A DNA stretch of 64,000 bases from Podarcis vaucheri. Lineage: Eukaryota. Both the position numbers and the translations under genes were made by a program. The notes beneath the pieces were generated by a model that made no database searches, was not told where the DNA came from, and saw only the letters and a program-made list of their open reading frames with translations. Positions 1 through 64,000 of the stretch are shown piece after piece; the stretch's first letter is position 1; each line of letters starts with the position of its first letter. The stretch lies in NCBI GenBank assembly GCA_965113315.1, contig OZ220364.1. The stretch is one strand, 5' to 3'.

Positions 1-1373
1 GTCCACTGTGTTATCACACACTTATAATGTCCACTGTGTAACTGCATGGCAATTCCTCAGTCTTTGTTTTATAATTATATAGCAAGGCATGTAGCAAGCC
101 AGTACATGTTGAGTGGTCACACCAATCTTTTGGCATGTGTATTGCCTGAGTCTTTTTTGTGCAGTTTTCTTTGGAGTTTGTGTATGAGGGGCGCTGTAGC
201 ACAGGTACTTTCTTGAGGGAGATGTTGGTGCAACTACATTCATTCCTGTGATGTATGTTGCATAGATATCCCTACACACTCAATCACTTGCACTGTTTAG
301 TGTACCATGGTGAAGCCACATGGTAATTCTCTTTGGAACCGTTAGAGCCAGCCAGGTTGTCCCTTTACAGTGTTCTCATTGCTTGAACATGCAATTCGGG
401 TTCCAGTGAGATCAAAGTGTGGTTCCATTGAGTTCAATATCAAAACCCAGGAAGGGTCCATGGCGCATAGATTACTAAAGCACTTAACCATTCATACTGG
501 GGCTAAAATACAGGTTCCTGTTCAAGGGCTTTTGCCCAGGGATAAAGCTCATGTGTTTCTTACATGAGTTAAATATAAGTTGGCATTTTGTATCTAAGTT
601 TATCTTTTTCTGTGCTAGGCCTTTCTTCCAACCTTTACTGGAACTCTTTTTTAGAAAGTGTCTGAAGGTCTCAGTGGTAGTTACTAGAGATACACAAACA
701 CATACATCAATATTCTATTGTCCAAACTCAGGTGATATCCTAACCCTCAGAAACCTTGGGCATCTTTCGCTCTCAGGGGCTGTGGGTGTCTGGCCATAGA
801 ACACTTTGCAACTAAGCAGTACATTGTCACACTTCAATGTATTCGTTTTATCCCAGAAGCTTATATGCCATTTCCTCTGAAGGAGACAGATAAAAATGCA
901 TCTTGGTGAACCCAACAGGAGAATGTTTTTCCTATCTTGCCAGAATCACAAATCCTTCTTTTAGCTACAAATTTGTTGAACTAAGCTCTTCCTTCAGGGC
1001 TTGGGGTGTGGCCCAACACCTGTTGGGTGCACAGAACAGATGCATTTTCCATCGAGAATGATATGAGTGCAAGTCTCCAGACATTTCTCAGCTCTCTTCT
1101 TCCTCACTGGCACTTGTCTTGCTATCTCCTCCCTCCAGATTTGTGTGCACAGAACATGTGTGATGTGAGGCCACACAATAATGTTCTGCCTGCTTGTGTC
1201 AAAAAATATCAGTGCATTTGGTTGTGGGTATATTTTTAAAAAATGTAATCATGTGCTAATGAATTATCACTGATTTTCCAAATGGATGATTTTCCAAGTA
1301 GAGGGGTGGCCTTATTATCATGCTAATTTTCTTCATGTGTGTGATCCCTCTCCCTTTCTTTGCTATTCAGTGA

Positions 1374-1652
<279 letters not shown>

Positions 1653-2208
1653 TGAGATTTGAAGTTGTGGGTGGTTGAGAGAGAAAGGGAGGGAAGTAGT
1701 AGGAGTGCAGAAAGTTTAGGAGATTATAGCTAGAGACATCCAACCTCATCCATCTACCTGTTTATTTCTCTGTTCATTCACCACCTCTTATCATGCACTT
1801 TGAATCATGAATACTTTCTTTCATGTTGTTGAAGTTGAATCATGTTTCATTAACTCACCCTTTTGCATGGGTAAGTAATCACTGCACGATTTCTGTAGTC
1901 ACGATGTGGCAGGGATTAGAGGAAGGAGTGATAGAGTCTACAACAGCCTTCTTCAACATGGTCCCTCCAGTTGACTCCCATCCTCCTTCATTCCTGACCA
2001 TTGACCATACTGACTGAGGCTGATGTAGTTGTAGGGCAGCAGGGTGGGGAAGACTGGCCTACAAGCAATCTCTTTCATTGATTCAGTGACAGCAATCAGT
2101 TTGTAAGAAGAAGGGAGCCATATTCCCAGTAAAACAAGTGTGGTACACACACACAAAATGTGAAACTTAAAAAAAGAATAATGTATGCTCATGTTTTTCC
2201 CTCACTAG

Positions 2209-2274
2209 GCCCTTCCGTATGTGTGTCTGCTGATTGCAATGCTCTTCTTCATTTATGCGATTATTGGAATGCAG
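2209..2274 (+). CDS. CACNA1A: CACNA1A exon 33, IVS5
   Basis: 66 nt, tag| and |gtaagt; [22 protein letters not shown]. Confidence 0.97.
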
Positions 2275-3155
2275 GTAAGTGCCAGTAAGCTGCTATCCCA
2301 TGCTGGGTTTCACCATGAATGCTGCAATGCCTCTAGTGCTTAGCTTAGGTACAATAACATACTGCTGTTTTTGTGCTGGAGCCTTTGAACTTGTAAAGTG
2401 AGGACCAGCCTAGTTGGGAGCTGCCCCCAAACTGCAGAAGACTTAACTTATGGAGCGCTCTAGCACATTGTAGTGTCAACGTTAAGAACATCTACCTCAC
2501 CCTTGCAACATGCCTGAGGTCTTCCTGCTTGTACAATAAACCCTAGTACAAGCTGAAGACAGACAGCTTGGTGCCTGTCATCCTCATTGTTATAACAGCA
2601 TTCCAGGTTAGGATGAGTGTTGTCCCTGTAGTATTGCCTTACCTTGCCTTATAAAAGCTTAGTGTACAACTGCACTGTCCCACTCCTGCTATCAGAAGAG
2701 ATTTGATGTCAGAGAATGAGGCACATCCCCTTTAAGTATTCATCCTGAAGCACCCACTTTGCTGCAGGACTATTTAAGGTGACTGGTACTGGAAGAATTC
2801 TGCAAGTTGTTTTTTGCTGGGATACCTTACATTCAGTCTGTCCTTGTAACCAGCCCCACAGTAAACTGCCTGGGGTTGGTTTCAACTGCTGGCAGCCTGT
2901 TCTGGCCTTTTGTTGTCCCTAGTCCATGTAGGCTGTGGTCAGGAACAGATTACCTTTTCATTTCCTCTCCAAACATGAAAATGAGCCCCACCTAGCCTCG
3001 CTGATAGGTGACCTACATCCATTGCTACAAGCAATGGCTCTACCACCACTAGATAGCAATGTTTGGAAACCTACTCTTTCCTGAAGTTTTCTTTTTGGAT
3101 CTTTTGTATTTCAAGGCTTTTTCTTCATTTTGTTTTTATTTGTTTGTCTTCTCAG

Positions 3156-3271
3156 GTCTTTGGTAACATTAGCATTGAGTTTGATGAAGATATGTCCGAA
3201 GATGAGAAACCTGCCATCACCGAGCACAACAATTTCCGCACATTCTTTCAAGCCCTAATGCTTCTCTTTAG
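3156..3271 (+). CDS. CACNA1A: CACNA1A exon 34, domain IV extracellular loop and pore helix
   Basis: 116 nt, cag| and |gtgagg; VFGNISIEFDEDMSEDEKPAITEHNNFRTFFQALMLLF(R). Confidence 0.96.
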
Positions 3272-3698
3272 GTGAGGCCCAGACCTTATTCATGCGCAGG
3301 AAGCCCACTTCATCTAGCCAAGGCCCTGCCCAATGCAAAAGATGTACAGTCTCCTAGATGCAGGGCAGTAGCTGTACCTAAAACAAACTGAGTATATTTC
3401 ATTAAAGGATCAGAGATTGCACTATACAATACTTCTTTTGCTCATCCAAAAAGTGACTGAATCAACAGACTAAATGAAAAATCCCTGTATTAACAAGCTT
3501 CTACATCACAGTCAAGGGATTTTTCTGTAACTACCACCCATGTGTTCTGGAGGTAGCTACAGTTCTGTTGTGAGACCCCAAAAGCTTGTGGACCTTTATT
3601 GGTTGTTATGGACCTTTATTGATATGGAGATGCTGCCATCCCAGCTGTGGTGGATCCCCAATGCTCACTGTCTTCTTTTTCTCTTCTCGCCTTCTTAG

Positions 3699-3849
3699 AA
3701 GTGCCACAGGTGAGGCTTGGCATGAGATCATGCTCTCCTGTCTGAGTGGAAAGCTCTGTGATGAGAAAGCAGACCTCAAAGGCAAAGAGTGTGGCAATGA
3801 ATTTGCATACTTCTATTTTGTTTCCTTCATCTTCTTGTGCTCTTTCCTG
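3699..3849 (+). CDS. CACNA1A: CACNA1A exon 35, domain IV selectivity filter (TGEAW) and start of IVS6
   Basis: 151 nt, tag| and |gtgagt; [50 protein letters not shown]. Confidence 0.97.
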
Positions 3850-4414
3850 GTGAGTCAAAATTCATAAAGGGGAGCGGGGGTGGGGGGGACATAGGACTGT
3901 GATACACAGTTTGATAGAACCAGGATGCCAGCAGACCACCTTTCTAAGGTGACAGTTTCATTATGCAGTAGTAAACACTTGTTGTGGGGATTAGGACATC
4001 TTTCCACAGCATGATGCAGGAGTTACAGGGCTGTTTGTTTTTAGAGACAATGTTTTTCATTATTACCAACTGTACAGTAACAGAATGAGCAAAGGGGATG
4101 AATGGGGAAGGTGGGTAAATAGGTATTGTGCGCTTTTAGTGTGTTAGATTGGCACGCACGTATTTTTAAGTGCCATAAGTGTCAATCAGAGAAGGCATTC
4201 CTAATAGCATTATAGACATTTGGGTGTTTTGCCAGAGGAAGATCGCTTTTTTCTAGCATTCAAATATTAATCACATGGAGAATGCAACTTTCCCTCCAGC
4301 GAGCACTTCTGTGGTTGTGCAACTATCATATACTTTTATTAGCTGGTACCTGTACAATCCCTGTTGATGAACAATACACTTCTCCCCACATAGTCTTGTA
4401 CCATGTGAGAGTTT

Positions 4415-5160
4415 GATTTTTTTAATTATTAGTATTTTTATTGACATATCTTGTAAAAGTACAATCAGTTGAAAGCGTCATATATACATTGCCCTGTTAT
4501 TTATAATTCTAGAACATAATGAACATTGCCCATTTTTCCATGATTTTGTTTGATTGGTTTACATGTGTTCTGTTAAAATAAGTTAAGTCATTGTTATGAT
4601 AGACCATACCTTCTCTATCCACTCTAATAAAGATGGTGTATTCCGCTTTTCCAATACTTGGCAATTGTTATTTTTGTGGCTGTTAATAAATTAACTACCA
4701 CCTCCAAGTCATTTTATGAAATTAAATTTTTTAAAAATCCTAAAAATACAGTCCTAAGATAATGAGGCATAAGATAATCCATAGTAGTATTAAGGATTGT
4801 TTTCAAAACAGATTGAATAATAGGACACACACCAAAAATATGTATAAAGTCTGCTTTTCTTTCCCCACATCTCCAACAGTTTGTCCTCATCAGTATTCTA
4901 TATCAAATTCAACTTATAAGGGGCACAGTCCCATTAATACTGATCTTTATAATAATTTTACTTTAAATCAGCTGATTACCTTTGAAGACTATGAGCTCAT
5001 ATTTATTTCCATTTATATGTATTTATTTCATACCCATATGCTTTCTATTTTTTTCCCATAAAATTACTGGTTGTTTGTTCTGTATCTTGAATCAGATCAT
5101 AAAATTTACTTATATTCCCCCTTCTCTCTGCATTTGTAAAAAGAGCTGTTTTTAATGGTT
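4415..5160 (-). mobile_element. Decayed L1-clade LINE, 3' end of ORF2
   Basis: Minus strand reads CWRCGERKADFIHIFGVCP (CCHC knuckle, ~4820-4880) and LLTATKITIAKYWK...PSLLEWIEKVW; frameshifted; boundaries approximate. Confidence 0.75.
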
Positions 5161-6374
5161 TTTAAGTGTGTGTTTTTACTGCTGTAGATACTGAGCAATT
5201 CCAGCAGGAACACTCAAGTATCTTTATCTGTCTCCCAGAAATATAGGCACTCTAGGCAGTTGCTTAGTTTGCCTCTATGGTTGGTCAGTCCTGACTGGTG
5301 AAGGAGGAGCTTGGGGAATGGCTCCAACATTGGTCAACATCTGTTCTCTCACCAATTAGTGGTACTAGTGGGAGAGGATACCTGAAGCTCTGAAGCAATA
5401 AAACCCAGTGTGGTATCTCCACTCGAATGAAGAGCTGCTGTATTTTGTAGCTAACAAGTAGTACCAGTAACAAGTAGTACTTGCAATATGGAGTCTTCCA
5501 GTTCAGGATTTTAGTTAGCTAGCCAAGAGCTCTTTGAGGATACCCCATTCAATTTCCCCTCCCCTCTGATTTTCCATGTTGTTTTTCCTCCTGCCATCAG
5601 GCAACATTCCATGGCTACTGAGCAAGCTTAGTCCTCATTGAACTGTTGAGTCCTCTGCAACACACACTGAGGGCTATGCTTGCTCAGGAATGCTAGCTGG
5701 TGGTTGTTGCAGGCCTGGGGGAGAATACAAAAATGGGAAATTATGGTTTTAAAAAAGAAGCTTTTTGTCCTTCTGCAAACCTGGGGTTTTCTGTCACACC
5801 TGCTTGTGTGTGGATTATACTGTTTTGGCTTCATAAGCCAATATTCAGAGAATTCAGTTAGCTGTTAGTATATTATTTTCTGCCATTTGCACTCTAGAGT
5901 CAGGGAAGGACAGCTTTTGAGTGAATTGCAGCTTCATTTCTCAAATGAGGAACAGGTTGTTTGGTAGCTGCAAGAAGGACCTGCAGCTCCCAAGCATGAT
6001 CTAGTGTGGCAGTGGTGGTTGCAACCACAGGAGGTGGCTTGAGGTAGGCAGCAGCCTTTGCTTTGTGGCAAATTGTATGTATGTGTAAGAGAGAATGTCA
6101 GCAGGTAAATGGTAAGTTGTATTGTTCTACTCACAGGTATGCTCATTCCAAGTTTTTAAATGTTACTTTTGTGCCTGCATATCTGCATATGTAAGTTTGT
6201 TCATGTTACCGTTGCTAATATGCAATGGGGGGGGGAGGCGAAGGGGTGTGCCACCATTTGCCATGTTGGTCCCTCTCTCTAGTTACTTGAGGTCACATAG
6301 ACTCTGGGCCTAAGCCTTGGTTTGCAGCAAGATGATAATTCTCAGCATTATTGAGCATTTCACCAGTTACTTAA

Positions 6375-6542
<168 letters not shown>

Positions 6543-7260
6543 TAAGGACATGCCTACCTGGCCGTTCCCAATACTGTACTCACAGCCATTGCCCCACACC
6601 AAGCATAAGCTTGGGAAAGTGGATCAAATTGATCCATGCTTGGGGGAAACTCTCCTTAGTAAGGAAAACAGGGGCAGGGGATGGAGAAGAATTAGGCCTT
6701 AGAAGCTGGGCAGGGAGGCTACAGCTTAAGATTCCTGGGTTCTGCTGATTCCAACTCTATTAGGAAAGAGATTTAGCAGTGTGAAAGCTAAGACACCTAT
6801 GCTCTCTATGTTACTTTCACACAAGAAGTGCATTGGCTGGTAGGAGCATCGACTCCTGCATTTTTGTTCATCTCAGGAAGGAAAACAATATCTAGGGCTA
6901 CAAAAGAAAAATAGTCTTATGCTTGTTCTACTCTAACAGAGCGAAGATATGATGTCACATTGGTAGATACAGTCCTTATCTGTAATGATGTGAGAGAAAG
7001 GCAGAAGCCTAATCTGAGGCAGAGACTGGAGCCACTGCCCCTGTTTGCATGCAGCTCCATTGTGAGTCACCCACCTTAGCTGAGTTCCAGTCAGTGTGGA
7101 TCTGTGGCCACTGCCACTCTGCCATTCCCATTCCTGTTGGCTAATTTCTGTGGGTCTCACTAGGAACAAGAGATTGCAAGAAGCAGATATGGGGGGGTTT
7201 ATCTCTGATTAACATTTCCTCTTTTAATTTTAGGTTTTTGCAGCTGGACTCTGTCAACTC

Positions 7261-7286
<26 letters not shown>
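7261..7286. repeat. (CA)13 microsatellite
   Basis: Read directly. Confidence 0.95.
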
Positions 7287-7291
<5 letters not shown>

Positions 7292-7440
7292 ACATTATCC
7301 CATATGTCCAAAAGGGCATTATGTATGGCCCCTTGTGCCCAGGGATACCTGTTGCCATTTCCCTATTCTACCTAGTGGGCTATGTAGCCCCTACTGTAGG
7401 AAAACTGAGTAACATCACTAGTGTCACTTGAGCCAGACAT

Positions 7441-7530
7441 GTGTATCTGAAGAAGTGTGCATGCACATGAAAGCTTATACTCAGAACCAACTTAGTTGGT
7501 CTGTAAGGTGCTATTGGACAATTTTAATTT
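7441..7530 (+). mobile_element. Penelope-like element terminal fragment carrying a minimal hammerhead ribozyme motif (7443-7480)
   Basis: gtat-CTGAAGA-a-gtgtgc-at-gcacat-GAAA-gctt-atac followed by aacttagttggtctgtaaggtgcta, typical of squamate Penelope termini. Confidence 0.7.
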
Positions 7531-8597
7531 TTATTTTTTTTATTGAGCCCGACACTTATCTCAGTGAAGCCCCTGATGGTAGCGGCTATGCTTCCTGTTA
7601 GTAGTATGTGAGCTAAAAAAGGGTTATTGTGGTACTGACTTGGAAGCCGTCACAGAACCTACCAGTGTTATGTATTGTTCAGCCATCAAAGAAATGTGCT
7701 CAATAGCTCTGTTAGTTATAAATGACACACTTCTGAAATGTTGGCCTGTAGAGAGGTGTTTGTTTGTTTGTTTGTGTATGTGAGACAGAGAGAGAGAGCA
7801 TGTGTATGTGTGTGCCTATCATTCTGGTGTGTAACTATTCTTGTAATTTTTTTATGGTTTGCTGGGGAGGAGGCCAAGCACTCTGCTGCTGCAAGCAGGC
7901 ACAGTGAGCAGAGTTGTGATAATTGGCACCTAACAGAAGGTCCACCCAGCGTTCTCTTGGTATCGTTTGTCACCCCTGTGCCCTGTTGAGAATGAATGCC
8001 CGTTGTGTCCAGGTTTAATGTGTTTGTTTACGCTGCCAGCCCTAACTGGCAAAACCTGCCAAGCCCAGCTGAGGGAGTGTTCATCAGGGAGCCTGTGCCA
8101 TGCAGGGGCAGGAAAACCAGGTCTGCCCCCGCCTGAGCACTGGTTTCTATGCATTTAATAATAAGGAAGAAAAATGTTGGAATGGGAAGCCCAGGGCTCC
8201 TAGAGTCCATGGCACAATGACTGGTTTTAAAGCGTCCATTGTGAGTTACAGAAAGGCAGCAATGCCTAATGGAAGAAATACCCAAGTTGGGACCTCAGCT
8301 CACACTTGACACATGATCTTTGATAAATCTCACCATGCTGCGTAGTTGTGTGTCATTCCCCTATCTTCCTGTCACCCTATATATTAATGGAAATGGTACT
8401 GGCTCATCTTCTTTCCCAGTACTGATGGAGAACCCAATAGAGCTGCAGCAAAACCTGGGCTGACAGCTCTGAGAAGCCCCTTTCCCCCTGCTGCCACCAA
8501 TGGGAATGTACAGTTTCTCCATAAGCCCTGTGGGGGGTGGTATGGCTGGACTGAAGGTCTCTAGCCAGCAGTCCTGCTATGTTCTGTGTGTTCATGA

Positions 8598-8759
<162 letters not shown>

Positions 8760-9698
8760 TGACTTACACTAAAACCTGCTAGCATCAACGGAATGAATGT
8801 TGCTTATGATTTCTTTAATATATATATTTCATATATATATATCTATATATATCTGTACACATACCTATCTATATATATTGCACTTTCAAGAGTAATTTAA
8901 TGTAATTAGCCAACAGAATGCGTGAAATGATGCTGCCACCCAGACCAGTAACGCATGGAGCATACCGGTTACCTTGAACCATCTCTGCTTGCTGTTAGCT
9001 GGAGCTAGGCCTGGAGGGTTCTATGAGTCTCTCTCTCTCTACTCACCTCCACCACTCTCTGCACATTAATACTTCATTTGGGGAGGACAGAGACTCCATT
9101 GACACCTCTGCCATTCCCCCCCCCTCCCCTCCCCACTTCTTTCCACCCCCCTTTCCCTCCACCTTCTCTTCCTGCACTCTGCCCTCCTCCCACATTGGCA
9201 AAGAGGGGCTTTCTCATCTCAATCTGTCTTTCTCTTTCTCTCCTTCTTTCTGTGGATCATCATTACTAAGAGGACCTGACTCTGTGCTCCTTGGCCCTAT
9301 AAGCCCATGGAGGATTGTGGTCTGCATTTATAACCTGAGGCTGAGTAAACTAGATGGAGGCACATGCTTAAGTTAAACCTGTCCCTTTTGCAATGGGAAC
9401 GCTAGCTCTGTAAGTACGGAGCTTGCACTTAAGCATTTTGCTGGATCACAGCCAGTTTGAGGAGCCATCTTTCTACTCCCAGTCGTCCATGAAGATCAAG
9501 CATATTTGAACTCTTGGCTGATAAGCAGCACAGTAATCTTTACATTTTTATCTTCCATTTTTTTCTTTTCCAATTGATTTCCAATATTTTTCTCTTCTTT
9601 GCATCTCTCTCTCTTTTCTATTTTTCTGTGTATTTTTTCCTTTTTTAATTATTATTAATTTTTTTTGGTTGTTTTTATTTTTAATTTTTTGCTCCCAG

Positions 9699-9795
9699 GG
9701 GCCGGATGACTTTCATGGACATGTATGAGATGCTGAGACACATGTCTCCACCCCTGGGGCTAGGGAAGAAATGCCCTGCCCGTGTTGCTTATAAG
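9699..9795 (+). CDS. CACNA1A: CACNA1A mutually exclusive exon 37b (EFb)
   Basis: 97 nt, cag| and |gtagaa; (W)[32 protein letters not shown], paralogous to 37a. Confidence 0.96.
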
Positions 9796-11439
9796 GTAGA
9801 ATAATTTTTAAGAAATAAACAAGGCATATTTCAAGTTAGCTTCATTTTTAATTATTTTTTTTCAACAACAAAAATACAAAAGCTATAATTTTTGTACATT
9901 TCTTCCCCCTTCTCAATACAATTTCTTGAGCAGTAACAGTGTGTCCGTTCAGTACCGTAGCGTTTCATGTTTCAGAGACTCCATTATGGCCAATAAATGT
10001 TGGGTGGGTAAGAAACAACTCCAAGGTGCATGATCCTACTCAAAATCCTCCATCAAAGTGCCACCACCCTGTCCTCCTGCATCTAGCAGAAGAGACATTG
10101 CTTTTAAAATGTTTCACCTCCCATTCCCTTTGCCCCCGCCCCCCAAACAATTTAAGCAGCTGCAATTGCTCTGAAACTATCCAGCCAATACAGATACCCC
10201 AAATGAACTGGGAAGAACAAAGCCGGAAAGGGAAGAGAGACCAAAGATCCAAAACACATTTAATGACATTTGATCAGGCCAGTGTGTCCGCTTCTAGTGC
10301 GGGGAGTCACAATGATATTAGTCACCATTACCTGCACTCTCCAGAAAGAACTGATGCCATTGGATTGAAATATTTTCTAAATAAGTAAAATGCAAGGCCT
10401 TGTGCATCTATTCATCAGTTTTCCTCTACCTGGGCAATCTTTCCCTTTGACCCATAACACTAGTAGAGCTCCTGAAACTCTGTTAAAATCCAGTTAACCA
10501 CATTGCAGGGGTAGGTTGCGGCATAGTACATATGACTGTTGATGAGCTTTTTGGTGTCAATATAGGGAACACTGCAGAGAAAATTAATGTTATACCCATT
10601 AGTTGAAAGCATATGAAGCACTTGAACTGCCCATAAATGCAGGTGAACAATGTGGCATATAACTAGAAGTTTGCCCACACTCATCCATTTCAGACAAAAT
10701 CCCCCCAATGAGATGAAGTTTCTGTGGTTCCCAACTTTCTTAAATGCACCTCACATGTTCAGCAGTATCCGGGACCCAAAATCCCCTGGTTTCTTTCACG
10801 GCATGAACAGAGCTCTCCCAGGAATTCCTGATCAACCTCCTGTAAGTAATGTGAAATGTGGGGGTAGCACAGGTAGCACAAGGGCAGAAGCACGTTATTC
10901 AGACTCCATGAGGTAATTTGCAGGGATGAGTTAATTTCCTTGTATCTGGGTTTAGATTATCTGGATAAATTCCAGATAAATTTAACAATATTTCAAAACA
11001 GCAGGAAATTAAATGTAAACAAGATAGTAAGAAAGTGCCCCCATCTAACCCCACCCCACTGCATCCTGGAGACATTGGATAGTGTTAAGGGACCAGAATG
11101 CATGTGTGGTTTCCTGCACATGATGAGAGCCTATGCAATGATAAGACAAAGTCACCTTCAGTTTCAGTGAGGGAGATAAAGCCATGGGAAAGTGATAGGT
11201 CACCAAGGAAGGTGAGGACAATGCAATTTACCCCATGGTCCTCTTTGCCACCCCTCCCAAGGATATGGCTTCCTAGTTGCCCCTGAGTGTCCTCCCAGGC
11301 TTTGTGGAGCCTGTTCTGCACCTTGGTACACAAGTGGCCATTAGGAGATTTGGGGTAAGGTGGCATCAGTATGCTGATGCTACCCAGCTCTGCTCTGTAA
11401 CATCAGGAGAGACTGTGCAAGCTATAGATTGGTACCTGG

Positions 11440-11985
11440 TCTAGGAGCTGGATAAGCTTCAACTGGTAAGACAGCTACAGCCATTTCTGGATCAGAATAT
11501 CCTGACCTCCAGGCTGGATTACTTACTTCAGTGTGCTTGCCTTTGGGGTTGGTCCAGAAGCTGCAGCTGTTGCAAAATCTGGTGCTTAGCTACCAGGCTG
11601 TTTGTGCTGCTGGTTTTGCTGTATAAAGACCTATACAGCATGGGACCAGGATACCCAAAAGATTGTCTTACACCTTAGATACCTAGTTGATCATTGTGCT
11701 TTGCAGGTGAGGGCCTCCTCAGAAGGTCCATCCTGTACAGTGTCAGAATTGGGCCCTACCATTTGGAATTCCCTTTCCTTAAATAGTAGATAGGTGCACC
11801 TAACGAAGATCTTCCTCTTTCATCAGGCCTTTTAAGATGAGATCTTTACCAGTCTGCATCTGTACTTGAATTGTTTTAAAGATGGTTTTATTATTTTATC
11901 CCTTGTGGTTCACTGCCTTGGGCTTCTTTGAAAGGAAGGGCAGGGTATAAATTTAATTAATAAATAATAAATAAAATAAATAACA
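11440..11985 (+). mobile_element. Old degraded L2 LINE 3' fragment
   Basis: Remnants of SRLDY and QKLQLLQN motifs; (TAAA)n tail at ~11950-11983. Confidence 0.6.
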
Positions 11986-14900
11986 TCACATCTAGTTTGG
12001 TGCTGATAATGATTTATAACGCTCGTTCTGAGCATTTGATTCAGTATTTAACAAGTATGCAATTAGAGTGCTCACTTGCTATGCATTTTTTTCATAACTG
12101 AAGTTTTTCTGTTGTATGTATCCTAGAGATCACGTTTGATCTACACCACTTTCTGTAACCATGGCATAGGCATGGCCACTTGGTGCTGCATTCATATGGC
12201 AGCAGCTGATAATGCAATTTAGTACTGAAGCATAAATTTAGGAAACAATACTGAATAATGAAAAATAGGATTTTGAATGATGGTCCTTTTTCAGTACACT
12301 AGGGTATGCTACCCATGTTAAGCCTGCTCAGTCACCAACCTGCCATTTGAGCTTGTGGGAATCATTGTCCGGATTAGAACAAATGGCACAGGACTTGCAG
12401 GTGTTAGTGTGCTTGGCACTTGAAATACCATCTATCTGGAAATGAATTGAAACTGGTAGAATTGGGCTTGTATTATGAGGGTCTTCACAGAGTTTTACTA
12501 TGGTTTAAGCTCCAGTTTATTAGTTCAGACTTTTGTGCAAGACAGACAGTATTCACCTTCAGCTGCCAGTTAACAAGAGCCTAGAAGTGCAGGACTATAC
12601 TCATTACCTCTTACACATGTACAGGCTAGCAACAGAACACATGCCCAGGTAGAGCTCCTTCTGGTTAAAAGTTAGACTCAAGTCTTGGGCTCCATCCACC
12701 AACTTGCCTATGGGTTGCAGTTCATTCTGCAGTTGGGATTGCTCTCTCATGCCCTTCCGGCCGCCCATAAAAGAATAAGGGAGGTGGGAAAGTTCTTGTA
12801 GTTGTTCTAATGGCTCTTTTGATCTATTTGCATAACTTAAAACAGACACCCATGCCTTTTCAGTGCTTCTGCCTCCATAACGGTGTAACTTCCTACAAAA
12901 GAACACAACCTAAGGGGAAGTAGTTCACTACTCTTAACCAGAGACGAATTAACAGCAACTAACCTTTTTCTCTGCCCCCTTCTCTCTGCTGCTCCATGCC
13001 TCCTTCTCTGTCAATGCAGTTCTAACCTATCAGAAGCTTTTCCCTTCTGCTCCTCCATAACTTCATATTCTAACCCTAAACCTTTTATGCATCTCAGCAG
13101 CTGATCATCAAGCTACATCTTCTTTCTCCTTTTCTTCCCTAAGTCTACAACTCATACCCAGAGCTTCCCCTCTCACATTTTCTGTGTTATGTGTGTGATC
13201 TCTCTTTCACCCTTCTGAACCATTGGGTTTCTATTGCTGGTTCATGGCACAGATATTGAAAAGCTCACTCTCACTTGAAAGGGTCCTTAGATTCTGCAAG
13301 TTTAGTGTGGGGAGAAGGGGGAAGATATAAAACTCTGCCAGTTTTATCAGTGGGGATAGACTCTGTAGTAAAGGTTTCAGTGCAGTCTGATGCCACAGAA
13401 ACTGTGTAGTGAACATGCCACTATAGGATGAGAAATGTAGGAAGATTTGGGGAGAGGGTACTCAAATCCACCCAAGCAAGAGCAGTAAGTAAAGATGAAT
13501 GTTTGAAAGGGCCATGGTGAGTAGGAGGCAGTAACTGAAATAGGTTTTTCAGATGAAAGATTATACTACTGTATCCCAATGGCAGCCAGCAACTAATACT
13601 TCCTTCAGACTATAATATCAGACCAGTCGTTGTACTGAAACATATGTGAAATGATCAGAGTGCTGGGAGAGACGAGGTCAGTTTGCTCACATTGCTCTGC
13701 CAATGGAAAAACCTTGTGGGAGGGGTGAATTGCACAGCTATGCAAGTGCCACTACACATTTCCGATCTCTGATGCTTGTGTGGTTCTTCACATGTAATTC
13801 TACCCCTCCCACATGGTTCCTGCGCTTTTAGGTTACCAAAGTGGAAGCCATAAGAGAAGTGTGATCAGTCTCCAACTGCTTCTTGCTACTGAAGTAAACA
13901 GGACAGCTCTTTCAACCTGTTGGTAGGTCCTTTTTGTGATATGTTTTAATTTGGGTTTAGGAGCAGGGGAAGGGTGTTATTCTTCTTTTGGAATGGTCAT
14001 AATCTTACTCAGTGAGAAAACATGGATTTCTCAGCCAGTTTGACTGTATCTTATGAGTTGAACATGCTTAATAGAAACAATATGTATAAATGAAAAATTA
14101 CTATTAAAGCAGTAAGTCTGATGGAGAATATTGCATGCAGACTAAACTTGAAGAAGTAACAATAATCACTCTGATGTTTTGATACTACTGTGACTACTAC
14201 AGTAGTCTTGAGGAGGATGTGATTTTTTTGAGAAGCAGAGAGAGGTGTAATGGGCAAGAGGAGAAAGAGAATTCCATTCATTGGAGGAAGCAAATGAGAA
14301 GAATCAAAGACAAGACATAGCCGAGGCTATCTGTGACTTAAAACAAAATAAGATAATTATCCAGAGCATTATGACATATAAAGAAGTTAAATAAGGATGG
14401 ATAAGACTGTGAAGAGTGTTGCTGAGAAGTTAAAGCATCAACTGAGAGACAGGTGTAAATTTTGGTGAGGTTAAAATATAACACCTGCCTGAATTAGAAA
14501 CAGGATATTTGAGAATGAAAGTGGACAGTAAAAAATAAAACTCGAGACAATGAAATTAGGAAGAATGACAAGTATATTATGTGTCAGATGAAGAAACAGA
14601 AGGTTTACAGGACAAGACAATAAATTCTGTATAGTGTTTTTTAAGTTGTCTCTGGGTGTTCCAACCAGAAAAAGCAAAAAGGCAGAAACAGAAAGATAAA
14701 CTTGAATGTCGTTTGCATAAAGATGATCATTGAAATCAAACTGTTCTGTCAGAGATACAAAATTCTAAAGCCAGGTCTGCATATTGAACCAAATAAAAAC
14801 TTTGTGAGCTGGACATTTCAACAAGGATCGTTCCATCTTGATGAATCAAGGAAGACACCAAAATCAATGTGATCTTCTCATTCTTCTCAGCCTCCTAGTA

Positions 14901-16981
14901 AGTAGAACCATCTAGATCAAGAAATGTTAACCAAAATTTTATTAGATTTTATAAGCTGTGTCAAAAGTTATGACAATTGCAAAGTCACAAAAAATTATAA
15001 TTACATTTAAAAACAATACGATCAAATACAGAATCAAGGACTAAAAATTATTGAGTTCATCTTACAATGAAGTGTTCACTTCAGCTATATATTCAGCTAT
15101 GTTTCATGCACAAAAATCTGCCTGATCTTTGCAGGACAGGCAAAATCTGGATATGATGTCAGGCTCTCATCTGTCCCGTGAATTTAGGTTTGTCTTTAAA
15201 GTTCAGCTTTCTTAAAAGTGAGCCAAGCAGTTCATTCCTGCAGTTCATTCATCACATTATAATATAGCAGATAAAATAACTGTAAAGTTTCAGTGCAGTA
15301 GAGATGTGACCACACTGTCTGCCTACAGGAAGTTGTAGAAACACTCTTCACACAAACCATTTGTCATTCATCCATACACACTGCCCAGGCTTGCGCCCCA
15401 GGGACGTCACTTCAATGCTGCTAATGCAGAGTTTGACTTCGCCCCTGGATATGTGCTGCATTGACTTGCGAGACTGATGGATGCCAACATGGAGAATGCT
15501 CTCATCCTGCACAGATGCAGGGAGGATATGTTGTCTGTAAGCACAAATATCTTCTTCCATAAGTTGGAGTGACTGCTGTGCCAATGACACACAGAATCCT
15601 GAACATCTTCGACATTATTAAAAAGCAAAAATTTGCTGAACATGATAAATATGCAGATCATAGATTTTAAGCTAATTAAGTTCATCCATTGTAACAGGAA
15701 CAAAGATAATGCAGGTATGTACCTTTCACACTGATTTTTTCTGTCACTTTTCGAGTGGCAGAAGCCATTTCCATGTAATTCAAAATTCACACCCACTTGT
15801 AGTATAAATTGTCTTGCTTTGTTAATTATGGGCGTGTGAATAGGCTCCATGAGAAGACCCTGATTTATAAACCAATGCCTCTGTGTAATCTCCAAAAGGA
15901 TGCAAGTCTGCCAGCAACTCCATAAGGAATTGTATGTTGACTTTCGTTGAACCATGACTGTTTCTGCGATTTGGGCTAAAAGTGAATCTGAATTGCTGCA
16001 GGCATTGCTTTGTCACATTAATACTGGTTCTTAACAACTACTCCAGTTCTTAATGATTGGTTCAAAAACTGATGCTAATATTTTGACCCCGCACATGGAG
16101 GTTGCAAAAATGCTTTCTAGTTTGATTTTGTCTTCTGTTGATCTCAGCACATCTGCGATGTGGGTCAGACAATTAAATCTTCACATGAAAGCTGTTGGAA
16201 AATGTATTTGCCAGTCACTTGTCAATTAGCTGGCTTAAACAAGTGAAGAATCTCCATGGTAGTTGCTCCGCAGGAAAATAAATTATCCAGTCACTGCTTT
16301 GCACCACCAGACTACTTTGTCAACCTATATTTGAATAGAAAATCAGGTTCTCAATCTTCCTGCAGTTTAATTAAAAGGAAGAAGAGGCCAAATGGCCTGA
16401 TAGGCTGCCTATTTATCTTGGCACTGAGCGCAGGGTCAAGTGCCTCCATTGGGCAGTTGTTCCCATGCCCAGGGGAACACCCACAAGGCCCTGCCACCAT
16501 TGGTCAATTTGGCAGCAGAGAACAATCCGGCCTGCCATATGCTGGTTCACAAGAGCCTATTGGGGCCTGCCTGCAAAGCCGCCCATGCCAGAAGGGCAAA
16601 CTGACTTTCTTTTCAATGCAAATTTCCATTATTATTTTTTGCTGTACTAACTGCCATTGATTATTGCTTTAGATTTGAAGAAATTAGAACATACACACTT
16701 CTTTTTATTAAAACAAAAACAAAAAACCCTGCCAAAACTTTTAAAGAAAGTTTGCACCTACAGGACCACTATAAGAAGGACTGCAACCTGATATTGTTAC
16801 TGTTGAAATTCCAAATTCAGTTCCTCTATCATTGGTGGGAAACCAAGTGTTCTCTTCCTACTCATCTTTTTGTCACAGCTCTTGAGTTCTTGGATAATGA
16901 AAGGCACTCTCAGTATTGCCTCTCATCTCCTTTCGCTCAGTTCCTGCAGCCAAAGAGGCAGAAGAGTTCATAGGCTGATAA

Positions 16982-17200
16982 CACTGCATAACAATTTTTG
17001 ACAAAAGTCATGCCTCTGAGATAAAAGTAGCCATTTCTTATAGATTTTGAGGTGCTGAATACGAATATGACAATGAAAACGCAAAATCGGCTACAGTTTC
17101 TTAGAGATCTGCAATCATTTGTTATAATTTGAGTATGACTATATGCTACTAAAACAGTAGCTGTTTGAGAAACGTGAGTTATTTGGCTTGAATACTATCT
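16982..17200 (+). mobile_element. DNA transposon terminus, possibly Chapaev3-like
   Basis: taa-CACTG start and a subterminal ttttgaggtgctgaatacgaatatgac motif; no matching other end found; family call from memory. Confidence 0.35.
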
Positions 17201-18503
17201 AACTGAAGAAGCAATACATTGGATAGTGGATATGGAAGATATGGAAAGAGGGCAGGTGAAAGGTAAAAAAAATGTGCTTGAAAAAACCCAACCACCAGTT
17301 AACAACTAGAAGATTTGAAAGGCTACAAAGAAAATGTTGTCCTGCCCTGTCAGGCACATACACATTAATAGTCAGCCCAGTGTTGAATATATATCTATGA
17401 ACAATCTGGATTTCATCTGCTTACCTGAAGCCCAGTATTGTTTGCTCACTTACTTTGATTGGAAGTGGCTTTTTGAGGTCTTAGGCAGAAGTTTCCCCCC
17501 ATCATCTGCTTCCTCATCCTTTTAACTGCATATGCATGTGAATGAATTTGGGACATTCTATGTACAAAGCATATACTCCACCACTGACCTATATCCTGTC
17601 ACCTGGAACAGTCGAAAGCTAAAGCCTGTGAGTACCAACAAACTATACTGTATTGCCATACTTGCTAAGGTGCTGGTACAGATGGGAGGCCCTCCACACA
17701 AATTAATTATGCTGTGACAGTCATAGTAACTGCCGTTTGCTGCACACAAATGTCAAAAAGGAGCATTGCAGGGAGTTGGGTCCCTTCCAACTCTACAATT
17801 CTATAAGAATATGCAAAGTTGCAGTAAATCAAGTCTATCTAGCCTATCTATCTAATGCCTTTCCCAGCTTTTGTTTCCTGAGACCCTTCAACCAGAGATG
17901 CCAGAGATTGAATCCAAGACCTTCAAACAATTTGTTGTACTACTAAGCTAAGCCCTTTTTCCCACCTAGAGGGAAAGTCATCCTTGGTATCTAACTACTT
18001 TCATGCCTCAGTTAATTGTGACAACACCAGGATAAGAAAAACAACAACTCAACTAACTACATGCTGGTCAGAGAAGAATAAAATTCCTTAGGAGGAATTT
18101 GAAGAGACTTGGTGGTATTGCAGTTAGGGTGCAGGCTGCATTCACAGAATACCTCTTGCATTTTGCTATTCTTCAGACAGGAGGCACAAGTGACCATGTT
18201 TTGAAAAAGCCACCACTATGCTAACTTCTCAATGAAATATTGAAATCTAGTCCTAAGTTGTGGAGAGTCACAGGAAGATATGGAACCATTGTGAGTCCAC
18301 ACTGCAGTCCATGCCTCCTGTCATGGGATGATTTGCAATGATCATGTTATGGTTGGAGAAGAGCAGCACACTGATGAATCGTTTCTGAATGGGGGCAAAA
18401 ATCGAATTAGCCTTGATGCAGATGGAGTTGTTAAAAGTGGTTATTGGCAGTATTAGGCTCATCATGTAAGGCCAAGCAATTAGGTAGGGCGGGGTAAAAA
18501 ATC

Positions 18504-18604
18504 TAGTACCCTCCAGATGTTTTTGGACTATGGTTCCCATCATCCCTGACTATTAGCAATGCTGCCTTGGGGAGTTGTAGCCCAAAAACATCTGGAGGGT
18601 ACTA
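18504..18604. mobile_element. Short palindromic squamate MITE-like repeat (further copies ~24030, 32015, 34095, 39525, 41010, 48395, 61835)
   Basis: tagtaccctccagatgtttttgg...ccaaaaacatctggagggtacta inverted arms; same family recurs about 8 times in the window. Confidence 0.8.
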
Positions 18605-20413
18605 CATTGACTAGCTTTGGTGTAGGAAAGCTTTGTTTGTACCATGTTGACTTTTTACATAAGGAAACGCACATAGCTACCTGTGCCTTAGACCCTGGTA
18701 AGGCATCTGGTTTCAAAGGAGACTGTATGCAGGGGCTTGCACTGGGTGTCAGGAATCCCAGGTTAGCATAGACTTGGTGAAAGGAGAATGAAGAGATGGG
18801 AGAAGGAATGTGGTGTGTGGAGCTCAAGGTAAATGAACTTTAGGCTAGAGGCCTTGGTGTCAAGACTCATAGGCCTCATTCCTAGCTGTGCCATTTCCAT
18901 ATCTGTGCTTTACATCCCAGCTTTACAAAACCCTTTGAGTAAAAATATTGTTTTCAGTGCAATACACTATAATAATCTCTCTCCTCTGTAATGGCCCACT
19001 CCTCTGTAAATCTTCCATGTCCTTCCCATTCGCTACCATTGTCCATACATCCCTTGGTTCATTCAACCATGACATCAGCTGTCCAGAAAGCCAGAGAGAG
19101 ATAAATTTGTTCTGCAGTTCCCTTACATATTTGTGGGGAAGAGAATTGGGATTTCTGACTGCCCTATCTGCCCTGGTAAATAATTGCTGCCTGTATCCAT
19201 CTACCCCCACCATTATCCCTTATTCACTGTTGCTGTCCCTAATCATACAGAGATCCCAGGGTTTATTCTGCATGAGACAGCAATCCAAGGGACCCAATTC
19301 TCCGACAGAATTGGCATTTTCATAATCATTAGCCTACATACACTATGGCTAACATGATTTGGCTCTTTCATCTCCCTTACTGTTGCAATCCATGCTTGCT
19401 CCAGTGCATGGAAAAGCTAGGGTGCTGTCCCCAAATAAGCGCACTGTGAATTCTGTGCCATTGAAACACACACACATGCACACATACAGAAATTCAAATT
19501 CAGTAAGCAGAAACTACAAGCTATAAGTGATTTTTTAAATGAACAATACAAATGTGTATGAATATTTCTATAACATTATGTTTTTGTTTTGATTGGCATT
19601 GAGATATTTTGGGTCACTACAAGAAATGCTTCAGGGAATTGAATGCAGCAAAACAATAGGGGGAAAGTGGGTATAGAATGACTCTGGAAGAAGGGCATGT
19701 GGCATGGGAGTGGGGAGGAGGGAAGCCACAAGCAACTGCTACACTCAGGCCTAATATCACAGTTTGTGATATAATAATAGCTGCAGTGTGGTAACATTTG
19801 AAGGAAGACAATTCTGTGGGTGGAGGCAGCAAGGTAGTTTACAAACCCATAACAGTTCTGCAGGTCCTGGGACAGGTCACTGCTCCTATGGGAGGTAACT
19901 ATGCTGCTGGCCCCAGCCACATGAATCCATTGTTACTAGAGGTCAGCCATGCTGTAGCACTTCCTATGCCATTCATAAAAGCAAAGTAACACTCAGGGTT
20001 TACCCACAGTTATATTTCCTCTACTTCTTCCAGGCACAGTCTGCGCTTTAAAACACCACATTCAAGTGCTCTCTCTTTTTTTGCCCCATCGCATTCCTTG
20101 CAAAAACCCACTCTCTAAAGCTCAATCAGAGCAAACAGCAATCTGCTGGGAAACCCAAATTGATGCTTGCTCCGATTGGGTTCTGAAGAGCAGGTTTTCA
20201 CAGGGAAAGCTTCAAGGGGGGCGGAGATCCAACAACTCTTGGACGTGGAGCTTTTGAGTGCAAACTGTCTGGAAAGAGCAGGAGAAATGGTAGCTGTGGA
20301 TAAGCCCCCAGTCTTGTAGACTGCCAGAATCCTGGGGTATCCACTGAGGGTTTATCCACACTTTCTCTTGTCCTGCTGCTTTCCTCCAAGGAAAACTGCT
20401 CTTTAGGGCTCAA

Positions 20414-20970
20414 GTTGCCTCTTGCTTGGACTACTGCAATGCGCTCTACGTGGGGCTACCTTTGAAGGTGACCCAGAAACTACAACTAATCTAGAATGCG
20501 GCAGCTAGACTGGTGACTGGGAGCGGCCGCTGAGACTACATAACACTGGTCTTGAAAGACCTACATTGGCTCCCAGTACGTTTCCGAGCACAATTCAAAG
20601 TGTTGGTGCTGACCTTTAAAGCCCTAAACGGCCTCGGTCCAGTATACCGGAAGGAGCGTCTCCACCCCCATCATTCTGCCAGGACACTGAGGTCCAGCGC
20701 CGAGGGCCTTCTAGCAGTTCCCTCACTGCAAGAAGCCAAGTTACAGGGAACCAGACAGAGGGCCTTCTCGGTAGTGGCACCCGCCCTGTGGAATGTCCTT
20801 CCACCAGATGTCAAAGAGAAAAACAACTACCAAACTTTTAGAAGACATCTGAAGGCAGCCCTGTTTAGGGAAGCTTTTAATGTTTAATAGACTATTGTAT
20901 TTTAATATTTTGTTGGAAGCTGCCCAGATGGGCGGGGTATAAATAATAAATTATTATGATTATATTATAA
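20414..20970 (+). mobile_element. 5'-truncated, relatively young L2 LINE 3' end
   Basis: LDYCNALYVGLPLKVTQKLQLI.NAAARLVTG...LKDLHWLPVRFRAQFKVLVLTFKALNGLGP (ORF 20552-20887); CpGs retained; (TTA)-rich tail. Confidence 0.88.
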
Positions 20971-22961
20971 TCAGAGGTAATAACAATTCAGGTTCCCCCC
21001 AAATTGCCATTTGTTCCAATCTATCACTAAAGAGCATGTTTTCCCTTGGAAAGGAACAGGGCAAGGGAAAACTTCTTGGACCCATGCTTTCTAGGCACGG
21101 CACAAGTGGAAAAGTCGACAAGCCCTGAGTGAGGCAGTCACCAAGAGGTGTGGCTATTGAGTTCTGGTTGCAAAGCAAAAATATAATTTCTACAACTACT
21201 GTTAAACTTTTGGTCAACTGCCAAAAAGTCCAGAGAGTCCATCCCCAGTCCTCTGTGAATTCTGAATGCAATGCAAAAGGAAGGTCTAAGGGATGAGAAG
21301 GAAAATAAGGTTGCTTCATCTTGTTTTATGAGGTGCCTCACCTTTGGGATCCACAACAGATCCTGCATATGGCCCAAAAGAAAGGCTTGACTCTGCAAGA
21401 TCTTCTGACAGGTTGAATTAAGTTATGTGACAGAAATGGATTTGATGCACAGGCCATGTGCCTTGTTCATGGACAGCTCAGGAACACAAGGTAATGTGAG
21501 GGCACAGGCAGCATTCTTACCAAATTGCCAAAGAGGAGGAAATTCTGAGTACCCAAGTACGAAGCACTGAGGAAGATCTGTTCAGTCTAATGCAGGCTGC
21601 TCTCCCAAGATTTACAGGTTTTCTGGACATCAGATTCCTGAGGGATCTTCCTACTTAATGTGTCATCATCATTATCATCACCATCATCTATATGTGTGTC
21701 TCCCTCTTTCTTTCTCCTCTTCCTTCAGAGTTTTTGATCTCATCTGTCATTCTGTGCACCTCTGTTCAGTGACATCCACTTAATGAACCCCAAGGACCCT
21801 GACCGTCTAACCCCCATTTCCATTGGTCCTATCTCAGCTAATGCACTAGCTGGTCAAGCCCCACCCTGAGCATCTTGTGTGATCTCCAGCCCACAGCCTT
21901 GGCTCAGGAATGGCACATGGCCCATAGTCTGTCAATTTCATTTCTTTCTTTTCTACCTTAAGGATGCACCCATTTTTTGCACCAAGAGCCCACAATCCGG
22001 ATCTCTCCCTTAGAGCAATCTATACCAGAGCTATGAATGAGTCTCAACGTGTTCTCTGTGCATGCTTTTGCACTGTGCTGCATGCTGCATGCTCTTTTTG
22101 CATGCTCTAGTCTTGCGCATTTGATGAAACCTGTTCTGTTGAATGTTTGTGTGCATTCTCCTTGGACCCCGTCCCTTTACCACTGCTGTCTACTGCTGTC
22201 TTGGATAGTTGGGATTTTATTTGGGTTTTTCCTTTGTTTTACACTTTTTTACTTTTATATAGACAATGAGCTCTTTGGGGAGAACTCTGTGTAAGTTTGG
22301 AAGAGGACCTTAAAAGGGATACATTCTGGAGAGGAGAGATTACATCATGAGAGACTTAGTTGGATAGGACACATTGGACTCATCTACAGCTAGGGGATGA
22401 GAGTAGCTCTAGTGACCCAAGCTAGGAGTCTAGAATATTCCTATTTCTGAAAACTGATTGGGATACAGTGGGCTAGAACAGAAGCCAGGAAACTGCCTCC
22501 AAGTCTAATGCAGACAATAGAAGGGTCTCCTTGCAGAGGTCTTCAGACTACAGTCATCTCTGGCTAAAGTCATTGGCAAAAACCCAGTAGATAATCTTGC
22601 AGAATGTTTAAGGTAAATCTCAGTGAGATGAATTTCTAAGCAACACGTTTAGGAGTGCAACCAGGTCCATACAGTTATTATGTGGGGGGGTTTCCAGGCC
22701 CATCTTCTAGTAGCTGATGTGGAATCCACATACCAGTATCTGAAAGCAGTTGGGTGAAAGCAAAATAAGGTGTGATAAGAGCCGAGTATCCAGATATTAA
22801 CATATTGCAACTGGGCTCTGGTCCTCATGATACTGGGTGGGAAGTGAGGTTAATCCATGAGTAGAAGGATTTGATGCAAGACAAAGTTATTGAACTCAGA
22901 GTTCTCCCCAGAGCTCATATACTCCTCTGTGCATGATAACCTGGGTGGTAGGGAGTTGTGA

Positions 22962-23102
<141 letters not shown>

Positions 23103-23259
23103 TGACACCACCATAAACACAGCAAGAGAGAGCAGTTTCTTTCCTGACAGATTAGAGAATTCTGGGAAATTAAATTACATATTGGAAAGCAAAGCCTGGG
23201 AAAAGTTTTCAATTAGCAATAATTTTGCCTCAGATTAACCTCATTAGCTACACTACTAT

Positions 23260-23537
23260 GGTAAAGGTAAAGGGACCCCTGACCATTAGGTCCAGTCGTG
23301 GCCGACTTTGGGGTTGCGACGCTCATCTCGCTTTATTGGCTGAGGGAGCTGTTTACCTTCCCGCCGGAGCAGTACCTATTTATCTACTTGCACTTTGACG
23401 TGCTTTCGAACTGCTATGTTGGCAGGAGTAGGGACTGAGCAACGGGAGCTCACCCTGTCGCGGGGATTCGAACCGCCCACCTTCTGATCGGCAAGTCCTA
23501 GGTTCTGTGGTTTAACCCACAGCGCCACCCGCGTCCC
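23260..23537 (-). mobile_element. Sauria/Squam1-type tRNA-derived SINE
   Basis: Minus strand: GGGACGCGGGTGGCGCTGTGG (A box), GGTTCGAATCC (B box), (ACCTTT)n tail; TSD tagctacactactat (23245-23259) / tagctacactcctac (23539-23553). Confidence 0.88.
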
Positions 23538-24366
23538 GTAGCTACACTCCTACCACTGCACAATTATAGTACCTGCTAGTTCTTTTATATAGATGATACA
23601 TTGCACAGAAATATGTATGCAAATGCCTATAGGAGAAACAAGGCTCCCTGGACCAGATATTCCCCAGGAAGGAGTAGTAAGGGGTAGGCATTTTGCCTCT
23701 TAAATTGGTCAAACATCCCAGTACCAGCCTATGCATGAAGAAAGAAGTTATGTTAAAGACCCATCAGAAGAGTGATGCTGCCTTTAAAACCAATGAACAT
23801 TTCACTGTAGAGGTTTACACAGGATGAAATGTACTTGTCATTATTAAAAGCTCCAAGGCCCCTTTTCTGACTCTCTTGGGTTGGAGATCTTTCTGGTTAT
23901 TTTGCCATAGTAGTTTGTCTGCTTGCCCCCCACAGGTGAGGTCAGGGAGCACAGACACCTCCCATGGAGCAGAATGCCTCAGGGTGCAGTCCACATCTTT
24001 CAGGAAGACTTCTCCCAAAGTGTAGATAAGGGTTGCAGAACCTGTGGCCTTCCAGATGCTGCTGGACTCTGACTCAGCTTCAGCCAATATGGCCAATGGT
24101 CAGGGGTGATGGGAGTTGTAGTCCAGCAACATATGGAGGGCCTCAGGTTCCTCATCTCTGATCTACATGTCATCTTACTGAGTGGTATGGAAAGCACCCT
24201 GACCAAAAAAAATAATGATGATGATGTAGAATAGAACTTTAGAATGTTAAGGAGAAAACTGTTCCTGGAAATGTTGAGGGCAGCAATGGTCAAACACACC
24301 AACTAACACCTACAATGTGAAGTGTGACTCATTCAACTCTGATATAGAGTGGCTGTAACAGCAACG

Positions 24367-24577
24367 GGGCACATCCATTCCGTACATTTAAAGCACATCC
24401 AATGCACATTTAAAGTACACGACTTCCCCCAGAGAATCCGGGGAACTGTAGTTTGTTAAGGCTGCCAGGAATCGTACCTCTGTAAGGGAAAACTACAGTT
24501 CCCAGGAATCCTTGAGGGAAGTCATATGCTTTAAATGTGCATTGAATATACTTTAAAGGTATGGTGTGGATCTGCCC
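24367..24577. mobile_element. Fully palindromic MITE (PIF/Harbinger-like ends)
   Basis: gggcacatcca...tggatctgccc termini; long inverted arms (aatgcacatttaaag/ctttaaatgtgcatt, gggaactgtagttt/aaactacagttccc). Confidence 0.75.
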
Positions 24578-24580
24578 TAA

Positions 24581-24911
<331 letters not shown>

Positions 24912-26520
24912 ATTCATTCTGTCCACGCTGAGTTCATGCATATACTCACTTCTTTATGGAAATAACTTTATGGAAATTACTGTTGCAATGTCATCTTGGC
25001 AATGGAGAGAACTGTGTTATTTCCACATGGATAGTCTCACAGGGAACACAATGGTAAAGCAGCACTCAGCAGGACTGAACCATCCTCATCAGCTGTCACC
25101 CAGTGATGTCAGCTGATAGACAGATGGGCATGGTTTGGGGAAAACAGCCTCGTGGATAAACTTAGATCCCATGGTGGGACAAGAGTTCCTCATGGTCCAG
25201 ACGTTCCCCACCCCACCCCACTGTAAAAGATCAAGTGCATAGTCAGAAGTTACTCTGTAATGCCACCTTGTCACTGAAGGCTGAGGTAGTGGTTATTGGC
25301 AGCTATGGCTGATTCATCACATATGGCCATGTCTGGACAGGGATAGCCTGGCCACACTAATTCACACCCTAGTAGCTTCCTGGTTTAACTACTGTAAATG
25401 TATTTACCTGACATCAGAACCTGCTCTGCGCTGATACCTGTCTGATCTCGAGAAAAGTCCTCCAGAGTTGTGGTGCTGTGATCTAGAGCATCTATCTCCA
25501 AGTTTCAGTCAATCAGGTATCCATTAATGGTGCTACTACCAACACAGCCTCCCTGATACATCTCAGCATATGGGCAGGACAATATTGGGAGAGATGCTCT
25601 TTTAGTTAATTCGGGCCCAAGCCACTCAGAGCTTTATATGTCAAAGTCAACTGTCTGAACTGGGCTTGGTGACATATAGCCAATGAAGATGCTTTAAAAA
25701 ACTATCATTCTGAACTAGTGACAATCTTTGAACTGTGTTCAGGAGTTGCCCTATGTAAAGTGCATTCTCTTTAATTAGCCTTCAGACAGCAGGTGTTTTC
25801 AGGTAAAGGAACTTGTATATTGTGATTTTTTGTTAATTTTACTTTTTGAAAGTCTTAAATTGTTATTAATTATTATTGATTATTTGTTGTTTCACCTTTT
25901 TTAAACCACTTTGAGGTTTTTTACAATCAAGTGGTATATAAATTTTATAAAATAAAAAATAATATTGATTAATTATTTTATACACACACACATATACACA
26001 CATACACTTATCTGCATTGTTGTTGTGTACTTTGATTTTATTGGAACCTGCCCTGAGGCCACATGGTAAAGGGTAGAATAAAAATTCCGCAAATAAATAA
26101 ATAAATCCCTTTCCTATTATTTTATTACAGAGGAGAAAGACCTGTTCTAAAATATGCCTTCTTGAAAAGGCTCCTCCTTTCAGACTATTACCCTCCAACT
26201 TGTGGAGGGTGATGAGAATGATTGCAAGAGGGTAGAGCTAATGCACTTACCTATATGCCCCTTGTGTTTACTTTGCCAAAAGAGGTCTAATGAGGCCATG
26301 TTCAACTCTCCATGTGGTGTCTGAGACTAGCAATTTAAATTTGGTAACTTACCCTCAGATGTCTACCTGAGCTGCAACTGCAAAACCCATGAAGGAATTA
26401 ACAATTTTACATGCAGACACACATAGACTTACAGTGATGGCACCCCACCAGCCAAGAAATCTCAGCCCAAACTGAAGGCAGAGTTCGCCTTTAGAAAAAC
26501 CTAAGGAAAAAATAAGCTGA

Positions 26521-26748
<228 letters not shown>

Positions 26749-26760
26749 TGAACTAATGTA

Positions 26761-27000
26761 CAGTGGTATCTCGGGTTACATACGCTTCAGGTTACAGACA
26801 CTTCAGGTTACAGATTCCGCTAACCCAGAAATAGTACCTCGGGTTAAGAACTTTGCTTCAGGATGAGAACACAAATCGCACAGCAGTGGCACGGCAGCAG
26901 TGGGAGGCCCCATTAGCTAAAGTTTCTTCAGGTTAAAAACAGTTTCAGGTTAAGAACAGACCTCCGGAACGAATTAAGTACTTAACCCGAGGTACCACTG
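26761..27000. mobile_element. Tc1/mariner (Tigger-like) MITE, family A copy 1
   Basis: TA-cagtggtatctcgggtta...taacccgaggtaccactg-TA; TIRs and TA TSD. Confidence 0.9.
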
Positions 27001-27610
27001 TATTTTAAGGGGGGACGAGGGATGTATGATACTGTATTTGTGCAGTTGTGTGTGTGTGCAGTCATGCAGATGTACATGTGCCAAATAATTTTGATGCAAT
27101 GTGCATCAAAGGCAGGGTTGGAGGAGAATCTTGAGATGCCTTCTTGGAATTGTGAAGGAACTGGAGCTAAGTAAAATCGGGGGGGGGGACTCCCTGGCAA
27201 GGAGGAAATACTCAAACTTCAGTGCCGGTTCTTAAGTACAAGTTCTTATAATGCCCAATTCAAGGCAAGGAAGAGCCAATGGTTGCTAGACTCTCAGCTG
27301 CATCAGTGGAGTGGCCCTAGAATTCCTCTCTCCCCACCTTCCCTGCTACAGCCTGATGAAATGACTGCTGCCAATTGACAGTTGATAGAGGGAAGAGCCT
27401 GGCTTTTCAGTAAAGCCAATAGGCAATGTGTCAGTCTGTGAGCAAGGTTTCACTCACAGTTCAAAGCATGCAGGGATTGTCTTGTCACTGACAGCTTTTC
27501 AAATGGTCTGAACTTTTACTCGAGGAAAAGAAGCTATTTAATAGCTGCATGTATTTTCCAACAGATATCTAAAAATACCAACTTGTGCATCATTCTGTGC
27601 TTTCCTGTAG

Positions 27611-27720
27611 AATCGGACACCACTTATGTTCCAGCGCATGGATCTAGCATCCCCATCCCAGGAAGGTGGCCCAGGACAGAATGCTCTCCCTTCCTCACAA
27701 CTGGATCAAGGGGATGGAAC
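27611..27720 (+). CDS. CACNA1A: CACNA1A exon 41
   Basis: 110 nt, tag| and |gtgagt; [36 protein letters not shown](T). Confidence 0.94.
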
Positions 27721-27809
27721 GTGAGTCTTAATCAATATAGCTTTCAGACCTGCTATATTCAAAAAGACATCTCAGAAACAGAATGTGCAGAATCAGGCAC
27801 CTTGTAGAA

Positions 27810-28060
27810 CATAGGTAGGCAAACTAAGGCCCGGGGGCCGGATCTGACCCAATCGCCTTCTAAATCCGGCCCGCAGATGGTCTGGGAATCAGTGTGCTTT
27901 TACATGAGTAGAATGTGTGCTTTTATTTAAAATGCATCTCTGGGTTATTTGTGGGCCATAGGAATTTGTTCACACACACCCAAAAAAAATGGTCCGGCCC
28001 CCCCACAAGGTCTGAGGGACAGTGGACCGGCCCCCTGCTGAAAAAATTTGCTGGCGCCTG
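27810..28060. mobile_element. Non-autonomous hAT (Charlie-like) element
   Basis: Perfect 8-bp TSD ttgtagaa (27802-27809, 28061-28068); ends cataggtaggcaaact / aatttgctggcgcctg; ggccc subterminal repeats. Confidence 0.85.
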
Positions 28061-28512
28061 TTGTAGAACCATCATCATAGATTACTAGAAACCCTCACAA
28101 TGATTATCACATCAATAAATATAACAGGAGTCTTCAGCCCAGAAACACTACAGTGTATTTTTATAGATATTTTCTGCTTTAGATGTTTGCATACAAGCCT
28201 TTACTAAATATTCTCAAGGGAGTTTATGTCTCTGGTTTTCAGTATGTCAACTTGAGTGGGGGGTTTTCCTGATTTGGTTCTGTATATGATTGATCCCTGC
28301 TGTATGCTTTCCAGGTACTGTATAAGAGTTCCTGAAACTACCAGATTCTGGCTGTGTTTACTTAGCTGGGAAATTCTAGGGTTTTGAATAGCAGGGAACC
28401 TGACAAGGCAGCTATTGTAGCTATTTCCACAACACTAATGATTCTGTGTCATCAGACTCTGTTTGTGACTGTGCAGCAACTTGTTATAGTCTGACTATTC
28501 TTTCTGCTCCAG

Positions 28513-28651
28513 GACCATGCAGGAAGGAGGAATGAAAGAAAGTGAATCCTGGGTCACACAACGAGCGCAAGAAATGTTCCAGAAGACAGGAACCTGGAGC
28601 CCAGAGCCAGGGCGCCCGGAAGAGATACCCAATAGCCGGACCAATTCCCAG
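28513..28651 (+). CDS. CACNA1A: CACNA1A exon 42 (CBD region)
   Basis: 139 nt, cag| and |gtggtt; [46 protein letters not shown]. Confidence 0.95.
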
Positions 28652-30077
28652 GTGGTTTGTGTGCCAGCTAGGTGCTTGGACTGGCACTTGCCTATCTCTC
28701 AGTCTTTCTCTCTTCTCAGACCCAGTTTGTCCTCTTGAAATCTTTTTAAAGTCTGTTATAATATGCAATCTTTCACTAGAATCAGACATCATGTTTTGAA
28801 AATTCCAGAATCATAGGAAAGTTGCTCAGGAAGGTCCAGTTCAGAGGAGCAAATAGTTGAGATGTGGGTCAGGCCAATATGGGTTGAGCTTCAACTGAAG
28901 GTGAAGGAATCGTGTGACACTTGGATCTCATGACAGTCCACATTTACAGCACCCTGAGCAACCTACTGTATGAAGTTTTGGTAGCATGACAAAAGGGAGA
29001 TGAGTTGCAAATTGTACTTATGGTGAATCAGCTACAAGATCTTTTTGCCATAAACTGAACTCAGCCTGCGCTTGCTCATATTGCCTTCTTGCCATGCTAA
29101 TTTGATCATATGAATTCACCTTACCTTAAACAAAGGAGGAGGGGACTCCAAAGGTGAAGCAAAACCTCACCACCACCTAGATCGTAGGGGCTCCAAATGA
29201 GTTAAATGGAGAAGTATGAATTTTGATGCTCAGTGTTCATATGGCTGTTCTCAAAATATTTGTCCTAAAGATAAAATTGCAGTTATGCTCTGTATCATGA
29301 ACACAGTGTCATTTGAGAGGTAAATCCATCCTGGCACATTACATGTCGTTTTCAGTCACAATCTACTGATTTCTTTCCACAGTCATAAGTCTACTACCTT
29401 ATTGGTACAGATGTTCCTCTGTAGTGTGCATTTGGCTCTCAGCCTATGAACTGGGAGAATAGGAGTGATTTCTCCAAGAATACTAGCAACGCCCTCTTTC
29501 CTTGCATGATTTTATATCTGGCAGCCTTAGGAGAAAGCGCCTTAGGAGAATTCACCTCTGCCTCTTGATGTGTCCTGCAGGCTCCAAAGACTTTGCATAG
29601 CATATTTGAACCATTTGTATATCAATGGAGGCTGCACCATTAAGGAAAATGGGATGCTGCCCCACCAATGTCTATCTGCCCTCAGCCAGCCCCCATCTGC
29701 CTGCCTTCCTCCTTACAACCAGTCCAGAGAATGGCACTGGCTGTCAGCTTCTTCCTCTCAGTGTTGCCTTTGTAGTACTCACCAGGAAGGAGGTTGAGGA
29801 AAAAACCAGAATTAGGTTGTTCTGGGTCTAGTTGCATTTGGTTTCTCTACTTTCTACCACACCAGTCCACGCCAGTCACCACTTGTATATGGGGTTCCGC
29901 AGGACACAGCAGTAAGTACAACAGCCTGCAGATCCAGAATCTAAAATGCTCATTGCCTCTGTCTTGTATTCCTGGATTTCGGTAGGAAATATATTTATGA
30001 GAGCTAGAGAGTGAGAGGTCGAATCATGTTTAGCAGAAGAATACTTAATGACTAGAGGTTGCCAGCAGCATGAGGCC

Positions 30078-30153
30078 AGAATAGAATCATAGAATCATAG
30101 AGTTGGAAGAGACCAGAAGGGCCATCGAGTCCAACCCCCTGCCAAGCAGGAAA
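30078..30153 (-). mobile_element. CR1 LINE extreme 3' end
   Basis: agaatcatagaatcatagagttggaag...gtccaaccccctg is the reverse complement of the CR1 (ATTCTATG)n tail; followed by an 18-bp tandem duplication at 30155-30190. Confidence 0.75.
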
Positions 30154-30537
30154 CAGTAGATTCTGTGTTTGAAGTAGATTCTGTGTTTGAAGTCCATTGA
30201 GTCCTTTAATCTTTGGTCAGTTGTTCCACATCTGTCCCTCTCAGCTCCCCCAGATCTGGCATCCCATGTGTCGTGACCCCATTGCTTCAGACATGGTATA
30301 AAAATGTATCTTTCTGCCCAGGCTTTCTCTGACCCATAAGATTGCCCCCTTTTTTTACTTACATGAATTCTCTGAATTCTTGTTTTTTCTTGGTACTGTT
30401 TTACTTGTTTTATGTTGTATTTCTATTTTAATTATGTTGTTTATTGTTTTTTAATGTTGTGCACTTCTTAGAGGCTTTTCAAATACTAAGAGGTTTATAA
30501 ATGTTTTAAATAAATCCATCTGCTTTGCCTAATCCAG

Positions 30538-30651
30538 TCTGTAGAGATGCGGGAGATGCCAAGGGAGGGCTACTCAGACAGTGACCAGTACCTGCCCATG
30601 GAAGGTCATGGACGTGCTGCCTCCATGCCACGACTGCCTGCTGAAAACCAG
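30538..30651 (+). CDS. CACNA1A: CACNA1A exon 43 (cassette)
   Basis: 114 nt, cag| and |gtgagg; [38 protein letters not shown]. Confidence 0.95.
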
Positions 30652-33600
30652 GTGAGGGTTTTTTTATCCAGCCCATTTTGAACTTGAGGGCTGTGATGAC
30701 CTCCCCTTCCTTGCACTCTCTTTTGCTCATAGGGGTAGCAGTGATCCTCATTGTCACCTGCACATCAAGGAGGTAGCAATGTTTGGCTTAGTGCTACTCG
30801 GTACTGGTGCAAACTGAAAGAATCCTTGAGTCTTCCTGTTACACATCTGTTTATTTAGGGTGTGTATATCACTCTAAGGAACAGCATGCTCTTTCCAGGA
30901 ATCGTTTCAGCTTATTAACATGTGCCGAAGGCTTTGCTTTCACACAGGAAATGAAAGCCCTGGGCAAAAGGGGCACCTGAACAAAGAATATTACGTATTC
31001 TGCAGGGGATATGCACGTCAATGACATGTGTGCATCTCCCCATTATGTGTAGTTTAGGTCTAAATGGCATACTAAATCCCCCCCCCCAAGAAAGGGCTAG
31101 ACTTTATAATACTACCTTTCCTGCATTACCTCTTCATCCTGCAGATTCTCCCCACCCACTTCATGTTAAACCCTTTAAATTCACGGAAGATGTTCATGAG
31201 ATGATACTTCCTAGCAATACATCACAGAATAATGTCTTACATACAAGACAGCAGGTGCCTGTCATCACAATTTATTGGTCCAAATATTAGGGGAAAGCTA
31301 TCAGGCTTTCTCATTAAAGTCAGCATTCTGTTGTAGAAGTCATCCCTTATATTTCCAATGCTACCACTGCCTTCTCCTGCAGTGATTCCAATGTAATGGG
31401 TCCACTCCAAGTCCCTTTAGGCAGCAAATTCCCTCAATACTTTTACAACCTTCTGATCTTTAGCATCTAGTTAGTAGAATACCAAGTAATCCAGACAGCT
31501 CAGTTAAACAGCTGGGTAGCAGCAAGACTGAAGTGGATATTTTCTTCCAGCCTTGTGGCAGTCAGAATCACATGATGAAAAGAAAGTCAGAGCAGATGTG
31601 TGTAGGCTGTTTGGCCTCCTCACTGCCACCAGTCCAACTAAGATCATGGAGTTATACCATGGTGCATTTATGCCCTGCGGGCATTGAGTGCCTGCTACAC
31701 ATTTCTTTCAATTTGCATCAGTAGCAGGTGCACAGCAGTAGCAGCATTTGCTGCAATACACGTGTCAGCTCTCCATTAGCAGATCCAGCCCGCTGTGTCT
31801 AAGGATGGAGATGTTAAGGAGGAGAATGAGACATTTCCCTTAAGAAGCATTGAAATATTGGCATGTGAATGTAGTAAAGCAACAAATCCTTCCTGAGAAG
31901 AGAAATTGCACCTCTTTGTCAAGGAAGGTGGCAGGAGGGTCCTCTGAGTAAGTAACATATGCCACAAATCCCAGCCATGGGACAGAGCACCCTATCAGAC
32001 AGGAATGTGGAACACTGGGCCTCTAGATGTTGTTAGATTTCAACTCCCATTAGCCCATTAGCCAGTGGTCAAGGATGATGGGAGTTGTAGTCCCAAGGCC
32101 TTCTGGAGAGCCGCAGCTTCCCTATTTCTGCTCTGAGACCTGGGATCTGGGAATCAGGTTTCTGATCTTGTCTTTTCACTTCTGCTTTCCCACTGGGTTT
32201 TCACTTAGGGCAATCACCTCTTGTTGTCTTAAGTGGTCTTGTTTTGAAGGCATAATTTCTGCTAACTTGTTGCTTTGACCAGGCTGGAATTTTATTTTAC
32301 TTCCTTGGCCCCTGGAGGGCTGTTTTGGTATGCTAGCCTTGTGCTAACTCTTCACTTCTCTGATGGGGAGTGGAGGAAAAGGCTAAATTAAACTGTGGCC
32401 TGTCACAGCACAGCTGCTGTCAAAGCAAAGCCCGCGTCCTTCTGCAGCTACCGTCCAGCTAGTAATGTACGCTTCCTGATCTGGCATGAAGCATGCTTTA
32501 TAGTAGCAAACTTTACAGGGTTGTGAGATGCTATTCCAGCAGCCAGTGTTGTGCAAGGCGGAAGGTGGGGATGGGATAATGGGCTGGGGGTGAGTGCTCT
32601 TTGCTAAGCATGTGCCCAGCAGCAGTCGCTCTTAGCATGCTCCGCTGTGTAGCAGCATTTACTGCCGTACCAGCAGGCTAAGCATATTTGTGTCTCTGTG
32701 TATATGTGTGCAAGTGAGAGCTTGGGCATATTATGAGGTGAAGACCATGGACAAAATAAATACATTATCTGCTACAATTAGTTTATAACTGTGCCTCCCA
32801 ATTCTACCGAGTAGGGTCTAAATTGTAATTCATAAGCATCTTAGCAGACACAACTTGTTAAAAACATCAGCTATGGCAACCTAGCTACCAAACACAGACC
32901 TTCCCTTTAAGTCAGAGGTACATAAATCATGGTTGTCTCGCACCAAAGCTCAGCATCCTGGACATCTCCCTGTGCAAGCTGTCCTTCAACCTAGTAGGCC
33001 CATTGGTCTTGGAAAGGTCCCAGCAGCAGGCTGCTTGGCATCATCCACACTGCATTTTCAACAAAGGTTTCTCCCTTTGATTCAACAATAGGTTTTATTA
33101 CTCTTAAGATAGTTGTTTTCAAACCTGTTCTGGAGACTCGGGTTCCTCAATGGGTTCCTCAGTAGAAGAATAGTAATGACAGATAGACCTTAAAGAAGAC
33201 TTGCCAGCCACTAGCAATCTTCCTTTGCAGTACAGAGCCTGAGGGAAATTCTAAGGAGCACATTTTCCTCATATGTGGGCTTTGTGAAGCAACCCAGCTG
33301 GTCTGAGAAGTGCACTATGTGAACTAAATGTTCTCCCTAAAACTCTCAGCACAATTTTTTGCAATATACAGATGCTCCTTAACAGAAAGGTCAATGTGAT
33401 CAGGGTTCTCTGAAGGCGAAGAACTTGAAACAATGGCTTTAAGGCATAGGTTGCCAACCTCTGACACAAGCATCGGAGTTTGTAGTACATGTCGATGGGA
33501 AATGGAGGACCTCTGGACCTAACAATGGCTTGGAATCACAGTGCTCCTACCTGGTTCTCTCAGGCTGTGCTATTGTCTACTCCAGTAGACAGAAGCAAAA

Positions 33601-36556
33601 TAGTTCCAAGACACTAGAACATTTTATTATGTACTGCAGAGTGAGGCTGAGTAGCACTGTATTATTCTTTAGATTTGATTTGTGGTTGTACACTTGCCAA
33701 AAAAAAAAGTTGGCCACTTCTGCTTTAAAGCATCTTAGGCGTTTTATCGCTGCCGGATGCTTGCCTGCTATGCCTGTCTGCTGGAGTTGGACTGATAAGA
33801 CCTTCTGTGCAGTCTTGATCCAACATCAGCACAGCTCCTAGAAGACGATCCAGTATGTAATAGAAAGTGTTGCTTTCAGTACAGCTGTGGTGATGAGTTA
33901 CAGTGCAGAAAGGGGGCATCTGTTTGCAGGGAAGGAGGTGAATGGCGTTGGTTCTCCTTTACTTTTTTGCATGAGCTTTGCATCTGGTAATCAAACCTCA
34001 AAATGACAGAGGGAGTTATGGCGGGATGAAGCTGCTAAATGCTGCACATCTACTGCCCAAAATACGGACAGGCTAGAACTTCCTAAAACCAGAGTAGGGA
34101 ACTTGTGGCCCTCCAGATGCTGTTGGACTACAACTCCCATCATACCTAACAGTTGGTTATACTGGCTGGTATTGGTAGGAGTTGAAGTCCCCAAAACATC
34201 TGGAGAACTGCAGGTGCTCTGTACCTGTCCTAGAGCCTTCCATCTCTGTACCTGGTTCCAGTTCTTCTGAGTGAGACTGTGTGTGGCCAATGGGAAGAGG
34301 TCAAAATGGAAGGCTCCCCACCCTGCCCTAATCCAATAAGCAATGCTGTCTCAGTTCACCAAGCCTATTGCAGCCGATCTGTATAAGTAGGAAACAAACC
34401 TCCCCCACTGCCATTTGTAGGCCTATGACATATAGCCTTCTTTATCCCTACAGATTAGAAGAAGGCCATAACATTTTTAAACAAAGTAATGTAACACTGG
34501 GTGATAACTGCCACACTGCATGTAGTTTGCCTTCTCCAGTTTGGCAATTTCTGTCCCTGTCCTAGCACAGGCACTTACATACCTTTCTTGTCGCAGTGCT
34601 GTCATGATGCTGGTGTTCCTATAAACATTCTGCCAGCCCTTTTGTAGCACTGCCCTTTCCCTTGGTACTCTCACACATGCACCTTCCTACTGCCACTTTC
34701 CATTGCAAAACTTACTCTCAGCTTGTGTCCAGATGCCAAATTCCTGTGCTGTGGTCTTACTCTGTTGCTGTAGCACTCAACCATGAGTACAGGAAACTTT
34801 TATAGGAGAAGCCATGTACCTTTTCCACCAGGTCATCCCTTTCCTGCACTTCCCTCCAGACTCCAGATGTGCATACTGCTGGGGTTGTCCTGGCCCTCCT
34901 CCTGTCACTTAGCTCTGGGTTTCGGGGAGAGGAGCAGATGACTGGAGCAGTCTTGGACTTGTCTTCCAATCTCCAAAGTTAGTTTTGTCTGGAGGCAGCC
35001 TATTCAGAGTGACTCCTCTCTCTCAGTAATACACTCTTATGGATGTCACACTGCAGAAAACATCCCCATGATAATCGTGTCCCTTGGCTGCCTAGGTGGG
35101 CTCAGTGCTGAACTCTGCAAGAGAATTATTGTTGTTTGGGTCTTTTTGAGGAGGACCCGTAACAGTTCCCAATACCCAATCAGAAAACTCCTGATTCTTC
35201 CTCAGAAATCTTGGCCTATCGTGATGAGAAGTGGCAACAGCCTTTAGATCAGAAATATGTGTAGGTTGTGTGATTGCTGGGCAAGAATACTAAGCTGGGG
35301 TGATTTGGTGGAAACTGATGCCTTTCTTATCAGTTAAGGAGGACTGATTTTGGAGAACCAAAGGTCTAAAATAAGGCATTCTGAAAAAGTCAGGTTAGTG
35401 GGAATGTTTTTAGAACCATAGCGCTGCAAGGGATGCAGCTTCAGCATGTCTGCCAAAGGCCCAGCCAGCCTTTGCTTAAATACCTCCAGTGAATCAGAGC
35501 CCATCACTTTCCAATGCACCCTGTTCCACTGTCAAACAGCTCTGTGACCACCTATGATAAATTCCTTCCCTAATTCTCTCCCACATCCACACCCACATAT
35601 ACAAATATAGTTGCCTTTCTCTCCATCCAAGGTAAATGGTGATTCATAGCCTTTATACCAGTTCGAAACAATGCAAGAATCAAGACGCTGAATGTTTCCA
35701 TTTCAGCAGTCACATGTCTGACCAGAAGCTACTCTGATCAAGAGAGAACACCCATGGCAGCAGCACCTACCAACATCATTTACCAAATAAAAAAGGCAGT
35801 ACAGCCATTCATATTCTATTCATTAGTCCCTTTCAGCATGACACTTTTCTCATTAGGCTTCAGAGTTAGCATACAAAGAATCTCCCAAACTTTGCTTCCA
35901 TCCAAAGAAATGGCAAAAAATTCATTTCTTGGAATTCCCAACATTGTAGGTATGTCCAAGGTTACAGACCTCTATTTCTCCACTTATCAAATCCTGCTCA
36001 GGGCTTCCTCTGCAGTTTCCCCTTGCCTTACTCTGCCTCCTTTGGGCTGGGTTGCGCTGGCAAGGCCAAAGTCGCGAAGACGAGGGGGCCCAGCCAATCA
36101 GTGAGAGCAGCTCTGTGTGTAGGGGTGACTGTCCCCATTTGGGCCGTGCACAATGTTGCAGCTTTTAACAGTGGCTGAGGCTTGTTGCCGCATGTTTTGG
36201 GTTGGGGGGGGAGTGTGTGGCCTTGCTGTTGTCTCCGCTGTGCTGCTCAACTCATCCCTACTGAGAACTGTCCGTCCCTTCGTGGCGTCTATCTTTGTTT
36301 ATCTTGGTTGTCAAGAGCAACCAAATATCTGAGACTATGAGCTTCCAGCATTGGGCTGGGCTGGGCTGGCCTTGTGCATAAATGACCAACATTAACCTGA
36401 TTGTTCTCTCCTTACACTCCTCCCTTCAGTCCTTTACCATATTCTGGTTCCTCCACCCTCCCCTTTGGTCCTATATTTCCCTTTGCCTTTATATTTATTT
36501 CCTTCTCTCTCTCTCTTTCCCGTTTCTGTGTGCACCGTCTTGTATGGCTGCGACAG

Positions 36557-36592
36557 TGGAGGAAGGCGCGACCGCGAGGGAATAATCTCAGT
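36557..36592 (+). CDS. CACNA1A: CACNA1A exon 44 (36-nt cassette)
   Basis: cag|TGGAGGAAGGCGCGACCGCGAGGGAATAATCTCAGT|gtatgt = WRKARPRGNNLS, matching mammalian RRRGRPRGNNLS. Confidence 0.92.
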
Positions 36593-39500
36593 GTATGTAC
36601 TGCAGCCTGGGCTCCTGGCTCTGTGCGCTCGCTGCCTCCAGTTCCCTTCCCTTGGGCTCCTCAGACTAGCAAGCTGCCAACTCCTATGTGTTTATCTTCA
36701 TGCACACCTCTTTCTCTCTCTTACTCTATTCCCAATTGCTTTTGCTGCATTCAAAGCTATGCAGGCAAAAAACTTTCTCTCCAGCCCATTCTGTCCTCAT
36801 CTTGTCTTCATTAGGCTTTCTCTTCCTTTCATTCACTGTCCCTTTCTGCATACCTTCTTCCTGCTTTCACTCTCTCTGCTTCAAGCCATAGACTTGATTT
36901 TCTGCTCCTGCCTCTGTTGTCTGCCATGTTAGTTTTAACGGGTGCTAAAATAATTCTTTAAGCACTCTAGCCCAGTAACAGGCTGGTTTTCTGTCATCAC
37001 ACCAATTGAAGCTTTTCATGTGGCCAAAACATCCTTTGGGCCAGATGAAGTTTTTGTTTTGTCTATTTACTGGGCCTGCTGGGGGGAAAGTTATATGCGT
37101 GTCTACAGCCCCACACTCATTCTAACCATAGTTCTGCTCCTTCCTCATTTCTGTTGCCTTTTTTCTTGGGCTGTGAAAAACTTAGCTGGTAACCTATTGT
37201 ACCTTCCAAGGGCATTTTAAAGATTTAATGGACCAAAACCCACTTTATTAGACATGGTAAGTGTTGCCTTCAATTGGTGTGTGTACATACACATCTGATG
37301 AAGTGGGCTGTAGTCCAAGGAAGTGTAAGTTCAGTGGGGCTTCTGAGTAGGCATGAATAGAATTACACTATAAATCTATAGCTCTCTAAGGTGCCACAAA
37401 ATGCCTTGTTGCTTCTTCTGTCTGTCAGATGCCCAATTACTTATTTCCATTTTCCATCTGTTTTGTGGGGTGGATGGGAATTCTTTCTCAATCTGGACCA
37501 GCTATCCATTCTCACACTCACTCCACCAAATCCTGGATTCTGTGTGTCCAACATGTTCCTCTCTTTCTTCTCTAATATGATCTGCCCATTTGCAGTTGTT
37601 GAATCAATGTGCATTCAACCAGGCCTTCCAGAAACAACTGCTCAGCAGTGAGCCACCAGAGCAGGAATTGCCTTTTATTTCACTGCAAAAGCACTCATCT
37701 GCTGAGCTGAGAGTGTTAGGGCACATGGGAAGCTTTCCTTACTTTCTAGCACATGCTTTTGGTATAGAATTGTGTTGCCTGAGCAAAGTGATGGTGTGAC
37801 ACTGAGCTTTTTGTGTCTATTTATCTGCTTCCCATGTGTGGACTGGGCAGCCGAAGCACAGCCTACCATTTTCTGAATTTGCTGAATTGACAGATATGGT
37901 GTGACCAAGTCTTGATTGTACTTGAATGTGCATATTTGAGATCCACAATAATGTTGTGCAGAGAGCACCTAAGAGGGATAGTTTCTCCAACCAGCTCTAT
38001 TAATTTTTACTTGATACAAAAGGAGGCATTCTATCAAGAAAACTTCCCATTTTAATTAGAAATGTCTGTGGTTTTCTTGGCAATCTCCCAGAGAAATTTC
38101 TGTGCCTCTTTCCTTCAATTCTGAAGCACATCTAGTTAGAGGAGGGGATCGCAAGATGGAAAAACTTACAATCTGGATATGACTGGCTGTACTTCCTACA
38201 GCAGGATCCCTTAAGAGCTATGAATGGCTGTCTTTTTCAATGAATGTACTTGCTGAAACTGCCATGTTGTAGAAGATACCATTGTTCTTGTTTACTTTTT
38301 TCAAAATTGACCGAGCCTCTTTTAAGAAATGGTTGCTAGCTTATATGTGATGCTATTTTAAATTATCTCTGTCAATTTCCGACCCTTTCCCAGATGTCTA
38401 CCACAGCATGTTCCCTTCAGTCTCAGTCTCAGAATACCCACCCAAATAGATTCTGATGAAACTGTGAGGTAGGAGTCTTACATGTCTGAGGTGACTGGAT
38501 TAGCTTAACTCCTTTTTGAGAGTTATTTGCAACTTTGTGGTAACTTGTTTGATTTTAATTGTGGTTCACCATGCACAAGCAGCCCCATGCTGAGGTTACT
38601 CCAAGAATAATCTATTGGAGAGAGGTTTCTGGAAGGCCTGGTTGCATATGCATCTGCACCTATATATAGGTGGGAAAAGGGGAAGGACAACTGAAAGAGC
38701 ATCAGTTACAAGTGAGTAATTTTTCTCTCTCTTGTCCTGTGAAACAAGAAGAGTCAGGTGGCTCCAGCAGGGAGGGGATTGTAAGCAAGAGTGTTATTTC
38801 TGGCTTTGTGTTAAATATGGGCGAGTTGACTACTAGGATTTCTGGGTTGCATACTGAGACGTGGGATTATTTGGTCAGAGCAGTATGACTGTGGGGTCGG
38901 GAGTCCTGGTTTCTTTCTTTAGCATTTCCTCTTTCTGAGTTAGTGTGATTTCAAGGGGAGGGAACAATGTCTTAGTATAATGGAGAAGTGTTAACCTGTC
39001 CAAGGCAGGGATAGTGTGTGGAACCTTGATCCCTGCTCTGCAATGGAATATACTGCTTTCAAGTGGTAAGAAACATGTTTGTTTGCACATGGCGATATTA
39101 ATTTGTCTTTCCCTAAATTTACCTAAATTAAAATAAAATAAAACAATAATGAACCTTTGTTAGGCAGAATACAGTGATGTGTGTGTGACTGATCTTTTTC
39201 TGATACTCTAGAACTCCAATACTTTGGGGTATGCACAAAAAGGGTAGAAAATGTAGTTTCACTCCCAGAATGGATATAAGATAACGTTTTCTTTGTGAGC
39301 AACATTTACAGTTCACCTTATAAGACTCCAGCTAGGCATTTAGGAAGGCATTCAAGTTACATAGTAGCTGCCGGAAACTGTATAGCCATTTCTGGACAAA
39401 TTTCATGGCTGTTTAAAAAAATGTTTTTTAAAAGTATATGACTGGTGGTGCTTTAAATAAATATGGTTGATACTACACACGGCCAGTTCTGGCAGTGCTT

Positions 39501-40242
39501 GCTGTAAGGCATTGTGAGGGAAATGTGACCCTCAGGAAGTTATTGGACAACAACTCCCATCATCTCTGACCATTGGCCATGCTGACTGGGGCTCATGGTA
39601 GCTGGAGTCCAACAACATCTAGAGAGCCACAGGTTCCTCACTGCTGCTGGAAAGGACATGACTGAATGTTTCTCACAGTACCATTCCTACAGTTAATATA
39701 TCAAGTCATATTTCACAACCATTTCTGAAGCTGTTCAGCCTGGAATGTGGTCCAGGGTGCATTAGATATGTTTTTGGAGACAAGGTAGTCTTCAGTGCAG
39801 TTATGGAGTGTTCTTCATGAGAAAACCACCACAGATGATATCATTTGAAAGTGACTACTGTCCATACATATGTAACTGAATTTATGACTTGTGTCCTATA
39901 TTGTTTCTGAAAGGATGTGTTAAAACCACTAGCAGCATAATCTCCAAAAACATCCCTCATACTTTTCTGTTAATTTGGTCCCTTTTCATTTTCTCGATCC
40001 AGATGTCTCCAATATCTCTTGACCAAAAGTTTGGATGATATATATCAACATCCATCCCAAATGAGCTATGATTAAATCTCTGTGTCACAAAACATAATGA
40101 TGTATAACTTTAAGTATGCATCCCAACTCAAGTGTGATTGCTACTTCAGACCCAAATTATATATTCAGGATGACACATCTATCAAATGAAATAATCTGTA
40201 ACATACTATAAAGGACCATAGAATGGCCCTATAATGCAGGGA

Positions 40243-40665
40243 AGGGCCATAGCTCAGTAGCAGAGCATCCGCTTTGCATGTAGAAAGTCCTGTGTTCAAT
40301 TCCTAGCATTTCCAGGTAGAGGAGGAAGAGAAGCTTGTCTGAAATCCTGAAGATCTGCTGCCAATCAATATAGACAATACTTAGATTGCTGCTCTGACTC
40401 AGTACAGTGGTACCTCGAGTTACAGACACTTCAGGTTACAGACGCTTCAGGTTACAGACTCCACTAACCTAGAAGTAGTACCTCGGATTAAGAACTTTGC
40501 TTCAGGATGAGAACAGAAATCACATGGCGGCGGCGGCAGCAGGAGGCCCCATTAGTGAACGTGGTACCTCAGGTTAAGAACAGTTTCAGGTTAAAAACGG
40601 ACCTCCAGAACGAATTAAGTTCTTAACCCGAGGTACCCCTGTATAGGGCAGTCTTATATTCCTAC
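40243..40665 (+). mobile_element. Squam3-type tRNA-derived SINE interrupted by a MITE
   Basis: gggccatagctcagtagcagagc (A box), gttcaattcc (B box), body ...gacaatac...tctgactcagTA resumes as tagggcagtcttatattccta after the MITE. Confidence 0.75.
40405..40641. mobile_element. Tc1/mariner MITE, family A copy 2
   Basis: TA-cagtggtacctcgagtta...taacccgaggtacccctg-TA. Confidence 0.9.
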
Positions 40666-41120
40666 TGTCTGTTGCAGATTACTGCATGTGAATATCTTTT
40701 GGTCACATTGAAATTTGCAAATCAGAACTCTGTGTACACAAGAATAATAAATACAGTTACATGTGTGTCTTTTCGCCCATATTAAATCAAAGTTGACACA
40801 AATGTGTTTTATTTTACCTGTACAAGCAATATGTAATTTGTGACTTCTAGGTTTTATTTCAACCTAGTGGTATTCTCATACAATAATAATGTAATTCAGA
40901 AGAAGTTGGATGAATTTTTAAAAGCTTTTTTATTCTGTAAGACTTTGTAGATGGCTTTTTGTTATTCTTGTTGTTCTGGCTTGTTATTGTGTAATATTTT
41001 GAACCAGGGCTGTACAGATGTTGTTGGACTCAACTTCCATTAGCCCCAGTCAGCACGGCCATGGTCTTGGATGATGAGCAGTCCAACTACCTCTGGAGAA
41101 CCACAGTTTAGCCATCTCTA

Positions 41121-41477
41121 CAGTGGTGCCCCGTAAGACGAATGCCTCGCAAGACGGAAAACCTGCTAGACGAAAGGGTTTTCCATTTTTGAGCTGCTTC
41201 GCAAGACGATTTTCCCTATGGGCTTGCTTTGCAAGACGAAAACGTCTTGCAAGTGTTCCGATTTTTTTTCACTCCCCCCCCCCTTTTTCTAAGCCGCTAA
41301 GCCCCTAATAGCCTTTTAGCTGCTAACCCGCTAATCCTTTAATAGCCGCTAAGCCTGTAATAGCCGCTAAACCGCTAATAGCGCTAAGCCGCTAATAGGG
41401 TTGCTTCGCAAGACGAAAAAACCGCTAGATGAAGAGACTCGTGGAACGGATTAATTTCGTCTTGCGAGGCACCACTG
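41121..41477. mobile_element. Tc1/mariner MITE, family B copy 1
   Basis: TA-cagtggtgccccgtaagacgaa...ttcgtcttgcgaggcaccactg-TA; gcaagacgaa subterminal repeats; internal ccgctaa repeats. Confidence 0.9.
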
Positions 41478-42258
41478 TACTTTAAACCAAGATCTTTCTG
41501 GCTGAGCAAATCTGAAATACCAAACCCAGATTCTTTGAAGTTGTTTTAATATATCATGGTGTCAGCCCAACCCAGTAGTTTTTGAAATTGATGTTGTGAG
41601 TAAGCACAAGGTAACATAGGGTAGGGGTGGGAGTCACAGGGCATTTGGCAGCATTCAGATTTTTCTATGGCCTCCTTTCTACTAAATCACTGCCTTCCAT
41701 TTTTTGCTTTTATTGATCACAAGATGGCCTCCAAGAGCCTTTGCAGATTTTCTGGTTTCTTGAAATGTACCTTGAAATGTCTTTATTCCTAGAGATAGCT
41801 GCCTATAAATGTAGATAATGAGCATGACCCCCAAAACCTAAGAAGGAAGAAGTAACGAGAGGTCTCAATTCAGCTCCAAGACCCAGTCGTCTTGTGCCCT
41901 ATTCAAGAAGAGGGGTGCCAGACAATGATTTGAGCAAAGCTGAGGAAACCATATAAGAATCTTGGGAGTTGTTACTGGCACCAATCTTAACATACAATGA
42001 GATGTATTGTTGTCCAGTACTATAATATCAGGTGTACCTTCACGTTCCGTAATAAAAGAACAATGAATGGCATTTGACAAATTACTTAACGAGGGAGATT
42101 TTTCCCCTAATGCTAATTACTGGGCAGTGGGGACAGATGGGGGGGGGGAACTTATGCCTCTTCTCCAAGCACACTACATTTCTGAGGACAATTCCACTCC
42201 CTACCCCCACACCTGGCATTTAATTTTAAAAAAACAACAACACATCTATGTCATATGT

Positions 42259-42700
42259 CAGAGGTTTTCAACCTTATTGAGTCCACAGCTCCCTTGAGCA
42301 ACTACATTCTTTCTGCGGCATCCCTGTGAGGCTCAGGAGACCAGTTATCTCACCCTTTTCCAAACACCCTCCCTTGTGGAGTGTTCCCTCAGCCTCCTCT
42401 CTCCCCTCTCCTTGGAAGTCCTCCGGGCAGCTGCTGCTGCCGTCCCTGGTCTCTGAGCTGCCCCCTCTGCCCCAAAGAGAGGTGCCTTCTCCCACTGCCC
42501 CACAGGGGCCTGGAGAGCACCCCCTGGCCAACCCCAGAGGCACCATTTGCCTGCAGAGCTTGTAGCCAGGGCTGCTGCAACAAACAGCTGTGCAAGCCTT
42601 TGAGAGGCAGAGTTGCAGGAGGGCATAAGAGGAGGGAAGGAAGGAAAGAGGCACAGATACCACCATTCAAGGCACCCCAGGGTGCCATGGCACCCTGTCA
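42259..42700. mobile_element. Probable hAT-type non-autonomous element (partial)
   Basis: cagaggttttcaacctt start, GC-rich body ending in ggcaccccagggtgcc; right TIR not found. Confidence 0.4.
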
Positions 42701-43460
42701 TATGTAGTCCACATTAATCATGTGGATTGCTCTTAAATGCAGGATTTTTCTTTCTCAAATGGCCAGTGTGGGGAACCTAGTTTAGTTCAGTGCCCTGGTA
42801 TAGAGGGCTGTGACCCACCCACCCCAATTCAGGGGACCTGCAGCACCTGCTCGTTGCATGTTTGGGAATGTTCCTATTAGTTGATCTGGATCAAGAACAC
42901 ATCAGTAGGCAAAGGATTAAAACCAAACCTACCCCATGCCAGGATCCCAGTCCCAACTGACAACCCTGCGCTAGCTATTTGTGAAAGAAAAATATATGTA
43001 ACAGTCACATGATTAATGAAATCTGGGTTTGGCCCTTTTCTGTATCATCTATGGGAGAAAGACAACATGGCAACTGTTCTGTATGCTAGCTAAACCCATG
43101 CATTCATTCTTCAGCAGATTGGGAAGGAAGATTTGGTGGTTTGCAAGCAAAATAAAAACCTCACACTCCATAACTCTTTAGACAACCATTCCTAGCACTT
43201 GTGGCAAATGGGTATATCTTGAGAGAGAGGTTCATATATGCATCATTAATTTAATAACTATGGGCACAGAAAGATGGCTTGGGTAGCAACTTGGACGGGA
43301 GGATGGATAGATGTGCCCATAGTTCTTTAGCTGAGCTATACATGACAAAGTAGTTGCCTAGAAAGACGCATAGTATTCCATTGTCTATCAAATCCATGGG
43401 GGTTTGCCTTCTCATAAAGTGCCAGTTCAGTTATTGTGCTGGGTTTCTGTCCCTTTCCAG

Positions 43461-43653
43461 ACAATCACAGATGCAAGCCCCATGAAACGCTCTGCCTCCA
43501 TGTTGGGCCACTCACGCTCCAAAGGCATGCGCTTGGATGACTACTCTTTGGAAAGGGTAATCCCAGAGGAGAACCAACGGCATCACCGGCGGCGGGAACG
43601 AGGCCACCGGACATCAGAGCGCTCACTCAGCCGATATACTGATGTGGACACAG
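43461..43653 (+). CDS. CACNA1A: CACNA1A exon 45
   Basis: 193 nt, cag| and |gtcaga; [64 protein letters not shown](G). Confidence 0.95.
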
Positions 43654-44814
43654 GTCAGATTGCAGGACCAGCAGGAGTAAACGCTAGAGACAGAGGCTTC
43701 AGTCCTTCAGTTACTTACTTCAGAATAGCTGCAATCTTTGCTACTGTCACAATTCCAGAGAGTAAATTATATGGCAGCCTTAGAATTATGGTAGCTGGTC
43801 AAAGTATATATGTAAAGATCTAAGGCTTCTTGGCAAGCATCTTAAGGTGTGAGTCTCTCAATAACTGGTGAATATGTTTGATGTACACAGTATAATCGTA
43901 CAGGTATATGCAGGTTTTCTTTTTGTTGCACTATAGTTCCAGAGTGCCCCTCCAGGTGGCAGTAATGTGGTAACACTGAGAAGAATCACATACGGTAATT
44001 AATAAAGAGGAAAGGTGTAGTGAGTTCACTATAAATCTGCCGCAGATGCACTATTACTGTGTCAAAGACATGTTGCAGAAAACACCTACACAGACAAACA
44101 GAAAGTATGTAGGGGCCTTAGTCTTTAAAGTGTTACAAAACTGATTTTGTTGCAGCATGTGAAATGTGCAAATGCATACTTGTGCTCTTTTAGAGGCGTT
44201 GCATAATAGACCTTTATAATAGCACATAAGGTTTGTGAGAAATGTAAGATATGTCTCAGGTACTTTCATTCTTGCTTTCTTTGCAGATCAGTCCTTCCCC
44301 AAACTGTAGGTCAAAAGACTGTGTATGGGATCCAGAAGTACTTTTGGAGCATTTTGTCAGCTGAGAGCCTACTTTAAATTGAGGACTCACTGGAAACAAA
44401 TTCTGATCCCTCTATGAAGGGACTTCTGCAAGCCAAAATAATTATGATGTGGGTGATTCCATGAACTGGATCTCCACAGTTTAAGTGTTAATAACAGCAA
44501 TAGGCGGGTTGTTCATATTGCAATTGCAGCACTAGGAGTGTGTGTGTGTGTAGATTAAACCCTTTAGCATTGTTTTTCTGATTAATATCAGCAAACTGAA
44601 ATTTTGCTTGCCATGCAGTGCAAAGGCTTAATTAATCTTGCCCCCATGGGGCAAATAGCTTGGGGAGGACAATTTTAATTGGGGGAGTGGTGGCATGAGG
44701 GGTTTTTTTAAGCCTCCTTGGTGCTGCAGTTCTGTTACCCCCCCCCCTGCCCTCTGCTCTAAAGTTGCTGTTAACCTCCAAAGCTGATACTTGCACTGCA
44801 GGGCAAAACATGTA

Positions 44815-45056
44815 CAGTGGTACCTTGGGTTACATACGCTTCAGGTTACATACGATCCAGGTTACAGACTCCGCTAACCCAGAAATAGTACCTCGGGTTA
44901 AGAACTTTGCTTCAGGATGAGAACAAAAATCGCACGGCGGTGGCACGGCAGCAGTGGGAGGCCCCATTAAATAAAGTGGTGCTTCAGGTTAAGAACAGTT
45001 TCAGATTAAGAACGGACCTCCGGAACGAATTAAGTACGTAACCAGAGGTACCACTG
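44815..45056. mobile_element. Tc1/mariner MITE, family A copy 3
   Basis: TA-cagtggtaccttgggtta...taaccagaggtaccactg-TA. Confidence 0.9.
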
Positions 45057-45476
45057 TATATTCTGTTTTGCCCAGGAAGGCAAATAGCAGCTTTAAGAGT
45101 CCAATTTTCATCAAGAAAATGGCATCATAAGGTTTTAAACCACCACCACAACACCAGTACTATCGTACTCTCTTCCATGGCTGCTGTTAACATTTTAATC
45201 AGCTGTGGAAGATCCTGTTCACAGATCTCCCCCATCAGTCTTGATTTAGCCCTGAGTAGCTGCTTGAGCTTTTGAAAAGACTAGAAAAGCAATATACTTT
45301 GGTATTTGAGTCCTGGGCACATGTTCCTTCAGGTTCACAACATCAGCCATGTAAAACGTTGCCTTCTCCTTTGTTGCTTAGATGCCAGGGAAGGATGGGG
45401 ACATATGTTGACATATACAGAATATTTCTAACTGAAACATTCAACCTTGAACTGCCTTCTTTCTTCTTACTGGCAG

Positions 45477-45724
45477 GGCTGGGCACGGACCTCAGCATGA
45501 CCACACAGTCAGGTGACCTACCTCCCAAAGAAAGAGACCAAGAACGAGGCAGGCCAAAGGACCGGAAACACCATCACCATCACCACCACCATCATCACCA
45601 CCACACATCTTCTGACAAAGAGCGGTACTCACAAGAGAGGCACGAATATAGCCGGCCTCGCTCCAGAGATCGACGTTGGTCTCGCTCACCCAGTGAGGGC
45701 CGAGACCACATGCCTCACAGGCAG
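45477..45724 (+). CDS. CACNA1A: CACNA1A exon 46 with poly-His tract (12 H, 45569-45604)
   Basis: 248 nt, cag| and |gtgggt; [30 protein letters not shown](H)12TSSDKERY...[13 protein letters not shown]. Confidence 0.96.
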
Positions 45725-46049
45725 GTGGGTGTGGCTTTCCATTCCATGCTGTGCCCCTAGGGATTGATCCAGGTGTGTCCAGTACGGAGAGAGTCTCTAC
45801 TCTTAGGGAATCAAGCTCCAATTACCCACCCTGTTATTAGTTTCTGGATCTCTCTGATGGAACTTTATGATCCTGACTGGCCCAAGCAAGACCTGTAGGT
45901 TCTATACATACAGCAGCTGCACATGAATGGACATCCCATGTATTGCTAAGGGACCACCACATTACTAACATAGTGCAGTGAGAATGCTGGGTGAGCATGC
46001 CTGCACTGAAGTGGCTGCACCATTGTAAGCACACTTCTGAATTTAACCA

Positions 46050-46770
46050 ACATCAGAACTTGCAGAGTCTGACCAAGCGTGATCTAGCTCAGCATTTTGT
46101 CCAACAGCAGCCACCCAGATGTCTCTGAAAGTTCACGTGCAAAGTAGGAAGATGGTAGCCACCCTGTGTGATTTGTCTCCAGCATCTGGTACTCAGAGGT
46201 AAACTTCCTCTGAACATAGGGGTTCCATTTAACTATCATAGCTATTGACAAATCCCCCATGCATTTGTCTAAGCTTTGTCTTTCTTCACATCAGTTGTGA
46301 TTTTGTGAACTTTGACAATTTCCACTATAGTATTTTTTTTTCTAAACTAAAAAGGCCCCAAAACTCATTTGCTTCCTCTTATAAGGAATGCCAACTTGCC
46401 ATTTTCTATCTGTTTTACATCTCTAGGATAATCTTTTGACATGGGAGACCCTAACTCTTCACAGATTTCAAAACATACCATAGATTTATATAATGGCATT
46501 TCAATATTTATTTTATTTTTATTCCTTTCCTTTCCTAATTATTCCTGGCACATTACCATGGCACATGGATGTTTTCTGTAAGCTTTCCACTATAGCTCCA
46601 AAATCTCTTTGCAAAGCAGTCACAGCCAATTCAACTCAATCAGCATACATATCAGCAGTCAGATTTTTCCCCTCCTGTGTTCACAATTTATGACTTATTT
46701 GTAATGAGTTTAATAAGCATTCTGTTGCCCATTCACCCATTTTGGAGAGACCTTTTTTGAACTCTTCACC
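46050..46770 (-). mobile_element. Old CR1 LINE fragments
   Basis: Degraded CR1-like RT and 3' sequence (ttttttctaaactaaaaaggcccc..., ttccactatagctccaaaatctctt); boundaries approximate. Confidence 0.5.
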
Positions 46771-49497
46771 ATCTGGGTTTTGCTGTTCTAAAAATGAGAG
46801 AAGAAGAGACATTTAAACTAGTTTAAGACTTTGGTATAGATATGTTTATATAAGCAGAAGCTTCCATTGCTGAGATCCAGAAAAGATGGGTGTGGATGAC
46901 GATCCCTTCTGGATCAACATTACAACTACATACAAGGGCTCATTTCCAGTAAATGGTACAGAGGAAAACTCCCTATTGCATTTTGCCCCAAGTGATATCC
47001 TCCTTTCCTCCCATTTCAGGAATTGCTTCCTCAAAAGATACCCTCTTACTTCATACCTGTCCACCCTTCTTCACAGACACAGAAGGCATTTCACACAGAG
47101 TCTTGTCTGATTCTGATCACCTATTGAGTTACACACACACACACACAATCACAACGTGTGTGCACAGACAAGTATTGCAATGTCTGTGAAACCCATTTAC
47201 AATATCCCTGAGGTATCACAACAGGATACCACAAGTTCCTGTGGCTTGGACAAGGCTGCTTAGGCTATGTTCCTGCTAATTATACACATATCATGGACAG
47301 CATATTTCATGGCACTTATATAGAGAAAATGGGTGGAAAATTCTGTCACCTTTATTACTGGAGTACATCTTCTGATCAAAATAAGACAATTGAATAGTAT
47401 CAAAAAAAATTAGTTCATTCAAAGCTGAGTTCACACCTAAGGAAGTATGGGTTTGCAGGGTTTGATTTTCACAGGGCTTAGTCTGGATTCATTCTATTGC
47501 AGTGTTTGTATGTCTACAGCTTTGGAGCTGGAGCAATGCCAGGACTGCCAATTTAGTAGTGCAGTTGGCTCCCTTTATATATTAATGCAGCATGTTACCC
47601 CATCTCCATGCCAAATATTATATCCTGTAATGGGCCAAGAAAACAAAGGCTATCAAACTCACACTGAAGCTCACAACTACATTCCTTATTTATCTTCATA
47701 GTGTGGTACAAAAGCCAAAGAAATAATAAAGCCTACCACTTTAATTATAGAGAAAATTGAACAACATGAGGGTAGAGCCTCAAGACAGCGGTTGTACCCA
47801 GCTTTATGTGAACTGCATCAAAATTTTATTGGGTGAATGAGAATACAATTACTCGATGAGACTCTTCTTAAGGTCCTTTATTCCTTTGTTTTCCATTTAT
47901 TCCCCCCACTGCTGCACGCCGCCCCGCCGTTATCACACACGAAGTCATTTTCTTTGTTCCTATTTGTTTCCTTTGGACAATTTGGACGCTTTACTCGGGG
48001 TCTCCTGGCCAATCTGCCTTTATTTACATGTTTATTTCTGTATCCGTTGTGCTTGGCTCTGCTGTCACGGCGAGGGGCGGGCGCAGGTAAGATGGTTGGT
48101 GAGCAGAGAACAAAAATTCAAACCAATCCAGCGGATGGCCCTGCCTAGCTCGCTGGCCTATTTCTCCAGTGTCTGTGGTGTGACCCCTTTATTGTTACGC
48201 TGGTGGCACTGAACTCTCTGGGGTTTGTGAATCTGGAAAGTTTGGAATGAAGCTGCACCTGAAGAGACAGGCACACATGTAAGCTGTGCATGTCACATCC
48301 AAGCAAAACAAGAAAAAAGCAGAAAGACATGCATAAACTGTAGGCATGCATGCAATGAGCGTATATAGAACACAGGATATATGGCAGGCATGGGGAACAT
48401 GTGGCCTTGCAGATGTCAGCTCCCATCTTCCCTGACCATGGGCCATGCTAGCGTAGGCTAATGGAAGTTGTTGTCTACCAATAGCTGGAAGGCTTCATAT
48501 TTCTCATCCCTGGTATATGGGAGAGGGATGCCCAAGGGTGTGACAAGACTCTGAGGTACTGATAGATTTTCTCCAGCAGGGGATCAGTCAAATAGCAGTT
48601 TCAGGAGATATTTAAATTGGAATGGTGAAGTATTGGATCCCCTCCTCTAGTGTAATGGGCCCAAGCTATGTCTCTACAACTGCTTATTTGTTTAAAGAAG
48701 CATCAAGATATACAGTCACAGATCTCCTGACCTAGTCCAGTTTAGCCCTAAAATTCTATCCTAGGAAATTTCAAATTATGCAGTAATATATTTTGAACAT
48801 TAGGCATCTTCTCATAAAATTGACTTGATTTTCAGTAATGTATTCAGACTGCAAATTCTGGTTCTTCTGCAAAATTTAGTAAGTTAAAAGGAAAAGAGGA
48901 CACTAAAAGCATTATGTAGAATATGTATTATGGAGTTTGAACTGGGATAAGAAGCTATATTGGGAATGGAGATACAATCTATGATCAGTGGGACCCCCTT
49001 GAATTGTCAACAGAAAATTGCCCCTGTGTTTTAAAGTTCTTCCTGCAGCTCTGAGGGATTCCTCTTGTACATCCCCAAAATAAGAAGTTGAGAATCAAAG
49101 GATTCTTGCAGAATACCTATATTTGGTTCTAGAAATCTAAGTTCTGTGGCATGCAGCTGTGGTCTCTTGTAGATGGTGGTTTTCAGCTACACATACCAAA
49201 ATTAGATACAGACACATATGATACACAAACACACAAAGACACCCCATACAGATTTTGAGTCTTATGGCATACAAAAAGTTGTAAGTACAGCTAATACTGA
49301 GAGATGCAGGGCATGCATGTGTGTTTTTAATACAAAAGGATGCATATAAATTGTGTAAGTAAATATTCACAGCATACTAAAATACACAGTACAGGCACGG
49401 CATAACAAATAATATGCAGGTTTGTATGGCATACATAGGCATTCATAGATGCATGTATGGTGCAACATGATACAGAAAGAGATATTTCATTGAAATA

Positions 49498-49851
49498 CAG
49501 TGGTGCCCCGCAAGACGAATGCCTCGCAAGACGAAAAACTCGCTAGACGAAAGGGTTTTGCAGTTTTTGAGCTGCTTCGCAAGACAAATTTCCCTATGGG
49601 CTTGCTTCGCAAGACGAAAACGTCTTGCGTTTTTTGCAAGTTTGTTTCCTTTTTCTTAACACCGTTAATACAGTTGCAACTTGACTTCGAGGAGCAACTC
49701 ATAGAACGCGGTGTGGTAGCCTTTTTTGAGGTTTTTGGTGATTTTTGAAGCTTTTCCAAAACTTTTCCGACACCGTGCTTCGCAAGATGAAAAATTCGCT
49801 AGACGAAAAAACTTGCGGAATGAATTAATTTCATCTTGCGAGGCACCACTG
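49498..49851. mobile_element. Tc1/mariner MITE, family B copy 2
   Basis: TA-cagtggtgccccgcaagacgaa...ttcatcttgcgaggcaccactg-TA. Confidence 0.9.
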
Positions 49852-52800
49852 TACGTATGTGTGAAATTCCCAGCAATGTGGTTATGTACATATACATGCA
49901 CACACATGAGCACATTCAGAGCATACAAAAACTTGCTTTGTAAACCTAGGATACATTTACTAATTATGATTCCTGTTTGGTTTGGTAGGCTTTTCCTTCC
50001 TGGTGCTACTTCAATTACTTTCTCTGTCTTGGTTTCTCTCTCTCTCTCTCCCCCTCTCTCCCCTGGTCTTCTTCTGACCATGAATCACTGATCATCAGGC
50101 CAAGAAAACTGTAGCGTGGCAGCCACTTTCAAGTACCAAGCAGCATGGAGCTGCTTCAGTGGTTAGCAACACATTCTCCCTTAAAATATGTTTCCATATT
50201 AGATCGAGGTTAATTATAAATAATAATAAAAAACCAGCAAGCAGTATTCTCTTCTATTTTAACTTGTCCTTCATATTTAACTCTCATGGGCTGGAGTTCT
50301 CTCAGACTTCTACAGTAAGGCCTTCTTCTTTTTTTTACTATGCCATGAACCATTATTGTCCTCCTGTCTGAACAGACCTCAAGACCACCTCCAGCTCCCC
50401 TTTGAGGTAAGTACTTCATTCTCTTCCTTTTTTAAAAAAGTATATATCCAGAGATAACTTTCAACAACAATGGACTTAACCTCTCAGCTCTTTGAGATGC
50501 AGTCTCCCCTTTCTTCTTCAGATTTATTCAATCTTAGGTCTGTAGGTTTCCAGTTCAGCCTAGATTCTTCCCAAAGACTATTCACCATGTCTGTGACACA
50601 ACTGCTCACCTAAGCAGATTAGTTTATACATCTAATTGGACCTTCTTCATTTATCTCAGATTCTTGTCACCTTTTGCCAGGCTTATGTAAATTGCAATGC
50701 CTGCACATCTGGGTTTTGGTAATGTTCAGATCTCTCTTAAAGAAGTTTCCACAGTTCCTGCTTGGATATTGTGGTATAGTCTTGTGACACTGTCCTGCTG
50801 CACTTGAAGAGCAGCTTTTACCACGCTCCACCTTTTGAGGAGTGACTGCTGACTGGCTCACAGATTCACTTTATTCACAGCTATGGAGCGATTTCCTTTT
50901 CATTGCTGGCAAAGAGTGGCTGGTCACTTGAACGATGCCACAGAAGCCTCTTCTCACAACTTTCTGTGGTGCAAGACCCAGGGCAACCACATTGCAGGTT
51001 TTTCAGGAGCCTCTCTCCAGCATTCTAGTTCTATAAGGCTGAACTCAAGCTAGATTTCCACTACTCTCAAACTACTCTTCTGAAGTTCTCTTGTCCCAAT
51101 TGGCTGATCACAGATGCAAAATGATTCCATTTGAATGACCAACTTGGCTTCACCTTCCTGGGTGATTTACAGAGTCTATGTGTATACATCTATCACTTTT
51201 TATCATCAACAGCTGGAGTTTAGGGGCCTTATTATCCTGTTGAGGGCCATCCACGTGGGGTCTTTTATCACTAGAGAGGTGCCAACTCCCATGAAGGAAA
51301 CAGCTGCCTCTGCATGTGTGGCTACATCATTGTCTTTTCACTTTTTGTTGGTTCAGCCAATACTAGACACTATCAGACGCTTCTCATAGCAATAACACCG
51401 AACCATTCAGCCATGTTATAGAACTTTTTTTAAAAATCACACAAAGTTTGCTTTCTGAGTGTGCTTTATCTGAAGAGACCCATCACAATGAGTTCAGCCT
51501 CTTTGAAGGAAACTGATAAAAATTTTGCTTACAGGGAAAGTGACAACAGGAAGGGTAGAAGCAACTTACCAATGGTTACCTAATGATAGCAGCAACAAAA
51601 AATTATTCTTTTAGTTGGGGTGAGGTGAAGGATATGATCTGAAAGTTGTTAGTTCAGGATTCAGCTCTGCCAGGTGCTTCTTAGAAAGCTACCCCCAATT
51701 CTCTTTTTTTTTAGCCTTCCTCAACTTTGAACTTCATATTTCTTACCTATAGAGCCAAAGGCACCATATAAACTCTCAAGAAAGGGGCATTAGAAGCGCC
51801 TGGAAATGTAGTGCAGCCTATCTTTGACCAAGATGCAAAGAGACATTGCTGCTGGCTTCAATGAACACTGCATTTTTTGCTGCTCAGTACTTTGCAGTTC
51901 AGATGTTGAAACATATTGTTTCCTGCCTTAAGAAACTGCTAATCAAATTTAACTTTAAAAGCACTACCTATTTAATATGAAATTATTTCTAATATGCCAT
52001 AGAACCTTATAGCACTGCACAGCCAAGTGTGTGTGTGTTCCTGATGGAAAAATATCAGTGACTATCCTCTTTGTTCCTCATTTTAAACCATACTGGAACT
52101 TATTCTCTCATCCATATTCCTAGACAGAGGTAGTTGTGCTAGAGTCAGAAAATTTTCCTAGCCTGCTCTGTGTCATTTGCTTTACTGTTAGATTTAGTGA
52201 CAATGTGATAATTGGAGGTCGCATCATATAGTACATATAGTACATACCCTGGTACCCAGCTTACTCATTTCCATTCTCTTGACAGCGAGGGAAGTACTGT
52301 ATCAGTATTTTCAACACACACCTCCTCATTCACTTGCCATGGAACAAAGCCCCTATCCAAGCCAGACAGATGAAAATCCCTCTCTTTCATTATCTTGCCC
52401 GTCTGTCTGATCTGCAGTCATTTTACTACAAATGTGTACTTTTTGAAGTTCATTCACTAGTTCTCTTTTTCTGGCTGCTATAGTCTGGCACAAGACTTAA
52501 TGGGGGTGGGGGTTTACACACAAGTTTTACATCTGTTACTAAATCAATCTAATGTGACATATACAGTGCTCAGAATGCATATTTTATTTCTTCATATTAA
52601 CAAGATTCATTTGTGGAACAAATAATATGACATAACTCATAAAAACTCATTTGAGCCTAACAGTCCAAAGAATTGGTGAAGTAAGACAATTAGTAAGAGA
52701 TGAGCCCTTCAGCTTCACAACTGGAGTAAACTGCTCAGTACTGACAATATAATAAAGGACGTTGCCCGGTGGTCTCGGTCTTGTGCATTTAGGGTTTTGT

Positions 52801-53800
52801 TTTGCTTTGTTACTGTCTTCCACATGTTATTCAAGTAGGGTTAAGGACTGGGTGGAGCTTTGGTCTGTTGTACTGCAATCCATCAGGCAATCTGGTCAAG
52901 GAGGCCACTTATGTGGGTGGAGGAGTTATCATCCATAAATAATGTAGAGTCCAGTGTGCACGAAGTGGGAAACTGCCTCTGAGGTGAACTCTCATTTGGT
53001 CCAGGGCTCCACCAGACTGGGGAGCCCACACTGTTGCCTGCCTGCCTGAACTGAGAACATGCACTCACAGGCCTTACACCAAGAGCTTAAACATTTCACA
53101 GGTACACAACAGCCTCCCTCAAGAGTTCGGCTCTGTTCCAAACTTTTCCAGACCCAGTGCTCTCCCTCACCTTTCCTTGCTAGATTCCCACTTCCACCCC
53201 GTCACTCTGTCCCAACCTCCTCCTTCCTTTTTCAACTCCAGATATTTTTCTTTTCTTATTTTCCCTCCTAACCACTTTGATAACATGCAATATGACCCGT
53301 GCTTTGCAAAATCAATCCTGCCCCGCCTCTCTCCTTCAGTTTTTGTTTTCTTAAATAAATTGACATCACCCTTTTGTTTTGTTTCCTTCCCCTCCCCACC
53401 CCCGCCAAAAAAAAACGTGCAAGTAATTTTTAAAGCTTTTTGCTGCTTTTTAAACCCTGGAACTTATAAAAACTCCATTTCTCATTTCTCTTTCTGCTTT
53501 TGTTTTGTGTTGGATCCTCCCCCCTCCTATTATTATTATTATTATTATTACCCTTCTTCGTTGTCCCCCTTGCCCTCCTCTCCCTCCCCCCTGATGTGGC
53601 TGTCGCTTTAATTATTATTTTCCCCGCCGAATTATTTTCGTTCCTTTGCCTCCATTCCCCCCCCCCACTCCTCTTGCCAACTTTGTCCATGTCTGTGTCA
53701 CCTTCACTCCTGCCCCGCCACTTTTCCTCGTGTCTCTTCTTGGTTGATTTTCCTTGTATATTTTTTCTTTTTGATTTCCTTTGTTTCGATTTTCGTGTAG

Positions 53801-54481
53801 GGCAGTAGTTCCGTAAGTGGGAGTCCGGTCCTCTCAACGTCTGGCACCAGCACCCCGAGGCGAGGACGCCGCCAGCTCCCACAGACCCCTTCTACACCCC
53901 GGCCACATATCTCCTACTCCCCAGTGGTCCGTAAGGCCGTCAACACGGGGCCCCAGCAGCAGCAGCAGCCGCCGCCGTCCGTGCACTCGGGCCGGATCTC
54001 CAGCCCAGCCCCGAGGCGCTACCCGTCGCTGCCCGCCGAGCACCACGTCTCCGAGCGTCGCAGCAGGTCTCCGGCTATGGAGCGGCACACGGTCCCGCCG
54101 CGGAACGACTCGCCGCGGGCCTACCGACACGCCAGCAGCCGCTGGTCGGCCCCGCACGTCTCCGAGCCGCACCCGGGGCCCCGGCACGGCAGCGGCTACT
54201 ACCGGAGTCCGGACTACGCGGGCCCCGGCGGCGAGGAAGCCTTCCCCTATGAGACAATGCAGCAGCGGGAGCAGCAGCAGCAGCACGGGAGCAGCTCAGG
54301 ACGTTCGCCCAGAACTTCCCGGGTGGGCAGCGGCTCGTCCTCTCTCTCCCCCTCCAGGCATGGGCGGCGGCTCCCCAATGGGTACTACCACTCGCATGGA
54401 CCAGCCAAGTCGCGTGGGACAGGATCACGCAAAGGACTGCACGAACCTTATAGCGAAACCGATGAGGACGACTGCTGCTAA
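53801..54481 (+). CDS. CACNA1A: CACNA1A exon 47 coding part (long C-terminal isoform, GGCAG included)
   Basis: gtgtag|GGCAGTAGTTCC; [45 protein letters not shown]...[17 protein letters not shown], 226 codons plus TAA; CpG-rich. Confidence 0.95.
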
Positions 54482-55650
54482 CCGAGAAGTGGTTTCACCT
54501 TAAACACATGCGCGCCCGCGCGAAACACACGAAACACACACACCCGAGAGGGATGGCATTCCCGGTTGGGGGAGGGGGGAGGGGAGCTGTGAGGGGAGGG
54601 GGAGAGAGAGAGAGCGCGCTTGAGGAAAGAAGGAAGGAAGGAAGAATGGGTGGGTGGATGGATGAATAGCCGCGAACTCAACTGATTTGGGGAAGGCATC
54701 CCGGAAGAGAACCCTGCAAACGTGGGCAAGGGAAAGAAACTTTTTATCTTTTGTTGGGGGGGCTTGGGGAGGGGGGTGGGGGGCAAGGGTTTGGGGGTTG
54801 GGTGGGGAGGCTAGGGAAGAGAGGGTCTGGGAGATCAGAGCATGTTTATCTTTTACAGATCAAGTCGTGTGTGGTGATTTGAGGGTGGGAGGGGGGGACG
54901 TTACTCAGAATTTACAAAAGAAAATGCACTCAGGTGTGGGGAAATTGTGCAGTCCAAGAGCCCCACGCTACAGCTAACTATGCCTCTGAGAAACGAGACC
55001 AGAAGCCACTATACCTAGGGACGGGGGGGAGCAACAGGAAGGAGTCTGTCAACCTCAGCAAAGACGTTTTGGAAAAGTTTAAGAAACAAAAACCTTTTAA
55101 AAAACGTAAAACGAAGCAAAAAGACAAAAAATATTTTTCTGGGCTTCTATTGATGAGTTTTATCATCTCAGTTTACCTGGTTAACTTAAAAAAAAAAGTT
55201 TTAAAAAAGTTTGTGGCCTGACCTTTTAAGAGGGACACACGCACGCAAACACACACACCCAACACACAAACACACACACACACAAACAAAAGGAGTGCTT
55301 GCTGGTTATACCAAACCCTAATATTACTGCCTGCAGAGATAAAAAAAAGAAATAATAAAACTAAACAGAAAAAAACAAAAAAGGACAAAAACAATTGATA
55401 AAAATGAAGCATTTTCTTCTGACATTTTGGTCCTGCTTGAAAAATAAGAAAAAGAAATGACATCAAAAAATTACTAATTCCTCAGCTTCTTTATTTCTTT
55501 TTTCCTACTTTGTTTGAAAAAAAAAGTTGAAAAAAAACCTGTGGGATTGGGACTGTGAAATATTGCATGAAACAAAGTAAAAAGACAAATGATGAAAAAT
55601 TTTAAAAATCCTTTAAAAAAACAAAAATATTAAAAAAATGAATTTTTAAT
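54482..55650 (+). other. CACNA1A: CACNA1A 3'UTR (end approximate)
   Basis: Follows the TAA; A-rich; candidate poly(A) signals AATAAA 55354-55359 and ATTAAA 55629-55634. Blocks such as ttctgacattttggtcctgcttgaaa and gtgggattgggactgtgaaatattgcatga resemble the mammalian UTR end as recalled (not aligned). Confidence 0.7.
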
Positions 55651-58600
55651 TGAAATGTGCTTTATTGTTAGTTTCCTCATACTTTGCTCTCTTCCTCCCT
55701 CCTTCCCTTTCATCTTTTTCATTTATAATGCTACATAAAGCAAAATGTACAGCTATGTATTGTTGATGAGAAGTATTGGTTGCTGCTGTCTGAGCTGCAA
55801 AGAACGAACACCAAATCAGATCATTAAGCAGAAGCTGTTCAACAAGAGACCTTGAATCGAATGTGGGTCTTTCTATAATCTGATCATTCCCAAGTACACC
55901 TATATGTCTGTGTTCAACCACAACGGGATCTCTTACCTAGCTCTTCACCCTGACAGACACCTAGTTGGTTGTCTGTATATTTTTATACCATACCTGAGGC
56001 CCCTGTAGTCAACATCTGGAGTGATATGCTGAAAGCACCAGAGAATGAAGCCCTTTGTCTTCTCTCTTCATCACTGACCCAGCTGCTAGACACATCACAA
56101 GATTGGTGGATGAAATTCGCTATTGAATATATAATGAAAGTGTCATATGGTCTCCAAACCTATTTCCCCATTATAACACTGTCTGTCAATATTAGAGTAA
56201 TGTCAGGGCCAAAAATGGAATTGGGTGTGTGTTCAGTTTACATATGTTACTTTCACACATGTGATGGTGAACAATGCATATTTGCCACTATGTGTATATG
56301 TGATGGAGTGACATGGCCATTCCTGGCTTCCTTGTCTGTACCCAATTGACAGAAAAGATTGCAAACAAATATTTTCCACGTACAAGCAATGCATGTTTAC
56401 ATGTACATTCATACAAGAGTGGTTCTCAGGGTCATCACATAGAAACATTCTTATGGACTGTATTTGAGGCTATTTCAGCAGTTACTCCCCAACTATAAAT
56501 TGGCAAAAAAACTGATTATCACTAACAACTTCTTTGTAACAGAAGAGAAAGCTACTACACTGAAAGACCAGCTGGTGTACAGCAGCTGTGACTGAAACAC
56601 TCAAGAATAGCATTATTACTAGAGACAATTGTGGTCACAGGTCTAGCCCTGTATCTGAATTCAGGCAAATCCCATATAAGTGGGCCACATGCAGGTCAGC
56701 ATCTTGGGCCCCTAACCTTTAATACCCCCAACTCTAGCAACCAAGCTTTTGAAAAAAGAATCACAGGGGCCCATTGAGCACAATCCGAAGGCAAGATCCC
56801 TTGTAGGTAAAACATACATGCTAAAGATTCAACCAGTTAATCTCAAATATAATGCACCATAATGGAACATTTTTATCTATGCCAGAAAAGCCTATCCTAT
56901 CAAGAGTTTATTTTAAAAATAATACTGTATAACACTTCCTCAACACTGATGGACCCTTGAGTAATGTCTGCTAGTTCAGCAAAGTACAAATGGAGTTTGC
57001 AATAAAAGTTTGGCTCACCGTTCTGCAATGCAGCAGGGCTTAGTTGACACTGTTTATCAGCACTGGGTAAGGATCTGTCTTGGGACCAGCAGCTGCATGT
57101 TCTCTCCATTGCTTGTAAAAGTGGAAGGCTAGAACATGCAAGAGACTCTTCAGAAGATACTGCTCCTGTGTTGCTCAACGCATGAGCAACTAGTAACTAG
57201 TCTCTGTATGAGCAGCATGGCAGCCTGCACCAATGGGGCATTCCAAATGCTTCCTCATGATCTGGAGCCCCAATCACATGAGTGCAGAATGGTGCTTGTG
57301 TTGTTTGTGTGAAGACTGGGAGTAGGACTATTCAGCATGCCCCTGCTCCTGTGTTGTCCAGGTTTCAGGACTTGGAGAGCTCATGGGCAAGACCTCTTCC
57401 ATGGTCCCTGCTCCCATAGTGAATATACCACCCCATCCCTATTAGCACCAGCTTGTGCTGCTCTTCTTTCTTGGCATTGCTGCCACCTCCTTGCTTGCCA
57501 GGTCAAAAGCCAGCAAGTTAGCAAGCAATCTATTGCTTTGCCTCACTACTGCTCTCATCTGGGTGAGAATGAGAAGTGGGCAAATAAGCAGGCTGCAGTG
57601 GTGAATAGGAGAAGAGGTGCAGGAGCCTGCCTGGGGTGTGGGCCCTTGGCAGATACTTGACCATGCTGACCACAGACACCAGTGTTAAGCAAAATGTGGG
57701 TGGCATCTTCTGAATAAAGTTAGAATGGCAGGAAGAACTAATGTGAGTATTCTCTGGGGACAGCACATTATTCTGCAGACATTGATCTAAGGACTAGAAG
57801 GGAATTTTGCTACACCACCCAACTTCCTCATGGATGTTCAGGTTCTATAATGAAGTCTCCAAGGAGCTGTCAACCAGAGTGTTAAATTTAAAAAAGCAAG
57901 ATGTATCACTAAGGTATGGCATCTCTCTCACACACATTCACTTATTTCCATTAAGAATGTGAATAAAATGTTTATCATTCCTTGATTTAAAATATAGGGA
58001 TACTGGCCACATTAATTTGCTTCAAGGACCAAATTTGGTGCGCAGGGGACCAAGTGGCAATCCCTGGATTCTAGCAGTGCTGCTGTCAGTTTGGCACCTG
58101 TAGGTGTGTTAATATGGGAGCAAGGAGAGATGGCCGTGGGTTCCTGATGTTCATGAAAGAAGCCAGTAACAAATAATGGCCACTAGTGGGGCTGCCTTTG
58201 ACATACGCTGGAACTAACAAAGCCCCACTTAGAGTTGGCAATAAGGGCAGTGTGTCTACATTTCCTTTTATAGCACTTGCATACCTTTAATTTGAAAGGT
58301 TTTCCATGAAGGTAGTAAGCCCCACTGCCTGTATGATGGCTGCAGAAATCTAAACTTGCTTTACAAGGCCTTAATTGACCATACTTCAGCACTAATGGTT
58401 TACCTAAAGTTGGAGTGAAGCCATAAACTATGGCAACTGCGTAGCAACTACACACATTGTTCACTGCATATCCACCTCATCAGTCACCCCATTACTATTC
58501 AAGCACCTGGGGAAACTGTTCAGTCTGGGAGCCTGGACATATGTTTCTGCATTCACAAGTGCAGTTCTGTCATTGAAAAAGGTAAGTTTCAGCATCATTT

Positions 58601-60102
58601 GCTGCATGGTGAGTCAACAGAGATCACTGCCCTCTCTACCAATGCAGGTTGTTGTTGGCCTCCATCTGTCTTGAGAGACAATGGAATGTGCCTCCAGGGG
58701 TGAAGTCTGCAGAGACTGGTAACTCGTAACTGCTGCCTCCCGCGTTGTTTCTGCTGAATGACCAGAACTGAAGTGACCTCTTTGGTGCAAGCCTGGGCTG
58801 TGCGTATGGAGGTCCTGGGCCAGCCAGACAACAAGACCTCATTCTCAGCATCACTGATGTGCTCTAAAAGAAACCAGAGAAAGACATTTGGGACAAGCTT
58901 GGCTGCAGGAGTTGCTGAAAGGAGACGTACAAGGCACCATCCAACTGTCTTAGGGACTCCATGGATTTGTGTAGGATTTACTCCTTAGCCATTTCTTCTC
59001 CCAAAGATGTCCCACAAGGCAGTGGGTATGGATTTTTCCTTGGGGTTTACCCCTGAAGCCTTTATCATGAATGAGTATAGCCACAAGCTATCGGAGGTTT
59101 AGGATCAGCGTTTTCCTTCTCCTAGATGGGCTATCTTCACATGTACATGAGCCCCTCCCCCCTCATTTCCTTCTACAGCATGTGCAGTAACTGCCTTCTG
59201 GACTCTTGGACCCACTGTTGATCTCATCCGCTTGATCTGCCAGAGCCTGTCTTCGCATGCAGGGAAAGTCCCTAACTCACTGAAGGTTTGAAACCCATTG
59301 GCTTCCCTCACTTGGTTTAGCCAGTCAATCAAAGCCATTTCCCGGGATATGGCTGCTGTCACATGCTGACAGATTCTATGAAGCTACACAGAAAATAAAG
59401 ACCAAGCTGGTAGCGGAGACAAAGTTCTGTTACTTGGTATCTCAGCAGAAAAGAAGATGCTAGCAGTCTGGATGTGCAAGTTCACACTTCCAAAGCGGTA
59501 AAGTGGTGTGCTGGCTGTCCCCAGAATACTTGTCGTAAGCATCATCTGGTGTTTGGATGAAAAACAAAAAAGAAACTGTCAAGCCTAGCCAAAAAGACAC
59601 CTCTTAAATCCTACATCCTACATCCATTACCTCCTAAAAACAAGAGAGAGTGACGTCTTAGAACTGGTACAGATGCAAACACTGTGGCTGCAATCCTTGG
59701 GAATATATCTCATTAAACTCAGCATGACTTACTTCTGCATAGTCATGCATAGGATTGAGTTGTATGCGTTTGTGTCGCTGTAAACAACCTGGATGGAACC
59801 TGTATCCTGTTAGCTGTACGTAGGTTGCCTGGGAAACTGAGGATAGATACCAAAGTAAAAATATTAAAAATGTTTAACATGAACTTGGGCTCCCCCCCCC
59901 TTTTTTTATAGGAAAGAGGATTTAAATCTTTTAACATCTAGCAGCAAAAACCCATCCCCAAGAATATCCCTATTTCCTCTTGATGGGTGGGAAAGCAATT
60001 TATCATTCCCTTCCCATATAATCCACAAAAGACCCCACTATACTAAGAGACAGAATAACAACACTGGACTACACTGAAGGTTTGTCATACACTACTGTCT
60101 CA

Positions 60103-60135
60103 CAACAACAACAACAACAACAACAACAACAGCAG
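60103..60135. repeat. (CAA)9(CAG)2 microsatellite upstream of the MAN2B1 promoter
   Basis: Read directly. Confidence 0.9.
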
Positions 60136-60519
60136 CACACACCCAGCAATATTACTACAGCAGTACTGAGTTTCTCGGCAGGGCTAACGCAACCCACACT
60201 TTCTCAACCACAAAGCAATTCACTACAGTTCAGATATACTAATAACATGGGGCAGGGCTTACATTTACATTGGCAGGTTCCGTTTAAAAGATGTATATAT
60301 TGTTATGCGTTTGGGTGGAGGAGTAGGGCTGCAGACGGAGACCCTTCTAATGCTTGAAGCCTCCTTCTAATTCTTGGAATAGCCAAGCCCTCCAAGGTCA
60401 TTAAGGGACCAAAGGGCACCACTCTGTGCCAGAGGACAAATGGGTTGGCCTCTCTCCCTTGGCAATGATGAGACCTAGAGGAAAAGCAGCAAGCTTTGCA
60501 GTTTTACGTTTCCTACTTC

Positions 60520-60768
60520 CTGCACTCGACAAAACAGGCGCTCAATTAATAGTCACCGCCCACTCTTCCCAGCCAGCCAATTGCAAGGGCTCCGTCAGCA
60601 TCGCGCAAAGTTAATTGAATGAGTTTCACAGCCGGGCCGCCCACCAATCGCTTTCGTTCCCCCCCCCACCCACGGAAGGCGTGGCTTGCCCGGAACCCTG
60701 CTCTAGCTGTCATGTGAGTGGCTGGTCACATGACCGCCTCTCTGGCAACTGCTGCAGGAGCGTCAGCT
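60520..60768 (+). promoter_or_regulatory. MAN2B1: MAN2B1 CpG-rich promoter with CCAAT boxes, GC box, ETS sites and two CLEAR/M-box E-boxes
   Basis: CCAAT at 60577 and 60644, ggccgccc ~60635, cggaag 60673, GTCATGTGA 60709-60717, GTCACATGAC 60725-60734; local CpG enrichment. Confidence 0.75.
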
Positions 60769-60846
60769 ATGGGGCTCCGCTCGGGTTTGGGGTTCTTGAT
60801 GGGGGCAGCGCTGGTGGCGGCAGCTGCGGCGACATGCGGCTACCAG
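60769..60846 (+). CDS. MAN2B1: MAN2B1 exon 1 coding part (signal peptide)
   Basis: gctATGg Kozak context; MGLRSGLGFLMGAALVAAAAATCGYQ|gtaagg; hydrophobic leader ending CGYQ (mammalian GGYE); an in-frame upstream ATG at 60730 is an alternative start. Confidence 0.82.
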
Positions 60847-63501
60847 GTAAGGCGGTCTGCGTCTGCACGGGTGTTATGGGGAAAGCCAAGGTGTCCCACT
60901 AAATTCTGGGTTCTGGCGCCGAAGAATGGAGAAGGTTGTGCGGGAGGTTGAGAGGCGCGGCGGTCTAGGAGGTGCCTATATGGAGAGAGTGGGATTCGTG
61001 AGGTCTAAACGAAAAGGGAGGTCGTACGGTGGGAGGAAACGGAGAGGATCCTCCGTTTAGGCTGCTCAAGAAAAAGATCGTGAAGAATCACTAAATAATT
61101 TTAAATGGTATTCTGCAGGAGTGCAGCAGTAGGGATTTATTTAAACCCAGGGTCCTTTTTGTAATCCATTGGGCAGGAAAACTGAGCAAAATTAGCAAGG
61201 TGACCTGCTATAAATACGGCTAGGCCATTACTTAACTGAAAAGAGGAAGCTTGGAGGATTCTGTAAAGAAAACCCTTCGAGAAAGGAAGCAAACTGATGG
61301 GGGACTCAAGACTATGTGTATAGCTTTGTCATTCTTCTTAATTCGTCTGAAATAACTGTTAACTACTGTATAACTATTTAGATCCTACAGCTGCACTCCC
61401 TATAAGGATGAGCTGAAAGGAGCAAGAGAGTGCCACTCTGTAAATTAGGCACAAGTGGATGGTAAGAGATAGTTGCTGAGGCCAGAATACTCTAAAGGAG
61501 GAACCTGAGAAAGGGGGTGGGTTGTAGTCATGAGAAAATTGTCAGATGCACAAAGGAAATGGGGTGGGAGGTGTGGCCAAACTGGGAAGATTCAGCTGCA
61601 GAAGAGACTGTTTTTGCATCTGGGACTGCCCACACAGTTCAGGTTTTAGTTTTGGTGCAGGGCTGAAGACTAAGAAAACAAGATTTGCCCCACTTAGACC
61701 ACACCAAGGTCTATCTGTTCCTGATATTAACCACCTATATACTTTTGATGGTCATTCCTGAATATCCAGTATTCTGATGCATCTGAGCATAATTTTATTG
61801 AGCTAATTTAGGCGTAGCTGACATTGTGCTTTGCAGATGCTGTTGGGCTACAGTTCTCACCATCACTGACCATTGGTCATGCTGACTGGCACTGATGGAA
61901 GTTGGGAGTTCAACACCTTCTGGAGGACACCATGTTTGCTGCCCCTTGATTTATTTTAAAGCTCTGTAGGCTAGTGGCCACAATCATATTCAGTGTTGGT
62001 TAATTCCGTAGACAGTGTGACTGAGAACCACCTTCAGCTTTCCACTGCTGTCCCCAAGGTTGTTTGGATGAAATCTGCTAATCCATTCTGCCTTTCCACA
62101 ACTGCAAATCTCCCAGAGAGCTGATGATTCTTGTTCTGTAAACACTGATGTTTTTGAGATGGGTTGAGAGCGTGGGCGGATTAGGGATTCAAGGCTAAGC
62201 ACTCTGGAAAGCTGATTCAGTGTTTGTTATTTCCCAATTAGCTATGTCCTTCATGTTTGATTTGCTACCTGACTTCCCTATCTACTTAATGTTGTTCCCT
62301 GGGCAACTCTCAGTCTGAATACTGAGCAAACTTAAGTCAAGGTAAAATCTCCTTTCTGTCCCTCAGGTTCTGGGAAATGGCTTCACTGAAGGTCAAATAC
62401 TTATCTTTGCACTCCTGATTCTCCTCTGTTAGTAAATTCTGTGCCTATGCACATCTCCACACTGGCAGCACAAATGGTCAGCTTCACATAGGCAAGGCAC
62501 AATAAACTGAGAGCAAATGCCAGGGTCAGATTGCTCACGGGGAGCAAGGTCTACTCTTGGAGTAATGAAATCCAGGCAACCTGTGAGACCTATAACACCT
62601 GAAAGCGGTAAACTGTTTCTGTTTGCCAGTGCAGCACAGCAGAAACATTCTAACTGTTAATCTGAATGTCCTCACTTTGTGGTTTCTACCCTTGCTTTGA
62701 GCAGTATCTTTTGACCCTCCAACCAGAGCTCTGCATTTTACATGGAAGAGAGTTGTGTTAGTGCAAAGATTAGTGCTAGTGCAATGGAGTTTCCCCAGAT
62801 CTGCTCTGGAGAGTGGGAGAAACTGGGGCAGATTTATGGAGCATGCAAGGCGAAAAACATTCCACCGCACAGGGAAAAATCTTAGCTCTGACAGAACATT
62901 ATACTTAGCTCTACACTGGGTACAACCCTAAACATTTTAGGCATCAGAGTTGTCTCATCTCAAGCTTTCAATAGATAATATATATTTATTCTGCCTTTAA
63001 TTTTCATGAATAACCTTTGATTTCTACTGTGTTACTTTAAGTGCTTCTATTGTGTTTTTTGGGAAGTGTTTCTCTTTTTTATCAACTGATTGTATATTTT
63101 ATTGTTAGTTGCCTTCAAGCCTTGTGCTAAAATGTGAGTTAGATTTTTTTTAATAAATAAAATCAGTGCTAGAACATTGTAGACCTCATTATCTGCTGTT
63201 CTGAAATCTTCTGAATTGTGCTTCTCTACAAGCAGCAAGGAATTCTGGATCCCAGCTATTGTAAGCAAAGGGTTTATATTTCAGTAGAAAAATTACTGTA
63301 CCACTGATACTGTATGCAAAATGTTTAGTTACCAATAGTATTAGCCAGTAGTGCTTCCCTATCTTGTAGCTAGCAGGAATTGTTCCTGCCTCCTTCACAG
63401 TTATACTGAGTTATACTACCTGTTTAGATGACTGTGGCTTTCCTGTGGCAGATTTTGAGATGTTTCCTTGTGTATATATTGTCTCTCCTGGCTCAGAAAT
63501 G

Positions 63502-63504
<3 letters not shown>

Positions 63505-63544
<40 letters not shown>
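63505..63544 (+). repeat. (TC)20 microsatellite forming the polypyrimidine tract of MAN2B1 exon 2
   Basis: Read directly; ends 7 nt before the exon start. Confidence 0.92.
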
Positions 63545-63546
<2 letters not shown>

Positions 63547-63551
63547 TTTAG

Positions 63552-63654
63552 TCCTGCCCAGTGACAAAGCCCGACATGCTCAATGTTCACCTTATCCCCC
63601 ACACACATGATGATGTGGGCTGGCTAAAGACTGTGGATCAGTATTTCTTTGGAG
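63552..63654 (+). CDS. MAN2B1: MAN2B1 exon 2, lysosomal alpha-mannosidase (GH38 N-terminus)
   Basis: 103 nt, tag| and |gtgagt; [34 protein letters not shown] with the GH38 Zn-binding HxD..GW motif; gene continues past the window. Confidence 0.93.
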
Positions 63655-64000
63655 GTGAGTTGAAACTGTGAAGTAAGCTTGTAAGCGGTCTCACAGCAAG
63701 GCCTGGCAAAAGGCTGTAAGTTTCTAGGATCCATACTTTAGGTTAAGCAAGAGCCCTTCTCTGAGTTTAGTGTTGAGTCTATGAAACGTGGCTCTAGGCA
63801 TAGTAGACCAGTGTGGACATGTTTGGATTACTTTCCCTCCTTGAAACGGGGGATCAGTCCACAGGGCTGGGCTGCCTCGCCTTTTGACTGACTGGACCGT
63901 GTTGGGGGAATGATGCCCTAGTGGAGCAAAACCTTGTACCTCATTTCCAACAGACAATTGCAACAATCCTTAGTGTTTATATATGTCATAAAAGGCAGTT

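Follow-up and report, generated by a model that had tools for sequence, protein, structure and literature searches.

A candidate RBFOX-associated splicing-control element with a predicted long-range RNA duplex in the CACNA1A intron before exon 38 of Podarcis vaucheri

The intron between exons 37b and 38 of the CACNA1A gene of the lizard Podarcis vaucheri contains a tight cluster of four TGCATG motifs and, downstream of it, two complementary arms predicted to pair over a long distance. The element is real, probably functional and apparently undescribed, while the kind of splicing element that it represents is known. We put the chances at about even that the RBFOX element and the long-range duplex together tune the splicing of 37a/37b to exon 38 and mask a cryptic exon. 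The 28-nt segment originally predicted to be an RBFOX-controlled poison exon appears, from the modelled folding, less likely to be a working exon than to form an arm of a folded element that controls splicing.

The window, i.e., the whole stretch of 64,000 nt that was analysed, carries the 3′ part of CACNA1A, and most of the exons match Cav2.1 proteins at 76–100%. The exons surrounding the element are as follows.

6414-6541, + strand: CACNA1A exon 36.
8660..8756, + strand: CACNA1A exon 37a, 97 nt, mutually exclusive with 37b; 100% to 37a-type proteins (tblastn).
9699..9795, + strand: CACNA1A exon 37b, 97 nt (exon mapping and tblastn).
22992..23097, + strand: CACNA1A exon 38, 106 nt, with a GC donor after it (exon mapping and tblastn).

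The choice between 37a and 37b (EFa/EFb) determines the EF-hand isoform of CACNA1A. The 36-37a-38 and 36-37b-38 joins both keep an open frame, and leaving out both 37a and 37b leads to a stop. The intron 37b-38 is 13,196 nt long here. The gene, intron and frame originally called for the 28-nt segment (CACNA1A, between exons 37 and 38) were borne out by the exon mapping. The donor after exon 38 is GCAAGT (23098-23103), and GT stands in its place in the comparison loci L013 and L014 and in CACNA1E of the same genome. Within the intron, the following features are considered.

21700..21731, + strand: pyrimidine tract and AG forming acceptor A1; an exon would begin at 21729 and have a stop at codon 3.
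22059..22104, + strand: cluster of four TGCATG (RBFOX motif); CT follows each copy, so that each also contains YGCY.
22210..22262, + strand: acceptor A2, with a U-rich tract, a 52-nt AG-free zone and the AG at 22261-22262.
22263..22290, + strand: candidate 28-nt exon x, frameshifting, with a stop at codon 10 (from sequence and frame).
22266..22292, + strand: 5′ arm of the predicted duplex, spanning the x body plus its donor GT.
22610..22618, + strand: stronger, unused-looking donor, rank 5/688, located in the part predicted to be looped out; used together with A2, it would define a stop-containing exon of 350 nt.
22894..22918, + strand: 3′ arm of the predicted duplex, ending 74 nt before exon 38.
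22930..22935, + strand: fifth TGCATG, between the 3′ arm (12 nt away) and exon 38 (57 nt away).

The four TGCATG were found within 46 nt exactly where they had been read (22059, 22079, 22086 and 22099), at −932..−892 relative to exon 38. TGCATG shows no overall excess in the window (64 copies vs. 60.3 expected), and the placement of 4 of the 32 plus-strand copies inside 46 nt was reached in 1 of 100,000 uniform placements. When the criterion was loosened to four GCATG per 150 nt at any place in the 13.2-kb intron, 32 of 2000 Markov simulations reached it. As a local hairpin, the cluster is no better than shuffles (z −0.62).

Comparison loci were obtained from a metagenome scan, which gave six loci, two of them (L013 and L014) holding the intron before exon 38. 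Exon 38 of these two loci is 93–97% identical to Cav2.1 vs. 63–66% to Cav2.2/2.3 where the same stretch was aligned. Judging by their sequences, they are presumably fish loci resembling two teleost paralogues. Both contain four GCATG within 150 nt, at −1255..−1075 from exon 38 in L013 (3/2000 simulations) and at −868..−745 in L014 (2/2000 simulations), and the CACNA1E and CACNA1B introns of the lizard genome reach a maximum of two GCATG per 150 nt. Hence, the position of the cluster relative to exon 38 looks conserved at the level of motif content. The primary-sequence alignment of the cluster block between the window and both fish-like loci was uninformative, as the blocks do not align. Relatives were not found in prokaryote genomes and viral contigs. 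A separate YGCY-rich block of 44 nt, 77% identical between the two loci, is located just before their GCATG clusters (L013:3461-3504 and L014:1668-1711; E 2e-4 in a small search) and loosely resembles the window cluster.

In mouse, a published RBFOX2 eCLIP peak from a beta-cell line (chr8:84617263-84617405; 51.6-fold, p 5.5e-11; PMC10676425) lies 386-528 nt before exon 38 in the corresponding intron; it is matched by position only and is presumably orthologous to the window cluster. The same supplements, of which 12 of 24 files were covered (Cacna1a rows 2/3, 2/5, 2/3 and 2/4 in the four files with matches), contain a 97-nt exon at 84615573-84615670, with a PSI difference of 0.154 in size, its sign unassigned, between Rbfox2-mutant and control islets (FDR 8.8e-4; PMC10676425). 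From the exon order and spacing, this exon is taken as 37b. The distance of the cluster is kept to exon 38 and not to 37b, which is 12.3 kb away here and 1.6 kb away in mouse. The corresponding intron spans mm10 chr8:84615670-84617791 in mouse and hg38 chr19:13224772-13227430 in human. The clusters in 2/2 fish-like CACNA1A loci and the RBFOX2 cross-linking in the matching mouse intron support the RBFOX element that had been proposed, and the four TGCATG probably make up a conserved site of RBFOX binding. As for the effect of such sites, activation of an exon is reported to go with RBFOX sites close to the 3′ splice site downstream of it, and RBFOX binding upstream of an exon is reported to correlate weakly with repression.

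From 24 to 27 bases of the 28-nt region are reverse-complementary to 22894-22918. The predicted duplex (−42.2 kcal/mol) is the best in 21700-22991 and occurs in both the MFE and the centroid folds, with a predicted pair probability of about 0.78. In pairing tests that were designed post hoc, with the arms and the motif already noticed, 0/1000 and 0/2000 shuffles were as good, which indicates complementarity beyond chance; among other native windows, 6/153 (about 4%) contain an inverted pair at least as good, and the pairs of four of these six have further copies in the DNA searched. In 1.6 Gb, the arm pattern has exactly two occurrences, one in each orientation (control 0), and the arms and the interior of the inverted pair are single-copy in a search that skips very common words. 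No target-site duplication was seen around the pair. The single-copy interior and the lack of a target-site duplication argue against transposon ends, and an origin from a MITE or inverted-repeat transposon was ruled against for this reason. Likewise, no other copy of x was found in a check for repeat origin. Between the block and the 37a/37b region, pairing did not exceed background (scores 26–28.5), no comparable duplex was found in the paralogues of the same genome, and the Rfam covariance-model search gave 0 matches at E ≤ 1 in window 21400-23000, L013 and L014.

The core of x, GGGGAG..CTCT, is common to L013 and L014, where it lies 223-244 nt after the clusters. A similar pairing is significant in L013 and mixed in L014. 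The best partner of the L013 arm ends 108 nt before exon 38 (2/2000, and 0, 2 and 0 of 100; fixed-arm tests), and the best L013 pair in the unrestricted test was matched by 40/1000 shuffles. One arm extent of L014 pairs 72 nt before exon 38 (0/100); the other L014 tests failed (1400/2000 in the motif-centred test; 40/100 and 51/100 for two arm extents). Whole-region folds give both fish duplexes a probability of about 0.

The favoured explanation assumes that RBFOX binds the four-TGCATG cluster and that the duplex loops out about 600 nt. With the predicted pairing, the cluster would lie about 236 nt instead of 888 nt from the exon 38 acceptor, bringing the cluster-bound RBFOX near this acceptor, with the fifth TGCATG at the base of the stem. 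RBFOX and the duplex would then influence whether 37a, 37b or neither joins exon 38. The duplex would also cover x together with its donor GT and loop out the stronger donor at 22612, so that x and the cryptic sites nearby would normally stay silent. We infer here that the duplex forms in cells, as well as its splicing target and the direction of its effect.

The strongest rival explanation, possible but doubtful, is that in this lineage x does function as a poison micro-exon, which RBFOX bound 160-200 nt upstream represses, probably with the help of the duplex, and which otherwise leads to NMD. All the letters of this prediction are in place: the U-rich tract, the AG, the 28 nt at 22263-22290 and the GTAAGT following them. 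After either 37a or 37b, x gives a stop at codon 10 that begins at the last base of x, as had been predicted, and this stop falls far upstream of later exon junctions, exons 38-47 being downstream of x. Splice sites were scored with an approximate matrix, under which the AG/GT sites of x are canonical and of usable strength. The acceptor ranks 3/951 among the intron AGs and, with its 52-nt AG-free zone, speaks for a working exon. The donor had been described as consensus, which is true of its intronic half (GTAAGT) but not of the exon side; because the exon end reads TGT, the donor is middling and ranks 55/688 among the intron GTs. The exon x is the sole pair of ≤51 nt that reaches its total score in the 13.2-kb intron. 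With the acceptor and donor scores of x itself as thresholds, five pairs with x-like scores were found in 206,804 bases of the lizard's own DNA. These are x itself, two real exon acceptors, one pair in a transposon-like repeat and one candidate in a CACNA1B intron (36 nt, stop-bearing).

The fish-like loci bear on this explanation in both directions. An acceptor is located 186-220 nt after the cluster in both of them, a distance like that of x, and early stops occur in every candidate exon of these loci. However, these candidates match x neither in length nor in sequence, and at the place of the x donor the loci read ATAAG and AGAAG, so that GT is absent in 2/2. In addition, the body of x is predicted to be sequestered in the duplex, and each of the three introns has its best-scoring acceptor elsewhere, upstream of the cluster. 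The weak correlation of upstream RBFOX binding with repression is in favour of the poison exon; the peptide of x after exon 37 occurs in 0/253 and 0/34 of the database proteins examined, which is a weak negative.

Published splicing tables provide a further weak argument against a poison exon here. No event in intron 37b-38 is present in a published micro-exon list or among the CACNA1A places listed from mouse and human AS-NMD tables (18/26, 30/35, 2/2 and 7/7), although exon 37 skipping of CACNA1A is among the contents of the mammalian tables. Run at default settings, rMATS misses unannotated splice sites. One AS-NMD study used these settings, and the absence from the tables is weak evidence because unannotated exons are easily missed. 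The supplements of PMC7821500 and PMC11419088 gave no match for Cacna1a.

CACNA1A already has a known poison exon in intron 31 (168 nt in mouse, 170 nt in human), with a reported PSI of 0.75–0.92 at E11 and 0.07–0.12 in adult brain, and it shows a non-neural-high pattern (PMC13078869, PMC11188260). This exon is also reported to change in Rbfox2-mutant islets (PMC10676425). The original prediction went on to suggest that x limits Cav2.1 to RBFOX-expressing neurons. This is the weakest step, because RBFOX2 is described as broadly expressed and binds the mouse intron in a beta-cell line, and it is weakened again by the non-neural-high pattern that the intron-31 exon shows. In the lizard, seven GCATG are found in about 440 nt, 1.35–1.8 kb before exon 32 (window 1-731 and L012:9698-10000). 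They are followed by a candidate exon at 619-731 (acceptor 10.8, donor 7.1) that ends 759 nt before exon 32 and is possibly the orthologue of the mammalian intron-31 poison exon, which lies about 720 nt before the next exon. A second GCATG-rich patch is located in the last CACNA1A intron (window 48287-48395).

The paralogous introns show features of their own. The CACNA1B candidate is located in intron 37b-38 at L010:7861-7896 (G000:C42:43394660-43394695), has very strong splice sites (scores 16.5 and 8.1) and an in-frame stop, and sits 1.8 kb before exon 38. In CACNA1E (L008), a long pyrimidine tract with an AG lies about 530 nt before exon 38, with a TGCATG 22 nt later. A micro-exon slot common to the three Cav2 genes was rejected for CACNA1E, where the candidate lies in a multi-copy inverted-repeat element.

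The favoured explanation and the poison micro-exon can be combined in a structure-gated switch existing since bony fish. In its folded state, the element would carry RBFOX to the acceptor of exon 38 and determine the 37a/37b choice; without the fold, or as long as transcription has not reached the 3′ arm, the 5′ arm would be spliced in as a poison micro-exon. We consider this combination unlikely. If true, it would mean that one element couples isoform choice to the NMD-based dosage of a haploinsufficient channel gene.

A quite improbable alternative places the regulated unproductive site at A1 (21729), which would open either a longer poison exon (e.g., one of 562 nt that ends at the x donor) or a lengthened exon 38, repressed by RBFOX bound inside. 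A1 is the strongest acceptor of the intron (rank 1/951). The rank-1 acceptor precedes the cluster in all three CACNA1A loci, at 258-346 nt (346 nt in L013, 258 nt in L014), and an in-frame stop follows it within 3-21 codons in 3/3. Against this alternative, the loci have neither a shared donor nor alignable sequence after A1, and the 1.26 kb after A1 contain no poly(A) signal here, yet one is present in both fish-like loci. No A1-derived tail was found in the 253 and 34 database proteins. A1 may start a longer unproductive exon, or its tract may instead be a binding site for pyrimidine-binding proteins.

Chance or decay, with the cluster as a degenerate short repeat and the inverted pair as an old local inversion or worn transposon ends with no splicing role, agrees with the equally good pairs in native windows, the failure of the cluster to align with fish and the global folds that do not favour the fish duplexes, but it is the least probable explanation and very unlikely given clusters in 2/2 fish-like loci vs. 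0/2 paralogues, the mouse eCLIP peak and the single-copy arms and interior without a target-site duplication.

CACNA1A is listed as dosage-sensitive (haploinsufficiency score 3), which is relevant to episodic ataxia 2 and epileptic encephalopathy. A 2025 review gives the splicing factors for CACNA1A exon 37a as unknown, and the five RBFOX motifs with the two arms are a precise candidate for the control of 37a/37b splicing. If the human intron shares this layout, deep-intronic disease variants could be sought in it, and splice-switching oligonucleotides might be aimed at it.

Distal RBFOX sites, RNA bridges and poison exons are already known kinds of mechanism. The literature search, which covered sources outside subscription journals and genome browsers, found no description of an exon or RNA duplex in intron 37b-38. 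Among RBFOX2-regulated AS-NMD exons, a UGCAUG upstream of the stop-generating exon is reported as the "NMD suppressed" layout (PMC3967051), and x has the same arrangement; the published exons were shown by iCLIP and NMD inhibition, whereas x is known from sequence alone. The intron-31 poison exon also belongs to CACNA1A, its inclusion triggers NMD, and it has a similar place before the next exon. It differs in lying in another intron, in being six times longer than x and in being documented by RNA data.

Another comparison is with conserved complementary regions, for which a blocking effect on cryptic splice sites is reported (PMC8052449). The CACNA1A duplex resembles them in being intronic, near a splice site and overlapping a candidate cryptic site; it differs in that the published regions were defined from human multi-species alignments. 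CACNA1 genes are not mentioned in the main text of PMC8052449.

The closest likeness is to RBFOX RNA bridges, reported for ENAH exon 12 and RALGAPA1 (PMC8052449, citing Lovci et al. 2013), in which distal (U)GCAUG sites are brought near a splice site by a long-range intronic duplex. Such bridges have conserved distal (U)GCAUG sites with RBFOX binding, and here motif clusters were found in 3/3 CACNA1A loci, with the mouse binding peak matched by position. The proximity rule reported for bridges allows at most 50 nt between the site and one arm and between the other arm and the exon (PMC8052449); the cluster is 162 nt from the 5′ arm and the 3′ arm is 74 nt from exon 38, and for this reason the CACNA1A element is not filed as a proven RNA bridge. 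The ENAH bridge brings a site to the regulated cassette exon, whereas the CACNA1A element would bring the cluster towards the constitutive exon 38. The exons on which it would presumably act form a mutually exclusive pair lying 12 kb upstream, and the 5′ arm itself is a putative cryptic exon.

What the first reader, a model, noticed from the sequence alone, without database searches (positions are those of the whole stretch)
47900..48360. Candidate 12-nt neural microexon (GRAQ) or recursive splice site in intron 46
Seen: a CpG-retaining non-repeat island with no AG from ~47946 to 48072, TGC motifs just before the acceptor, then gag|GGGCGGGCGCAG|gtaaga (48075-48086) and downstream TGCATG at 48287 and 48347. 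The segment is phase 0 and inserts GRAQ between ...HRQ and exon 47, or gives a new end ...HRQGRAQ* on the short isoform. Established: UGC near the acceptor plus a strong donor plus downstream RBFOX sites is the SRRM3/4 microexon signature. Alternative: cag|gtaaga is a zero-length recursive site. Either could influence the GGCAG choice.
Basis: partly seen in the sequence, partly recalled or inferred. Interest (0 to 1): 0.75.

Follow-up and report, generated by a model that had tools for sequence, protein, structure and literature searches.

The report
Hidden stop exon in calcium channel

Summary
The gene is CACNA1A (Cav2.1); intron 46 spans 45725-53800.

The 12-nt GRAQ exon was not seen in use. 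It is absent from 3 of 3 junction reads and 1 of 1 junction contig of a close relative and from 338 of 338 vertebrate proteins (no lizard or crocodilian was named). Its acceptor is a rare GAG. Recursive splicing fits poorly: the intron is short, it is the last one, and no pyrimidine tract adjoins the CAG.

Those same molecules join exon 46 to a different exon, 50376-50406 (31 nt, 2.3 kb downstream). It adds nine residues and a stop, a second route to the short channel that bypasses the known exon-47 acceptor choice.

Verdict: the 31-nt exon is very likely real (0.9). The 12-nt block is probably a real but mostly skipped splice element, either a minor microexon or a decoy. The reads are too few to exclude minor inclusion. 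No earlier scan note describes either element.

The parts
45477..45724 (+). CACNA1A exon 46 (histidine run; ends in phase 0)
   Evidence: tblastn with turtle Cav2.1, 90% identity; covered by spliced contigs in X4 and X11
47911..47930 (+). C-rich, CpG-rich segment predicted to pair with 48067-48087 and cover the 12-nt candidate (lead only)
   Evidence: duplex -32.4 kcal/mol, pair probabilities 0.5-0.96 in longer folds; 45 of 1000 shuffles as good; absent from the minimum-energy fold of 47900-48110, z 0.67; one pair would be broken by the G>T at 47926 in organism A
47945..48072 (+). 128-nt U-rich AG-exclusion zone with UGC at 48050 and 48060
48075..48086 (+). Candidate 12-nt exon (GRAQ): weak GAG acceptor, strong donor at 48087; not seen spliced
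   Evidence: acceptor -3.0 bits on a matrix from this gene's own acceptors, whose leave-one-out range starts at -3.3; donor 11.4 bits; no joint
48087..48098 (+). 12 nt between the first donor (48087) and a second donor (48099); would read VRWL; tandem donors as in decoy exons
   Evidence: 2 of 38 strong donors in 253 kb have such a neighbour 7-12 nt away
48279..48352 (+). Third donor (48279, 7.6 bits) followed by the two TGCATG motifs (48287, 48347); an exon ending here would contain a stop at 48210-48212
   Evidence: the stretch from 48292 is as divergent in organism C as other intron pieces (4 substitutions and 5 gap letters in 153)
50376..50406 (+). Expressed 31-nt alternative exon: CAG acceptor, GTAAGT donor; encodes TSRPPPAPL and a TGA stop (50403-50405)
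   Evidence: loose end behind 45724 in 3 reads of X21 and 1 contig of X4 (depth 14.2) equals window 50376-50405, which occurs once in the window; single copy in the genome; donor 11.8 bits; AG-free zone 54 nt, UGC 35 nt upstream
53801..54481 (+). Exon 47 long reading frame (distal C-terminal tail, ends DDCC), behind a 365-nt AG-free zone
   Evidence: its joint with the 31-nt exon is inferred, not seen

Best explanation
Spliced RNA of a close relative joins exon 46 of this Cav2.1 gene directly to a 31-nt exon at 50376-50406 whose tenth codon is a stop, which is predicted to give a short channel without the exon-47 tail, while the 12-nt block at 48075-48086 is skipped in those molecules and is likely a real but rarely used SRRM3/4-type microexon. 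Shown: the joint from exon 46 to 50376, its frame and stop, and the skipping of the 12-nt block in the 3 reads and 1 contig seen. Inferred: the 31-nt exon is spliced on to exon 47; the mRNA escapes nonsense-mediated decay because the stop lies 1 nt before the last junction; the protein loses the distal PDZ-ligand end whichever exon-47 acceptor is used. Inferred for the block: a distant U-rich tract, UGC motifs and a strong donor allow inclusion when SRRM3/4 is high, but the GAG acceptor keeps it low, so GRAQ is at most a minor or cell-type-restricted insert. My odds: 31-nt exon real 0.9; block functional in splicing in some way 0.7; block a productive 12-nt microexon 0.35.
For:: loose end behind 45724 in X21 (3 reads, at least 2 start places, agreement 1.0) and in X4 (one 860-nt contig running from upstream exons through exon 46, depth 14.2); the two runs are from different studies. 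Its 30 printed letters equal window 50376-50405, flanked by a CAG acceptor (+0.2 bits, inside the range of this gene's real acceptors) and the strongest donor in the intron (11.8 bits). The contig's loose part is 59 letters = 31 + 28, the length expected if a 31-mer graph path leaves the exon at 50406 and merges with another path ending in AG (my inference). For the block: rank 1 of 64 for donor strength; TGC 13 nt before the AG against 14 nt in the control microexon e24a (L004:8974-8985); strong donor, distant pyrimidine tract and UGC are the features named in 10.1101/2024.09.17.613571 (passages) and PMC12871342 (passages); lower divergence than the rest of the intron in organism A (p = 0.026, or 0.042 without the repeat-like 36-nt piece).
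Against: The read evidence is thin and from organism A, not the window's own species; tissues are not on record and X4 is only guessed to be RNA. X23 laid 0 reads and X11 had no piece over the end of exon 46. The joint from 50406 onward was not seen. Direct exon 46-to-47 molecules were not listed, but a filter drops human-like reads unannounced, so no inclusion level can be given. No protein among 338 shows TSRPPPAPL, GRAQ or VRWL after exon 46. Against the microexon: 0 of 3 reads (95% upper bound 63%) and 0 of 1 contigs; X4 contig 13 crosses 47854-48226 unspliced at background depth 3.8; 40 of 43 automatically picked acceptors of this gene have C or T at -3, and the 3 with G look like mis-picks; no strict branch-point match in the AG-free zone; a human brain list holds two CACNA1A microexons, 12 and 6 nt (PMC4317164 supplement file 2), which I take from recall to be e24a and e31a. 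The divergence test is post hoc and rests on single low-depth contigs.
Confidence: 0.5

Rival explanations
1. The block is a non-coding decoy exon: its splice signals engage the ends of intron 46 without being spliced, slowing intron removal or steering the choice between the 31-nt exon and exon 47.
For: Decoys lie in introns over 1 kb, are conserved, are spliced poorly, and three of four studied have alternative donors 7-12 nt apart (PMC7373989 passages). Here donors at 48087 and 48099 are 12 nt apart, which 2 of 38 strong donors in 253 kb show. All candidate acceptors are weak (-3.0, -7.1, -11.0 bits). No joint was seen.
Against: The sizes quoted for those decoys are 60-87 nt; here the only plausible exon is 12 or 24 nt and keeps the frame. 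Intron retention is not shown: intron pieces have depth 2.4-3.8 against 14.2 for the exon in X4 and 2.3-3.9 against 236 in X11, on a measure the tool calls poor.
Confidence: 0.22
2. The CAG at 48084-48086 followed by GTAAGA is a recursive splice site; exon 46 is first joined there, regenerating a stronger donor, with a cryptic exon ending at 48098 or 48278.
For: The regenerated donor (11.4 bits) would outcompete both downstream donors (6.7, 7.6), as required in PMC6224609 (passages). It would leave no trace in mRNA, as seen. Closely spaced AGs compete according to the preceding base (PMC1431707 passages).
Against: Mouse-brain recursive sites lie in introns over 51 kb, in the first two introns, with pyrimidines in the 20 nt upstream (PMC8797253 passages). 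This is the last intron, 8,076 nt long, and the CAG scores -11.0 bits, below the median AG of the intron (-7.9). No joint to 48087.
Confidence: 0.08
3. The block is a small internal promoter and 48087 is the donor of an alternative first exon, giving short transcripts that cover only the exon-47 tail.
For: CpG retention, GC boxes at 47919 and 48075 and CCAAT at 48009 and 48123; a strong donor with no good acceptor is what a first exon looks like (established knowledge).
Against: No loose end behind 48086 or 48098 and no excess depth over the block in X4; X21 has no read on 47946-48213. The 128-nt AG-free U-rich tract is not explained. The motifs are short and were noticed after the fact.
Confidence: 0.08
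4. The block is a chance arrangement with no role, and the 31-nt exon is splicing noise or the start of an alternative last exon rather than a cassette.
For: No protein, paper or paralog supports either element. About half of AG-free zones of 100 nt or more can arise by chance (PMC1431707 passage).
Against: Noise would not be the path kept in the main contig of one study and the only listed joint in another. If the exon were terminal the predicted protein end would be the same, since the stop lies within the letters seen. The block is rank 1 of 64 and less divergent than its intron.
Confidence: 0.12

Closest known systems
Cav2.1 +47 / -47 (long / short C-terminus) splice choice at the exon 46-47 boundary
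   Same: Same intron and same predicted outcome: a stop right after exon 46 removes the exon-47 tail (PMC9864995 passages). Among 326 proteins examined, 248 continue with GSSSV and 25 end at exon 46. Only a short C-terminus was recovered from chick (PMC5958201 passages).
   Different: The known choice is a shift of the exon-47 acceptor. Here a separate 31-nt exon brings its own stop and nine new proline-rich residues, and would override the acceptor choice.
SRRM3/4-dependent neural microexons, including Cav2.1 e24a (12 nt) and e31a (6 nt)
   Same: 12 nt, frame-keeping, strong donor, long U-rich AG-free zone, UGC 13 nt before the AG; e24a in this genome has a 98-nt zone and UGC at 14 nt.
   Different: GAG instead of CAG acceptor; no inclusion seen; no trace in proteins of other vertebrates, whereas e24a-type and e31a-type inserts do appear in the same protein set.
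Decoy exons (OGT, SNRNP70, SPTA1, SF3B1)
   Same: Mid-sized intron, tandem donors 12 nt apart, poor or no splicing.
   Different: Much shorter; retention of the intron not shown; deep conservation not testable here.
Vertebrate recursive splice sites / RS-exons
   Same: AG directly followed by a strong GT donor, with weaker donors downstream.
   Different: Short last intron and no pyrimidine tract next to the AG.

Membership tests
SRRM3/4-dependent microexon | Very short, frame-preserving exon | tested here: met
   12 nt, phase 0, no stop
SRRM3/4-dependent microexon | Strong 5' splice site | tested here: met
   11.4 bits on a recalled frequency table, not MaxEnt
SRRM3/4-dependent microexon | Pyrimidine tract set back from the AG, weak 3' context, UGC between branch point and AG | tested here: met
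   128-nt AG-free zone, UGC at 48050 and 48060, acceptor -3.0 bits (features)
SRRM3/4-dependent microexon | Usable acceptor and branch point | tested here: inconclusive
   GAG acceptor; 40 of 43 picked acceptors of the gene are CAG or TAG; no strict branch-point match
SRRM3/4-dependent microexon | Included in neural mRNA | tested here: inconclusive
   0 of 3 reads and 0 of 1 contigs; tissue not on record
SRRM3/4-dependent microexon | Conserved across vertebrates | tested here: not met
   0 of 338 proteins with an exon-46 end; met only weakly at DNA level in one close relative; lizard and crocodilian proteins were not among the named rows
SRRM3/4-dependent microexon | Inclusion depends on SRRM3/4 | not testable with these tools
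   needs a minigene or knock-down
Vertebrate recursive splice site | Regenerated donor stronger than the downstream donor | tested here: met
   11.4 against 6.7 and 7.6 bits
Vertebrate recursive splice site | Pyrimidine tract and strong acceptor directly upstream | tested here: not met
   -11.0 bits
Vertebrate recursive splice site | Very long, early intron | tested here: not met
   8,076 nt, last intron (criterion)
Vertebrate recursive splice site | Upstream-exon-to-site joints and saw-tooth depth in nascent RNA | tested here: inconclusive
   none seen, but depth far too low
Decoy exon | Alternative donors 7-12 nt apart in an intron over 1 kb | tested here: met
   48087 and 48099
Decoy exon | Host intron is retained | tested here: inconclusive
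   patchy intron contigs at low depth
Decoy exon | Blocking the decoy donors lowers retention | not testable with these tools
   needs antisense oligos
Short (-47) Cav2.1 isoform | In-frame stop before the exon-47 reading frame | tested here: met
   TGA at 50403-50405, tenth codon after exon 46, within the letters read
Short (-47) Cav2.1 isoform | Made by the exon-47 acceptor shift | tested here: not met
   made by a separate exon at 50376-50406
Short (-47) Cav2.1 isoform | Protein is made and lacks PDZ binding | not testable with these tools
   needs proteomics or expression

The most novel reading that the evidence does not exclude
This reptile lineage has built a new two-part switch in the last intron of Cav2.1: a neuron-regulated 12-nt microexon or decoy, hidden in a GC-rich RNA stem, competes with a 31-nt stop exon and so decides, cell type by cell type, whether the channel keeps the tail that anchors it at the active zone. 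This would be an independent solution to the long/short choice that mammals make by an acceptor shift and that governs polyglutamine exposure in SCA6.
Probability: 0.15. Interest if true: 0.7.

Novelty: new variant of a known kind. Interest (0 to 1): 0.45.

Why it matters
The long/short choice at the end of Cav2.1 changes inactivation and membrane expression (PMC9864995 passages) and removes the extreme C-terminal motif that RIM binds (PMC7456537, abstract start in a search listing); in people it decides whether the SCA6 polyglutamine is in the channel (PMC5684673 passages). A separate stop exon would show that the short form has been reached by a second route, and its new proline-rich end could be a binding site (inference). 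The result also corrects the lead: anyone testing this intron should look at 50376-50406 first. It is so far a lineage-level splice variant of a well-known gene, not a new kind of system.

Tried and rejected
Proteins: three homology searches, one cluster listing and one representative search gave 350 proteins; 338 have an exon-46 end and 12 do not; none continues with GRAQ, VRWL, TSRPPPAPL or the 142-nt reading. Searches listed only the best 120 of 1019 and of 579 hits, and at most 15 members per cluster. No named row is a lizard, snake or crocodilian, so the closest annotations were not seen and either exon may already be in a gene model there.

Runs: no RNA holder was listed as on record; 14 were guessed RNA and 4 raw RNA runs were added by species label. 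Of 24 runs, 4 were laid; X23 laid 0 reads and is no test.

Paralogs: the last introns of CACNA1E (L025) and CACNA1B (L032) show no similarity to the block or the 31-nt exon beyond one 21-nt pyrimidine-tract match at E 0.036.

Metagenome pattern scans: 0 hits and 1 chance hit with 17.5% flank identity. Rfam: nothing near threshold. The bacterial promoter scan does not apply.

A long-range duplex between 48062-48092 and 53315-53340 (-36.3 kcal/mol) was rejected as unremarkable: 6 sites as strong in 253 kb, about a 1-in-6 chance per intron of this size. A 142/154-nt exon from the AAG at 47943 was rejected on its acceptor (-7.1 bits). The control microexon e31a was not located in this genome.

Literature: searches listed no report of either exon; subscription papers are mostly not held. 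The Irimia 2014 microexon paper was not held under the id tried; bioRxiv supplements are closed, and file 1 of PMC4317164 was unreadable; such lists could bear on the microexon claim. PMC7555146 and PMC12149502 were searched for passages and gave nothing on exon 46 or 47.

Full report
Gene and setting. The window holds the 3' part of CACNA1A (Cav2.1). tblastn with a turtle protein maps about exons 32 to 46, including both copies of exon 37; exon 46 is 45477-45724 and the exon-47 long frame is 53801-54481. Intron 46 is 8,076 nt. The genome has 1.61 billion bases. The long form ends DDCC, an ending found in 42 of 252 such proteins, the 30 printed ids being turtles, birds and one unnamed member of a bird cluster, so the organism is likely a reptile; 'lizard' is my inference and comes from no call.

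Observation. The block matched only itself in the genome. For a chance control I scanned 253,400 bases of the sense strand (53.4 kb of the window plus 200 kb upstream). Of 64 AG-free zones of 90 nt or more, this one is followed by the strongest donor, 11.4 bits against 8.7 for the next (recalled frequency table). The same scan picks up the known microexon e24a (98-nt zone, CAG acceptor, TGC 14 nt upstream) and alternative exon 44.

Reads. Four of 24 listed runs were laid on 45400-49400. No joint was listed within the stretch: none to 48075, 48087 or 48099. X4 contig 13 crosses 47854-48226 unspliced at depth 3.8, like other intron pieces. But 3 reads of single-cell run X21 and one 860-nt contig of X4 (depth 14.2) leave exon 46 at exactly 45724 with the same loose letters. 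Those 30 letters are window 50376-50405 and occur once in the window. They follow a CAG and are followed, one base later, by GTAAGT, the strongest donor in the intron. The exon is 31 nt, single-copy, and in the exon-46 frame reads TSRPPPAPL then TGA. The contig's loose part is 59 letters; 31 plus 28 is what a 31-mer assembly gives if the exon is spliced at 50406 to a sequence that another AG-ending path also enters. Limits: organism A, not the window's species (0.83 of exon-47 words shared); tissue unknown; X23 laid nothing; X11 did not cover the junction; human-like reads may have been dropped, so the absence of direct exon 46-47 molecules gives no inclusion level; 0 of 3 leaves up to 63% inclusion of the 12-mer open.

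Proteins. Of 350 proteins retrieved, 338 have an exon-46 end, from sharks, bony fish, lungfish, coelacanth, amphibians, turtles, birds and mammals. None continues with GRAQ, VRWL or TSRPPPAPL, although inserts at e24a and e31a are seen in the same set. No lizard, snake or crocodilian was named in any listing. So neither exon is a pan-vertebrate annotated isoform, but annotation in the nearest group was not seen. A human brain micro-exon list has two CACNA1A entries, 12 and 6 nt; that they are e24a and e31a is my recall.

Anatomy of the block. Scored on a matrix from 43 automatically picked acceptors of this gene, the GAG gives -3.0 bits, at the bottom of the real range; the CAG at 48084-48086 gives -11.0; the AAG at 47943 gives -7.1; the 31-nt exon's CAG gives +0.2. 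So the GAG, weak as it is, is the best acceptor of the block, and the U-rich tract ends just before it, as in SRRM3/4 targets. A second donor lies 12 nt after the first, an arrangement shared by 2 of 38 strong donors and described for decoy exons. A third donor at 48279 is followed 8 nt later by the first TGCATG; an exon ending there would hold a stop. GC boxes and CCAAT motifs allow a promoter reading, without support from reads. A local stem could cover the 12-mer, but its significance is marginal (45 of 1000 shuffles; 33 equally strong partners in 253 kb) and organism A has a change in one arm. In organism A the block differs at 3 of 373 bases against 14 of 494 in the other intron pieces (p = 0.026), a weak, post hoc sign of constraint. 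The last introns of CACNA1E and CACNA1B share nothing with it.

Mechanism. Shown: exon 46 is joined to the 31-nt exon, skipping the 12-mer, and the stop follows nine codons. Inferred: splicing on to exon 47, escape from decay because the stop is 1 nt from the last junction (established rule of about 50 nt, recalled), and loss of the distal tail whichever acceptor is used. For the block I commit to a rarely included SRRM3/4-type microexon (0.35 on its own), ahead of a decoy (about 0.22), a recursive site or a promoter (about 0.08 each) and chance (about 0.12); it works like such a microexon in anatomy but fails the conservation test and is unproven for inclusion, so I do not file it as a member. 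The recursive reading fails two defining features.

Comparison and novelty. The long/short choice itself is known and is made in mammals by an acceptor shift at exon 47; only a short form was recovered from chick. A separate stop exon in intron 46 was not found in seven literature searches or in the scan's own notes. What I saw of papers: passages of PMC7555146, PMC12149502, PMC5684673, PMC12871342, 10.1101/2024.09.17.613571, PMC6224609, PMC5958201, PMC9864995, PMC1431707, PMC8797253 and PMC7373989; a supplement search and file list of PMC4317164; a search listing of PMC7456537. Exon numbers and the names e24a, e31a, 37a and 37b follow recalled human numbering.

Verdict. Observation confirmed, interpretation partly supported. 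The solid result lies 2.3 kb outside the given coordinates: an expressed 31-nt stop exon, a new variant of a known kind. Interest 0.45.

Noticed in passing
window 50376-50406 (+): Expressed 31-nt stop exon, outside the given coordinates; now the main result.
   Followed up: yes
window 54470-54481 (+): The long form ends DDCC, not DDWC. Of 252 proteins with such an end, 42 have DDCC (printed ids: turtles, birds) and 209 DDWC; the listed RIM ligand ends in WC, so PDZ binding may differ in this group.
   Followed up: partly
window 53434-53799 (+): 365-nt AG-free zone before exon 47, the longest in the window; suggests a distant branch point and a slow last intron.
   Followed up: no
window 36428-36592 (+): Alternative exon 44 (36 nt) has a 125-nt AG-free zone, a TGC just before the acceptor and 7 CpG nearby, an anatomy like the block's.
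   Followed up: no
L004:8974-8985 (+), G000:C10: The 12-nt microexon e24a of this gene, with a 98-nt AG-free zone and TGC 14 nt upstream; used as control.
   Followed up: partly
window 49494-49853: Element of about 360 nt with 24-nt terminal inverted repeats (92% complementary) and high CpG, likely a non-autonomous DNA transposon; a similar-looking element lies near 44817-45057.
   Followed up: no
protein P0246 (axolotl isoform X11): Continues after exon 46 with a different 26-residue end, unrelated to either candidate here: another lineage may have its own extra exon in this intron.
   Followed up: no
window 30339-30470 (+): 129-nt, 64% T, AG-free zone ending about 66 nt before the exon-43 acceptor; possibly an alternative upstream acceptor.
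   Followed up: no
window 6105-6112 (+): The only other pair of strong donors 7-12 nt apart in 253 kb (10.5 and 9.7 bits), about 300 nt before an exon.
   Followed up: no
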